64,000 nt of DNA from Curvularia clavata (GCA_023920165.1 CP089276.1:3968001-4032000); one strand, 5' to 3'. Shown: positions 1 to 64,000, counted from the first letter of the stretch. Notes: generated by a model not told the origin, from the sequence alone. A program made the numbers and translations.

Positions 1-551
1 CCTGATTCAAGGGTTGTAATGGAAAGGAGAGACAGGAACTCGGTGTCTAGCGATGTAAATGCTGGATCTTGTGCATAGCACGAGACTTCCATGTCCTTGT
101 TTTCCTGCTTGACTGTGCCTGGATATCAGTATCGAGTGTGCAACGAGAGGGGGACAAGAGACTTACGTCGTCCAACCACGTCGACAAAAAGTACAAGTTG
201 CCACAGACTTCTCCATCGATGCGCCCAGTCTCTGCTGAAGCTGCCGATACCTATACAGACTGCTTCTCTGACATCCCACTCTTTCTGTTCTCCGATAATC
301 TCAATAACTTGGGTCGCGAGTGCCGTATCTTCCCAGCGCTCCTGTAGCAATTTGAATTCCGCTGTCAATTTCTCTACTGTCAGGTCTTTTACAATCTGGG
401 GTAGAAGAGAACCCGCGTCTTGTTTGGAGTCTTTCTCGTCAAGTAAGACTTTAGATAGGCCATGCGTGATTACTGTCCAGCCATCTTCGCTCTGAATCTG
501 CTTGCGTTTTGCACGGCCTCCACCACGACCGCTTTTATTCTTTGCGCTCAT
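1..551 (-). CDS. SRR1/BER1-like domain protein, 3' end runs off the window; intron 166..119
   Basis: ORF 551..126 gives VCIGIGSF...SLWQL. GTAAGT donor at 166 and CTGAT...CAG acceptor at 119. The spliced frame continues CYAQDPAFTSLDTEFL, a typical SRR1 motif. Confidence 0.8.
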
Positions 552-1856
552 CTCCTTACTCTTGACTTCACGCGCTTCAGATTCTCGTACCTACCAAAAC
601 TCCCGTAAGCACGCCATAAGTTTGGGCAGAGAAGCATGTCGTGTGTGCCACTGACTCTTTTTTTCTTTGTTCCTTCCCGTGTTGTCTTCCTTCACTCTCG
701 TTAGGAACGAGGAAAAGGTGCAGCACACACGAAAACGGCTAATCACTTTCTAATGCACAGACAAGTTTACGTCCAAGTCATGCAGCCTGCAAGTGGGGAT
801 TCGTGGCAACGCGTAGACAGCAAATAAGGTATGCAAAATTACCGAAGAAGGTAACAGAAAAAATAGGGAAGGGTGGGGCAAACCCGCGCGGGAATGCGCC
901 GCTCACCAAGTGCGGCATGTGCGCATCAATCCCCGTATTCAGGGCGCGTAAAAAGGCGTTCTTAGAGGACGACAGGCGATCTGGACATTTGCAATTGGAG
1001 AAGGACGGGATGGTCTCACTTGCAAGAGGACGCTTTAGAACGGGGCTTTCGGATCGAGGATATTCTATGCATCTGATTATGGGGAGATGTTGCTTCGCGG
1101 GACTTGAGAACCCGAATCGCAGATTATTAGAGTCTCCTCTTGGTAGTATAGGTGAGAAGATAAATAGGCAGATGTGCTAGTGAGGTTGAGACAGAGGTGC
1201 AGATAGTAAAGGAAGCATCTAGGACTTCTATCAAGCACCTCTGTCGTTATTGTCATCCAGACCCTTCTACAGCGCCTCTCGCTCCTACAGAAAATCATAC
1301 GCCGCAATATCCCAGCATCGCCACAACTACAATGTTCCTCAGAAACATCCCAAAACACCAACGGCAAACCGCGCCTCCCCCGTGCATCTGACCTCTGCCT
1401 CCCACCGCAAGCCACCCGCTGCCATCCGATAAGCCCACCCGTTATCAGGCCTCCCGCCGACGTCTTTCATTTTCAGAGACTAGAAAACGACGATCTCTTT
1501 CCACGGTCTGGAGCGCAAAAGTAAGCTGGCGGCTTATGTTCTGCGCTGATGATGCAGTGTGAGTAAGCATCATCATTTCTCAGCATCATCATGACCTAGC
1601 GACCACTCGAAGATGAGACGATTGCGTGAGAATTGGGATCAGCATTCATAAAATCAAGCTACGTAGAATGTAGCAATGTGTACGTTAAGAGAGAAAAAGG
1701 CCGTTCTAGCTGCTGTACAGCGCTCAAAGCCTCAGTCGACCTAACCAATAAGCCCACTGCGTACATTCCAACTGGTCTGCCGCTTCAATAAAAGATTGGA
1801 TATCTTGTGCGCCCAACGCCATGCCCGTGACAAAACAGAAGCAACAAAGCAACCTC

Positions 1857-2711
1857 TCAAACAACCCATGTCAGCCAAGATGCTGCGGCAAACATTGCCG
1901 GTACGAGTATCGACGCGTAGCCGTTGATGACGATGGTGTGTGGCGCTGGCGATGATGTTGTTGCGTACAAGACCTGGAAGCCAATGTGCTGATCTGGGGC
2001 GGTTGTGTTTTTGCAGTTTGTTTCGTTGACCTCGGGGACATCTTCTGGCTCTGCAAAGGTAATATCGGCGCACTGATGGGCTGGTTAAAAACATTCACAA
2101 AGATTTGAACATGTCGAAACTCACATTGTAAAGAGCAGCACCGTGCTGCGCAAGCTCAATAACCTGGATAGTAGCATTGTCTCCAACCTTTGGCGTGTAG
2201 TTGGCAGGTAGCGGCACTTGGGGCAGGCAGAACTGGCCTTCGTATTGCGAGTTCGAGGGTCCGGTGATCTGGAAGACCGGCAGCATCGTGTGCGAGTAGT
2301 TCAGAGGCTCATTTCCGTAGCCCATGTTGATGTAAATTTGAGCAAGCGAGTGGCCAGGGAACCATCCCGGCTGGACAGAAACTGCACCGCCCTTGATCGG
2401 CCACTTTGTTCGGTTGCGCGAGGTTGGCATTCCTCCACCTGTTTGCGTGTTAGATGTGGTTGGTGCGCACAAGAACATGTCGATAACATACATGGGTACA
2501 TCCACTGCATGCCATATGGAAAACCATACGAGTCGGTATCCTTGTGGTAGTTGATTCCAAGCGATCCATCTGGGATGGTGGGATCCGTGTCAGACAGGGT
2601 GCCGTTGGTATGGATGTTGTTTCCTCTCCATGGGGGGTAGATCAAGACTGTATGCGCAGCGGCGAGCGACCAGGTAGCGGCGACAAGAACGAGCTCGGTA
2701 AAACGAAACAT
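1857..2711 (-). CDS. Secreted, probably GPI-anchored BIM1/X325-like (LPMO-like) copper-binding protein; exons 2711-2492, 2438-2125, 2072-1857
   Basis: Signal peptide MFRFTELVLVAATWSLAAA followed by N-terminal His (HTVLIYPPWRGNN). Further motifs YPCGG, FCLPQVPLP, GDNATIQV and LYNCADITF; hydrophobic C-terminal tail. Introns GTATGT..CAG (2491-2439) and GTGAGT..CAG (2124-2073). Confidence 0.85.
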
Positions 2712-4166
2712 GATGGCGGCGTGCTGAAGAAGACGGAAGCTGTTGCGGTGCAGAGATCCTTCTGTTATCAAGACAGTGGCTCGTCGGGCGGTTGGGGGCG
2801 CAGTCCGAAGGTAGTCGACACGAACAGGCAGCGTGCGGTGGCGGGGGCCGTCAACACTTATGGGATATAGGCCTTGGCCGCGACCGTCTTGTGTGACCTA
2901 CTATCGTACCCGAAATGGGCGACTTGAGCGAATAGGCGGTACAAAACGGGCCCGCCAGCATGGCCGACCATTGCAGGTCAGCCCTCGAAGCATTGAGTAG
3001 GCAGCGAATAACATGGAGCTAGCATATTGATTCGACAGGGGCCGGCGACCACTGAGCTTCGCGTATGCACGTCTCGTCGGGCGGGAGGGAACGCCTCTAG
3101 AGCCAGGGGGCCGTGATGGCTAAGGCTATGGCGATTCTGATTTGCCAGAGCTATGTGATGGCTTTGCAGACCCTCGGCAGGTCCGCCTAAAGACCTCTAA
3201 GCGCCCAACTGCTCCACCTGCTCATTGCACAAATGTCGACGAAGAACCTTTGCACCGGGAAAAAATGCGTCGCCTCCTGCGCGATTCGGCCGGCTACTGT
3301 GTGATCACGGCGTGATTCATGTCTTCGAACCGCCGGAGTCTGTGAGGGAAGACATCAAAGCGACGCGCACTACTGTTACCACATCAGCCGCAAGCACATG
3401 CCGAGTACAGTCAGCGTCGTGGTGGCTGCATCTGTGCCGCAATATATAGTAGCTTTCCAGTTCCAGTCTCAATGCAAATGCATGTTTCTATCAGCATGCC
3501 ACTGCATCCAGGCTGCATGGCGACTGGCTAGTAAGCACCATGTTTCGGTGATTCTGATTGGGAGAATGTTTCTTCGCCCCTCGCCCCCGGTCGCCCAGAT
3601 GTGGCCGCTCCACCGGGACGAGTAAAGCCTCTCAAGCAGTGCCCGCATGTGGCTGTGGGAGAAATGCATTCGTTATGGGCCCACAATGTGCCTGGCAGGC
3701 GAGCATGCTTATGTCGTGTAGCTGTTCTGTGTGCTGTTAGCATTTGTCGGGACGGTCCAAAGGTACCAATGCGGCCTTATAGCATGTTCACCCCTGTAGA
3801 ATGTGAGAAACCAAGTCTGCGCACTGGGCTTGCGGCGGATAAGCATATCGATAGCCAAGCGCCATCGTACTGCAGATCGTATTTGACAGAGGCTTGGGAG
3901 CGGGTTGCAGAGCTGGGGTAGGTGTTGTGATGTGCATCTTGATGTAGAGGTCCAAGCAAAGGCTCAAGTTGGCGTTTACCGCCGAAGGCACGACAGTGTG
4001 ACAGTTACTATGTAATTCCAACGCAACACGTGACTTTTTATCCATCACCCCAATGCAATATTCAAGGAAAAGCATGGGGTGCCATATTACAAGCCTCTCC
4101 TAAGCAATACATTTTCGGCAAGTTAGACACAACGCTACTCTATCTGCTCCATGTCCTCTGTTTCAT

Positions 4167-6701
4167 CTAGCTCCCAGCCTCTACTGGCACATTCACGCCC
4201 AGCCTCCTCAACCTGTCCGTAGCAGCCTCCACCAGCATATTGTTTCGTTGTATCAGCTCCTGCACCTGCTCATGCTCGGCCTTTCTGGAGTAGCTTGGTA
4301 TCTTGACACCATTGCTTCTTGCTAGCTCAGTCTCGCCTGCCTGTTTGGCTGACTTGGCCGACTTTTCAATCTGTTTGGCTTGTTCTTGGTACACTTCCTT
4401 GACCTTATTGAGACGCTGCCAGGCAAACTGCTCGCTGCCGTCAACATCCCCAGTCAGAGTCTTGCTTGAAGGATCGACAGCGCTCTCCATAACCTGCAGT
4501 TCCTCGATCCAGCTACTTTCTTTCTCACTCAACTGGCTGGAACCAATGTTGACCATCTTTCGTCGGAGTGCTTCATATCGCACATTGATCTGCTCTTGTC
4601 GCGCTTTGACCCTCTCCATGCGGTCATCAATCTTGAGAGTACCGTAGCTAGATCCGTCATCTGAACTGGCTTGACCGTTATATGTGACATCTTCAATATT
4701 CGCTGCAATCTCCGAAGTCCTATAAATCTGGTCCCTGAATTCTTCTTGTAGACGAGTAGCGCGGTTGAACAAGTCCGAGACGGCGTGCTGCAGCTTAGAC
4801 GTCTGGGCTGAAAGCGCTCGGTGCACATCCATAAGTAGGGAAAGATTGGCAGGAGACAGCCTGATCTCGTCTTTAAGAGTACCTCTGTGTCGCGCGGGGA
4901 TGTTGATAGATTTGAAGAGGTCGAACGGCTCATAAAGCTCCTTTGGTGGTTGCCAGGCTTCACGAACTTCCTTGAGCGGACCAGCAACTGCCATGTACTC
5001 AGCAAGCTCTTCCTGAGTCGGCAGTCCATCCTCCGGTGCGTCGAGGAGAACCGCTTGGGGTTCGCCATTGAAAGTAGTTAGAAGGAGATAACCGACGTTT
5101 CCGTCTTCGATAACAGCTGCCGTCGTGACTTCTTGTTCGGCCACATTGCCAGTAGTGCGTCGCTGAAGGCACTGATCCACAGAGGTGTTTGCTGACTCCA
5201 GTACGCGCTTAAGACGGAAAGACGAACCCTGCGTCTGGGATTGAGACAGCTCGACTTCCAGTTTGCGGATCCAAGGCTCCATCGAGATGTAGAAGACACC
5301 GCTGGCATGCGACACAAAGAATGAAAAGTCGGTATGCACATCAGGTGTGATGCTCTGGTTGAAAGAAGATACGTTGTCCTTCACTAGAGCGATCGTTTCC
5401 ACGACAAGCAGCTCGTGCTCGGGTGTTTCTGCGACATCAACCTCGTCTTCTGGTGATGGTAGCCACCGTCCCACGACGCCCTCGAGATCCAGGCAAACGT
5501 GAACCTTGCTCGTGTCTGTGAGCAAGCACACCACAGCTGTTGGCAAACCTTCAGCTGCTGTTTCGTCGTCCTCGGCTTCAGACAGAGACTTAAGCGAGAA
5601 AACGATCATATCACTAAGTTCGAAATCGTCCACCTCGGGTGTCATAGTAAACGGCCCCTGGAGCAGTGGTATTGCAGGTGCGCTGGTTGGGCGGGCAAAC
5701 ACTTTGACGGTATCTCCTTTTTGCCGTTCTTCGACAAAAGGCTCCTCGTATAGAATGTCTGACAGCCACGAAACCTGCTTTTCTGCAGTCTTGAGCTCAT
5801 CCTTGGGCACTGTCTCATCTTCGGAGGTCTCTGTGTAATTGATGTTGATAGACGAGGTGAGGGTTTCCAAGAAAGTATAGCTGCCAGGTGACTCGACCAG
5901 TTGCCACTTGCTCGGTAGCAGCGGGCAGAGCGCATACACATCACCAGGTACAGTGGCAATCCAGAGCGTCATTGGCGCCCATCCATGAACACCCTCTTGT
6001 TCTGGAAAGTCACCGAAACATGCGGATGCAACTTCCAGCTCGACAGAGTCGGGCGAGAAGCCTTTGGAAGCCCCAAACTTGGATGCACTTAGATCATCCT
6101 GGTCGCTTGTCGCATTCGCTAGCTTGGGCAGATCGATAGATAGGGCAGGTTCACTGAACGTAGACCTATCAGCGCGGTTGATTTCCCAAAGCCGCACCAC
6201 GCCCGCCTTTGTAATTGTGACCAGACAGCGCCCATGATAGCCCAAGGGATGCCAAAGCACAGTCGCGACGGGCGATTCCTCGAGTACGTGTACGGTCGGT
6301 CCTAGCTGGAACGTCTTTGGCTTCAAAGGTCCCTCGTCAACGTCTTCGAGTAGCGATGAGTCGGGGAGATGGACCACATGTATGGTGTGCGACGTCGAAA
6401 CTGCGAGGTAGTCTTCGTCGGGAGAGATGGTAAGACGCGTAATGGGGAGCGGAATCGAGACTCTGAGGGTTCGGTATGCTGGTTGCGCCTCTTCCTTCAA
6501 GTTGACCAAATCCGCCCAACGGATTTCATTTCCAACCGCAACAAATATCTCCGAGCCTCTCGTCGCAATGGTCCTTCGCGACCCTGGTTCTGGTCTTCTT
6601 GCTACGACTCCATTGCCGTCCTGGTGTTTTGACGCAAACAGATGATAGCCTGGATTGGGGCGGCTGAGCCAGTCTGGGGTATAGCCAAGAATCTTTGGCA
6701 T
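4167..6701 (-). CDS. NUP82: Nucleoporin Nup82/Nup88 family
   Basis: Long intronless ORF; first ATG gives MPKILGYTPDWL. N-terminal beta-propeller-like region (LWHPLG, GDVYALCPLLP) and C-terminal coiled coil. Confidence 0.85.
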   Translation of the reverse strand: MPKILGYTPDWLSRPNPGYHLFASKHQDGNGVVARRPEPGSRRTIATRGSEIFVAVGNEIRWADLVNLKEEAQPAYRTLRVSIPLPITRLTISPDEDYLAVSTSHTIHVVHLPDSSLLEDVDEGPLKPKTFQLGPTVHVLEESPVATVLWHPLGYHGRCLVTITKAGVVRLWEINRADRSTFSEPALSIDLPKLANATSDQDDLSASKFGASKGFSPDSVELEVASACFGDFPEQEGVHGWAPMTLWIATVPGDVYALCPLLPSKWQLVESPGSYTFLETLTSSININYTETSEDETVPKDELKTAEKQVSWLSDILYEEPFVEERQKGDTVKVFARPTSAPAIPLLQGPFTMTPEVDDFELSDMIVFSLKSLSEAEDDETAAEGLPTAVVCLLTDTSKVHVCLDLEGVVGRWLPSPEDEVDVAETPEHELLVVETIALVKDNVSSFNQSITPDVHTDFSFFVSHASGVFYISMEPWIRKLEVELSQSQTQGSSFRLKRVLESANTSVDQCLQRRTTGNVAEQEVTTAAVIEDGNVGYLLLTTFNGEPQAVLLDAPEDGLPTQEELAEYMAVAGPLKEVREAWQPPKELYEPFDLFKSINIPARHRGTLKDEIRLSPANLSLLMDVHRALSAQTSKLQHAVSDLFNRATRLQEEFRDQIYRTSEIAANIEDVTYNGQASSDDGSSYGTLKIDDRMERVKARQEQINVRYEALRRKMVNIGSSQLSEKESSWIEELQVMESAVDPSSKTLTGDVDGSEQFAWQRLNKVKEVYQEQAKQIEKSAKSAKQAGETELARSNGVKIPSYSRKAEHEQVQELIQRNNMLVEAATDRLRRLGVNVPVEAGS

Positions 6702-6978
6702 GGTGAATAGTCTCCCGGTTAAAGCCGAGAACTTTAGATATTCACCGGTGATAGTTGTGTGGATTCGTTTGTTGAGAGGTGGGAGAGTCCATGAGCCAAC
6801 AAAAGTTCCAGCTCTGAACGAGCGCGCCAAGGCCGACGCGTCTGGGGCAGCTCCGAGCTAGCCTTCCACATTCCATCTCTACAACAACCCCAACTCCAAA
6901 CTCTTGCAAAGCGCTAAAAGCGGTCGACCACGGTCGCATCTAGTAAACGTATCCCCTCGTGTAGCTGGAAACGCCATC

Positions 6979-7541
6979 ATGCCCCCGCTGAAAAGCACAA
7001 TCGATCGTCTCGACAAACCAAGCTCGTATGCGACAGCCAAGGTAGATACAAATGTTGCGATCAGCGCATTCGACACTTGCTCACTTACATTTTCTAGAAG
7101 CGCAGACGCGACCGCAACACACGCGACGAGGAGCGCGCCCGCTCACCTTCACCTGACGAGAAACTCAAAGATGCAACCACCCTGTATGTAGGTAATCTGT
7201 CTTTCTACACGACCGAAGAACAGATCCATGAGCTCTTCTCAAAGTGCGGCGAGATCAAACGGCTGGTCATGGGTCTCGATCGCTTTCAAAAGACACCATG
7301 CGGGTTCTGCTTCGTTGAGTACTACACACATCAAGATGCGCTGGACTGCATGAAGTACATTGGCGGTACGAAATTGGATGAGCGCGTCATCAGGACAGAC
7401 TTAGACGAAGGCTTTACCGAGGGACGGCAGTATGGCCGTGGAAAGAGCGGTGGACAAGTGCGTGACGAGTACAGGGCTGAATATGATCCCGGACGAGGTG
7501 GCTACGGACGTGCGGTAGATGAATACCATGATGCGCAGTAG
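6979..7541 (+). CDS. CBC2: Nuclear cap-binding complex 20 kDa subunit; intron 7042-7097
   Basis: Spliced protein contains [40 protein letters not shown] and [18 protein letters not shown], hallmark CBP20 RRM sequence. Confidence 0.95.
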
Positions 7542-7987
7542 GGTGCTGTCATTGGTCCCACTACTTGGCGATAACAGTGTGCACTATCGGGGAAAAGGCG
7601 ATTCTACGACTCGGACTCGGCGTACGGTGTTTTCAATGGCGACTACAGAAACGGCGAGAAGGAGGTCTCGGCTCAAGGTCGACAATGTCACGATTCGAGA
7701 GATGACGGCCATTCTAAACAGGTCGAGAAGGTAAATGACCAGCAAGATAACCGAGTTCAGCAAAAATGCTCACACATCTTGATAGAGGTCGACACAGCAC
7801 TGGGGGAGCCGTACATCGGTTATTTGACACAAGCGATTAGTCCTGTAAAAGGCATCTGATTTACTTCTTATTTTTCGCATGCGCGTATGTCTAGGAGTAC
7901 AAATCTAGCCATATCCGCCGCTGGGGTGGATTCTAGTAAAACGGTCTATAATACAACTCTTGAGTGCGGTTTGACTAGATATACAGC

Positions 7988-8845
7988 TCACTTTGTCCGA
8001 TCTGCCAGTTCGAATTGCTGTCTTCTTTCTACCGCTTTTAGGACTTCGCCCAACCACCAGACATGTATGCGCGGGTCATCTGTCAGCTCTGGATGAAAAC
8101 TGCACCCAAATACGTTGCCCTGTCGCACCGCTATGATATCCTCTGCGCCGGCATGATTGTGTTCCTGGTTGTCTTGCAGCGGTTTCGCATTGGTGGACAA
8201 GGTAGCCATGATTTCGACCTCACGGTCCAATTCCTTCCTCGCCAGCTCGTCGGCAGGTGTCTTACTCGGCGCAACAATAGTGTCTTCCCTCTCACTCTCG
8301 CCCTTTTGTATGCCAACCATTTTCTTGCTCGGCAAAATCTTCTCGACTACAGGTGCGCGGATAAAGACGCAGCGGTACGGACCGCTTTTGCCCACGTCCG
8401 TTGTGGCGTCAAGGAATGGCAGGTCGAGGTTGGCTTGAAAGCTTTCCTGCTGCCTTCCAAAATGATTTCTGTTCACTCTTACATCCAGTCCGCCGATTAA
8501 ATCCTGTCCACCCTTCTTTGTCCGGTTTGCGCTCTCCGCAAGCAATATGAGACCGGCGCATGTTCCCCACGTTGGCTTGCGCTGGACCTTGACGAAGTCG
8601 CGCAGGGGCTCAAGTAGATTGCTTCGCGCGGCCACAAGAGACATGGTCGTACTCTCGCCACCGGGTATTATGAGGCCATCGCATTGTTCGAGTTGCGCCG
8701 GGGTGCGTACTTCGATGAATTGAAAGGCCGGTGCGGAGGCGATATTCGAGGCCGCGGCGCGCAGGAGTTGAACGTGCTCACTGAAAGCGCCTTGGAGGGC
8801 GAGTACACCGACTGTGACTTTTGGATATCCGTTCGCGACTGTCAT
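7988..8845 (-). CDS. PDX2: Pyridoxal 5'-phosphate synthase glutaminase subunit (SNO/Pdx2)
   Basis: Motifs GVLALQGAF, PGGESTT, GTCAGLILL, RNHFGRQ, FIRAP and FHPELT (Cys-His-Glu triad). Confidence 0.95.
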   Translation of the reverse strand: MTVANGYPKVTVGVLALQGAFSEHVQLLRAAASNIASAPAFQFIEVRTPAQLEQCDGLIIPGGESTTMSLVAARSNLLEPLRDFVKVQRKPTWGTCAGLILLAESANRTKKGGQDLIGGLDVRVNRNHFGRQQESFQANLDLPFLDATTDVGKSGPYRCVFIRAPVVEKILPSKKMVGIQKGESEREDTIVAPSKTPADELARKELDREVEIMATLSTNAKPLQDNQEHNHAGAEDIIAVRQGNVFGCSFHPELTDDPRIHVWWLGEVLKAVERRQQFELADRTK

Positions 8846-9327
8846 TTTGAATCTCACAGACGCCAGTAACAAGGAAAAGAAAGAAAGGAAAACAGGCACG
8901 GCACGAGATCACATTGGAGTCACAGACGGAAAGCGACGGAAAAGTGACAAAACCTTTATCGATAAACCCCAAGTGTTCCCCACTAAAAGCCGCGGTCTAG
9001 ATATGTCGCACGCACATCATCAGCCCTAACCGGAACCCCGATCAAAGGCCACGATCCAGTCTCCTGCTCATGACTGACCTTCGGGAACCCCGCTGAGCCG
9101 CAAATGACAGTAATGAGAGATAAATCCCCGAATGTGACGTACAATAGTATCTCGTACCCGTCATAGTAAACTCGCCGAAGAGCTCACATAAGCCGGACTG
9201 TTGTTGGCTCCAATAACTGTTGGCGTAGTGGGGCTCTCCGCTCAGCCTTGTCCCGTCCCTCCATACTACTTTAGCAGTCGCCTGAGTGGTATCTTGTCAC
9301 CGTTAGTACTGTCGTTTTCAAGGCACG

Positions 9328-10504
9328 ATGGTCGAACAAGACGACGGCGGAACAGCGAGAAGCGCTCTCACGTGCTGGCTGCTTGACACTCGGTCGATAT
9401 GGCCGGGCAATAAGATTACAGATTCGCAAGACGTTTGTGTACCTTTCCCGAACCTCTATCCTCACAGCATTGACGCTATCCTAGGCCCGAGAAGCTCTCG
9501 CTCTAGTCAGTCCCGAGGAACGTGAGAACATTACCAAAAAGTATCACATAGCGGATGCGCGAATGAGTCTTGCTTCGGCATTACTCAAGCGTTTCTTCGT
9601 TCACAAGACACTGGGAATACCATGGAAAGACATCCGCTTCGGTCGGAAACGTGACCCCAAGCACGGAAAGCCTATCGCACTGCTGCCGGCACCACAGTAC
9701 GGCCCAGCACCCCTTGAGTTCAACATTTCGCATCAGGCAGGTCTTGTCGCCTTAGTCGGATGCAAGACAGATGAGTTGAATGCAGAGTTAGGCGTAGATA
9801 TCGTCTGTGTAAATGAAAGAAACGAGTACCGCGTTATCGACCAAGACGGATTCGACAGCTTTATAGACGTGTACGCCGAAATCTACAGCCAGGAGGAATT
9901 ATTTGATCTGAAGTACAACGTCGATCCATTTCCTCTACTCGATGGTACCATGGTGACGCCCGATATGCTCGGCCGCCATGACCGGTGTTGTGTACGGCAT
10001 CAACAGCTTAGTATCACGCTGCCAAGTGGAGAGAAGAGAACATTTGATTCGGATCTCCTGATTGATGCGAAGCTGAGGCGCTTCTACACATTCTGGTGTT
10101 ACAAGGAGGCTTACATTAAGCTCGATGGCGAGGCTCTCCTTGCGGAGTGGATCCCCCAGCTCGAGTTCAAACAAGTTCGCGCGCCTCGTGCAGGAACACC
10201 AGCGCGCTGCAGTACGCATGGAACCTGGGGCGAACGCGTGAGCGATGCGGAGGTGTGGTTTACCATGGAGGACGACGGGAAGGGGCCTGTAACTGTACAG
10301 GGTCTGAAGAAGGGTGAGAGCAAGAGGCTGGACGACACGAGGGTAGAAATCCAAGCCTTCGAGGAGAATTTCATGATTGGTATTGCGGCGAAGGAGAAGA
10401 CGGATGTTGTTGTTGACGGAAACAGGCGTAAGCTACCCGATGTACTCACTCATTTCCAGGCGTTGCATGTGGAAGACATTATGAGCGTTGCACGAAGCGC
10501 ATGA
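9328..10504 (+). CDS. PPT1: Sfp-type 4'-phosphopantetheinyl transferase (NpgA/Ppt1 type); intron 9433-9484
   Basis: Motifs WLLDTR, FNISHQAG, GVDIV and FYTFWCYKEAYIK. A GTTTGT...TTGAC...TAG intron joins ORFs 9328 and 9563 in frame. Confidence 0.9.
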
Positions 10505-10816
10505 CTTGCTGCAAAGTCTCGACAATAAGTCTCTTACTGTAAATGTCACCAATCAACTTGGTGTTCTGGGGTGAGGAGAAGTAAATGTTCTGTGACAGAC
10601 GAAGTTTTGGAGCCGGCCTAGAAAGTTCACGTCATTGGACCCTGACAGCTGTCTGTCCAGCGACGTCAAGGTTAGAATTGACGAGACTATGACGACCCCG
10701 CAGCACTTGAACGTTTAATCGATCCCAACCTCTCTTGTCTCTTGCACTCACAGGATACATCGAAACCTGAACTCAATTGCACGTGTAAAAATCCAATTTT
10801 AACATATAAGAACAAA

Positions 10817-11436
10817 ATGTCATCCTCCACCCTCAATTATCCGCTCCTCGCCATCCCAGCCTACTACGTCTTCTCGCTGCTCCCTCACGGCTACGCCGGT
10901 AGCCTCCTTTCCTCAAACGGTTACAAAATCAACAATACGAATCCCAAAGCCTCACTGTCCCCTGACGCTGTAAAGGGTAAAGTGCCAGATGCAGTGTATG
11001 TTTCCTAGTAACATTTTCCATCCCTCCTCCTTTCCCTCTTTATCCGGATCTTTACATACCAGATCCAGTTTTCATACTTGAGAAGAAGAGGCAGGGAGAT
11101 ACTAATATATGGAATAGCTTCCAAAAATATCAGCGCGCAGAAAATGCCCAGTCAAACAACATGGAGCAAATGCCTCTCTTCGCCACAGCAGTGCTCGCCA
11201 GCGTGTTAGCCGAGCGCACGACGGCAAGGGGTTACGGCAGAGAAGTACTGTCTGGGGATCATGCAACGGGCTTGACGACGTTTGTGGCGACATGGTTTGC
11301 GCTGAGGGCTGCATACACGGTGGCGTATGTGGGCATTGGGGAGCATGAGAAGAGCTTTCTGAGGAGCGTGATTTGGGCGATTGGCTCGGGATTGGCGGGT
11401 TGGCAGATTTATAAGGCTGCGGCGCTGTTGGGTTGA
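10817..11436 (+). CDS. MAPEG-superfamily membrane protein; intron 10996-11117
   Basis: Spliced frame reads NTNPKA...YQRAENAQSNNMEQMPLFATAV...LRAAYTVAY...LRSVIW, with 4 predicted TM segments. Intron GTATGT..CTAAT..TAG. Confidence 0.8.
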
Positions 11437-11588
11437 ATGTTCTAAAGAGGGAGTATTGGGGTAATTGGAGGAGCCTGAAGGAAGCTCTGATGAATTGTTT
11501 TTATCGAAGCCTATTCTGAGGCCCATCTTGATAACTCAGGCATGAGTACTGAACGTTTTTTCCCATAACTGGTGAAGCTGGAAAACGT

Positions 11589-11709
11589 GGACCTACTTCA
11601 AAAGTAGCTGTAGTTGTCATAGTTATGTATTCTTACTATGTTCTTAGCGCTTACTACTCCTCTGAAAGTGGCTGTATTTGTCACAACTGTTTACTATTTG
11701 CTGTGTTGA
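11589..11709 (+). repeat. Copy A of a ~120-bp dispersed intergenic element (two ~65-bp subunits)
   Basis: Aligns by eye with 59348-59465 (+) and 32266-32388 (-). Cores AAAGTAGCTGTAGTTGTCA and AAAGTGGCTGTATTTGTCAC. Confidence 0.8.
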
Positions 11710-11928
11710 GCCCGTTTTCATTTCCCGATGTCACTGTTTGCAGGAGAACTAATATTACAGCAGCCTGCTAGTGGTGTCAGTAGAAGCAGCATGTAGTCTT
11801 CATTATGCTTTGATCTGGTGTAATGCGCTACCTACTCTAACATGCGGCACGTCACATTCATAGCATTCGCAATGCGACAACTGTATCCTCAACTCCAGCA
11901 ACGCCATGCCCAAGGAACCCAAAGAAGC

Positions 11929-12742
11929 TTAAAGACCCTGCCGTATCCTCTCCGCAAGATGCCTTTTACCAAACTCCCAGGCAGTCAGGAAACCTTGTTC
12001 TGAGAGCTCAATGTTCTTCATCGATGTCATGTCTTGGGCTGGGGGCTTGCTGACACGCGAGGCGACAATGACGGGGTCCGTCTCGAGGATGATGCCGTCG
12101 TCTACCAGCTCGTCGATGGCGAGGGACTGTCGTGGTTAGTCTACGGAGCAATGGGACATTCAGGCACAGGAACACCTACCACAAGGTCGTAGTTTTCGAT
12201 GACAGTGCGCTTATCGACAGAGTTCCTAATACAGTGTTAGATGGCTGCTTAGGTTCAGTTACCGCAGATCCTACGTACTTTAGAAGGATATTGAGAGAGT
12301 CTCTCAAGGCCAGGACGACACTACAATGAGTTAGCACTACACCAGTAGCCTGCGAGCTCGACATGACAGTACCTGTAGAGCAGAACTTCGTTCTCGTCGG
12401 CGCTTCCAACAACATAGAGCATCACGTCCGACTCCATCTTGAACACAATGACCTTTTGGTCGTATAGAATAATGTCGGTTGTCTGCTTGGCTGTCTTCTC
12501 TGCAAAGGTGTCAGACCAACAGCCGCGTAGCATTGGACACGCAGGTGCTACACACCCAAGAGTCCCTTCTCAAAAGCCTTCTGGTCCTTGACCGTTTTGT
12601 ATGCGATCTGGCCGGGGTAGTCGCTTTGTTGACCGGTCGGCGGGTGTGGGTTCGAGTAGTACTTGGTCAGGATGCGGGAGCCATCGTCGATAGCAAGAAC
12701 CAGAATCGCTTGGACGCTGAAGAGGGAGAGAGGGCGCGACAT
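11929..12742 (-). CDS. RET3: Coatomer subunit zeta; introns 12555-12500, 12372-12321, 12278-12226, 12179-12127
   Basis: Spliced protein reads [78 protein letters not shown]. All four introns are GT-AG. Confidence 0.95.
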
Positions 12743-12967
12743 GGTGAGAGGATTCGTGTGCGTCTGTTTGTCTGGTCGCGTCGAGGGTCAATGGGGACAG
12801 GCCGTAGCTGGTGGATGGGGGGTTTTGGTAGGATAGGTGTCTGCTTGCGGAGAAGCGGCCAATCACGGAGGTCGTGGGCCCGAGTCTTAGCGTGCCTTAC
12901 GAACTTTCGACGAGTTGGCGGGCGCATTCTCCACACTGACTTTCAGTTCTGCTGTTTCTCGGTCGAC

Positions 12968-15466
12968 ATGCAGAAAATATCACAGAAATCGCTGGCAGCT
13001 CTTATCTGCCCGTCGGCGCCCTTCCTTGCGCCCCGTCTTCTGCGCACTGCGGTTCCTGCTGCCGTGACAACATTACCATGCCCGCCTTCAACATGCATCC
13101 AGAGAGCGACTTATGCGACTGCGAAGCAAGGCCTCGTTCGAAAGATTTCGCCCCGAAAAGGGAAGAAGTTGCCACCCATTTCTGAAGATGAGGCAAAGGT
13201 GCGTCTTGTCGACTAATTGAATTGAAAGACTTATTGACAATATCAGATTGCCCGACTATTACACCAGTTCCGGAATGCCTGCGAAGCCCGCAATGTCGAG
13301 CTGATCATGGAGCTGTACCCAGCACTGATTTCACAAAATGTACTTAACAGCTTTGACACCCGCCGCATCACACAAGCCCTTCATGTGCGCATACGGAGCG
13401 AACATATCCCCAACAAGCGATCTGCCTTCTTTCCATTCGTCGAACAAGTTGTGAGCGACCTTCGCAAAGGGCGACTAGAGCCACACCACTACGCGTTCGT
13501 TCACATTTTCGGCATACACAAAGAATGCTCACGCTGGAATGATGGGTACGAACTCTGGCAATGGCTGGTCCAGCAGGACGATCGTTATGTGTCGCAGGCC
13601 GCCTATGGTGCCGCTATTGAGCTCATGGCGTATGGAGGAATCATGAGACTACCAGAATTGGAAGAATTGTATGCCGAAGGATTGAAGCGTTTCCCTGGTA
13701 CATTCGCAGAATATCACCTTTCGCCGGATGCAATCATCCCGGATAGGTCTCAACTCACTACCATTGCTGGTATTCCCACTCTTCTGCTGCAGGGCATACT
13801 CACGGCACGAATACTAGCTCGTGACTGGAAAAGGGCATATCTCGCGCTGGATACTGCGCTCCGCATTTTTCCCACTCAGACCCCTTCACGCTATTTTGAG
13901 CTATTCATGACCGAGAGGCCCATCAATGAGGGATATACAGCCTTTATGATAGCTTGTCGAGCTGGAATATGCCTTCGACCGACCCATGTCACAGCGTTGC
14001 TCACAAAACTTCGTGCTGCCATGGCTGCATCTCGTTCTATGGCCGATCGTATGATGCTTCTCCGGGCCATCGCGAACGCCGTGTATGGCTACTTGGAGGC
14101 CGGTGGCCAGATTGAGTCTATTCACGTCAGCTCATTTCTCCGTTCTTTTGAGCTGATACTCCCCGAACCCATGGCTGGGGAAGACTATGTTGGCGAAGCA
14201 GCAAAAATGCGCACCCTGCTTGTTGTGGCTGCCCACGAAATTGTATCCGATCTTATTCGGGCTGGCATGCCTCTTCACATCCAGCCGTTTGAGGCTCTTA
14301 TCTCGATATCTGGCAAGCTACGTGTACCGAATCTACTTGTGAATACCCTAGAGGACATTCAGACAGCCGAACTTGAACTTGGAGACATCGGGACTCGGAG
14401 TGTTATCACATCTGCCGGTTTGATCAAGAACAAAGAGTTGATTGAAGAATATTGGCAGCGCATCGTCGCGAACGCAGAGAAAAACAGTAGGCTGATATCG
14501 TTTGAAGATTGGATCACTTTCACCAAGGCATGCCGAAGAGCTGATCATGCAGATTACTTCCGCAGCCAACTGCTGAAGCTTCCACATGCCATCACAGAGA
14601 GCACCGAACGTATCATTATCCAGCAGATCGATCTGCCGGAAACACCATCGAAAATCCCTGGATCATACCAGTCAATGGCTCTTGAGCAGCTGCAATCTGA
14701 AATGTCGCTGCTCAAGGGACAAACGAAGAACATCGAAGCCGCAGTAATGTCTGGACAACCGCTTGATCTCCGCGCAAACCCCTTCTACATGCACCTAGAT
14801 TCCGAGTACCCACCACTCGCCACTGAGGAAGACCTTAAAAGTCTCTACGATGAGTTCACAACCGACCCACACCAGCCACCGCCTCCACCGCCAGCAGATG
14901 GCAAGCCTATCCCAGCAGCCGTCAGCCCGACCGGAATTCCCCTAGACGAGCTCCGTTTCCGCAACTGGGTCGCCATCCACGAAATGATGGATTCAGCAGA
15001 GACCTACGAATCCGATCTCCAACGCGCCCTCGACGCCGCCATCAAATCCGGGCAGCCCCTCAAAGGAACGCCAGAAGTCCTGCGTCTTCATAAAGAAGAG
15101 TCCAAGTCCCATACCCGCACCGAGCTAGGAAAGAGGATCAGAGAGCTAAGAACTGCCAGTCCACTTGCTCGCAATCTTGTCAGAAAGGTGGACTCCACTG
15201 TTCCGGAAAAGACTGACAAGGTAGAGACTCAGGTTAAACTGCGCAAGCATATAACCAAGGATGAGGGCGAGCGCGTTGTCCAAACTGGAAAAGGCGCACC
15301 GAGAATCGTGTACTATGTTGGCTTAGAGTCGAACCACGACGTCCCGGCTGTATTTAAACGCCACGCAAAAATCCGAAAGGAAAAGGTACAGAATGGAAAC
15401 AAGGAGGATGTGCAGGTCGAGCAGGGTAGCAGTGGTACGGAGGATCAGACCTTTTCCTCTCCGTGA
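12968..15466 (+). CDS. Probable mitochondrial helical-repeat (PPR-like) protein; intron 13199-13246
   Basis: Basic, acid-poor N-terminus ending ...QRATYATAK resembles a presequence. A GTGCGT..TTGAC..CAG intron joins it in frame to the 719-aa ORF. The PPR assignment is only by resemblance. Confidence 0.7.
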
Positions 15467-15726
15467 AAACACGGGTAGACATTTGTAACCTGAATATCTT
15501 GTATAGTAATGTAGCATGAAGGAAACGAACGCTTACTGTATCAACTCCTTGCTTTTCTTTCTTCTCGCCTCCTCTCTGTCAACGATCCGTACCCGAAAAC
15601 ATAACACATATTGCCCACCCGTACTCATCTTTGAAACCCACATTCCCCAGTTTGAAAAAGACGAAAATCAACAATAAGGAAATACTACACCAGTATTCCC
15701 GCATCCCTACCTCCCTCCCCATTACT

Positions 15727-18372
15727 CTACGCCCCAGCATTAAAGTCAAACTGAAACTCGCCCTCATCCCCCAGCATACTCGGATCATACATTCCGTTTC
15801 CGGCAGTAACGAGGCCCTCGAACTGGCCCCAGCTCGCGAGATCCGACCAGTCAAACAGATCCGGACCGAACGTAGGCGGGTTGTACAGGGTATCTTGGAG
15901 GCCGGGCATAGATGAGGGATTTGCAGAGTCTGGTTGCAGTGGAACTAGTGGGAGTAAGGTGTTGCGGTCGGTATTGTTATCGAGGGTGGTGGTTGAGGAA
16001 GAGGGGGGCTGTGGGGGGTTAGTAGTGTTTTTCTGTTTGAATAGAAGAAGTAGGTTGGAAGGAGAGGTGAAGGAAAGGGATGTAAGTATTCGAAACATAC
16101 CTCATCTGTTCCCTGCGCACCCGCCGCTTCGAGTGGATTTAACAATCTTGTTGACTGGCGTTCAGCCTCGACTCGCAGTTCTTCTAGCACCAGACAGTAT
16201 CTACGTGCCAGGCAATCTGTATCTCGCACTGTTTCTAGCTGCTTCTGGCAGTTGACACCTTTCTCGTAATACCCTTCTATTTCAACGTTGTTCTTGACGC
16301 CCAAGCCTTGCTGGATGCGGTGGATGTACAGGACAACAACGGCGCAGAAGGCGTAGTATTGTGTGAACCAGAAGGAGCGGAAGAGATTGGAGGACGTGAA
16401 GACGTCGTTGACGACGCGAACGATGGCCATTGCGGCCTCAAGGCACGCGGTGATGTTGGGAGTCGTGTCATATGTTTTGTTTGGGTTGGCGCTCCAGTTG
16501 GGGTGTGTGGGCATGTGTGTTAGACTTGCAAAGTCTCTTAGCAAGAAGGGGCGGTGAATTAGTAGGATCGCGTGATGGTAGGCTAGATTCAGTACTGATC
16601 GTTGGCGTTGGAAAATTGGGATCAGGGCCTGGCTCTCGACCTCTCCTTGTGGACTGGAACCGGCGAGAAAACCAGAGAGTGAATTGCGCCATGCGTGCAG
16701 GTCTGCAGTGTACTTTGCCGAGAGCTCGATACGTAGGCCTAGACTTGGAGGTCGGATAGAATACAAGTCTCGCAAAACGAGAGAGACGATTCTCGTCAAC
16801 TTAATGTGCTCCACTGGGGCAGTCATGATGCAATGAGTGTGTGGAGGGGTCGGTCTGATATAGGATGGAAGGAGGTCGTTGTCGTTGACAATTGTTGGGA
16901 GCTCCTTCATAACAATATTAGTAGGGATGGCAGGCCTTCGTCAAGAATAACCCTTACCTGGTCGATGTCCTCATCTTTGAAAGTCCGTGGGCGACCAAGA
17001 GCGGCAGCGAGGTACTTGTCTAGAGAGTATGCGCACCAGAATACTCGTCTTCGACTCTCAAGCTCCACGTAATCTACGTTGCTTGAAGGATCGCACTTTC
17101 TACCGCGATTCAAACCAATAGCAAGCATTAGATGTGAAAGCGTACCAAAAAGACTCCAACAGTGGTTGATGCGTGATTGCGTGAGAAGGTAAAAGCACTG
17201 TAAGAGTCGTGCTTGTACGCTCGCCAGTCTTACAGCGCCACGCTCCTTTGACAGCTGGTGCTCAGACGCGAAAAAATAACGGGCACTAGAATGCGTTAGT
17301 CGGATAATTCGCATAGAATTCAAGAAAACCTGACCTGTTCTCTTGCACGGTACTACCAGGAGGCATGTATGCTTGTGCTTGGGCAAAAACCACCATCAGA
17401 AGCGCTGCTTTTGCCTTGCCATCCTCTCTGCCTCTTATCTCACCTAGCGTATCGTAGAACTCATCTAATAGCTTCTCGATACTGGGTCGATGCAGAAACC
17501 TGTGGGTAGGAGCGGCGTAGTCAAAATACCGTTCCACTAATCTTTGCGCGTCAGACTTTGGTGGCAGGAAGAATAGGGATTGATCAAATTCTGGCAGCGG
17601 AGCATCGCCAAAGGTAAATATGGTCGAGTCGTGCGAAAGAGAGGAACTTTGATGCAGACGACGCTGGATACGAATGAGGAAGGATACGGCACTTGAAGAG
17701 CCAACATAGTGGCCTTCCTGGTCTCTTTGCCCTCCTTGAGGTACCGGAGAATCTCTTGTAGAAGAGCGGTTGGTATACTCGGTACCAGTACCCATATTGA
17801 GAATAGTTGAATTGGCATTATTAGTGGGGGCGTAAATTGGTGCTTCCACGGGCGAAGAAGGACTTGGGTAGATCCGTGGGTATTGCATCACCGAAGCAGC
17901 TGGTTCACCTGCTGCAGATGTATTGGACGTTGATAGCTCTCTGTGAACCTGTGGCTGCGGGTTTACCGCCATTGCAGCCTCATCAACGATGACCGACGGG
18001 AGCCTTCCTCGAGTATAAGAGGCAGTGAACTCGCAAGGTAGGCCCGATTTTAAACATAATGCACACGGGCATCTACCAGTACACCTCACCTTTTTCCTGC
18101 ACAGCACGTTAGTAAACGTATAAGGCACGTCACGTGCGCACTGATTTTCCGCAAGCTCACTTCTTACATCGGTCGCAAGCCCTACTGACCCTACTTCTCT
18201 CTTTTTCTTCCCTTCTTCTTTTTGCAGATGGCATCTTTTGGTCGCCTGAGCCTGTGCTGTTTGGTGTGGCTGCCGCGGTGGCGTCCATGCTATTGGCCGG
18301 TGTCCACGTAGACGACCCACGCTTCGCACTGTTGGCAGGGGAGCGCCCCTGGGGTAGGCTACCGTCCTCCAT
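15727..18372 (-). CDS. Zn(II)2Cys6 transcription factor with fungal-specific TF domain; introns 18160-18097, 17334-17286, 16957-16905, 16100-16009
   Basis: Spliced RACDRCKKKKVRCTGRCPCALCLKSGLPCEF. Middle-homology region RRRVFWCAYSLDKYLAAALGRP. Acidic aromatic C-terminal tail (DWSDLASWGQFE). Confidence 0.9.
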
Positions 18373-18933
18373 ACTTTGAGATGTCGGAAATGCTTTTTCG
18401 TTCGACGTTTCCGAATGTTTAAGAGGCGTAGTTAGGAGCTGCAGGGGAGGTCGGATAAGAACTATGCGAATAGCCGGCGTTGCCGGAAAAACCGCGCACT
18501 AGGCCAGAACGGGCGTTGACAAAGTGCGACAACGCTGGGAACGGTAAAAATACTCGAAATTATTACCTCTCTCATCTATGTTCACTGTGTAGGTTCGCTA
18601 AGAGAAGACCTTGTAGTTCTCAAAAGTATCCCGCTCGGATAAGCAATTTCCTCACGTGCTGGGGCAAAAAACTGCCACTCACTTACAAACCATCCACAAT
18701 TCAGACATGCTGTAAGGAAGAGCATGAGTACTCGGCGAAAATAATTAACAGTCTAAACAAGTCAGGAGGATAAATATAATGTGTAAAAATGTCGAAGCCA
18801 ATTCCCAAACACTGAAGTGTCTTTGTGCTACCCTCAGCAAGTGCCTTCTATGTCTTTTGTTGTCGTTACTGATCACCAAATGAGAAGTAGAATAGAGCCA
18901 AAACAGGCACCAGAAAGTGGCCGATGGCCTTTA

Positions 18934-20405
18934 GCCAAGGGTGTTGCAGTTTTAACTTTCCCCTTATCTTTATACCTAGACCCGCAAAGCCTTAACCACA
19001 CAGAACTTGAGCGTTGACCGGGTGGATCAACTGGAGTGGTACAGCCGATAGCTATTACCGAACTCTATTCTTGACGCGAAGACCTACCATCGCAGCTTGC
19101 AACGCTGGCTGAGTGGCAGTAATCCCAGTATATGTGAAACTCACCAGGAGACGAGCTGATGTCTCCGTCACTTCCCCACAATGATGAAAAGTAACTCCGC
19201 CATATTGTTCGGGCAAAGCTCGGAAATAGCAAACACTCGAACAAGTCACTATCTATGTCGACGAGTGCCTGATGCAGAGACAAGCCTGCACGATTGAGAT
19301 GGCGACGCAGATAACAACCAATGTTGTTTCCGATGTCTAGTGATTGAACTGTTCAGTTCTCCGAAAACAACACCGGCGAAACGTGGTTTATAGATAACGC
19401 CAGGGTAATGCCTGAGGCATGCCAAGTATAGGATAATGGGACTATCGCTTGCGTGCTTGCCTAGATCTTGGTACGAGTGGGAATTGCCTGGTGGGGATCC
19501 CCACTTTGGGTGCCGGAATTGGTGTCGGAAGCCAGTGTAAACGTGCTCGTAGTGTGCAAGTTGACTCGTAATGGCCGGATGGGAGCGATGAACCCTCGTC
19601 CTTGAACCATTGGCATACTGTCTAGGCACGCACCCTAGAAACTTCTGCATTGGAAATGGAAGGTCCGGAGAATGAGAGACCCTGCCGCCGGCCGTGCGTG
19701 GGGCTGACCCGAGATTGTTGAGTCCCGTGACCGTGAATGCACTCTTGGCGCAGCAAGTCAAGCCACCGTAAGCGCCAGAGGAGAAAACAAGAGGCGGCGT
19801 CGGAGCCTGGTCCACCATCCATCCTACGCACAAGACGTCTAGACAAGTCGATAACAAGCTTCGCCGTTGGGCACGAGCAATGACGCGCTATCGCCAGGCT
19901 CCCTGGGAATTCGCCTTGCAGGATCCATCAGCGCTTGGCAGAGTGGTTGGGTGCATGCTACTAGCAAGCTCTGCAGTTTGGACGGCTTGGAAGCCGGCGA
20001 CATATGACGTTGGCGTCGTGGCGTTGGACGACTTTTGAGCGGAACTCGGCACAAGTGCGGGCATGCCCAGATTTTAGTCGGTCTGGGCGGGCGGTAGGCG
20101 AGCGGGAAGCTTGGCGAGCTCCAGCAACGAACGCTTGTCACCACCCCACTGTCGTCATACTCGACAACAACCTCATCGACAAAATGTCCAATTCCGACTC
20201 TGGAGAGGCGTATCCAGGGTCATTACCATGTCTGATTGCCCTGTAAGGTCGTCGTCATCAGCCACCATGGCCGGGCCGTGCTGGGAAAACGTGCATACAG
20301 ACTCGCAGTTCTCCGTCCCATAGTGCCGACCAACGGTGGCGTCCTTGCACCGGTCCCAAGATATCTCCCATCATGCCAAGATCTCGATACCGTACGATTC
20401 TTGGC
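18934..20405. promoter_or_regulatory. Cluster of nine GCCARG (PacC/Rim101-type) sites upstream of the ENA ATPase
   Basis: GCCAAG at 18934, 19421, 20375; GCCAGG at 19399, 19893; CTTGGC at 19744, 19934, 20110, 20400. Confidence 0.7.
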
Positions 20406-20523
20406 TGTCGCCATGTCTGCGTGCCGCTTGCATCCCCATCGCTGGTGTTTAAAGGTGGCAGAGTCCCCGCATCTAGAATGCTTGACTCTTCACTTCTCTT
20501 CTTAGTACCCAGAAGCACTCACT

Positions 20524-23500
20524 ATGGGCAAGAAGCAAGCCTCTCTCGAAGGTCACAAGTCTGGCCAGGCTAATGATCCCCTCTCCAAGCCCGCCCATGC
20601 CCTTAGTTGGAAACAGGTCGTTGAAGAGGTCAAGTGTAACGCTGAAGACGGTCTGACCACTGCCGAAGCAAAGACCCGACACGAAAAATATGGCAACAAT
20701 GACTTGGGCGACGATGGAGGAGTATCCCCGGCTAAGATTCTGCTTAGGCAGGTCGCCAACGCCATGACACTGGTAGGTTGACTGAAAACCGCTGCCAGTC
20801 CGAGACAACGGCTAACACAACGCTACCACAGATTCTGATTGCAGCCATGGCGGTCTCGTTTGCCATTGAATCATGGATTGAAGGTGGTGTAGTAACTGCC
20901 ATCATCCTGCTGAATGTCGTCATCGGTTTTGTGCAAGAGTTCAACGCTGAAAAGACAATGGACTCTCTTCGGTCCCTGTCTTCACCCACTGCAACCGCTG
21001 CCCGAGACGGCAAAACAGTTACGATCCCAACTATCGAGGTAGTGCCTGGCGACTTGATCGAGCTGAAGACAGGTGACACTGTCCCAGCTGATATTCGGTA
21101 CGGTCTCTCACACTAAACTTAACTTCAAGATCTCCGTCACTAACCCACAAACAGCATCATTGAAGCCTTGAATTTCGAGACTGATGAGGCCCTGCTTACC
21201 GGCGAATCACTACCTGTCTCCAAAGATGGAGATGCCATTTTCGACGAGGATACTGGCCCTGGCGACCGCCTGAACATTGCCTACAGCTCCTCCACCGTTA
21301 CCAAAGGGCGTGCTCGCGGCGTGGTCTTTGCTACTGGCATGCACACTGAAATCGGCTCCATTGCAATGTCGCTCCGACAGAAGGGTTCTCGCGTGCGAGA
21401 AGTCAAGCGCAAGCCCAACGGAAAGGCAATGCCGCATCGCTACGCTCAGGCATGGTCTCTGACTTTTGCTGATATGGTTGGCCACTTTCTTGGTGTAAAC
21501 GTCGGTACTCCGTTGCAGAAGAAGCTTGCGCGTCTTGCCATTCTCTTGTTTGGTGTTGCAGTCGTCTGTGCCATCATAGTGCTTGCTGCCAACAGTTTTT
21601 CCAACAACAGCGAAGTCATTATCTACGCTGTTGCAACTGGTCTCTCGATGATTCCAGCATCCCTCACCGTCGTTCTTACCATTACCATGGCTGCCGGTAC
21701 TAAGCGCATGGTGCAGCGCCACGTCATTGTGCGCAACCTCAAGTCCCTTGAGGCTCTTGGTGGTGTTACCGATATTTGCTCCGATAAGACGGGTACCCTT
21801 ACCCAAGGAAAGATGGTTGCGAAGAAGGCCTGGATTCCCGCCAAGGGCACTTACTCTGTTGGACAGTCGGACGAGCCGCACAACCCCACTGTTGGAGCTC
21901 TGACTTTCACTCCCAAGCAGCCTCGACACATCGATGCTGACATTGACGAGAAGACTTCGACCTATGAGGAGCTTCTCGAGAACAACCCGCATCTGGTCGA
22001 CTATCTCAAAGTTGCATCGCTTGCCAATCTGGCTCATGTTCATCAGACCAATGAAGGCCAATGGAATGCACGAGGTGACCCCACGGAAATTGCTATTCAG
22101 GTATTCGCTTCTCGCTTCAAATGGAACCGCCTAGAGCACACCGGTGGTGATACACCCGCCTGGAAGCAACTCGCTGAATTTCCCTTTGACTCGGATGTTA
22201 AGAAGATGTCTGTCATCTTCGAAGAAGCTGCTACTAACAAGAAGTATGTCTTCACCAAGGGTGCGGTTGAGCGTGTCATTTACTCATGCACACACGTATT
22301 TACCGACGAGAGTGAGTCTGCCATTGAGCTGGACGATGACTACCGTGAGGAAATTCTGGCCAACATGGAGTCGCTGGCCGCCATGGGACTGCGAGTTCTA
22401 GCTCTCGCTAGCAAGGAATACGACGGACCTTCTCCAAACAAGGGCGAGGAACTTGAGCGTGAGGGCATCGAGAAAGATCTCATCTTCCGCGGTCTAGTCG
22501 GTTTGTATGATCCTCCTAGACCTGAAACGGCTGGTTCGGTGCGCCAGTGCCAGAAGGCCGGCATCGAAGTCCACATGCTTACTGGTGACCACCCTGGAAC
22601 TGCCCGCGCTATCGCTATTGAAGTCGGAATTGTACCCTCTAACATGGGAACCCTTCCCAAGGAAACCACGGACGCCATGGTTATGACCGCATCTCAGTTC
22701 GACAAGCTGACCGACGATGAAATCGACGCCCTCCCACTTCTTCCTCTTGTGATCGCTCGTTGCGCCCCGAACACCAAGGTCCGCATGATTGACGCGCTCC
22801 ATCGACGAAAGGCCTTTACTGGTATGACTGGTGACGGTGTCAACGACTCTCCATCACTGAAGCGTTCGGATGTTGGTATCGGAATGGGCACTGGATCGGA
22901 TGTCGCCAAAGACGCCTCTGATATTGTTCTGACCGACGACAACTTCGCATCCATTCTCAACGCTATCGAGGAGGGCCGCCGCATGTTCGACAATATTCAA
23001 AAGTTCATTCTTCACCTGCTTGCCCAGAACATTGCGCAGGCCTGTGTCTTGCTCATTGGTCTTGCATTCAAGGATGAGAGTGGACTTTCCGTCTTCCCGG
23101 TGTCACCTGTTGAGGTCATGTGGATCATTATGATCACTTCATCGCTTCCTGATATGGGTCTTGGTTTCGAAGTTGCTGCACCCGATATCCTCGACAGACC
23201 ACCACAGAGTGTAAGTTGCCTTGATCGATTAACGCATTCTGAACGTACACTGACTATTTGCAGCTCAAGCGCGGTGTCTTCACCCTCGAGGTCATCTGCG
23301 ACATGTTCGTCTACGGTCTCTGGATTGCCGCTCTCTGCCTTGGTGCTTTCTCTCTCGTCATGTTCGCCTTTGGTGACGGCAACCTAGGATTCAACTGCAA
23401 CGAGTCGTACAACCCCACTTGCGAAACCGTCTTCCGCGCTCGCGCAACCACCTTTGCTTGCCTTACTTGGTTTTCGGTTTTCCTGGCATGGCAAATGTTG

Positions 23501-23902
23501 GACATGCGTCGCTCATTCTTCATGATGCAGCCTGGATCGAACAGGTACTTTACCCAGTGGGCGCGTGACGTCTGGCGCAACAAGTTCCTCTTCTTCTCTA
23601 TTGTTTTTGCCTTTGTCACCATCTTCCCCGTCCTGTACATTCCTGTCATCAACGACAAGGTGTTCAGGCACAAGGGAATTAGCTGGGAATGGGCCATTGT
23701 CTTCATCGCTACCTTTCTCTTTTTCCTCGGCATTGAGTCGTGGAAGTGGGGCAAGCGTGTTTACTTCAGGAGGCTCGATGCGAAGAACGGCGGTGGCAGG
23801 AGGGGCTCGATTGATTTGGAGCAGCGTGTGTTTGAGCGGTACCTCAGCACAGCTATCAGCACTGACAACGAGGAAGTGGGAGACAAGAAGTCTACCTCTT
23901 AG
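20524..23902 (+). CDS. ENA1: ENA-type Na+/K+-exporting P-type (IID) ATPase; introns 20773-20831, 21098-21154, 23211-23263
   Basis: Motifs TGES, DKTGTLT, KGAVE, TGDH and GDGVND. ENA-type SMIPASL in TM4 and NFETDEALLTGES. All three introns are GT-AG and in frame. Confidence 0.93.
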
Positions 23903-25474
23903 ACGAGGTGGCTTGATGTTCTATGACAGATGTTTATTTGCAAAGGAGATTTTTGATTTGTTTGCATAGTATGCGATTACGATACCACATGCAGCTTATG
24001 CTGCGATGGAACGAGTTCCATAGTTTTTGCTGCTTGTTTCGACTAAAGTGTTCGATTTGGGTAGGCTGTGGCAGATATGATCGAGCGTAATTTAGTGAAT
24101 AGCAATGTTTTATGACTATGAACTGCCTTAGATATCAGTGATAATGTGGCTTTCAGTTGTCCTAATTCATTTGAAGCCGGGCTTGGTAAGAAGTTCTGTG
24201 GTCGACCCATATCAAGAACTTTCTTTGAAACCAATAAGAGCAAAGTAATTTCAACACGATTAATACAATGTCAGGCCTGTTTACTTGAGACCGCTATCTT
24301 TCAGAGCGAGTTATGGTACTAAATTCAACACAGCAGCAGTACCGTGCCCGACTCTTGTGCCGAAGATAACCACGACAATCGGCTCAATGCCTCGAGCCAC
24401 ATCCGCGACCTCTCAACCCTTGTGTAAGCGCCACTGCATTCAGGCGCTCCACTACAGCGCACAGGCATCTCTCCACAATCAGTAGTGCCATGGAGAAAGA
24501 ACTTGGCAATATATTTCCGCTCCACTCCACACCAAGGCCGTGCGCGTGGACCTTCTGGGCGCCCAGAGCCCGCTAAAATTCAACCAACCTCTTAGCTTGT
24601 TGCTGCCACACGTCAGCCCAGCCAGCCGAGGGGCTGTACGCGATTCATGAGCGGAGACGTGTGTATCTAAGGTGGGGGTGGGCTCACTGGCAGTGCTGAG
24701 GGGACTCTGTGCATGTGTGCTGATATATGTAAGAGGCGCCAGTTTGTTGTCCTGATCTAAAGGGCATCTGACAGTCTTTTGCCACCGAAATCAATATGGC
24801 AGGAGGAGGCGCAGTGACCTTCCACACCAATCGCATCTCTCGGCTCTTACTGTGTAAGCTCACTGCGTCTAGCGTAGTAATAAGTTCGCTCAGAAGTGCG
24901 CAACCAGAGCGACAGAGTAGGCATTGTGTAGCCGAAGGCTTCACAGAAGCGGTCACCGGTGTGGCCAGATGAAGCCTATTTCTATAGTTGAACAGGGCAT
25001 GTCGCAATGGACGCTAACAACACCGAGTCCGGAGCTGACGACCAAACGATGGGTCGGTGGAGGCTGAGTGGATTGGACGTGTCATACACCCCAACCGGAC
25101 GGGGCCTCGGATAAGACGAAATCCGGGGTCGTCTGGCCTTTAACCTCATAACCAACCCACTGCGGACCTCGCTCTCCCACCCAAACAACCACCGGACGAC
25201 CGCGGAAGCAATTCGCAAAGAGGGCCATTTTACAGCCGACACCCGACGACAACAACTAGGGTCTGTTGGCAGCCCTGTACATACACTGCCGTCAGCTGCA
25301 CGCGCAACCAAGTCCTTTCCGCCTTACCCGCTTTGCGTCAGTCACAGCGCATGCGTTCCCCGCAACTTGCCTATCCGCCTGCATCTCTCCATTGATTCCA
25401 ACCGATACCAAGACCTCCATAAACAGCCATCAACAACCCCATACTGCAACAGTGATTCCAACGAGAAATTCGCA

Positions 25475-26662
25475 ATGCCGGCAATTTCAGGTCAAGAAGA
25501 TGTACACTTACTTCGGCCACGAGATTGGCAGCAGACGGTCGGTCAGTCGGGTATGACGCCCACTGCATTCAGCTTCTTGATTCCTGTATTTGTCGTGGCG
25601 ATTGTGGCGCCTTTGTAGGTCTTTTTCTTTTTTTTTTAGATTCAGTTCGTCATTTCCATATTTACGCCAATTTTGCGTGGTAACGGATGATTGCGGAAGA
25701 AGCAATCGACGCTGGATTCTTTGAATTTAGGAAGCTCGGGCTAATCGGATGGACAGTCTATGTATCTTTTGCATACGGAAACGACGGCGACCAATCCCCG
25801 TTACAACGCGCGTGACGCCAAAAGTCAAGAAGCCAGCGTTGAGACGGGCAGAGGCACGAGAAAAGCTAAAGGAGATCACTCGGGTATCGTCAGAAGTTAG
25901 CAATGCCACACGAGACAATCAAGAGACGGCTGAGGTGGAATCTCGCTCAGTGATGGAACGAGAGTGGTATGCCGAATTCCCCTTCCATCTTGTGTTAATC
26001 CAGACACTAACGCATCCGCCAGTGCCATATGTCTCTCAACACTCCATGCGCCATCACCTCCCGAGCCCGCAAAACTCACCCCAACATCTTCCATTTCCGA
26101 CGCTACCATCCCTTCAACCACCGACCCAGCCCAATCCACGGACAAATCCACCACAACCACAACCACAACCGCTACCGCCGTCCCCACCACCCAACCCGAC
26201 ACCGAAACCATCCTCAAGCTCTCCGTCTGCGGCCACGAATTCCACTCCGAATGCCTCGTCTCATGGTTCATCCTGCGCAAAACCAGTTGTCCCATCTGCC
26301 GCTCCATGTACATGAGCACCGAAGACATGGAAAAATACGATCAAGAAGAGCAAATCGCTCTTGGCGGCACTCCCACTCCCACGTCGCCAACGAGCGTGGA
26401 CCCAGAAGCTCAGGCAGCGGGCCAGACTCAGCAGCCGATAGCGGTAAGGAATTGGCGGTATTTTATTCATGGGAGAGATGCGTATAGGAGGGAGCAGGAG
26501 AGGCAGGCCAGACAGCAGCAGGCGGAGCAGGGGCAGGCGGGTGTGGAGTTGACGGACCAGTCTACTGCTGCTACTGCTGGTGGAGAGGCAGCGCAGCAAG
26601 CAGAGAGCCAAGAGCAGCCGGCGCAGACGTCGAGGTGGCGGCGCTTCTTTTCAAGGACCTGA
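25475..26662 (+). CDS. Single-pass membrane RING-H2 E3 ligase-like protein; introns 25615-25756, 25967-26022
   Basis: TM segment FSFLIPVFVVAIVAPFLCIFCI followed by RKRRR. Spliced ECAICL...CGHEFHSECLVSWF..SCPICR. Confidence 0.8.
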
Positions 26663-27142
26663 TTCGAACGACCATCGAAACGAAATGTAATGATGTGAAT
26701 TTTGATGTAAGAACGCTAACGTATACACGAAACAGAATGTTGTCTGGGAATTTCTTTTAGAGGCTTTTCATTGGTTATCTTGTATATGTATACGTACAGC
26801 AGCACATAGTTTGAGATACCCGGTTGGCAACGTATCTGTATTTTTTTAAGTTTCTCTTTAAGTGAACATTTTTTTTGAGACTCTAACACATCTATGTATG
26901 CAAGGTTCTTATTGTACCAATGAGACTATGCGCTCACAACGTGAATATGTGGATCAAGCAAAGCACAAGTACCACACAACACCAACAATCGTCCATCTAA
27001 TCTTAGTTCGGGTATTTCATCAAAAGAGGACGGCGAACAATAAAAAAACTAATACCCACCATCTAATGATAATGCCACACCGTCTAGCCACCTATGCAAA
27101 ACGAAAGAACAAAAGCCCGCTCCCCTTCTATAGCTACAACAG

Positions 27143-30100
27143 CTACTGTTGCTGCTCCTTTGGCTTAAACACGCGATGTCTGGCCAAAAGCTGCGAGATC
27201 ATGAAATGTGACACGTCTTCATCTGCCCAGTACGTCATGTGGCTTGCTAGACTAGCGAGGAGCGAAATGTCAAAAGCCTGTTCGGTCACGTTAGATTATC
27301 GGCATATGTGAGAAAAATGGAAAAGTGGGGAGAGTGGGAACGAAATACAAGGAGAAGAAGTAGACCATCACTTACACCCTCCTGGATACTGTAATCCACC
27401 CGCCCATTCGAATTCAACTGCCGCACCTTGAGCTCCTCCTTTTTGAGCTTACGGCTTCGTTCTTCGAGCTCCTGCCATTCGAGATCTTTTTCGATATCGT
27501 GTTCACCATCTTCGCTCTGCTGGTTCTTCCTGCCCTTCTGGAAACCGGCAAAGAGTGTCTCAATGTCCGATTCGATGAGGGTGGGTGGGTGCTCACCGTC
27601 TTCGCCCTCGGCAATTGTTTCTTGGCCAAGGCGGCGACGGCGCTCTTCGCTGATAAAGGCGCTGGTGGGTTCGTTGAGGCCAGGGACGAGGTTGACGTTG
27701 CTGGGGTTGGGTGCGGCGGTTAGAGGACGTGACGATCGTTGGCCCTGGGCGCCGGCAGCCATGTCACTACCAGATATACCTAAGCTTCTGTTGAGTAGTC
27801 CGCTCGCAATACCTAGGGAGTATGTCGTTAGCATGAACCAGATCTGAAGAGCAACCTAGCCCACTGTCAAGAGTTCCCAGTAGAGGCTCAAAACCGTGGT
27901 GCTTTGAAAAATAAATCAAATACTCACCTGAGCCAAGAGAGGTCCAAAAGTCCGTAACGCCCTGACCAACTCTTTGGCCAATGCCGGAGATACCCTGAGA
28001 AGCCGGTGCACCGAATATGCCCTTCTTCGTATACGGTAGGGGCTGTGCCTTCAATGTAGACATAGCCGGTGATATCAAAGGTTCAAGGCGATAGCTGATG
28101 GGATCGCTTGGATGGAAGATATTGAAAACCTGCTTGCAAAGAGGAGAAGAAACTGTGATATCGAAAGCATGATCAACACTGCCTTCTGCAAAAGGATCGT
28201 CGATAGATGCTGCCGGTGTTGTCGGCGGAACAAATGTACCTGCAGATGCTTTTGGTCTTCCGGCAATGGTTCTACCTTTCAGCATCTGGAAAAGACCAAT
28301 GGGTGATCCAAGAGCATAAAAGTCTTCTACCTCAAAGTCCAACTTCAAGCCTTCCTCAGTTGATCGCCGCTGCTTGGTCGAGTCTGAGCTTGGTTTCGCC
28401 GTGGGACCCTTTTGTATGCATAAAACATCAAACATAATCGCAGACCCTAGTGAATGGCCGACAAGACTGACTTTGCCCTTGAATGAAGGGTTGCGCTCCT
28501 TGAAAAGGTGGTAGGCACGGTTCAGCTCACTCACAACAATGCGCGAGATGTGGCCTTTGTACGCAGGACTTTGGTATAGCAAAATGTCAAGAGCAAGATC
28601 CGTGAGGAAGTTACGCACGGCAGGGACACCATCAACAGTAATATCCTCAAGATTAGGGTATGCCTCGTCTTCATGGTCGAGGTCGCCCAAGTCATGTTCC
28701 TCGCGATTGTGCCTGAGACTCTGCTTAGGAAAATCTAGAAGATGTCGCCAGATGATGGGAATGCACTGGATGCGGTTGTTCTTGGTTTCTGAATCAACCT
28801 CCGTATTGAGAGCTTGTAGGTCGGGCGATGCTGCATAGACAGACTTGAGAGATTTGCGCATGGTATTCACGTCATGGATAAAGTTGATAGACTCCATGCG
28901 CATGCCCAGTCGCTGGCCGATGCCATGGGTCACCAGGAGGAGATGCTCAATGTCGCGACCTTGATCACTATCGTTTTGGGTCTTGTAGTCTTCACGCATC
29001 TCCTTCTCCTCACGTTTGCGTATTTCCTCTTGTTGTTGCTGCTCGTATTCGGGCTTGGAAGAGGTCATGAGCGACGAAACTTGCCTTTCTAGGTTGCGCC
29101 TGCGTGTTTGCGAAGGCGACATGACCCTCTCGTTTTCTGATGTATCCTCGTCAGTATTGGCGTCCGAGTCGGACGGTTTGCCATGATCTGAACCATATGC
29201 CAGGGACGGTGTCTCGGGTCGCTCTGCAGATTTCTCAGTCTTGGCACCTTTTGCTGGAGTTGGCTGCTTCTTTTTGTCTGCCGGGTCTGTGTAGCCACGG
29301 ATGTACTTGTTTCCGGCATAATGCGCACCTCCGGCAAAGCGCTGGTACAGGGTGCTACCCATGCGTGACCACATGTCATCAGTCAGTAACCATGCTGTTG
29401 TCTCATCTTGATAGGTGACAGTAGAATTCAAGTAAGCGCCAAAAAGTCGATGCGTGCGCGGCAGATCTGCTGGCGTGGATGAAGTTGCAGCGGCATCGCC
29501 TGATTTTGCGTCTGTGGATTGCGTAGCGGCTTCCTTTTTCAAGTTATCGTACGAGGATTTTGGTGTAACGGGATTTGATGTCGAGTCACGGTTCAGTCGA
29601 CCGAGCTCCTTTCGATGGTCGTCACCAGCTAGTGGACCCATGGACAGTGGCCTTGCCCGAGGCTGTGAGACGGCCCGCTTTTCGTCTGGCTTGCCAAACT
29701 TCCATGGCTTGACTTTCAGATAACCCTCCTCAAGCTGCATGGCGAGGCCTTCGTCAACAGCTTCCCCATCTGGTGTAAACCACGTTCCTCGCTTGACATC
29801 GTACACGGGTCCAAGCCAGTACGCTGGCGCAAGCTCGCGCGTCTCTATCTCAACGTCAAACAAGTAATCCTCGTTGACGGGGACTTTTGTGGTCTTGGGA
29901 GGTGTGGGGGTCGACTGGGTGGGTGTTGTAGGGCTCGCTATGCCCTTTCGTAGTTTATCCATGTCAGCTTCGTCTGCCGTCTTCTGGAATGCTGTTTCGA
30001 TAGCACGGGAGTCACTAGCACTGAAAGGTATCCATTTCTTGGGCTTGGGTAAGGCAGTATCAGGTGCCATGGCGTGCTTTGAAAGGGGTTTTCTTTTCGG

Positions 30101-30474
30101 TGTCTGTCACTGTCAGTAAGTGCGTATAGACGTCTAGAAACGTGGGCAAAGTCCAGAGCACAATGCGATCGGGCAGGTGAGTGTGTCGGTCCACTTACGT
30201 CTATGGCATGGAACCACCTCACAGCCAGCGGAGGACAGTCTTGAGGGTAGCGCTTCAGACTCAGTCTGTGTCTACGATCAACGATATGGTCGCCTCCTTG
30301 CTGGGGAGCCATTCCAGTCGCGGCTCGCTCCTTTTCTCTCTCCTGCTCCGTCTTCTTGGCCTTGTCCGCGCTCGTCTCGGGCTTGGGCGGCGCTTGGGGC
30401 TTGGGTGTACCGGCGCGAGAGGCCCATGGCGAAAGATTTGAGAGGAAGCCCTGCCTGTTGTCGGGGGCTGACAT
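27143..30474 (-). CDS. DDHD-domain phospholipase A1 (Ddl1/PA-PLA1 family); introns 30198-30104, 27927-27813, 27375-27278
   Basis: Motifs VRWFHAID, VPVNEDYLFDV, VTHGIGQ, lipase GHSLGS, FNIFHPSDPISYRLEP, GRVDYSIQEG and SHMTYW. Confidence 0.9.
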
Positions 30475-30850
30475 CCTGTCGACTGCAGGATTGTTACTGC
30501 GGGTGAAGTTCAGTCTGGTGAGCCAGGACTTTGTGCTGTACCGGGAGACTGGCCTGAGGTGGGGCGGGCTCAAGCGCACACGAAAAGCAATGCGTGGATG
30601 CAGCGTGGTGGCGGTGCAGAAAAGAAACGAAGCGAAAAATAGCAGTGAAGATGAGAACGAAAGGTCAGGTCATAGCATGTGTGACCGAAAAAAAGGCGGA
30701 GTGGGATAGTACTTTGTAGATTGTCGGAGCGTGTCTTGCATGTGGCATGTGCCTGTTACATCACTCGGCCCCTGTCGTTCCTGGCGTGGGCGGGGCAGCG
30801 ACGACCTCTCCCACGCCTCATCTCCGACGCACCGACACTCGCACCCATCC

Positions 30851-32095
30851 ATGGCCATCTACACGCTGGCTGACATGCAGGCGGCCAGCCGGCGGTCGTC
30901 TTCGATTCCTCGCCACTATCACCGCATCGCCGAGGCAGCGCGAGAACACCACCGCTTCTCCGTAGCCGATGCTGTCGAGCTCAAGCTTAGGCTACAAGCT
31001 CTCAACACAGCAGTGTCCGGCGCAACCGCGGCGCTGCATATTGGACGTGACATCACGAACATTGCCGATATTGACGAAGCTGTGCGCCTGCAGTCTTCCC
31101 GAGGTACCGTGTATGTGGCTGGGTCAGAGGAATTCTTTTTGGTTGTGAAAACCATCTCGCGGCCGGACCTCATCCCCAATGTCTATGCCCAGGCGTGCAA
31201 GGCCATGCTGCAGGGCAGGCCGTATGTGAACACATACCACGTGTCAGACTTCAACAAAGGAGTAGACCCAACCTTTTCAGAAATCCGCCGCCTGCTGCCA
31301 GACATTGACCGTGCGTGCGAGACGGACCTCGAAGGCGCCGTCGCCCGGCTCGAAGCCCAAGGCAAGCCGAAGGTTTTGTCTAGATGACTTGGAATCTATA
31401 CTGACATGGGCGCAGTCAGACCATTTCCGTTTCTGCGGCTCCCGGCGGAGCTCCGCCTACAGGTCTACTCCTATGTCCTGCCTCACAAGGACGAGCCTCG
31501 TAGCTTGACACCACACTGGGGTCGTAAAGTCACTCGTCCGCGTCTTACTCTAATGCGCGTCAACCATCAGATGCACCATGAAGTAAGAAAATACTTCTAT
31601 GAGAATAATGTGACTTTGTCACTGCCATCCAATCTCCACATGGAAGGTACTTCACTGGTGGAAAGCGGGTTAACCTCGGTCATGGACACAATACAGTCCA
31701 TGAACCCCGACATCTTTCCCTTGTTGAAGCAGCTTTCGATACACATTTCGAGTTATTCTCACGCAACAGCTCTTGAAACAAAGCCCTCTCCGCCTCCGAC
31801 TATCCTAAAACATATATTCAATACATTCACATCTCTGGAGGAATTAGTCATCACTTTTGGTATTATACCTCCTTTTTACCCGTGGACAGGGCAGAGACAG
31901 CTGTCTGCACAACAGCAGTCTGCACAGCAACGGTACATGCAACAAATAAAGGTAGGCATTATTGAACAAATTCCAAGTTCAGTCAAAGTATATTGGCCGC
32001 GTGCGATAGCGAAAAGATTCTTCCATAGTAATGATGTGGAGCAGCATCTGTGGAGGGCCGTACAAGAGAGAGGACTAACAAATACTCCTGGATGA
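30851..32095 (+). CDS. Hypothetical protein with an internal F-box-like motif; probable GC-AG intron 31362-31415
   Basis: Two adjacent ORFs (30851-31387, 31406-32095) join in frame only via G|GCAAGC...CTGAC...CAG|. The second part begins PFPFLRLPAELRLQVYSY. Confidence 0.65.
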
Positions 32096-32265
32096 GCTAA
32101 ACGCGTGTTCCAGGCTCATCTTTGAAAATCAGAAGAAATCTTATGACACATGTAGAAGACCTTCCATATTCTTGCTTTTTAATTCAAAGATGTAAAGTTT
32201 CTCCAACGACTAGGAAAACTGGAAAACCAACCCGGGCTTGCCCATGTGCCTTCAAAGACAAGATT

Positions 32266-32388
32266 TCAACACGGCAAATAGTAAACGACTGTGACAAGTA
32301 CCGCTAGATTTGAGTAAAGTAACACGTGCTAAGAACACAGTCAACAAGAAACAGCCGTGACAATTACAACCACTCGCAAAATAGGTCC
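32266..32388 (-). repeat. Copy C of the ~120-bp dispersed element (inverted relative to A and B)
   Basis: Reverse complement reads GGACCTAT..GTAATTGTCAC..ACTGTGTTCTTAGC..TAGCGGTACTTGTCACAGTCGTTTACTATTTGCCGTGTTGA, collinear with copy A. Confidence 0.75.
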
Positions 32389-32559
32389 CTATCCTCCGGT
32401 TTCATTAATGGTGAGGTAGAGGTACTAGGAACCAAGATGCATTTTGCATGACCCTTGCATTCGCGCTACGCGGGGTGGCGGGCACCTTCGTCATCGCTCG
32501 CATCCCGCCATCAATCGCCGAACCCCACTAACCTCAGACTCTGCACACGACACACCACC

Positions 32560-35500
32560 ATGAAGCAGAGGTTTTCTAGTCTGGACGTCAAGGTGAGCCA
32601 ATCGTTAGGATACACTACTGGTCTCAGCAGTGCGCGACAAATACAGGTGGATTTGTGCTAATTGATCTGTCTAAAGGTTATAGCCCATGAGCTCGCCGCC
32701 AAACTCACCTCTCTGCGAGTGACTAATGTTTACGACTTGAGCTCGGTATGTGTCGCACACCTGGTACAACTACAACATCACACACCCACTGACTTATGCA
32801 TGCTTAGAGAATCTTTCTCATCAAGTTCCACAAGCCCGACCACCGTGAACAACTGCTCATCGACTCGGGCTTCCGCTGCCACCTCACTGAATATGCGCGT
32901 ACCACGGCTGCCGCCCCTTCGGGCTTCGTCGCAAAGCTCCGCAAGTACCTGAAGACAAGACGTGTCACGTCCATCTCTCAAATTGGCACGGATCGCATCC
33001 TAGAGTTCCAATTCTCCGACGGACTCTACCGGCTATACTTGGAATTCTATGCCGGCGGTAATATTATCCTGACAGACGCCGACCTAAACGTCTTGTCACT
33101 TCTACGCAATGTAGATGAGGGAGAAGAACACGAGAAGCTCAGAGTAGGTTTGAAGTACAACCTCACATTGCGGCAGAATTACGGTGGGGCACCGGAGCTT
33201 ACCAAGGAGCGGGTGCGTCAAGCGCTGCAAAAGGCTGTCGACAAACAGCAGGATCAACCCACGGCCACAGGAAAGAAGGCGAAGAAGGCAGGCAAGGATT
33301 CTTTGAGAAAAGCCCTGGCCGTCTCTATCACGGAATGTCCTCCGTTACTGGTTGATCATGCGCTTCACGTCGCCAGCTTTGACTCAACCTTGAAGCCCGA
33401 GGAGGTTCTTGCTGACGACGGTCTCATGGAAAAGTTGGTTGATGTGCTACGAAATGCGAGAGGTATCACAGAGGGAATCACAAAGACCGACCAAATCAAG
33501 GGCTATATTCTCGCAAAGCCCAATTCGTCAGCCCCAAGAGATGACGACGAGTCTTCTGACAAATCGCGTCTACTTTACGATGACTTCCATCCCTTCCGAC
33601 CACAGCAATTCGAGAACACTGATTACACATTTTTGGAATTTGATGGATTCAACAAGGCAGTAGACGAGTTCTTTTCGTCGATAGAGGGACAGAAGCTAGA
33701 ATCGAGGCTGACAGAACGCGAACAACAAGCAAAGAAGAAGCTAGAGAAAGCGCGCAAAGAACACGAGGATCGCATTGGTGGGCTGCAGCAAGTGCAAGAA
33801 CTAAACTTCCGTAAAGCAGAGGCAATTCTGGCTAATGTACACCGTGTGACCGAGGCCACCGAAGCTGTGAATGGTCTGATCAGACAAGGCATGGACTGGG
33901 TCGATATCGAACGCTTGATCGAACGCGAACAAAACTCTGGCAACGCCGTGGCGCAGCTGATTAGATTGCCGCTAAAGCTACATGAGAACACCATCACGCT
34001 ACTTCTCAATGAGACAAGTTGGGAAGGGGCCGAAGACGAGGAAGACGAGGGCAACGAGACGAGTTCTGTCAGCGAGGACACCGACGACGAGGACGACCGA
34101 CCCAAGAAAACTTCTCCGCCAAGGCCAGCAGCACGACCGCAACTAGCTATCGATATTGATCTGGGATTGAGTGCTTGGGCAAACTCGACTGAGTACTTCG
34201 ACCAAAAGAAGACAGCCGCCGAAAAGGAAGGTCGGACACTTCAAGCATCTACAAAAGCGCTGAAAAGTCATGAGAAAAAGGTTACCGAGGACTTGAAGAA
34301 GGGACTAAAGCAGGAGAAGGAGATACTGCGGCCGGTGCGCAAGCAGCAGTGGTTTGAGAAGTTCATTTACTTCATCTCTTCGGACGGCCACTTGGTACTC
34401 GGGGGCAAAGATGCGCAACAGAACGAGATTATATACCGCCGTTTCCTGCGAAAGGGAGATGTGTACGTGCATGCGGATCTCAAGGGCGCTATGCCTATGA
34501 TCATCAAGAACAAACCAGATACCCCAGATGCTCCTATACCACCATCGACCTTGTCGCAAGCCGGCAACCTCTGTATATGCACATCCGATGCATGGGACTC
34601 AAAGGCAGTCATGTCAGCATGGTGGGTTCGCAGCGACCAGGTCAGCAAAACCGGGCAGACGGGCGAGTTTCTTCCAGTCGGCATGTTCAACGTGAAGGGC
34701 AAGAAAGAGTATCTACCTCCGGCTCAACTAGTGGTAGGGCTCGCAGTCATGTTTGAGATTAGCGATTCAAGCAAGGCAAATCACTACAAGCATCGTATAC
34801 AGGAGACTGCAGTGTCCGCCGCGGAAATGGCTGATGAGCCATCGAATGAATCCAAGACAGCAGCAGCTACGAAGAGCGATGAGAGCGATGATGAGGACGA
34901 ATTTCCGGATGCGAAGATCAACTCTGACTCTGAAGACGATTTTCCAGACGCAAAACTACAACACACCGAGGAAAGCGACGCCGAGTCCGAAGCCGCGGCT
35001 CCAAGGAGCAATCCCCTTCAGTCGTCGACAAAGGCTACCAATGAGGATTCTGACGAAGATGAGGAGCCCGTAGCTGCAAAGGAAAATGATGAGAATGTTA
35101 TGTCTGGTGGAAGGAATGGCCCTGTTGCAGACAAAGAACCACAAGAAGACGAAGGTTCAATAGCCGATACTGAACGGACGTCAAAATCTTATGGGCGCGG
35201 GAAGTTATCTGCAAGGGAACGCCGGCTTGCAAGGAAGGGCCAGCTTCCAGATTTGCCTCGAGTGCCAACTGACACGGTATCTACAGTCAATGGCGCTGAT
35301 CAAGATGATGAAGATGATTCTGCAGAAGGCGGCAATACTAAGGCGCCTACGAAAGTGGAAGGAACCGTCACGTCACAAATGAATAAGCAAAAGAACGCTC
35401 CCTTGCCGCGAGGAAAGCGTGCAAAGGCAAAGAAACAGGCCGCAAAGTATGCCGCGCAGGATGAGGAAGATCGCGAATTGGCCATGCGTCTTTTGGGTTC

Positions 35501-36098
35501 CAAGTCTGGTCAACAAGCCGCCGAAGCAGCGGCACAGGAGAAGCGTCAAAAGGAAGAGCAAGCACAAGCCGACAAGCAGCGCCGGCGCGAACAACATCTC
35601 CGTGCTCAAGCTGCGGGCAAAGCTGCTGAAGAAGCCCGTCTCCGCGCCCTCGAAAACGCCGAAGAAGACGAAGAGGGCGAGGAGGTTCTCAAAACAAATC
35701 TCCAGAACCTCGATGCATTCACCGGTCGCCCCCTACCCAACGACGAGCTCCTCTCCGCTATCCCTGTCTGCGCGCCCTGGTCTGCTCTCTCGACATACAA
35801 GTACAAAGCTAAACTGCAGCCTGGCTCCACCAAGCGCGGCAAAGCTGTCAAAGAAGTGCTTTCTATCTGGGACAATGCAGGAAAAGACGCCAAGATTGTG
35901 GACAAGACGAGTCAAGACGTCGAGCGCATCTGGCCCAAGGAAATCGATCTGATTCGCGGGTGGAAGGAGCCAGAGGTGGTGGGCGTAGTGCCGGTTAGCA
36001 AGGTCAGAGTCATGATTGCGGGAGGGAGGAGAGGCGCGGAGATTGCAAAGGGGAAGAAGAAGAGTGCGAGGGGTGGAAGGGGATCGAAGAAGAAGTGA
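32560..36098 (+). CDS. RQC2: Ribosome quality-control factor Rqc2/Tae2/NEMF; introns 32593-32676, 32746-32807
   Basis: Spliced MKQRFSSLDVKVIAHEL..NVYDLSSRIFL..GTDRILEFQF. Further motifs WFEKF..FISSDG.LVLGGKDAQQNE, HADLKGA and IPVCAPWSAL..YKYKAKLQPG. Confidence 0.95.
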
Positions 36099-36170
36099 GG
36101 TTTCTAATTCACTCCTAACTAGATGAATGCGGGAAATGGTGGCATACAAAACCATCTACGAATGTACTTT

Positions 36171-36217
36171 AATAGCAGCGGTAGTTGTCGCATTTATCGG
36201 TTGTTTACAGTCTTGAC
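36171..36217 (+). repeat. Single-subunit (half) copy D of the dispersed element
   Basis: AATAGCAGCGGTAGTTGTCGCA...TTTACAGTCTTGAC versus copy B AAAGTAGCGGTATTTGTCACA...TTTACTGTGTTGAC. Confidence 0.5.
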
Positions 36218-38377
36218 GAGTTGCTTTTGCAGGTGAAGTTGTGTTTTTTTCTGTGTTACTAGTCATGAGAGAAGGAGTCTAGTCGGATGTTTTTTTTTGT
36301 CTGGTTATTATGTATGAGTGGGTTAGGGTGATGTTTGCATTCTCGGGATGGTTTGTAGCATTGGGGTGCTTGCGACTTGGATTCCATATCACTGCTGTTA
36401 TGACATGGAGAAGATTGTTTGTGTATTTGAAAATATGCATTATGTGCTGAAGTAGTTGCTAAAGGCATGAGCGATGTCATAAGGTTTATTCATATTACAG
36501 TCTGATACCACGGCCAGAAGGGGGGAACATACTCGTCCAAGGATATTGGCAAGATGATTGAACATAATGCAAAATTGCCGCAGTGGAATTTGCGAGCGCC
36601 TCTCTCTTTCAACGGATTTTTTTTTAAATATCCTCTGATTTATTTGGGATTGACAAAAGCTACGCCGACATGAGCATAATATAATCTGATGGTTATCAGA
36701 GAGCAATCCGAGTTAGTTCGAAGACACTGACTGTGTTGGTATCTTGCTTATGTTGAGTTTTGAAGGTTTTATTGGTCTTTTTGGTAGATGTACACCTTCT
36801 CTTTGGCCATGGCATTGACCTAGACTAGAGTGAAAATGGCAGCCCAGGTTACGATTCAATTGGACTAGTTTCAGTTGTTTGTTGTCTTCTCGTCAAATAA
36901 CCCGTGTCACTAGCATTGCTCAAAAGATGTCCCAAAGAGGAAATGCATTTTTGAATCCGCATCACGGCAATGTTGCATGCTGGGAAATCCAAGATACGGG
37001 GTATTATCTCGAAACACGGCATTCGTCTATCCCGATGATCTGCGTCAAAGTGCTTGCCAGCGCACAAGACGGGAGAAAATCCGTCAGCAAGTTTCGTTCC
37101 ATTCACCCGGCGGATCACGATAGGACAGAGGTATTCCGGATGGCTGTGTGGGGGAACCGATTTGGATCCATGGAAGGACGAGACGACTGCAGTGACTATC
37201 AGTTGGATGGAGCTGTGCACGGGACTTATTGGAAGAAAAGGTACACCCTTCCTTCGTGCTGGGCTTCCGGTTGGCGGCAGACGACTGCGACTATCGTGTG
37301 TCATTCCTTACACAAGTGACTTGTAGGAGCACATGGTTTGGCTGAAGCATGCCACAGCAGCAGATGCGTGCACTAGTATGTGGTCAGACTGCTGGCTTTG
37401 CACGAACTGAGGACTGGGTACCGCAGCCAAAAACGGAGAAGGGCCTGAGTGGATACCAGTTTGCTGTGTCTAAAAACGGCAGCGAGAGCAAGACGACCCC
37501 TGTGTGAATGGAGCTAAGGATCTGGATAAGGTGATGGCTAGCGTGGTAAGCAGAGTGGAAGGTTGAAGTTTATTGCGTGTGCAACGCTCGTGTAGCAAGA
37601 GGACCTCTGGATGCAGCAGTTTCTGCAGCGAGGAAGCTGCTCAGATGGGGCGGTTGTGGTATGGCAGGTGGTACGACGGCAATTGAGCTGAAGGAGGAGG
37701 GATGTTGCGGCATGGTGGTGTCTGTACCAAAGCGGACTCAGATGGTATTGAAGAGCGAGCCATGGCCAGAAGCTTATTGGCGCGCGGGCCAGGGATTGTC
37801 GCGAGGGGTCGTGCCTAGAAGACAAGGTGTTTGAGATTTGTGGCGGTGGCAGACGTCGTCTTGGATTGCTGACAGCGCGTCGACGAAGAAGAGCCAGTCA
37901 TGAGCTGAGCATGAGGGCAGGATGCGATAAAGAAAGAAGAAAGCATGGCCTGGCCTGGCTGAGGGTGCTTGGGGCGGGACTGGTGTGAGCAGGCAAAAGC
38001 GGCGCGTCTGGCAATCTCCGACCGGCAGCAAGTCTGGAGAAGGCATGCGACCCACGACCCACGACCCACGACGCAGACGGATAGCGACGCCCCTTTTTTC
38101 CCCAAGACCACCAAGCCAGGGTCTCGTCTGATGCAGTAGTCGGCGGAGTCGATTCTGCTCTCTGGTCTTCAACTCGACGCCCGCCTTTGTTTCCCTTTTC
38201 CTCCCATAGCTCTGCGCTGCCAAAAACGCCACCCTGACTCTCCTCGCCGCCGTACTTTGTACTTCTAGGGACTTTGTCGCAGGGGGCCGCCGCGACCACA
38301 GCCCCTTCATTTCGCTTTGATTCCCCCACTATCTTCGCGCGGAACCGATTCCATGCCCAGGACCCGCGTTGCACATC

Positions 38378-40833
38378 ATGAGCGATGAGGCCGTCATCCC
38401 CTCTGCCCACGCCCAAGTGGAGCCCACCGACACCTCGACCCAGCTCGCGCCTGTTCTCTCCAACCCGCAAACTTCGCTGTCGCCCAAGGCCATTGCCTCG
38501 CGATCATGGCTTGCAAACGTTCGCCGGCCACGCACTTCACCAGGACCCCGCGCTTTTACCCTAAAGCGCACGCCACATGGGGATGATGACGACCGCAGAG
38601 ATTCGGCTTTGGCATCCTCCAATGGCACCACCATCACCGAACCACCTTCACCGCGGAGCCTGCGCAAGACGCCAAGCCTGCCTGCTATTGTAGTTCACGG
38701 CGAGCCCTCGTCCAAGGCAGACGACTCACAGGCTGAAGACGGCGCATCCTTCTCCGGAATCGACTGTATCATCCCCACTGGCAGCTTTGATGAAATTTCC
38801 TCGGACGCCTTGATATCTTTTTCTAAGCGGGGCAGCATAATGCTAGGTGGCAAAAGAGCAAACAGGAAGAGCAGACAGATGGATTTGCTGGTGCCAGGCG
38901 TGTCAACAGTAGTGAGCACACCGCCGCGACACGAAGGCCAGGAACAGTCGCAGTCAGAGGCACACGAGCAAATAGAGCCACAGTCAGATGCGCAGGATCA
39001 ACAGCCAGAGAAGGAGCAGGAACAGTCCACACCCGATCAAATGCAGCAGGAGCAACCACAACCCCCGGCGAGACACCTCTCCCCGCGAAAAACTTCGCGG
39101 GTCTCGGTCCGAACACGATCCGCAAGCCAGCGCGTCCTTTCGACAGACGAGATGACGCTATCGCGCAAGGTGCGCTGTATGTACATGCACGGAAATGAAA
39201 GCGCTGCCAACTGGGACACACACGAGGAAGATGCAAGGAGCATTCATCATAGCTATCGAGCCAATGGTAGCATCAGTAACGTGCCCATGGAGGCTATCGA
39301 GGATGACAGCTCCCTCATGAGCTCAAGAATTGGGAGTGTCTTTGCAAAGGAGCCCACGGAGACTGCTGGTGGCCTGGAGGACTGGGCTGATCTTGAGGGC
39401 GGCGAGGTTGACCGATATGGGTTTATCATCCCCAAAAGGTCAGGCTCAAAATCCAACAGTGAGGACATAGACGGCCCAGACGAGCCGCATATACAACGAG
39501 TTACTACAACATTGCAGATGCTATCCGAAGAACCCAGGCGCCGACGACTAGGTCGGAGCGCTTCAAGGGCGCCTTCGACTCGCTCTGGCGCGCCTCGAGC
39601 TGGCTCGCTGAAACGACGTCCTTCTGGCAAATCATCCAGGCCCGCGAGATCCATCTTCTCGGGCAAGACTTCTGACTCCCATGCCACCCTCAGACCCCTG
39701 CGACATGCCGCCAACAAACTGCCTCATAACCGCGACCGTCGGCTGAGAGACGAAGCAAGCGATATGCTCAAACTGCCGCCTGGCCTGGCAGAAGTTGCTG
39801 AACAGAAAGAGGGCGGTAAGGCTGCCCGAGCTATGAAAGCAAAGGAAATCGAGCGAAACGAGAAGTGGCGGAAAATGGCCAAAATCGTTCAGGCAGGGGC
39901 AGACAAAGGCGGTATGCTTTTTGAGTTTGACACCAAAGATTCAAAAGTCATTTCACGCACATGGAAGGGTATCCCCGATCGCTGGAGAGCAACGGCATGG
40001 TATTCTTTCCTCGCTGCAAGCGCGAATGCCGACGCCGACAGTCCGACCGAGGAGGAGCTCATCATCAACTTTTACGAACTTCAGGAAGAGAGCTCCGCCG
40101 ATGATGTCCAGATCGACGTCGATGTACCGCGCACCATCAATCGACACATCATGTTCCGGCGCAGATACCGCGGAGGACAGCGATTGCTGTTTCGTGTACT
40201 CCACGCCATGTCCCTGTACTTGCCCGAAACAGGCTATGTGCAGGGCATGGCTGCCTTGGCTGCTACACTTCTTTGCTATTACGAAGAAGACCGAGCATTC
40301 GTCATGCTCGTTCGACTGTGGCAACTTCGAGGCATGGAGAGGCTCTACGAGGCAGGGTTCGAAGGGCTCATGGAGGCCCTGGACGACTTTGAGCAGAACT
40401 GGCTGCGTGGAGGGGACATTGCGCAGAAAATGGTAAGCTCAAACCTTAAACCCCAAAAACGAATCCTAGCTTACAAAACTTTGTACAGAACGAATTGGGC
40501 ATCACATCAACCGCGTACGGTACCCGATGGTATCTCACTTTGTTCAACTATTCGCTCCCATTTCCAGCACAACTCCGTGTCTGGGACGTGTTCATGCTCT
40601 TAGGCGACAAGTCTCACGCCTCATCACCAAACTCCAAGTTCAACGCTGACATGGACGTGCTGCATGCGACTTCGGCTGCCCTCATTGATGCCATGCGAGA
40701 AATCCTGCTTGATTCCGACTTTGAAAATGCCATGAAGGTGCTGACATCATGGATACCCATCAAAGACGAGGAACTACTCATGCGCGTAGCCAAGGCAGAG
40801 TACAAGATGAGGAAGAAACGAGCCAATGCCTGA
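38378..40833 (+). CDS. Rab-GAP TBC-domain protein with long disordered N-terminus; intron 40433-40488
   Basis: Motifs VDRYGF, WKGIPDRWR, QIDVDVPRT (Arg finger), GYVQGM (Gln finger), RWYLTLF and LRVWDVF. Confidence 0.92.
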
Positions 40834-43800
40834 CGTAGGTCGGTGCTCGGCGCTGTGCCTGCCAGCTCCGACGTCACGGAAGCGACACGGTAAGGCTTCG
40901 CGGGCGCATTGCGATTTGAAGGTCATGTCGCACCCAAGACGGAAACTGTTCCTGCCGAACCCTTCTCTGTCTTCCATAGCCTCTTCCAGAAGCCACCGGG
41001 TCGATCTTTTTGAGATCAGTGGCGTGCGATGGCGTTGCATCGCGCGCGCCAGCGTCAACGTAGATGGCACGTTTTACGTTTTCCAAGGTTTTGCAACATT
41101 AGATGCCTCTTTTGCTTTTTGGTGGCATCCCGTCGACTTTAGCCGCGACACATCACTTCCTATTTACCTTTTTGGGTGCCCGTCTAGTGGTGCCACATGG
41201 GCGACTCTGCCGCTCCTACGGTATCAAAGGCGCCTCACTTCCTCTCCCTTGGGCCACGGTTGGGATATGGATTTACCTACTATTCTGGGAAAGCATTCTC
41301 CCAAGCCTTGCTTTCTCCAGCTTGGGTTTCGGTGTTGGGCGCACGGTGGTCATGATTACTGATCAAGATACCTCGTGCTTTGTTTATATGGCTTCTTTTT
41401 TTTTCGCGGTCTGGTTCTTCGGTCTGTATATGTGTATCCCTCTCAATATACCAGAGACGACTTTTTTTTATTTTGTCTGGAATCGCGACATAGGAAGTCG
41501 CGGCATCTTGCATATATTTTCATGTATACCCAGTATAATCTAAGCTATACAAGCTGCAATATAATAGTAAATCACATAATGGAAAACCAAACCAAGTCTT
41601 CGGTCCAGAGGTATCTCGATTGGTCATGCTTATGAGAGGCAAAATTGTTCGTGGAGATGAGGGCGTGTGGCTTTATTGATAGCTAATGTATTAACCCTCT
41701 AGATAGCATGGATCGGGAAATTGTCCGGTAGAGGGAGCGAGCATGATCAAAGGGTGTAGAGGTTGCTGGGTTGCTTGGCTCAGGAGAGTAGAGTTTTGGG
41801 CTAGAGATGAGACGGGTAGTACCTCCGGGAACGCCTCCAGGGGGTGCGGATCGAAGCGAGTACGGGACACAAGTGTGCGAACAGCGTTTGGCGAAGGAGG
41901 CATGCCAAAAGGGGTGAGGGAGAGACGGCCATTTTCAAATGTTCGGCAGTTGCAGTTGGGTGAGCTGTTTGGCGGACAAATAGGTGTATCTACCGGGGTG
42001 GTAGTGAATGTACAACGGCAGACGAAGCGTGTAAAAGTCACCAAGTTCGGAAGGTTGCGATCGGGCATCTTCATGGCCGGAGGGAATCTGCAGCCGACTG
42101 GGCAGGATACTCAAGGCGTGCCGTGTCGGCAATAATGACGAAGGCAACCAAGAGAGTTGCGGAGGGGCCCAAATAGGCAGTCGAGGGTGCCGATTTGGGT
42201 GGCAAACCGCCGCCAACTCTTGCCCCCGATGAACTTGTTCGCCTCCTCACTACGCGCGCGCGCAACTTTTGCCCCCGCAAACCACCATGGCCGTTTTACG
42301 GTTTGCCAGTGGACAGCCGTGACGACCTTCGGCATCCATGTATCGGCTACTCCGAACAGACAAAATCGCTGCGCCTCGTTTTTTGGTTTGACAGGCACCG
42401 GCGCCGGTGGAGATGCAACAGCAAAGCAGGCCGACGCTGATCTGTGGTCTGATTTTCGAAAAGGTGAAGCAAAGATCAGCAACTTGTTCGCTCAATTTAG
42501 TAACGCACCAGGCGGAAGCGGGTGAGGGGTGGGTGCAACAGCCGTCCCGCAATGGCCCTACCCTGCTAGGTGAGGTGAGGTTGGGAAGGCCAAGCGAAGG
42601 TGAATCGGTGCAGAAAGGTAAGTCGCTTTCGTACGGAGACTATACGGCCAAAGACTAGCCGGCCCGTGTCCAAGTCCTTCACACCTGGGTACGCTAATCG
42701 GACTGACTGGGGGCCGGCTCAATGGTTCAAGATGCGGGAAACGAGTGATCGACGTCTACGTTGCAGCTTACGTGCACTGCACAGCATCTTCAACCGCAAC
42801 TCGTCTCACCTTGCCTCTTGCCCATAGATGCAAGCGGCAGCTTTTCGCGGACGACGCTGTTTCCGACTCACCGATGTCTGGAGTGGGAATACTGCAGCTG
42901 CTTCTGACCCAGGACAAACAAAACAAAATCTAACCCCAACTTGGGAGCTGCTTGGCGTTTTAGCGACAGCATTTCATCGCCTTTCCGGATTGCTTCGTTG
43001 GGCAACATCCGTCTGTTTGTCGGTGAATGCCTATCCACCCTTCGGCGGTCTTCATGTGCACATTCGAGCCTTTCGAGTACACGTTAGACATACAAAATCG
43101 GCCCCAGACAAGTGTCAGAGACATCCTTGCTCCCTTTTTTTCCCCGCGGCCTTTGCCGGATCCTCTCCCCACGCGCTCTTGGAAAAAAAAATTCCCCTCT
43201 GTTGGGGTTCACATGTCGATACACATGGGAAAGATAGACAGCTAGGATCATGCACTTCAAACAATCATATCCCACCAATCCTGCGGCCTCCTGGCCGAGA
43301 GATTGTCTTCTGGGTTCTAGACTATCTGGATTTGCTCACAGAGTCATTTTTTGCTTACGCAGTTACATCACCGGCAATTTCGCCCTGGTATCCCCATTTC
43401 GACTGTTATTGTGATAGTCGCCGGAGCGGAATGGCGGTGATTGGTCCTGCAACTGGTCAGCCGTGGCCGGAAATCATACTCAAAGATCCTTCGTACAGAT
43501 CCGGCGCGCCGCGAGTTTCACGTAGATCCGCTGCATGGCCTGAACGAGCATAGTCCCAGCGCCGACACGGAAATTTACGTCTGTAGGCGATCGTTCGAGT
43601 GCTGGAGCCAGGCGCCCGGGCATTGCGCAACGCCGCGTCTGTTGACCCGTCCCTTTGCCTATCGTGGCTGGCAAGCTGTCATCTGCGTGCTTATTACGTG
43701 CTGTAGTGGGAACTCTCCGTCAGTGCTGGTGCGCACCGCTAGTCACAGCGCGACCTACCGCACGGGGGGAAGAGCGCGCGCGCACTCGCTCGCTGGCTGG

Positions 43801-45610
43801 CGCGAGGACCACCATTTTTGCTTCATCCGCGACAAGTCCAGCTCAGCACGCACGCACGCTCGCTGGTACCCTATCCCGGATCCTGGATGCTGTGTGTCGG
43901 AGCGCATGGTCACTATTCTTATCGATTGGGCCATGGTCATTGTCGGCTTTCGTCGATCCGGAGGGATCCCCTCCAAACTGACAGGTTGGAACCGGCGCCT
44001 TATTCCGTGCGACTTGTGCTAGTCATCACACTGTGCTCAGCCGTTGGCGCTATGACGGTATCTGTATACTTGTTCGGGCTATGACACTAAGCTCGGAACG
44101 GGTACTGCAACAGGGCCACAGGATCCTAGGTGTACGCTCCCACTTGATTTCAAGGTTTCGCGCCCATGCACGGAGGCTCTTTCGAACACGAAACCCTCAT
44201 TTTACGCTTCCACTTCGGGATATTATTTGGCTGAAGACGTGACGACGGAGATGACCCTTCATTTCCTAATCATGCCATGGGGACGGCCCAGGTAGACCCA
44301 GGCCACCCACACATAACCTGCGTAGTGGTAATCTTGCGCTCGCTTGCTCCCGGACGTTGACCCTGCTGGTTGGTGCTAGCGCATGGCTCAGATTTCCAAG
44401 GCCACAACCAGTCAGTCCACACCGTAATCCCTGACCCGCCGCGCATGGATAATGAATGAAGCAGCGACGGACGTGGTCCAGAGCAGAGTGGCACGCCATG
44501 TTACCCAATTCGTACTGGATGCTATTTCCCATGGGCGGGGAATCAACGCCCAACAACGCGGCAAGCACTGTTAGAGCCGCTCTGCAAACCCAGAACCAGG
44601 CTTGAGCAGTCCCAGTACAACGTATCCTACAGCACAGGCACGCCTGGTACTGTTCCTTCTTGTAATGCACAGCGCAAAGCAGCAGCAGCACGCCTCCGTG
44701 TGTACGCAGGTCGTCGTGGACAGCAGACATCACCCTTACACTACTTTACTACGGACGGGGCCAGGGTATGCATGGGGCCAAAAGTGAAAGCTACCACTAC
44801 GCCAGCTCGAAGCGTCTAGCGGAGTCTGATGTATCGTTAAGCTAAGTATTACTGCTGCTGGCTTGGAGCTGAAGACGCTTGGCTGGCAGCGGGACTGTTC
44901 CTGCGGCGAATCCCAACGCCACATGTGGGAACCACTACCAGATTTTGCATCAAACTAGAGGCCTTTTTCAGGCGCTTTGCATGGTGGGACTACAAGTACG
45001 CGCACTGCAGTTCTACTCTCGCTGACAAGCATCTCTTTCCATGCATATCCCTGCAAAGTCCCAACCCTCCATCACCTGCAGAACGCCACACATCGGCTTT
45101 CCTTGACATACGGCTTGCCGTTTTTCTCGTACTTCCTCAAGCCTCTGAGCGCCGTCGTTGCCGTCGGTTGGCCCAACTCCAGTCGGCCCTCTTCCCTCCT
45201 TGCACGCCATTCCCCACTGCTTGCCCACCTTCCCTTGTCTGTCTCTAATCTGGGCCAGATCGACCGCGCCAGCCCACGCGACCTTCTACGGGGGGCGCTT
45301 GATCTTCTTTGCAGGCGAGCTTTGCCTGTTGCTTTCCCTCCCTCCCTCTTCGTTGCCCTGTCAGAGCCGCGAATCACATCAAAGGCTCCCGGGACAGGGG
45401 GCCCATTCAGCCTAGGCCCTGAGGCAACGGCTACTGATCTCATCTTGGGCCATGTGGACAGTGCTTCTAGTGAAGATGCTCCTGGTAAAATAAGTATGTA
45501 CACCACTCCTTCTCCTTCCGGAACTTAAAATTTCTGGCGCCACCCAAAGTGATTCATTTCAATGCCGGACTGCTTCTATCATATCCTCCGCATCGGCTCC
45601 ACCTTCCTTC

Positions 45611-47179
45611 ATGTTGCTCACACTCTCTAACCCGGTCAAGCCCGACTTCGACTTCAAACCTCATGCCTACTCTGCAGCCTTTTCACCTTCTACCGCTACT
45701 CGATACTCTGACAAGCCCCACGGCGGGCCACCTCCCCCCTCACAGCCTGGCAACTCCTCTTCCACGATGAGCACGCCTCACCGAGGTCTTCCTCCACCCT
45801 CGGCAATGACTTTGCCTGAGCCGGCGCGAGGACCTCCACCAATGTCTTCCTCATTAGGCCAATTACCTCCTGCGCCTTCTCAATGGCAAGGCGCTGAAGA
45901 TGGTATGAAGAACTGGCTGGCGACCAAGGCCGAGGAGGAGAGACGAAAACAAGAGGAGGAAAAAACAAGACAGGAGACTTTACGGCTTGAGCAGCGCAAG
46001 GTCGAGCAGTCAATGCTTAGGGAATCCATGCAAGGCGGTATACCGCCTCATCTTGTGCCCATAATATTCGCTGGTATTGCTGGAGGCAGTCTTGCCAGCA
46101 TCAGTGCCGAATGGATACAGCAATACACATCACAGATCCAGGCTGCCCACCAACAAGCGCAGGCTCAGGTGCAACCACAACTCTCTCCAGATCTTCGACG
46201 GGATCCGAGGATGATCGGACAGCCACAGTCAACAACGTATGCGGGCCAACCCGGACAAACAATCGTTCCTCCAGCGGCCGTGCTTCCCGGCCAACCTCTA
46301 CCTTCACAAAATCAGCCAGCACCACTCTCTACTCCAGGGTACGCTCCTGGACAATTATCACCACGCGCGAGAGCTGCGCAAGCCGGTCTTGGTGGCCCTC
46401 ATCCATCAGTACCACGATCCTTACCACAATCCCAACTACCACGGTTAACAACCAACGAAATCACTATACAACAACCTCCTCCTACACCAGCCGGAGTGCA
46501 ACAACTACAACAGACGCAAACACAACAGCAAGAACAATCATCACCCTCCATCTACTTCCACCACTGGGTTCCTCCATCGTCTTCTTCACAAGAAAAGAGT
46601 TCGAGCGGGAACCCGCCAGCTACGCCTTCAGGTAAATACAAAACTTCGCCTGTTCACCAGTCACGGCAACGTGCAGCGTCGCATGCGTCTGACCTAGAAT
46701 ACACAAGCAGCTCCCCCAAAAAGCGCAAGGCTCAAGGCCCACACCAGCCAGCGCCACAACCTACATCGGCGCCAGGATCCAATGCATCGCCCTCCTTCTC
46801 GCACAAATCTTCGTCGTCAACGTCGACTCCAGGACAACGAGGACATGCTCGAAACCGATCTGATGCATCCACGCGGGCGCCGGACGCCTCCAGCGGTTCA
46901 CTGAGTCGTCGAGGTACCATCTCTGGACTCGCACACGAGACGATCGTGCGGCAGGGCGACAGAGCAGAAGAAGCGCGGGATGCTGAGAGCAAAACACATA
47001 CCAGTTCAGAGCAGGCATACGCAGCTCCGTCTCAGAGAAATGAGCAGCCAGGACACAGTCAGCCCAGTTACGCGCCGACATCTACTGCTGTTCAACCTGA
47101 AACCCCAAAGTATGGGGCACAACAGCATTGGGATCGGGGATATATGTCATCTCCTAAACGGGAAGTTGGGGACCATTAG
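45611..47179 (+). CDS. Low-complexity P/Q/S-rich hypothetical protein with a coiled-coil block
   Basis: 522-aa ORF with ordered-looking blocks WLATKAEEERRKQEEEKTRQETLRLEQRKVEQSML..GIPPHLVPIIF and SPSIYFHHWVPP, and an NLS-like PKKRK. Confidence 0.75.
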   Translation: MLLTLSNPVKPDFDFKPHAYSAAFSPSTATRYSDKPHGGPPPPSQPGNSSSTMSTPHRGLPPPSAMTLPEPARGPPPMSSSLGQLPPAPSQWQGAEDGMKNWLATKAEEERRKQEEEKTRQETLRLEQRKVEQSMLRESMQGGIPPHLVPIIFAGIAGGSLASISAEWIQQYTSQIQAAHQQAQAQVQPQLSPDLRRDPRMIGQPQSTTYAGQPGQTIVPPAAVLPGQPLPSQNQPAPLSTPGYAPGQLSPRARAAQAGLGGPHPSVPRSLPQSQLPRLTTNEITIQQPPPTPAGVQQLQQTQTQQQEQSSPSIYFHHWVPPSSSSQEKSSSGNPPATPSGKYKTSPVHQSRQRAASHASDLEYTSSSPKKRKAQGPHQPAPQPTSAPGSNASPSFSHKSSSSTSTPGQRGHARNRSDASTRAPDASSGSLSRRGTISGLAHETIVRQGDRAEEARDAESKTHTSSEQAYAAPSQRNEQPGHSQPSYAPTSTAVQPETPKYGAQQHWDRGYMSSPKREVGDH

Positions 47180-50100
47180 ATTGGGAAATGGTTTCAGCGG
47201 GATTGCCATACCCATCCGGATTGGCTATTACCTGGAATTCTCTATCGGCCCTTTGACACGCACTCTATCCCAGTCGTAACATCAGCCTAGGGAATACGAG
47301 TGCGAGAATAATACATACGAATTTAGGGCACATTGATTGTCATCAGACCGAATCCACTGCAAGATTATCTTGGCGCAAGGCTTTTTTTTTCTTTCCCACC
47401 CTCTAGACAATTGCTGTCATTTGCAAGCGAAATGAGCTCGACTCCACCGACTTCCACAATCCGGGTTTTCCCTTTCATCTCGAAATCTTAGTGCACGGCC
47501 CCAGAACCCCACCAGAGAACGACTATCCCAGTCTTGTAAAATTGCGGTCCAATATCGTTCCCACGGCTACGTACATTGGTCGCAATTTTACTCCAGAAGA
47601 GTTCTAGGCAAGTTGGCGATTCGCGAACCCGAGGTTAGTTCCGAACGCTTGGTATACATCCCTTTCGGGCATGGCTCCAATCTCGCAGGAGCGCATCTGG
47701 GTTTCTTTTTGGCAATCGCATGCTAGTAATAACTGGCGTTTTATCGCAACGCATCAACAACCGGTCAAAGCCTTTGGGCAAGCTTGCGACGCTCGGCAAC
47801 AGCTCACTTGCAGCGCTCAACGTGCTCATCATGACACGGCTGGCCGTGCTGTATTCTGCACGTTCGCCTCCCCACTTCCCGGCTTCACTCCTCTTGAGGG
47901 AAAAAGATGGGTCTCGTCAGCGTTACTGCGCTTTGATACTTGTTTTTATGCCAGCTTACGACCCCGCACGTTACGAAACATGCAACGTTTGCTTCTGAGG
48001 AGAGCGGATGTATGCGCCAAAACGGTTGGCTGTGTCGGAGGTTTTTTCCCTCTACTTGGCCTTCCAAGACGTTCCGTATTACCCAGCTTACTCGCCACCA
48101 TACAACCTTGGATTCATGCGCACGGCTTTTCTCTCGGTCGCGTCAAGATGACAAAAGCCGTTTAGCGCCGACTGATTACCTCGTCAGCTTTTCCTACTTA
48201 GGTCTATCTTACGATTTTCTGCGCCCACTTGACATCGACCGGTTCCGGAGCAACATCCTTGTGCTATAACATCAGGCCCAACGTCGTCAACCTCCTCCAC
48301 TCGGGCGCTGGTTTCTGGAGAATATTCCTCTTTCGTTGCCAATGTTCTGCTGGGGCTTATTGGCTTTGGAATGGGAGCCGATCTGGTCAAGCCCCTTTGC
48401 AAAGCTCACCGCCCTCCGCCTTTGACAATTTGCAACCTGGTCCACACGTGCCTACTGCTAATGGCACTTGTTCCGTGATTTTTGATCTTGTTACTGCACC
48501 GATGCGTGCATCTTGACGAAAAGACTAGCTACTTGGAATGGGAACGGGAGCCGTTTACAAAGAATGACATGCGTGGTATCCGGCATATCACACATCAGCG
48601 TCTTATCTTAGCACGTTCTCTATTCCAGTCCTTCTGGAACATCAGACTGGGAATCTTGAAACCGGCAAATATGCAATGAAGCGGCATTGTCTCGTTTCAC
48701 TGTTGTTTTGCAGCCTTACTCAACCTTGCCCGTTTGAGTATCCTTTTTCTCCACACGCTTTGGTTATCAGATTGTTCGTATATACCCACCCTTGTAGATT
48801 TCTCTTCTCACGTGGGCAAGCATATCCCATGCGACCTTTTTTTTCTACTGTTTTGGGTTAAACGCAGGGTTTCGTCGTTTTGCTCTTTCTGTCTCTCTTT
48901 CTCTTTCGGATTCCCTTTACCCCTTCCTAGTTTATCAGCTATTATGTAAGGTTGTTGGACTCAGCTCGGAGGTTTTTCTGCTTTGGTCCTGTTTACAGCT
49001 GTACATACTGCACCTGACCTGTCGTTTCTTCTTCTTTTTGGCTTTTACTTCTTGCTAAATCATAGCGTGGTGGGGAGGAGGTTTGAGCTTTGGCGGGTAG
49101 GGTGACTTGATCAAGTAGCCAATAGGCGCTGGAATGTTAGAAAACGAAATGGTATACCCTTATCACGGATGTAAACGCATCCGTGATGTTCTCGCAGCTG
49201 AGCGATTTGATGATGTTATAGTGACCCAACAAGGAAAAGAAGTGCAAGCACGTGTGATGATCGATCATCAAGTCTAGCATCAGAGACGATGGACTACGAA
49301 TCCCTTTTTTGAAGTGCATCAAAGAAAGACCATGTTACCCTTGTTTAGCATCATCGCGACCATCTTCTCCACCTTTGCTCTTTTCTTTTTCTGTCCCCTT
49401 CGCCTCTTGTCCTCTTTCCCTAAACGAACAACAAGAGCGCGCAAAATAAATAAACAAACAACCCATGCACTGAACATAGCCCCTGCAAAACCTTCCCTTT
49501 CTCCATCCGAGCCTCATGTCACATTTGCTGATCTCATCACTATTACCTCACCGGTACATGTAATGCCAAAAGCCTCATGCCCAACAAAAAGCAACCCATC
49601 ACGACACAGGTGTACAGAACGAGCAATCGTCAGACCATGAAAAAGCAAAATACCATACCCCCTTGTACCCGAAACGGGATCTCAGCGCCGGGATCCATCG
49701 ACCCGTATTCGGGAGATGGACATAGTTTTTCGATACGGGGGGGAAGGGGAAGGCTCCAGGGCCTCGGAGGGGAAGATCTACACGCAACCGCGCCTCTTGA
49801 TGTGTGTGGGGACACCATGTCTCGTCTGCAATGGGCGGTGAGAGATTGATTGGCGCTTGCAAGTATACACAGCTACAGCTGTGTGTTGCTTTTTTGCCGG
49901 AGGTAGGCGGGGCAAGGGGGTCAGCAGGAGGAGGCTATACTGCCTTGTAGCAAGCGTGTATATGGGGCTGGTTTGGAGTGGGATAATTGGGTGGGGGAGT
50001 GGTGCAAGGGCGGTGACGGAATAGTAATCATGTATGTAAGTATATCGTTGCTTTTAGTTCGGTAGTTAGGGGTGATGTTGGTGTGGTGGGGGCGAAGGAA

Positions 50101-51078
50101 GGGGGGATGGGGGCGGTGAGATGTAGAATCCCAGTGTTGTGGAATGTATACCTTGCTCTCACTTAGCTGGAGGATATGGTTGGACAAGGATAGGGGGGGT
50201 TGTTCGTCTTGGTGGATTGGGGCGGTTTGTGTGGTCGGGATAAAGTGATCTAAATGCGTAATTGTGGGGGGATGGCTGATCTGGTGAGGCAGCGGGGGCG
50301 AGAGAATGTGGAAGGGGGAAGATTTCTTCTTACGGCTATCGTAGAATGAACAAGGGATTGCTGGAAGGGGCTGATATGGACCCTGACTGGCTTGCTGTGA
50401 TGCGCGGAATGTTTTCTTTTTTTCTGCATCTTGCATCGGGGCGTTAAGTTTGCTTGGCGGAAAGGAGAAGGAGAAAATGGATCTCGTGTTGAATCGGCGG
50501 ATGCAAAGGGATGATCAATAGCCATTAGTGAAGCGGTTGTCGAGATAGCCGGAGAGAAGGTTGGGGAGATTGAAAGTTGTATCTAGATCCGATGGTCTTA
50601 GGCTAGATGCTCGAAGAATACATACACGCCGTTTGTGGATGTGCCTGCGTATAGCAGTACAATTATACCCCGATGGTATCAACCCATGTGCCTGTATCCA
50701 TGCTGGAGATCTGTATACACGCTACACATCTTGTGTCCCTGCAACACATATCCTCATGTAGTAGTACTCCTTCACGTTCAGTTGGCACGCATCAGCCACA
50801 CCTCTGCCCCACTTCGTGGCGCATGCCGTACCCCACCATCGGTGGTCCGTGATGCGGCGGTGGCAGCTGCAGCCTGAACATTCGGCGACAACAGCAAACA
50901 GCAATCACTTACTTTGCTGCCTGTAGTGCTATACAGCTCCGACCGAAATATTTATCCTGCGCTCCGGAATCTCTAGGATCTCAACCCTCCGACGAAGCAA
51001 GACGCGACTGTCACACGTGCTGCACATATATCCAACCATCGACGTCACTGAAGCGCGCGACACACAAGGACAGGCAAG

Positions 51079-51595
51079 ATGCTGATCAAGTACGTCCAAG
51101 GGCAGAGATTGTGCGGTCTAAGAAATAGAACAAATGCTGACAGAAGTGGTAGAGTACGAACACTCACTGGCAAAGAGATCGAGCTCGACATCGAGTCGGA
51201 CTACAAGGTACGCAGCCGCCAATCCACCATCGTCGCATAGGCACACTACCACCGCCACCGGGTCCTTCAGAACAGACAACTTGGACAAGGAATTTGAGGC
51301 TAGCTACAGAGTCAAGAGACTAACAGGGTACATAGGTCTCGAAAATAAAGGAGCGCGTCGAAGAGAAGGAGGGCATTCCACCTGCGCAACAGCGTTTGAT
51401 TTACGGCGGAAAGCAAATGTATGTCTCACATGTCCTTACATACGGCCCATGGCTTTCGATTCTTTCGTGCATAATGCCGTATGGACAGAAGCTAACACAA
51501 TCGTGTGCAGGAGTGACGACAAGACGGCGGCAGACTATCAGCTCGAGGGTGGCGCCACATTGCACTTGGTGCTTGCGCTTCGTGGTGGATTTTAG
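51079..51595 (+). CDS. NEDD8: NEDD8/Rub1 ubiquitin-like protein; introns 51090-51152, 51208-51335, 51419-51510
   Basis: Spliced 77 aa: [77 protein letters not shown]. Confidence 0.96.
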
Positions 51596-52216
51596 TTTCC
51601 CTCTTATCTCGATCTCCCGTCTGCATATCTACATCTGTCCAACTCACTTTCTACTGCCTAAGCGGACTCGGATATGTCGCTTTGAATGAATACAGAATAT
51701 TACCTCTACTTCATGCGCATGCCTCGGTACCTATCTAATGCCCGTGATTGAAATTTTCCATCGGTCGTTTGCAATTGGAGGACTCGAGACATGTCTAAAT
51801 GTATGCTACTGGGAATGGGTTGGTGCAACTACAAGCCTCTACTTTGCAGTAGCTTGAGAGCGTGAGCAGAGGGAGAGTGGATATCGCAGTGTGGGAGAAT
51901 TGCCTTGCGGTTTATGCAGGAAACGTGAAGTTCGTCGGACTGTGCATTCTATGATAGTTGCTGTCTTAGACTTCGCTTTGAATCAGATGTGTCACTTTCC
52001 TCTGTCGTTGAGGCCAGACTTGCTAACAAAGAGATGAACCAATATGTGAACTGTGGCCTAAAAGTTGGATTGATTTGAATGTTATTTCATTTTGGTTTAG
52101 AGTGTCGAAGTTACTCAAGTAGAGCAAAAATCGTTTGTAGCGTAATTTGATAGCATAAATATAACTAATCTTACTATCATCACACGTTTACAAAAAATAA
52201 CACCAGAAATAAGTAT

Positions 52217-52460
52217 AAAAAAATTGCCCCCGTCATCAAACGAACCCCAGCCTATATGCAACCTCGGCAGCGTCACATAAGAGTGGCCAGCTCATGTATG
52301 TGATTAACTCCGAAAGCCCATATAGTGGTTTGTATACGCCACGGTCACACAGCGGGTCCCTTTCGGGTCCAACCCCCATTTGCTTGTGTGCGGTGTGCCC
52401 ACCCCGACTAAGACGTCTCAAAGCCGAGTTGGGTGTATAGGTTGGTTCTGTTGGGAGATG
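52217..52460 (-). ncRNA. Candidate structured non-coding RNA of unknown family (possibly Pol III)
   Basis: Three long hairpins whose G-U pairs and CCC-GAAA-GGG tetraloop work only on the minus strand. 5'/3' ends are complementary. TATATAA lies ~25-30 nt upstream and a T7 run ends the unit. Confidence 0.55.
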
Positions 52461-54645
52461 ATAAACGTCAGGATTGTAGGAATTATATACACCAAGATAT
52501 CCCCGCACATAACCAACAGAGGCATGACGACGAACGGAAGGGATAGAGGAGCAAGCAAACAAACTGCTTACTCAGGTGCTCCAAATGTCACAAGTAAGGG
52601 ACAGTGAGGCATTAAAGCTACTGTTTTCCACGGCATGTACACCTACATCCAAGCATATACGCCAATGACACGGTTTATTCTTAGTCGACAACGCTTTTGT
52701 TTCGACCCGGAGGAAAACTGAATCGAGCGATGCATTTTGAAGCCGCTTACTGAGTCGACAGGTACCACACGAGAAAGAGACGGCTACACATGGCGCCTAT
52801 CAACCCAGCTCCACTCTGCACAACAAAGAGCCGTTTACCGTCTACTACCTTCAATTCAACTCGATGCATCACCTGTCCAAATATAACTTGTTCACGCTTC
52901 GCTACATTCCACATTCCTGCTAGAGGCTAGGCTTTAACCCGAGTTTCAATCGAGAAACAGTGCACTGTACTGTTCTTGGACATTGATGCTCACAGACTAT
53001 AACATCTGGCGCACTATCTGTGTCTGCTACCGCATCATGATCCCACCCACCACACACTCCATTCTGCAAAAGAGATGGTGGTTGTCCTTGCGCCCATCAT
53101 GTCAAAAAAAGACAGAGATTTCTGTTCCTGCGCCGGTATACGACAATAGACTATTAAAATGCTGCAGTATAGCATTACTGACAACGGAAAATCACAGTAT
53201 TCTTTACTCTCCCAAAAGAGCGCGTGCTCGTGCCATGATAGGAACAGCCTGAACACCACCGCCATATACCCGCCATCTCTCGAACATAACATACAAACCT
53301 AGAAACTACTGTAGCATGCTAAGTTGCCAAGCTCAAAAGACAAAAATGCGACCCACAATCAAGTAGTTAAACATCAATTCGGAAAGCAATCGCTGGTAGT
53401 AGTATAATAGAGTGAAGAAGATGCTTATCTATTCTAGAAGAAAATGTCGTATACCCACAGCCGGGGGATGATACATTCCTATACTACAATCCATTACCAT
53501 GCTACAATTCCATCTCTCTCTGTGTGTGTCTTTCTCACACATACTCACACAAGAACTCATTGGCATGACATCTTACATATATCTAGTATGCGTCATATCT
53601 TTATGTAATCTATGCGTTCGAAATAAACAGTGAGCGTTTCATCGCGTCAAGAACTACCCCATCTCCCTTGGAGCCAGTGAAGGCAGAAAGCATGACGCGT
53701 TTACATAGAGCCGGCACCTATACGCCATGAATCTTGATTGCCACGTGGCTGGGGTTAATTCTAGATAGCGAGACTAGGTTAGGCTATTTCAAAATGGTTA
53801 GACAAATGTCTGGATCGCGATCGAAATAAGTACGACGGCAAACTAAATTTATTTGTCCGATATAGGGCTGAAAGGGCTGTGCGGGATGACAGCGTGGCGG
53901 CGGGAGTGGGGGTGCGGTAGTGATGATGTCGTTGATGTTGAGGCTGATGAAACCTGATATACCATCGGGATCACGGGCTTGCGAAATCGCATGTCGCTGC
54001 GCTGAAGAACAAAGCCACATCTATGATATATGACGTAGTAGGCAGTAAAAGCAAAACACCAAAAAACAAGTCATGGATATATCGAAAGCCCAAGCAAGGT
54101 TGCGAAAGGGCGTGTGTGGAATTGATGAATCAAATATTTATTGTTCATATACTCTGTACATTTCCCAAGAAGTGGAGATGACGATATTCATCTGTCCAAA
54201 ACGTGGGCGTCGGCCGAAAAAAAAGAGTGATAAGAATAGAAGAAAGAGCAAGTTCAAGCAATCCCGGACGGGATTACACGAGGCTTGCATAATGGCAGAG
54301 GTATCTCGCCTCAGCCAGTCCTGTTGATCCAGATGCCAGCCAGGTAATCAAAAAAAGTACATTCAAAAACCGACCGTCCGTTTTGTGATCCGCCGTCATA
54401 AGGTAAAATCCAATGTACAAATGTGCGTATCGACGCGACAGTCCGCCTCCGTAACTCTGATTACGAAATAAAAAAAAACACGCTAAATGTGCAAATCAAA
54501 AGCCTTTCCATTAGGCACCAGAGAAGGAATGACGTGAAAAAGCCATACAACCAGGTACCGAAAGGAAGGTGAAATACAAATGTCAAGTAGAAACAAATGA
54601 AGAATAGTATGAAGAACAAGAAAAGGTCATGTCGTCGAAATCTCT

Positions 54646-54861
54646 CTAATTCGACCCTTCTCTAACGCTTTCGGTCGGGGTGCTGGGAAAGCTAAAGTCG
54701 ACGGGCGATGGGGGAGGAGCCGGAGTTTCGTTGAAACTTGAAGAGCGAGAGAGGCTGGCCGAGGCTTTGAAAGCGGCGCTGACATCGTGGCCAAGGGTCG
54801 TGTTGGTGAGGATGGAGAGGCGCTTGCGCGGGTTGAAGGGGGTTGTTGAGGTGGGCATCAT
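54646..54861 (-). CDS. Candidate 71-aa Ser/Pro-rich microprotein; probable 5'-UTR intron 55215-55094
   Basis: CATCAAAATG start context after a CA-rich leader, C-ending codon bias, and an upstream GTAAGT..CTGAC..TAG intron. It is the only plausible gene in ~5.5 kb. Confidence 0.55.
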   Translation of the reverse strand: MMPTSTTPFNPRKRLSILTNTTLGHDVSAAFKASASLSRSSSFNETPAPPPSPVDFSFPSTPTESVREGSN

Positions 54862-57800
54862 TTTGATGGTTGGTTGGTGTGATTGGTTAATTTGGAAGGT
54901 ATTGAAGTTGTTTGTATGTACAGCCAGTTGATTTCACAAGCAGTACGTAAAATTTAGCTTTGTTGTGGTGCGGAACCAAGCGGCGTCGCTGGGTGGGCAA
55001 TGAGCAAGATTATGTATTGATGGGCCGTGTGTTGGGTGTGTGACAATAGGCCGGCTGAGGACTGGGTTCGGCAGGAATAATCGAATGGTAAATCTAGAAA
55101 AGGGATGAGTCAGACGCTAATTGCCATGGATATGGAAGAAAGGCGAAGGCCGTGGCACAGGGCTGGGATTCTGGGGGATGCGCTGGCGTGCAGGCGAATG
55201 CAGGGTTACACTTACGTCTAGTTTCGGATGGAAGCAAGTGAGCGGACTGCAAGAATGTGTTGGCTAGCAGGCTGGTTAAGAGTATGTGGCAAGGAAGCGA
55301 GGTGGCTTGGTATAAAGTGAAGCAAGGGCTGACGTGTTTGAGGTACAAGACGGATGGTGAAAGGTAGTTCTCTCGGGAAGGATTGTAGAGAATTGACAAC
55401 TACCGCGTGGAAGGGGCGCTTGTCTTATACACGACGACCAAAGCAGGAGATCAAGCGATTATTCACCGCCGGAAGGACAAGCCTGACTCGCATCACTAGT
55501 ACTATTACAGGGCCCTTCCGGACGGGAAAGACGCTTTGAGCCAAAAGCAAAAAAGTGTATCAGGGCTTGAATCAAAGGGCGCGCCGGCAGCAAAGTCGGG
55601 GAAGCGGATGAATTGCGACAGGTTGCTTTGGCGGCCGACGTTGCACCTGGGGGCCCGCAAAGTCCAGGCCATGCCCGGACGGCGATCAGGGCTGCAGGCA
55701 AGATTCCTCATGTCAGAGGAAAGTGGCAGACGGGCCGAAGAAGCGAACCAATACGCTGTACGCCAGCGGGTGCCGGCGGGTGAAAGTTGGTCGCGACGTG
55801 ACGTGGGCTGCCTAGAGTGACAGCCAGCACAGAGAACGCGAGTAAAGAGAGTGAATGGTTTAGGTTCCCTGGCGTAAGCATCGTAACATCGAATGGCACC
55901 ATCGTCATCATCAGCATCATCATGACTGGGCAATCAGCCATGGCTAGGCCGGGCCGAGCATGCAATTCACTGACCGCTCCTCTATCAAGGCATGGATGGG
56001 AGATATGCACACATCCCACGCGAGGCTGGTAGTGGTGCGCGCCCATGGGATGCGTGTGGGATTAGGATGGGGAAAGTGGAGCTCCGGCCTTGATCCCCCG
56101 GATCCCAACGGCTTGGGATTCGCCCTCTCCTGAGAAACAAGGCGTATAGTTTGTATGCGCCCATATGCGCCCGTATGCGCCCACACCTACGCCTAGGCCT
56201 TTGCTCTCCACTCGACCTAGGCTTGCAGAGCTGGGTGAAGCGACAACCATGGACATCCTGGTGTGATGCGGGAATAAAAGGAATAACAAAAACAGTGATG
56301 CACACCCCGCGCGTCGGCTGTGGCATCAATCGCGTTCTTCGCTGAGATCAGGCTTCGAGAAGGCTGCTCGGAACAACGCTCGAGCCGGCATGTGTTCCGG
56401 GGGGAGTGATATTACCCACTCCGCACTCTACCCCTATCAAGCACGGTTACAGGTCTCGCGCAAAGAGTGACATGTTTGGCCCTTTTCCGCTGTCTTGTCA
56501 AGGACTACTATGTATCCGGCCGCCTTGTCCCTGCTATACTCTTGGCTAGGCATGGAGCCGTAGATCGGAAACTTTGGCGGCGTAGTCTTCCCTTCAGAAA
56601 GTCTCGACGAATCCATGTGTGCGACGTTCTGAGTAATTCGTAACTACCTTTGTGTCGTCCGCATCATCCGAACCATCGATCCGCGAGCCCATTTACTGAT
56701 AAGAATATGGACTGCCGAAAGTGCCCAACGCGCCCCCCGCAAACTGTGCGTCTTGTTTTTTCTTTTATCATTTTTCGCGACCTCATCATACTTTTTTTTG
56801 TTGCCAAGTTCATCAGTGGTAGCGTCGTTCCATGATCCGCGACGAATGGGAAGCCGTCGGGAGACTTGTGGTATACTTTAAGCATAAGCTAACGCAATTC
56901 CGACATCACCTCATGTTTCGACTACCAAGGGAGTAATACCATGCGAACTTTGTCCGGTGCTTTCCCCATCTTTGCTTGAATGATTGGAATCCCGCATTCC
57001 CCGCATTGGCCTACTGCACGGCCTGATCTGGGGCATCCTGATGTCCGCCTCATCTTGGGTCCTGTCGGGACAAAGCCATCCGCCATGGGTGTGCAACGTT
57101 GCCTGTCGGGGCTGGGGGAAATATACCGGCTTTTGCGCATCACGCTCGTGTGTCGTCCAGTTTGAAGGCTGCGTAATTGAAGTCGTGTTAGCGGGTTTCC
57201 CAAACCTTGCCTGTCCAATTGCAGCCTCGTCGACAACCATTGGCCTGCTTTTCTGACCGATGTGGGTGATTCAACAAACTTTGACCGCAACTCTGTAGAC
57301 CGCAACTCTCTAACGTGGATCCGTATTCTTGGACCTAAGGTGCTCACTAATTGGGCGAGCATGGAACTATTCCGTGAAGGGAGAGCGTGGAAGGGAAGAG
57401 AAAGCGGGAGAGCCCGCGGAAGTTGTTTGTCCCTACCAATACTGAGTGCTCTTTCCCTATCTAGCAACTGAGGCAGCCACCCACCGGCCTGCATTATTGT
57501 TTTTACTCAACCCCAACAACTGTGGCTTCTATTCTGGAACATTGCTTCCTAATATGGCAGCTTCCGATACTCCTATGCATAGCACTCAAACTGTGTGAGA
57601 TCTATTCGTGTCCTCCCCTTGAAACAGCTTGATGTGTGCTCGTATCACTTTCACCCGAGGGGCCGCACCGTCGTATCCGTGGATTCTGGTTGAGTTACCT
57701 CATGCCCAACTGATACTCTGGTTCCCCCACACGCGCAGTAGGTGTAGTTTGGTTTGAAGCTGTGATCTACGAGTCTTGGCTTATCGACAAAGTTGGTACA

Positions 57801-58272
57801 ACAATAAGAATCGATCATACTCACCGTTCAGCCTACAAATGTCAAGTGGGGCTGACAACTATAATCTTATAGCCTTATCAAAATATCGACGAAAAAGAAA
57901 ACAACGCTTGACAAGACTTGAGGCGGGGTGAAGAGTACCTTTGCTAGTCAAAATCGCACAATTCAAAGGCAACACCACCATAACCGTGTAAACGTCATGC
58001 GATAGATAATGTGATTTGACTTTGTTACCACGTATATTCGTATCTGCCCCGTGTCACTAAAAGCTTCTAGGCGCATTTTATCAGAGCTGTGGTCTGGTCA
58101 ATTTTATTCCGACTCTTTTGGGACACCGAGAGGGTGTAAAATGTCTTCATTACGCGTGTCGAAAGGGATATCCGTATACACTTAGATGTGTGTGTTTTGG
58201 CACTGATGATGATGCGATTTTATCGGACTACTTTGGTACGAGCCCTTGTAGTTGCCACACGATCGACGAACC

Positions 58273-59331
58273 TTATTCTCCTTGCATCCCCCAATATCCC
58301 ACCCTCTGCGATTTTGGCACTGTCATCTTAAAATGTAAATCGTCCTCATCTTCCCCACTGCCAAGCGCCTCGTCACCATTGTCATTGTCAATGTCGTATT
58401 CTTCGTCGTCACTACCATGACGATACTTTGACTTGTACAGGTTCCGGTCAAACTCGTCGTCATCGCTCATCTCATCTTCCGGGTAGTCGTTGGCGTAGTA
58501 GTCTTCGGCATTCTCATCCTCATCGTCTGTGTCAAATTCTCGATCGCTGGCTTCTTCATTGTCCCACCAATCTGCGTCCTCTTCGCCGATAACTAGCAGA
58601 CCTACAGTACCAGTGGGCTCGGGCGCATTCGGCAGGACCGGCTCGCGGACATAGTGGTCATAGACATATTCGCTGTCAACATCCATTGCGTCGCCGTCCA
58701 TAGCATGGCCATCATGCGGGGATAGAGCTGCGACCTTTTCCGGATGTCGCTCAGCAAAACGTTTTGCTGGGGCCTTGGGTTTATATTTGGAGGGGGAGAC
58801 TGGGGGTATCTTGAGGTTGTCTGTTTTCTCCACCTCTTTTGACAATGCTTCGAGCTTGCGGACATCGTTTTCAGATGGCTCTGAGACTTGAGGCTGTCTT
58901 TGTGCGCCTGGTCTCGATGTATGACGCAGTGCGCTCCCCGCACCAGGCCGCTTCCGCGGTCGTGATGTTGTGTCGGGTTCAGGCTCTGATGCCGGCGACT
59001 GCACTTGCCCTCCAACCAACGCACTCTCATCCCTTCCAGGTTCCTGTTCTTCGACAAAGTGTCTCTTCGCCCCGATTCTCGATATAGGGTCTAGGCGAAA
59101 ACGCCTTTGTGCGGTCGGTGTCGGAGGGGCTGAGGCTAGATGGGCTGAGGCATCGTCGCCTGGCTTGGTGAGTCGGCGAAAGAAGAACTGTACTTCTGGC
59201 TCAGAGGTGAAGCCTGAGTCTAGATTCTGACTCTTTTGGCGCTTGACTTCGTGATTGATACGCAGCGAGTCCACTGGTGCTTCAGTGCGTTTGCGCTTGA
59301 TAGATATCGTCTGCGGTGGCATATGCGACAT
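58273..59331 (-). CDS. IWR1: RNA polymerase II nuclear import factor Iwr1 family
   Basis: N-terminal PPQTISIKRKR; C-terminal EYVYDHYVRE..DDEDENAEDYYANDYPEDE. Confidence 0.85.
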   Translation of the reverse strand: MSHMPPQTISIKRKRTEAPVDSLRINHEVKRQKSQNLDSGFTSEPEVQFFFRRLTKPGDDASAHLASAPPTPTAQRRFRLDPISRIGAKRHFVEEQEPGRDESALVGGQVQSPASEPEPDTTSRPRKRPGAGSALRHTSRPGAQRQPQVSEPSENDVRKLEALSKEVEKTDNLKIPPVSPSKYKPKAPAKRFAERHPEKVAALSPHDGHAMDGDAMDVDSEYVYDHYVREPVLPNAPEPTGTVGLLVIGEEDADWWDNEEASDREFDTDDEDENAEDYYANDYPEDEMSDDDEFDRNLYKSKYRHGSDDEEYDIDNDNGDEALGSGEDEDDLHFKMTVPKSQRVGYWGMQGE

Positions 59332-59347
59332 GGCGACTACAAAACCA

Positions 59348-59465
59348 CCACTTGCAAAAGTAGCTGTAGTTGTCACGGTTACTTATGGTTTACTATGTTT
59401 TTGGCACTTACGACCCTACCCTCGAAAGTAGCGGTATTTGTCACAGTTGTCTTTTACTGTGTTGA
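59348..59465 (+). repeat. Copy B of the ~120-bp dispersed element
   Basis: AAAAGTAGCTGTAGTTGTCA is identical to copy A over 20 nt; TTACTATGTT, GAAAGT..GTATTTGTCACA and CTGTGTTGA are collinear. Confidence 0.8.
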
Positions 59466-59832
59466 CAGCGTAGGTGAGCTCGTTTTGATTGTCGAAAGAG
59501 ATACTAGGGCGGGGGTGGAGGTGACATCAAGCCCTTGCGGCCATCCCGCACTCTGCAGGCAGAGCCCCATGGCTAGCGCGACGTCCGTGCGACAGCGACG
59601 TGCACCGCGACATCACCTGCCTGCCATCGCTGCTCATCCACGCGCTGCAGTCATGAGTTGGACTAGTGCCCGTGCTGCCTGAATATGTCTGTTTTCCTCG
59701 CATGTACACGGTGAACCTTCGCATCCCCTTTGAGAAGCCTTACTTCTACCTAGCCTTCTTATCACGACGTCCATAACTCCGCAACTCCGCCCCAGACCCG
59801 ATAGCACTTGGTCCTCGATACACGTGTACACC

Positions 59833-61235
59833 ATGGAGCGCTTACGCAAGATATTCGATCGTGAAGAACCGGCTGCCTCGTATGAGCCACTACAGGGTGG
59901 TTCTGAGCGGCCTGATGGAGAGCATATTGACGCCGAAGAGCAGGCCTTCTCGTGGACCGACTATGCCGTCTTCACCTTGCTGGGAGTTGCCATGCTATGG
60001 GCCTGGTATGCTTCAAAGCACTCTTGCTACTAGCATAAGACTGATAGCCGTCTAGGAATATGTTCCTGGCAGCAGCACCGTACTTCCAACGACGCTTCGA
60101 GTCCAACGATAGCCTTCTCCGCAACTTCCAGTCTGGCATTCTCTCAGTCTCAACCGTAGGCAACCTCGGCTCCATGATTGTCCTGACCAAGCTACAAGCC
60201 CGCGCAAACTACCCCAGACGCATCATCGCCTCGCTCGCACTGAACGCTATTGTCTTCGCACTGCTCGCTATATCCACAAAACTGTTCCTGGGCGTATCCG
60301 TGGGCGTCTACTTTGCCTTCCTCATGGTTATGGTGTTGATTGCTAGTTTGGCTACCGGGCTGTGCCAAAACGGCGTCTTTGCCTATGTATCTGGCTTCGG
60401 ACGAGAAGAGTACACCCAGGGAATCATGTCCGGCCAAGGTGTTGCCGGTGTCCTGCCAGCCATTACCCAGATCATCTCCGTGCTCTCTGTACCCAAGACG
60501 AAGCACCATGTTGACGGAGCCCCGCAAGAGTCTAGTACATCTGCATTTGTCTATTTCTTGACTGCCACTGGCGTTTCTGTTGCAACTTTAGTCGCCTTCT
60601 TCTACCTGCTCTCCAGGGACAGTTCCAAGCAGCGCATGATGCGCACTTCCTATAACGAGGATCCCGAATACGATACCGACCGTAGCGAGCGAAAGGGTGT
60701 GCCACTGACAAGATTGCTCAAGAAGCTCTTCTGGCTCGCTGGCGCCATCTTCATCACTTTCGCAGTAACCATGTTCTTCCCAGTCTTTACGCCTCAAGTG
60801 CTAAGCGTACGAGACCCATCCAACGCATCTCGCCTGTTCCAACCTGCCGCCTTTATCCCTCTGGGCTTTTTCTTCTGGAACCTTGGTGATCTGATCGGTC
60901 GCGTTGGTCCCGCGCTGCCAGCCCTCCGCCTCACACATCGTCCGCGGTTGCTGTTCTTCCTTTCTATTGCAAGGGTTTTATTCATACCCCTGTATTTTCT
61001 CTGCAATATTGGAGGCAAAGGTGCCACCATCCCTTCTGATTTCTTCTATCTCTTTGTTGTCCAGTTGTTCTTTGGTGTGACAAACGGATATCTCGGCAGC
61101 AACTGTATGATGGGTTTCGCCGAGTGGGTTGAGCCAGACGAGCTCGAGGCCGCGGGTGGCTTCATGTCGCTATGTCTGGTGAGCGGTCTCACTGTAGGCA
61201 GTTTTCTCAGTTTCTTTGCTGCGCAATCTTCGTGA
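59833..61235 (+). CDS. FUN26: Equilibrative nucleoside transporter (Fun26/ENT family); intron 60006-60055
   Basis: Spliced LLGVAMLWAWNMFLAAAPYF. Further motifs IMSGQGVAG, NLGDLIGR, FGVTNGY and GLTVGS; about 11 hydrophobic segments. Confidence 0.88.
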
Positions 61236-61437
61236 TCTGGGATAGATGTTGTCAGTAGCATGGATTCATGTCCCATATAATTCAACAGTTTTTTTATCTC
61301 TTGTTAAACCAGGACCTTATTCAATGCATTTAAGAATGCGTTTTCCATGAACGAAAAAGCTGTCATTTGTAGACACAACAACCTTGCGTGCCTGTTATAT
61401 TCATTCGTTTCTTTTATTTTGCATCGCTGCACAACAT

Positions 61438-62388
61438 TTACAAGGCACCAAGCTCCTTGAGCTTGCTAATCATGCCATCCACATCCTCGACCTTGACACC
61501 ACCCTTGCGCGGCGCCGGCTCCGTCACCTTGACCGTCTTGAGCCTAATCTCGGTATCCAGACCGTAGTCGCTCAAACTCTTCTTGTCTAGCGGCTTCTTC
61601 TTCGCCTTCATGATATTGGGTAAACTCGCGTAGCGGGGCTCGTTGAGTCGCAGATCCGTCGTAATCACCATGGGCAGCTTAGCCTTGATCGTCTGCACAC
61701 CACCATCGACCTCCTGGACAACCTCAACAGATTGATCATTGATAGTGACCTTGGATGCCTGTGTAGCTTGTGGCCAGTTGAGCAGGCCAGCCAGCATTTG
61801 ACCTGTTTGCCCCGCGTCGTCATCAATGGCTTGCTTTCCCAATATTACCAGGTTGCTCTTTTGTTCCTCGACGACTTTGCGCAGGAGCTTGGCTACGCCT
61901 AATGGTTCCAGTGCATCCTTTTCCTCGACAACAACGTGGATGCCGCGGTCGGCGCCCATGGCCATGGCTGTGCGTAGGATGTCTTGGGATTTGGCGACGC
62001 CGGCGGAGAAGGCTACGATTTCCTCGACTGCAGGGGCGTTGGCGTGGTGTGCCTTCTTCTCGCGCATACGCACGGCTTCTTCGATTGAGAGTTCGTCGAA
62101 GGGGTTCATCGAGTGCTTGACGTTTGCGGTTTCGACGGCGGTTTGCGCGCGGTTGACTCGTGGTTTGACCTGACCAAGAACATGTTATTTATTGTACACT
62201 TGTTACTCTGTACAGACAAGGGTCAATCCACTCTCCCAATGGAACATTCAGCCGCTGAAGCGTATGTATCTCTTGCATGCCATTGCAATTGGGAGTGTGA
62301 ATCCATCCTGTCGCATTTCTTAGTGGAATGAACATACCGCATAGTCAATGACCCGTTTAACGGGTACTAATATCCTCAGTCCTGACAT
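61438..62388 (-). CDS. ETFB: Electron transfer flavoprotein beta subunit; intron 62337-62170
   Basis: Spliced MSGLRILVPVKRVIDYAVKPRVN..VKHSMNPFDELSIEEA. Further motifs GKQAIDDD and DLRLNEPRYASLPNIMKAKKK. Confidence 0.96.
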
Positions 62389-63320
62389 CTTTTGTATATG
62401 GCGACTCCTCAACACCTGGAAAATGCAAGTGTTATAAAGTCAGTGCAAGTAATGATGTAGAAGAGCAAGGGTGGGGTGGATAGCATCGGAGTTGGTCCTT
62501 GGATTCACGGTGCTTAGCCGAGGCTTTTTCCGATGTCCTCGGACGGCCTTGGCACGACGCAATTCCAGCCATGTACCATTTGTATCTACCACGACATTGG
62601 ACTTTACATCGCTTAGACCTGGACTAGTCTTTGTAAATGCATAGATCTTATAGCTTGAGTGACCAGTTTGTGGAACTGCCAAGCGACTTGGCATATCTCA
62701 TTTCCGACCGAGTTTCTACATGTGACCATGCAGATGCGATGATCCGAATCGTCTTTCAGTATTACACGACCATAGGAAATAAAAGCAAAGCACAAAAACT
62801 AACCTTCGTGTAATATGCATTCGTAGTTACGGTGTAAGCCTAGTCAAGGTCCCAGTCTAGGTAACCACAATCGGAAGACGAGAACAATACTGTGTATGTG
62901 ATGCAAAGATACGACAATAGCGAGACACCGTTTTGAAATTGATTTGGTTAACATACACAAATTTCTGTTAGAGGCTGCAATCGATCAGGCAGCGTTATGA
63001 ATCATGCTCACTGCTGTTGGGGCATCAACATGGTTGCCTCGCACAGCCATCTCGCATGATAGTGGTAGTGTACATAATGGTACCACGGTAAGAGGAAAAA
63101 GCAGCAAGTATAAGACACAACTATTCTCCAAACCACTACGTCCTTCAACAACTCATTTAAGTTTCGAACAAATACCAGACTATCCGTACAACAAGAGCTC
63201 AAGGTTCGTTCAGAGTATAGCACATGAAGTGGACGAAGTGTAACTCTAGACTGACTCTACTTTGTAGAGCCAGCCACTCAAGCAAGCATCCTACTTAGCC
63301 GATAACGCACAGTTGATCTT

Positions 63321-63968
63321 ATGAAGTGGCCACACCAGTATATGGAACTGGTGCTGCTGGTGCTACACGTTCTATTCCTTCCTCCTCACGCTGCACCCAA
63401 TGTCCGTCTTGTGAGCCCAGCCATGGTCGCCAAAGAAGGCATTCACCGCTTGGCAAAACTCTTCCGGATGACGCGTCCTCCATCAAAGTCGGATCTTTCC
63501 GAACTTCCCTTGGATATCATCCTGATGATCGTAACATATCTTGACGGCTGCGACCTTTTCTCTCTTGCATTGACCTGCAAGAGCTTTTACCGTCTCTCAG
63601 AACGATGCCGTCTGTCCCTGCAACCGGCACAGAAACAAAAACTATTATTACTCCTAGAGAAGGATCTTCCGTTCCTCTATTACTGCCATCGATGTACAAG
63701 GTTGCATCGCTGGCGTGGTCGCCGGAGCAAACCCATCACTTCCTGGTACAAGGAGAGTCTACCTTGCAAGCGAAATCCAGACCATCACCTCTTCCTTCCG
63801 CCTACCTGTCAAATTCCCTATTATCATGCGCGTCTGGTCATGAACCGACACCTCTATGGCCCAGAGCATGGCCTGCCTCTCGAGACACTCAAACCACATT
63901 GCTTTCAGCAAGCACGCATCTTCAATGACCAACTTATGATTCTGTCAGTCATATCAATAAAGAACTAG
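63321..63968 (+). CDS. F-box protein (start uncertain; possibly C-terminally truncated)
   Basis: F-box motif LSELPLDIILMIVTYLDGCDLFSLALTCKSFY, followed by LLLLEKDLP and YYCHRCTRLH. Confidence 0.65.
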   Translation: MKWPHQYMELVLLVLHVLFLPPHAAPNVRLVSPAMVAKEGIHRLAKLFRMTRPPSKSDLSELPLDIILMIVTYLDGCDLFSLALTCKSFYRLSERCRLSLQPAQKQKLLLLLEKDLPFLYYCHRCTRLHRWRGRRSKPITSWYKESLPCKRNPDHHLFLPPTCQIPYYHARLVMNRHLYGPEHGLPLETLKPHCFQQARIFNDQLMILSVISIKN

Positions 63969-64000
63969 ATATACGGTTCAGATGCACTCAGATTCAGTAT

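What the first reader, a model, noticed from the sequence alone, without database searches (positions are those of the whole stretch)
52217..52489. Candidate novel ~240-nt structured RNA gene with TATA box and oligo(T) end
Seen on the minus strand: TATATAA (52489-52483), then three hairpins and a T7 run (52223-52217). Hairpin 1 is CCCA-CUCGGCU/AGUCGGG-UGGG (52433-52398). Hairpin 2 is CACACA-GC/GC-UGUGUG enclosing CCC-GAAA-GGG (52397-52340). Hairpin 3 pairs CUAUAUG/CAUAUAG, GGCUUUCGG/CCGAGGUU and UCACAUA/UAUGUGA (52325-52252). The 5' AACAGAACCAACCUAUA can pair with the 3' UAUAGGCUGGGGUUCGUU, competing with the base of hairpin 3. Multiple G-U pairs and a GNRA loop are strand-specific, which argues for RNA-level selection. 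I could not find the hallmark motifs of U1-U6, U3, SRP, RNase P/MRP, 5S, tRNA or a telomerase template. Established: Neurospora milRNA precursors are Pol III transcripts ending at oligo(T). Inference: a stand-alone, possibly Pol III ncRNA or pri-milRNA of undescribed family.
Basis: partly seen in the sequence, partly recalled or inferred. Interest (0 to 1): 0.75.

Follow-up and report, generated by a model that had tools for sequence, protein, structure and literature searches.

The report
Possible small RNA gene, still unproven
A 270-base stretch beside the NEDD8 gene of a Pleosporaceae fungus looks like a small non-coding RNA gene and changes little in a close relative, but its fold is no better than chance and no RNA or distant relative could be examined.

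Summary
No Rfam family matches, and no hallmark motif of snRNAs, snoRNAs, RNase P/MRP, SRP or tRNA is present.

The fold is not special. Its z-score is -1.54, and 15 of 200 shuffles fold as well. Eight or nine of 63 control windows do as well. G-U pairs are fewer than in shuffles.

The organism is a Pleosporaceae fungus. The only comparative data are contigs of a relative about 96% identical:
- RNA body: 3 substitutions in 231 nt.
- TATA-to-start spacer: 5 in 27 nt.
- Past the T-run: 14 in 203 nt.

A scan statistic gives p = 0.24, and other conserved patches lie nearby.

The first ATG after the TATA box, which opens a 47-codon frame, is lost in the relative. No listed holder is on record as RNA, and no distant ortholog was obtainable.

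Verdict: a plausible stand-alone small ncRNA gene, at about 0.4. "Structured", "Pol III" and "pri-milRNA" remain unproven.

The parts
52483..52489 (-). TATATAA, candidate TATA box about 34 nt upstream of where the low-divergence block begins
   Evidence: Read directly. Unchanged in the relative's contigs, although position 52482 next to it changes. TATAWAW occurs only 6 times on both strands of the 64-kb window.
52456..52482 (-). Variable spacer between the TATA box and the putative RNA start
   Evidence: 5 substitutions in 27 nt (52456, 52462, 52467, 52469, 52482) in X7, shared by X14.
52224..52455 (-). Putative RNA body of about 232 nt. The true 5' end is unknown and is guessed at 52455-52460.
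   Evidence: 3 substitutions in 231 nt (52244, 52378, 52410) and one 1-nt deletion at 52224 in the X7 contig. No Rfam match.
52398..52433 (-). Hairpin 1, 11 pairs including 2 G-U. It is the only hairpin clearly better on the minus strand.
   Evidence: -17.2 kcal/mol and z -3.3 on minus, against -9.3 and z -1.3 on plus. The change at 52410 falls in its internal loop.
52340..52397 (-). Hairpin 2, with the CCC-GAAA-GGG tip
   Evidence: z -1.0 on minus and -1.3 on plus, so unremarkable. The change at 52378 falls in its unpaired stretch.
52252..52325 (-). Hairpin 3, 74 nt, three stacked helices of about 23 pairs. It is the only pre-milRNA-like element.
   Evidence: -25.0 kcal/mol and z -3.1 on minus, z -3.8 on plus. 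No substitution in the relative.
52227..52231 (-). GGGGG, the 3' strand of the closing helix, paired with CUCCC at 52457-52453
   Evidence: MFE. The relative's change at 52456 turns a U-G pair into C-G.
52217..52223 (-). T7 run, candidate Pol III terminator
   Evidence: Read directly. The run is kept in the relative, where the 1-nt deletion lies in the CAA before it. The 203 nt beyond it carry 14 substitutions and a 4-nt deletion.

Best explanation
This is a stand-alone gene for a small non-coding RNA of about 235 nt on the minus strand, convergent with NEDD8. Transcription would start about 30-35 nt below the TATATAA box (near 52455-52460) and end in the T7 run (52223-52217).

The most likely polymerase is Pol III using a TATA-dependent promoter without internal A or B boxes, as shown for Neurospora milR-1. 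The RNA would fold into three hairpins closed by a 5'/3' helix, with a free U tail. It could act either as the RNA of a small RNP or as a precursor cut from hairpin 3 into small RNAs.

What is shown: the motifs, the lack of coding capacity, the lack of any known family, and reduced divergence of exactly this interval in one closely related lineage.

What is inferred: that it is transcribed at all, its ends, the polymerase, the fold and any function.
For: Architecture:
- The TATA box, a roughly 232-nt body and the T7 run are all present.
- TATAWAW is rare in the window, 6 on both strands.

Divergence in the X7 contig (52014-52860, 32 other letters and 5 gap letters, 31 of them listed):
- Body 52225-52455: 3 of 231 (1.3%).
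- Spacer 52456-52482: 5 of 27 (18.5%).
- 52014-52216: 14 of 203 (6.9%), plus a 4-nt deletion.
- 52483-52687: 8 of 205 (3.9%).
- Fisher tests: body against the rest, p = 0.015. Body against spacer, p = 0.0004, which is post hoc.
- The body's rate equals that of the 260 nt just after the NEDD8 stop codon, 3 of 260 or 1.2%.

Effect of the four changes in or at the unit:
- 2 are unpaired, 1 turns U-G into C-G in the closing helix, and 1 breaks an A-U pair.
- The variant is as stable on the reference fold, -82.5 against -81.4 kcal/mol.

Not coding:
- The first ATG after the TATA box, at 52379-52377, opens a 47-codon frame. It becomes ACG in X7 and X14.
- 0 of the 5 ORFs of at least 55 codons (stop to stop) that overlap 52217-52489 has a Pfam hit.
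- The 111-residue frame has no relative among 1.84 billion representatives apart from one chance hit.

Single copy: there is no second copy in the window, and one Logan contig runs through the unit into both flanks.

Precedent: passages of PMC3547838.
Against: - The fold is no better than chance. z = -1.54 with 15 of 200 shuffles as good, and 8-9 of 63 control windows are as good.
- The fold is not strand-specific and is poor in G-U pairs.
- Repeated UAUA motifs allow several competing pairings.
- The constraint evidence rests on one lineage about 4% away. X14 shares X7's changes, and X11 and X19 show no substitutions.
- A scan statistic for any 231-nt window with 3 or fewer changes gives p = 0.24.
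- Low-divergence patches are common in the laid stretch: 51600-51859 at 1.2% and 52688-52860 at 0.6%.
- Two of the 6 TATAWAW sites in the window are followed by a T-run.
- There is no A box within 2 mismatches on the minus strand, and only a poor B-box-like match.
- No covariation test was possible.
Confidence: 0.4

Rival explanations
1. This is ordinary intergenic DNA that makes no discrete RNA. The hairpins, the TATA-like heptamer and the T-run are chance features of moderately AT-rich spacer. The low divergence is either sampling noise or reflects a DNA-level element such as a regulatory region of a neighbouring gene.
For: - The fold z-score is unremarkable.
- The fold works almost equally well on both strands and has few G-U pairs, as DNA inverted repeats would.
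- The scan statistic gives p = 0.24.
- Other conserved patches without any annotation lie close by, for example 52688-52860 at 0.6%.
- Two of the 6 TATA-like sites are followed by T-runs.
- No Rfam family matches.
Against: - The low-divergence block starts about 34 nt below the TATA box and ends at the T-run.
- The most variable DNA lies directly outside both ends, 18.5% and 6.9% against 1.3%.
- For the pre-defined interval, p = 0.015-0.03.
Confidence: 0.3
2. The stretch is part of a longer Pol II transcript. That could be a long non-coding or antisense RNA starting at the TATA box and running towards the 3' end of NEDD8, or an unannotated UTR or exon of a gene in the 5-kb stretch without recognisable ORFs. 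On this reading the T-run is not a terminator.
For: - A TATA box at about -34 fits Pol II as well as Pol III.
- 51600-56900 holds no ORF with a Pfam match. Among the 104 ORFs tested across 47200-57000, 1 had a hit, and that was NEDD8. Unannotated transcripts are therefore plausible.
- The body's divergence equals that of the stretch after the NEDD8 stop codon.
Against: - Divergence jumps to 6.9%, with an indel, right after the T-run, so any constrained part ends there.
- There is no usable ORF. The 47-codon frame loses its ATG in the relative.
Confidence: 0.2
3. It is a diverged member of a described RNA family, such as an atypical snoRNA or an RNase MRP-like RNA, that Rfam models fail to recognise in Pleosporales.
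For: - From my own knowledge and untested here, Rfam covers filamentous-fungal snoRNAs thinly.
- A UGAUGA motif lies near the 3' end, at 52238-52233.
- The unit has a closing 5'/3' helix followed by a U tail.
Against: - Rfam gives nothing at gathering thresholds.
- With E up to 10 on 266 and 901 bases, only a bacterial narK motif on the other strand (17.5 bits against a cut-off of 43.2) and DicF (14.2 bits) appear.
- No family-defining motif is in the right place:
  - The only RUGAUGA on the minus strand is at 52183, outside the unit.
  - The CUGA sites lie upstream, at 52471 and 52575.
  - No ACA follows hairpin 3. The last ACA in the body is at 52297.
  - There is no Sm site in the unit, no CR-I-like motif on the minus strand, and no snRNA signature.
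Confidence: 0.05

Closest known systems
Neurospora crassa milR-1 primary transcript, a Pol III-made pri-milRNA (PMC3547838; abstract and passages read)
   Same: - It is a short intergenic unit: pri-milR-1 is about 170 nt, and this unit about 235 nt.
- It has a TATA-like element, and a T cluster directly downstream.
- It has no conventional A or B box (here; stated for milR-1 in the paper).
- It contains a long imperfect hairpin (hairpin 3 here).
   Different: - No sequence similarity was tested, because no milR-1 sequence was at hand.
- The host is from a different class (Dothideomycetes, not Sordariomycetes).
- This unit has three hairpins and a closing helix rather than one precursor hairpin.
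- No small-RNA, Dicer or Pol III data exist for it.
Small Pol III RNAs closed by a 5'/3' helix and ending in a U tail, such as RNase MRP/P RNA, SRP RNA and Y RNA (the resemblance is recalled, not tested)
   Same: - The 5' and 3' ends pair (CUCCC with GGGGG), followed by a single-stranded U run.
- The size class is 100-350 nt.
   Different: - None of their conserved motifs is present.
- No Rfam model matches.
Independently transcribed fungal snoRNA genes (C/D and H/ACA)
   Same: - It is a small stand-alone gene with an upstream TATA box.
- It carries a UGAUGA motif and ANANNA-type motifs.
   Different: - The box order and positions are wrong for C/D.
- There is no ACA after the last hairpin for H/ACA.
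- Hairpin 3 has an internal loop, but its lower stem of about 16 pairs is too long for a pseudouridylation pocket. That spacing rule is recalled.

Membership tests
Any Rfam 15 family (4227 models) | A covariance-model score at or above the family's gathering threshold | tested here: not met
   There are 0 matches in the whole window. At E up to 10 only narK (17.5 bits against 43.2, plus strand) and DicF (14.2 against 48) appear. There are 0 matches at E up to 1 in 47200-57000.
Box C/D snoRNA | RUGAUGA near the 5' end, CUGA near the 3' end, and the ends paired in a short terminal stem | tested here: not met
   The only RUGAUGA on the minus strand, at 52183, lies outside the unit. The UGAUGA at 52238-52233 is preceded by U and sits at the 3' end. 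The CUGA sites, at 52471 and 52575, lie upstream of the putative start.
Box H/ACA snoRNA | Hairpin, ANANNA hinge, hairpin, then ACA three nucleotides from the 3' end | tested here: not met
   ANANNA sites exist, for example at 52335 and 52331 between hairpins 2 and 3. However, the last ACA in the unit is at 52297, inside hairpin 3, and none lies between hairpin 3 and the T-run.
Spliceosomal snRNAs U1, U2, U4, U5, U6 | An Sm site (or the U6 ACAGAGA box) plus the family's signature motif | tested here: not met
   There is no Sm-like site within the unit, the nearest being at 52132 with 1 mismatch. There is no ACAGAGA, no U1 5' motif, no U2 branch-point motif, and no U5 loop motif on the minus strand. 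The motifs used were recalled consensus strings.
RNase P / RNase MRP RNA | Conserved regions CR-I and CR-V forming helix P4 | tested here: not met
   There is no CR-I-like motif on the minus strand within 1 mismatch (recalled motif). No Rfam RNase P or MRP match appears even at E up to 10.
SRP RNA | A helix 8 motif with a GNAR loop and conserved internal loops | tested here: not met
   No Rfam SRP model matches at E up to 10. The crude motif scan found nothing inside the unit.
tRNA or tRNA-derived SINE (type 2 Pol III promoter) | A cloverleaf, or internal A and B boxes, and for a SINE many copies | tested here: not met
   ARAGORN finds 0 genes in the window. No A box lies within 2 mismatches on the minus strand, and the best B-box-like site has 2 mismatches (52374). 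There is no second copy in the window, and one contig spans the unit and both flanks. The whole genome could not be searched.
Pol III pri-milRNA of the milR-1 type | A T cluster directly downstream and a TATA-like element at the promoter | tested here: met
   T7 at 52223-52217 and TATATAA at 52489-52483. The criteria come from passages of PMC3547838.
Pol III pri-milRNA of the milR-1 type | A short discrete primary transcript, Pol III occupancy and inhibitor sensitivity, and small RNAs of about 19-25 nt from a hairpin arm | not testable with these tools
   No listed holder is on record as RNA, and the single read-laying run is spent. The re-analysis of fungal hairpin small RNAs, PMC9757828, does not mention Pleosporaceae genera in its main text: 0 occurrences for 5 of the 6 names searched and 1 for Alternaria, as a homology target. 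Its supplements were not read.
Protein-coding gene or micro-ORF | A conserved open frame with a start codon and relatives | tested here: not met
   The first ATG after the TATA box opens a 47-codon frame (52379-52236) and is ACG in X7 and X14. None of the ORFs over the unit has a Pfam hit. The 111-residue frame has one hit among 1.84 billion representatives, a repetitive bacterial surface protein matched through its 5 repeats, which is chance.

The most novel reading that the evidence does not exclude
This is a Pleosporaceae-restricted small RNA of about 235 nt from a family not yet described. It would be made by Pol III from a TATA-only promoter without A or B boxes, closed by a 5'/3' helix with a U tail. 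It would act either as the RNA of an unknown RNP or as a multi-hairpin precursor of microRNA-like RNAs. That would extend the unconventional Pol III promoter type known from Neurospora milR-1 to Dothideomycetes.
Probability: 0.25. Interest if true: 0.55.

Novelty: new member of a known kind. Interest (0 to 1): 0.3.

Why it matters
If real, this would add a lineage-specific small RNA gene to a group of fungi that includes many cereal pathogens and has almost no annotated non-coding RNAs. It would also give a second, independent example of a TATA-driven small RNA unit ending in a T-run in filamentous ascomycetes.

It would not settle any long-standing question. As it stands, it is a candidate for a Northern blot, not a discovery.

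Tried and rejected
- **Whole genome.** None is held for this window, so genome-wide copy number and paralogs could not be checked.
- **Sequencing runs.** No RNA holder was listed. The four runs labelled "RNA?" of the same species hold next to none of the words, which is no evidence either way.
- **Read laying.**
  - The "RNA?" run X19 has contigs only at 52022-52176 and 53045-53100, with no cover on the unit.
  - All holders turned out to be close relatives at 95-100% identity, not distant ones.
- **NEDD8-anchored search for syntenic orthologs.**
  - The exon query was too short.
  - A longer reference gave NEDD8 proteins.
  - The metagenome scan with P0071 kept 80 loci out of 349 confirmed. 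The top-ranked ones match residues 1-76 in about 228 nt, that is, without introns.
  - The five loci I inspected (L001-L005) look like transcripts, and two of them (L003, L004) carry a convergent protein-coding ORF after NEDD8.
  - BLASTN of the unit against all 80 loci gave only one 13-nt match.
- **Pattern scans with two motifs of the unit.** The scan of genome contigs gave 3 loci, all Burkholderiales MAGs, with no wider similarity. The scan of viral contigs gave 0.
- **Translated-frame search for relatives' spurious ORFs.** It gave 1 hit, a repetitive bacterial surface protein, which is chance.
- **Covariance model.** A two-row self-alignment was made (A1), but no model was built. 237 columns exceeds the practical calibration limit, and no relevant target DNA was held.
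- **Bacterial-type promoter and terminator scan.** It is irrelevant for a fungus and found nothing notable.
- **Literature.**
  - One paper holds "Pleosporales", "snoRNA" and "non-coding RNA" together. It is a collection of genome announcements, seen only in the search listing.
  - I made no other search for a described RNA at this locus, so I make no claim that it is absent from print.
- **Readings rejected.**
  - A solo LTR or SINE: it is single copy in the window and a contig spans it, though this is weakly tested.
  - A telomerase template: there is no CCCTAA.

Full report
**What is there**

On the minus strand the window reads TATATAA (52489-52483), a 27-nt spacer, about 232 nt that can form three hairpins (52433-52398, 52397-52340, 52325-52252), and then CAA followed by seven T (52223-52217). 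The minimum-free-energy fold also pairs the two ends, CUCCC 52457-52453 with GGGGG 52231-52227. This leaves the U run single-stranded.

**Context**

- The best relatives of a 522-residue protein encoded at 45611-47176 are from Pleosporaceae: Bipolaris maydis 88%, Stemphylium 84%, Alternaria 79%. The organism is therefore a Dothideomycete of that family.
- The plus-strand gene ending at 51595 is NEDD8. It has four exons and a Pfam ubiquitin hit on its third exon.
- The unit is convergent with NEDD8 and begins about 620 nt after its stop codon.
- Of 104 stop-to-stop ORFs of at least 55 codons in 47200-57000, only the NEDD8 one has a Pfam hit.
- There are no tRNA genes in the window.

**Is it more than chance?**

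The fold is not.
- The tool gives z = -1.54, with 15 of 200 shuffles as stable.
- My own shuffles of several boundary choices give -1.2 to -2.1 on either strand.
- Among 63 arbitrary 244-nt windows of the same strand, 9 have z <= -1.42 and 8 have z <= -1.54.
- Hairpins 1 and 3 alone reach about -3.1 to -3.3, but their limits were picked to fit.

- The MFE has 8 G-U among 83 pairs, and 129 of 150 shuffles have at least as many.
- Mirroring the fold to the plus strand costs 7.5 kcal/mol. Shuffles lose a mean of 15.5, and 146 of 150 lose at least as much.
- Only hairpin 1 clearly prefers the minus strand.
- Four UAUA-type motifs allow competing pairings.

The TATA-plus-T-run pairing is not rare either. 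TATAWAW occurs 6 times on both strands, and 2 of those 6 are followed by a run of 6 or more T at 150-400 nt.

**Known families**

- Rfam gives nothing at gathering thresholds for the whole window.
- With lax filters it gives only a bacterial narK motif on the other strand (17.5 bits against 43.2) and DicF (14.2 bits).
- It gives nothing at E up to 1 in the surrounding 9.8 kb.
- A motif scan with recalled consensus strings finds no correctly placed C/D or H/ACA boxes. It finds no Sm site in the unit, no snRNA signatures, no CR-I-like motif on the minus strand, no telomerase template and no A box. The best B-box-like site has two mismatches.

**Coding capacity**

- The first ATG after the TATA box opens a 47-codon frame (52379-52236).
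- That ATG is ACG in the related lineage.
- The whole 111-residue frame has no relative among 1.84 billion representatives. The single exception is a repetitive bacterial surface protein, matched through its five repeats, which I take as chance.

**Comparative evidence**

No genome is held, and no listed holder is on record as RNA. The 19 holders of part of the stretch looked at first like conservation across organisms. When four of them were laid, they proved to be fragmentary contigs of near-identical fungi.
- X19 and X11 show no substitutions. X11 has only a 4-nt deletion at 52162.
- X7 and X14 share one diverged lineage.
- X7's 842-nt contig (52014-52860) carries 32 other letters, 31 of them listed, and 5 gap letters.

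Divergence by segment:

| Segment | Substitutions | Rate |
|---|---|---|
| 52014-52216 (downstream) | 14 of 203, plus a 4-nt deletion | 6.9% |
| 52225-52455 (body) | 3 of 231 | 1.3% |
| 52456-52482 (spacer) | 5 of 27 | 18.5% |
| 52483-52687 | 8 of 205 | 3.9% |
| 52688-52860 | 1 of 173 | 0.6% |
| 51600-51859 (after the NEDD8 stop codon) | 3 of 260 | 1.2% |

For the body it is p = 0.015.
- The block of low divergence begins about 34 nt below the TATA box and ends at the T-run. The TATA box and the run itself are unchanged. This is what a small independent gene would show.

Three things count against over-reading this.
- It is one lineage about 4% away.
- A scan statistic for any such window gives p = 0.24.
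- About half of the laid non-coding DNA is equally conserved.

The four changes in or at the unit are all U to C on the minus strand. Two are unpaired, one improves a U-G pair to C-G in the closing helix, and one breaks an A-U pair. The variant is as stable on the reference fold. That is too little for any covariation statement.

**Attempts to reach distant orthologs failed**

- The NEDD8-anchored metagenome scan kept 80 loci. The top-ranked ones are intron-less, and none resembles the unit.
- A two-motif pattern found only three bacterial chance matches and nothing in viral contigs.
- There is no second copy in the window, and one contig runs through the unit into both flanks. Both argue weakly against a repeat.

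**Reading**

The best single explanation, at about 0.4, is a stand-alone small non-coding RNA gene.
- A TATA-only, T-run-terminated unit has a documented precedent in filamentous ascomycetes. In Neurospora the pri-milR-1 transcript is about 170 nt, a T cluster follows the major milR genes, milR-1 lacks A and B boxes, and its TATA-like elements are needed for milR-1 production, one of them shown necessary for Pol III binding (PMC3547838, abstract and passages).
- Hairpin 3, with about 23 pairs in 74 nt, is the only part that looks like a small-RNA precursor.
- Transcription, polymerase, ends, fold and function are all inferred.

The rivals are:
- Untranscribed intergenic or regulatory DNA (0.3).
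- Part of a longer Pol II transcript (0.2).
- A diverged member of a known family (0.05).

**Novelty and score**

If real, this is a new member of a known kind: a lineage-restricted small RNA, possibly made by Pol III. Interest is 0.3.

Noticed in passing
window 52688-52883: This is a second low-divergence patch, 200-400 nt upstream of the unit. The X7 contig has 1 substitution in 173 nt of it, and the X14 contig 52734-52891 has 2 other letters. It has no Pfam hit, no Rfam hit and no obvious motif. Its nature is unknown.
   Followed up: partly
window 47200-57000: This is nearly 10 kb in which only NEDD8 is recognisable, with 1 of 104 ORFs giving a Pfam hit. No ORF of at least 180 codons lies between 47179 and 56922. 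That is unusually gene-poor for this window and may hold unannotated small genes or non-coding transcripts.
   Followed up: partly
window 51079-51595 (+): The NEDD8 gene has four exons and three short introns. Its first exon is only 11 nt, by my reading of the splice sites in the sequence printed. Database ORF calls from relatives read through the last intron, for example P0004, P0009 and P0016.
   Followed up: partly
window 3448-3265 (-): This is the only other TATAWAW in the window that is followed by a T-run (T6) at 150-400 nt. The sequence was read. It shows no similarity to the unit and has no Rfam hit.
   Followed up: no
window 49800-50400 and 54600-55300: There is strong G-over-C skew on the plus strand, up to +0.65 and +0.50. 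On the minus strand these are long C-rich tracts. They may be promoter-type pyrimidine tracts, but I did not examine them.
   Followed up: no
window 51894-51979: The relative's contig fits here at under 90% identity (15 other letters in 86 nt) and runs on into unlike sequence at both ends (tables 7 and 8). This suggests an indel or rearrangement between strains just downstream of the NEDD8 3' flank.
   Followed up: no
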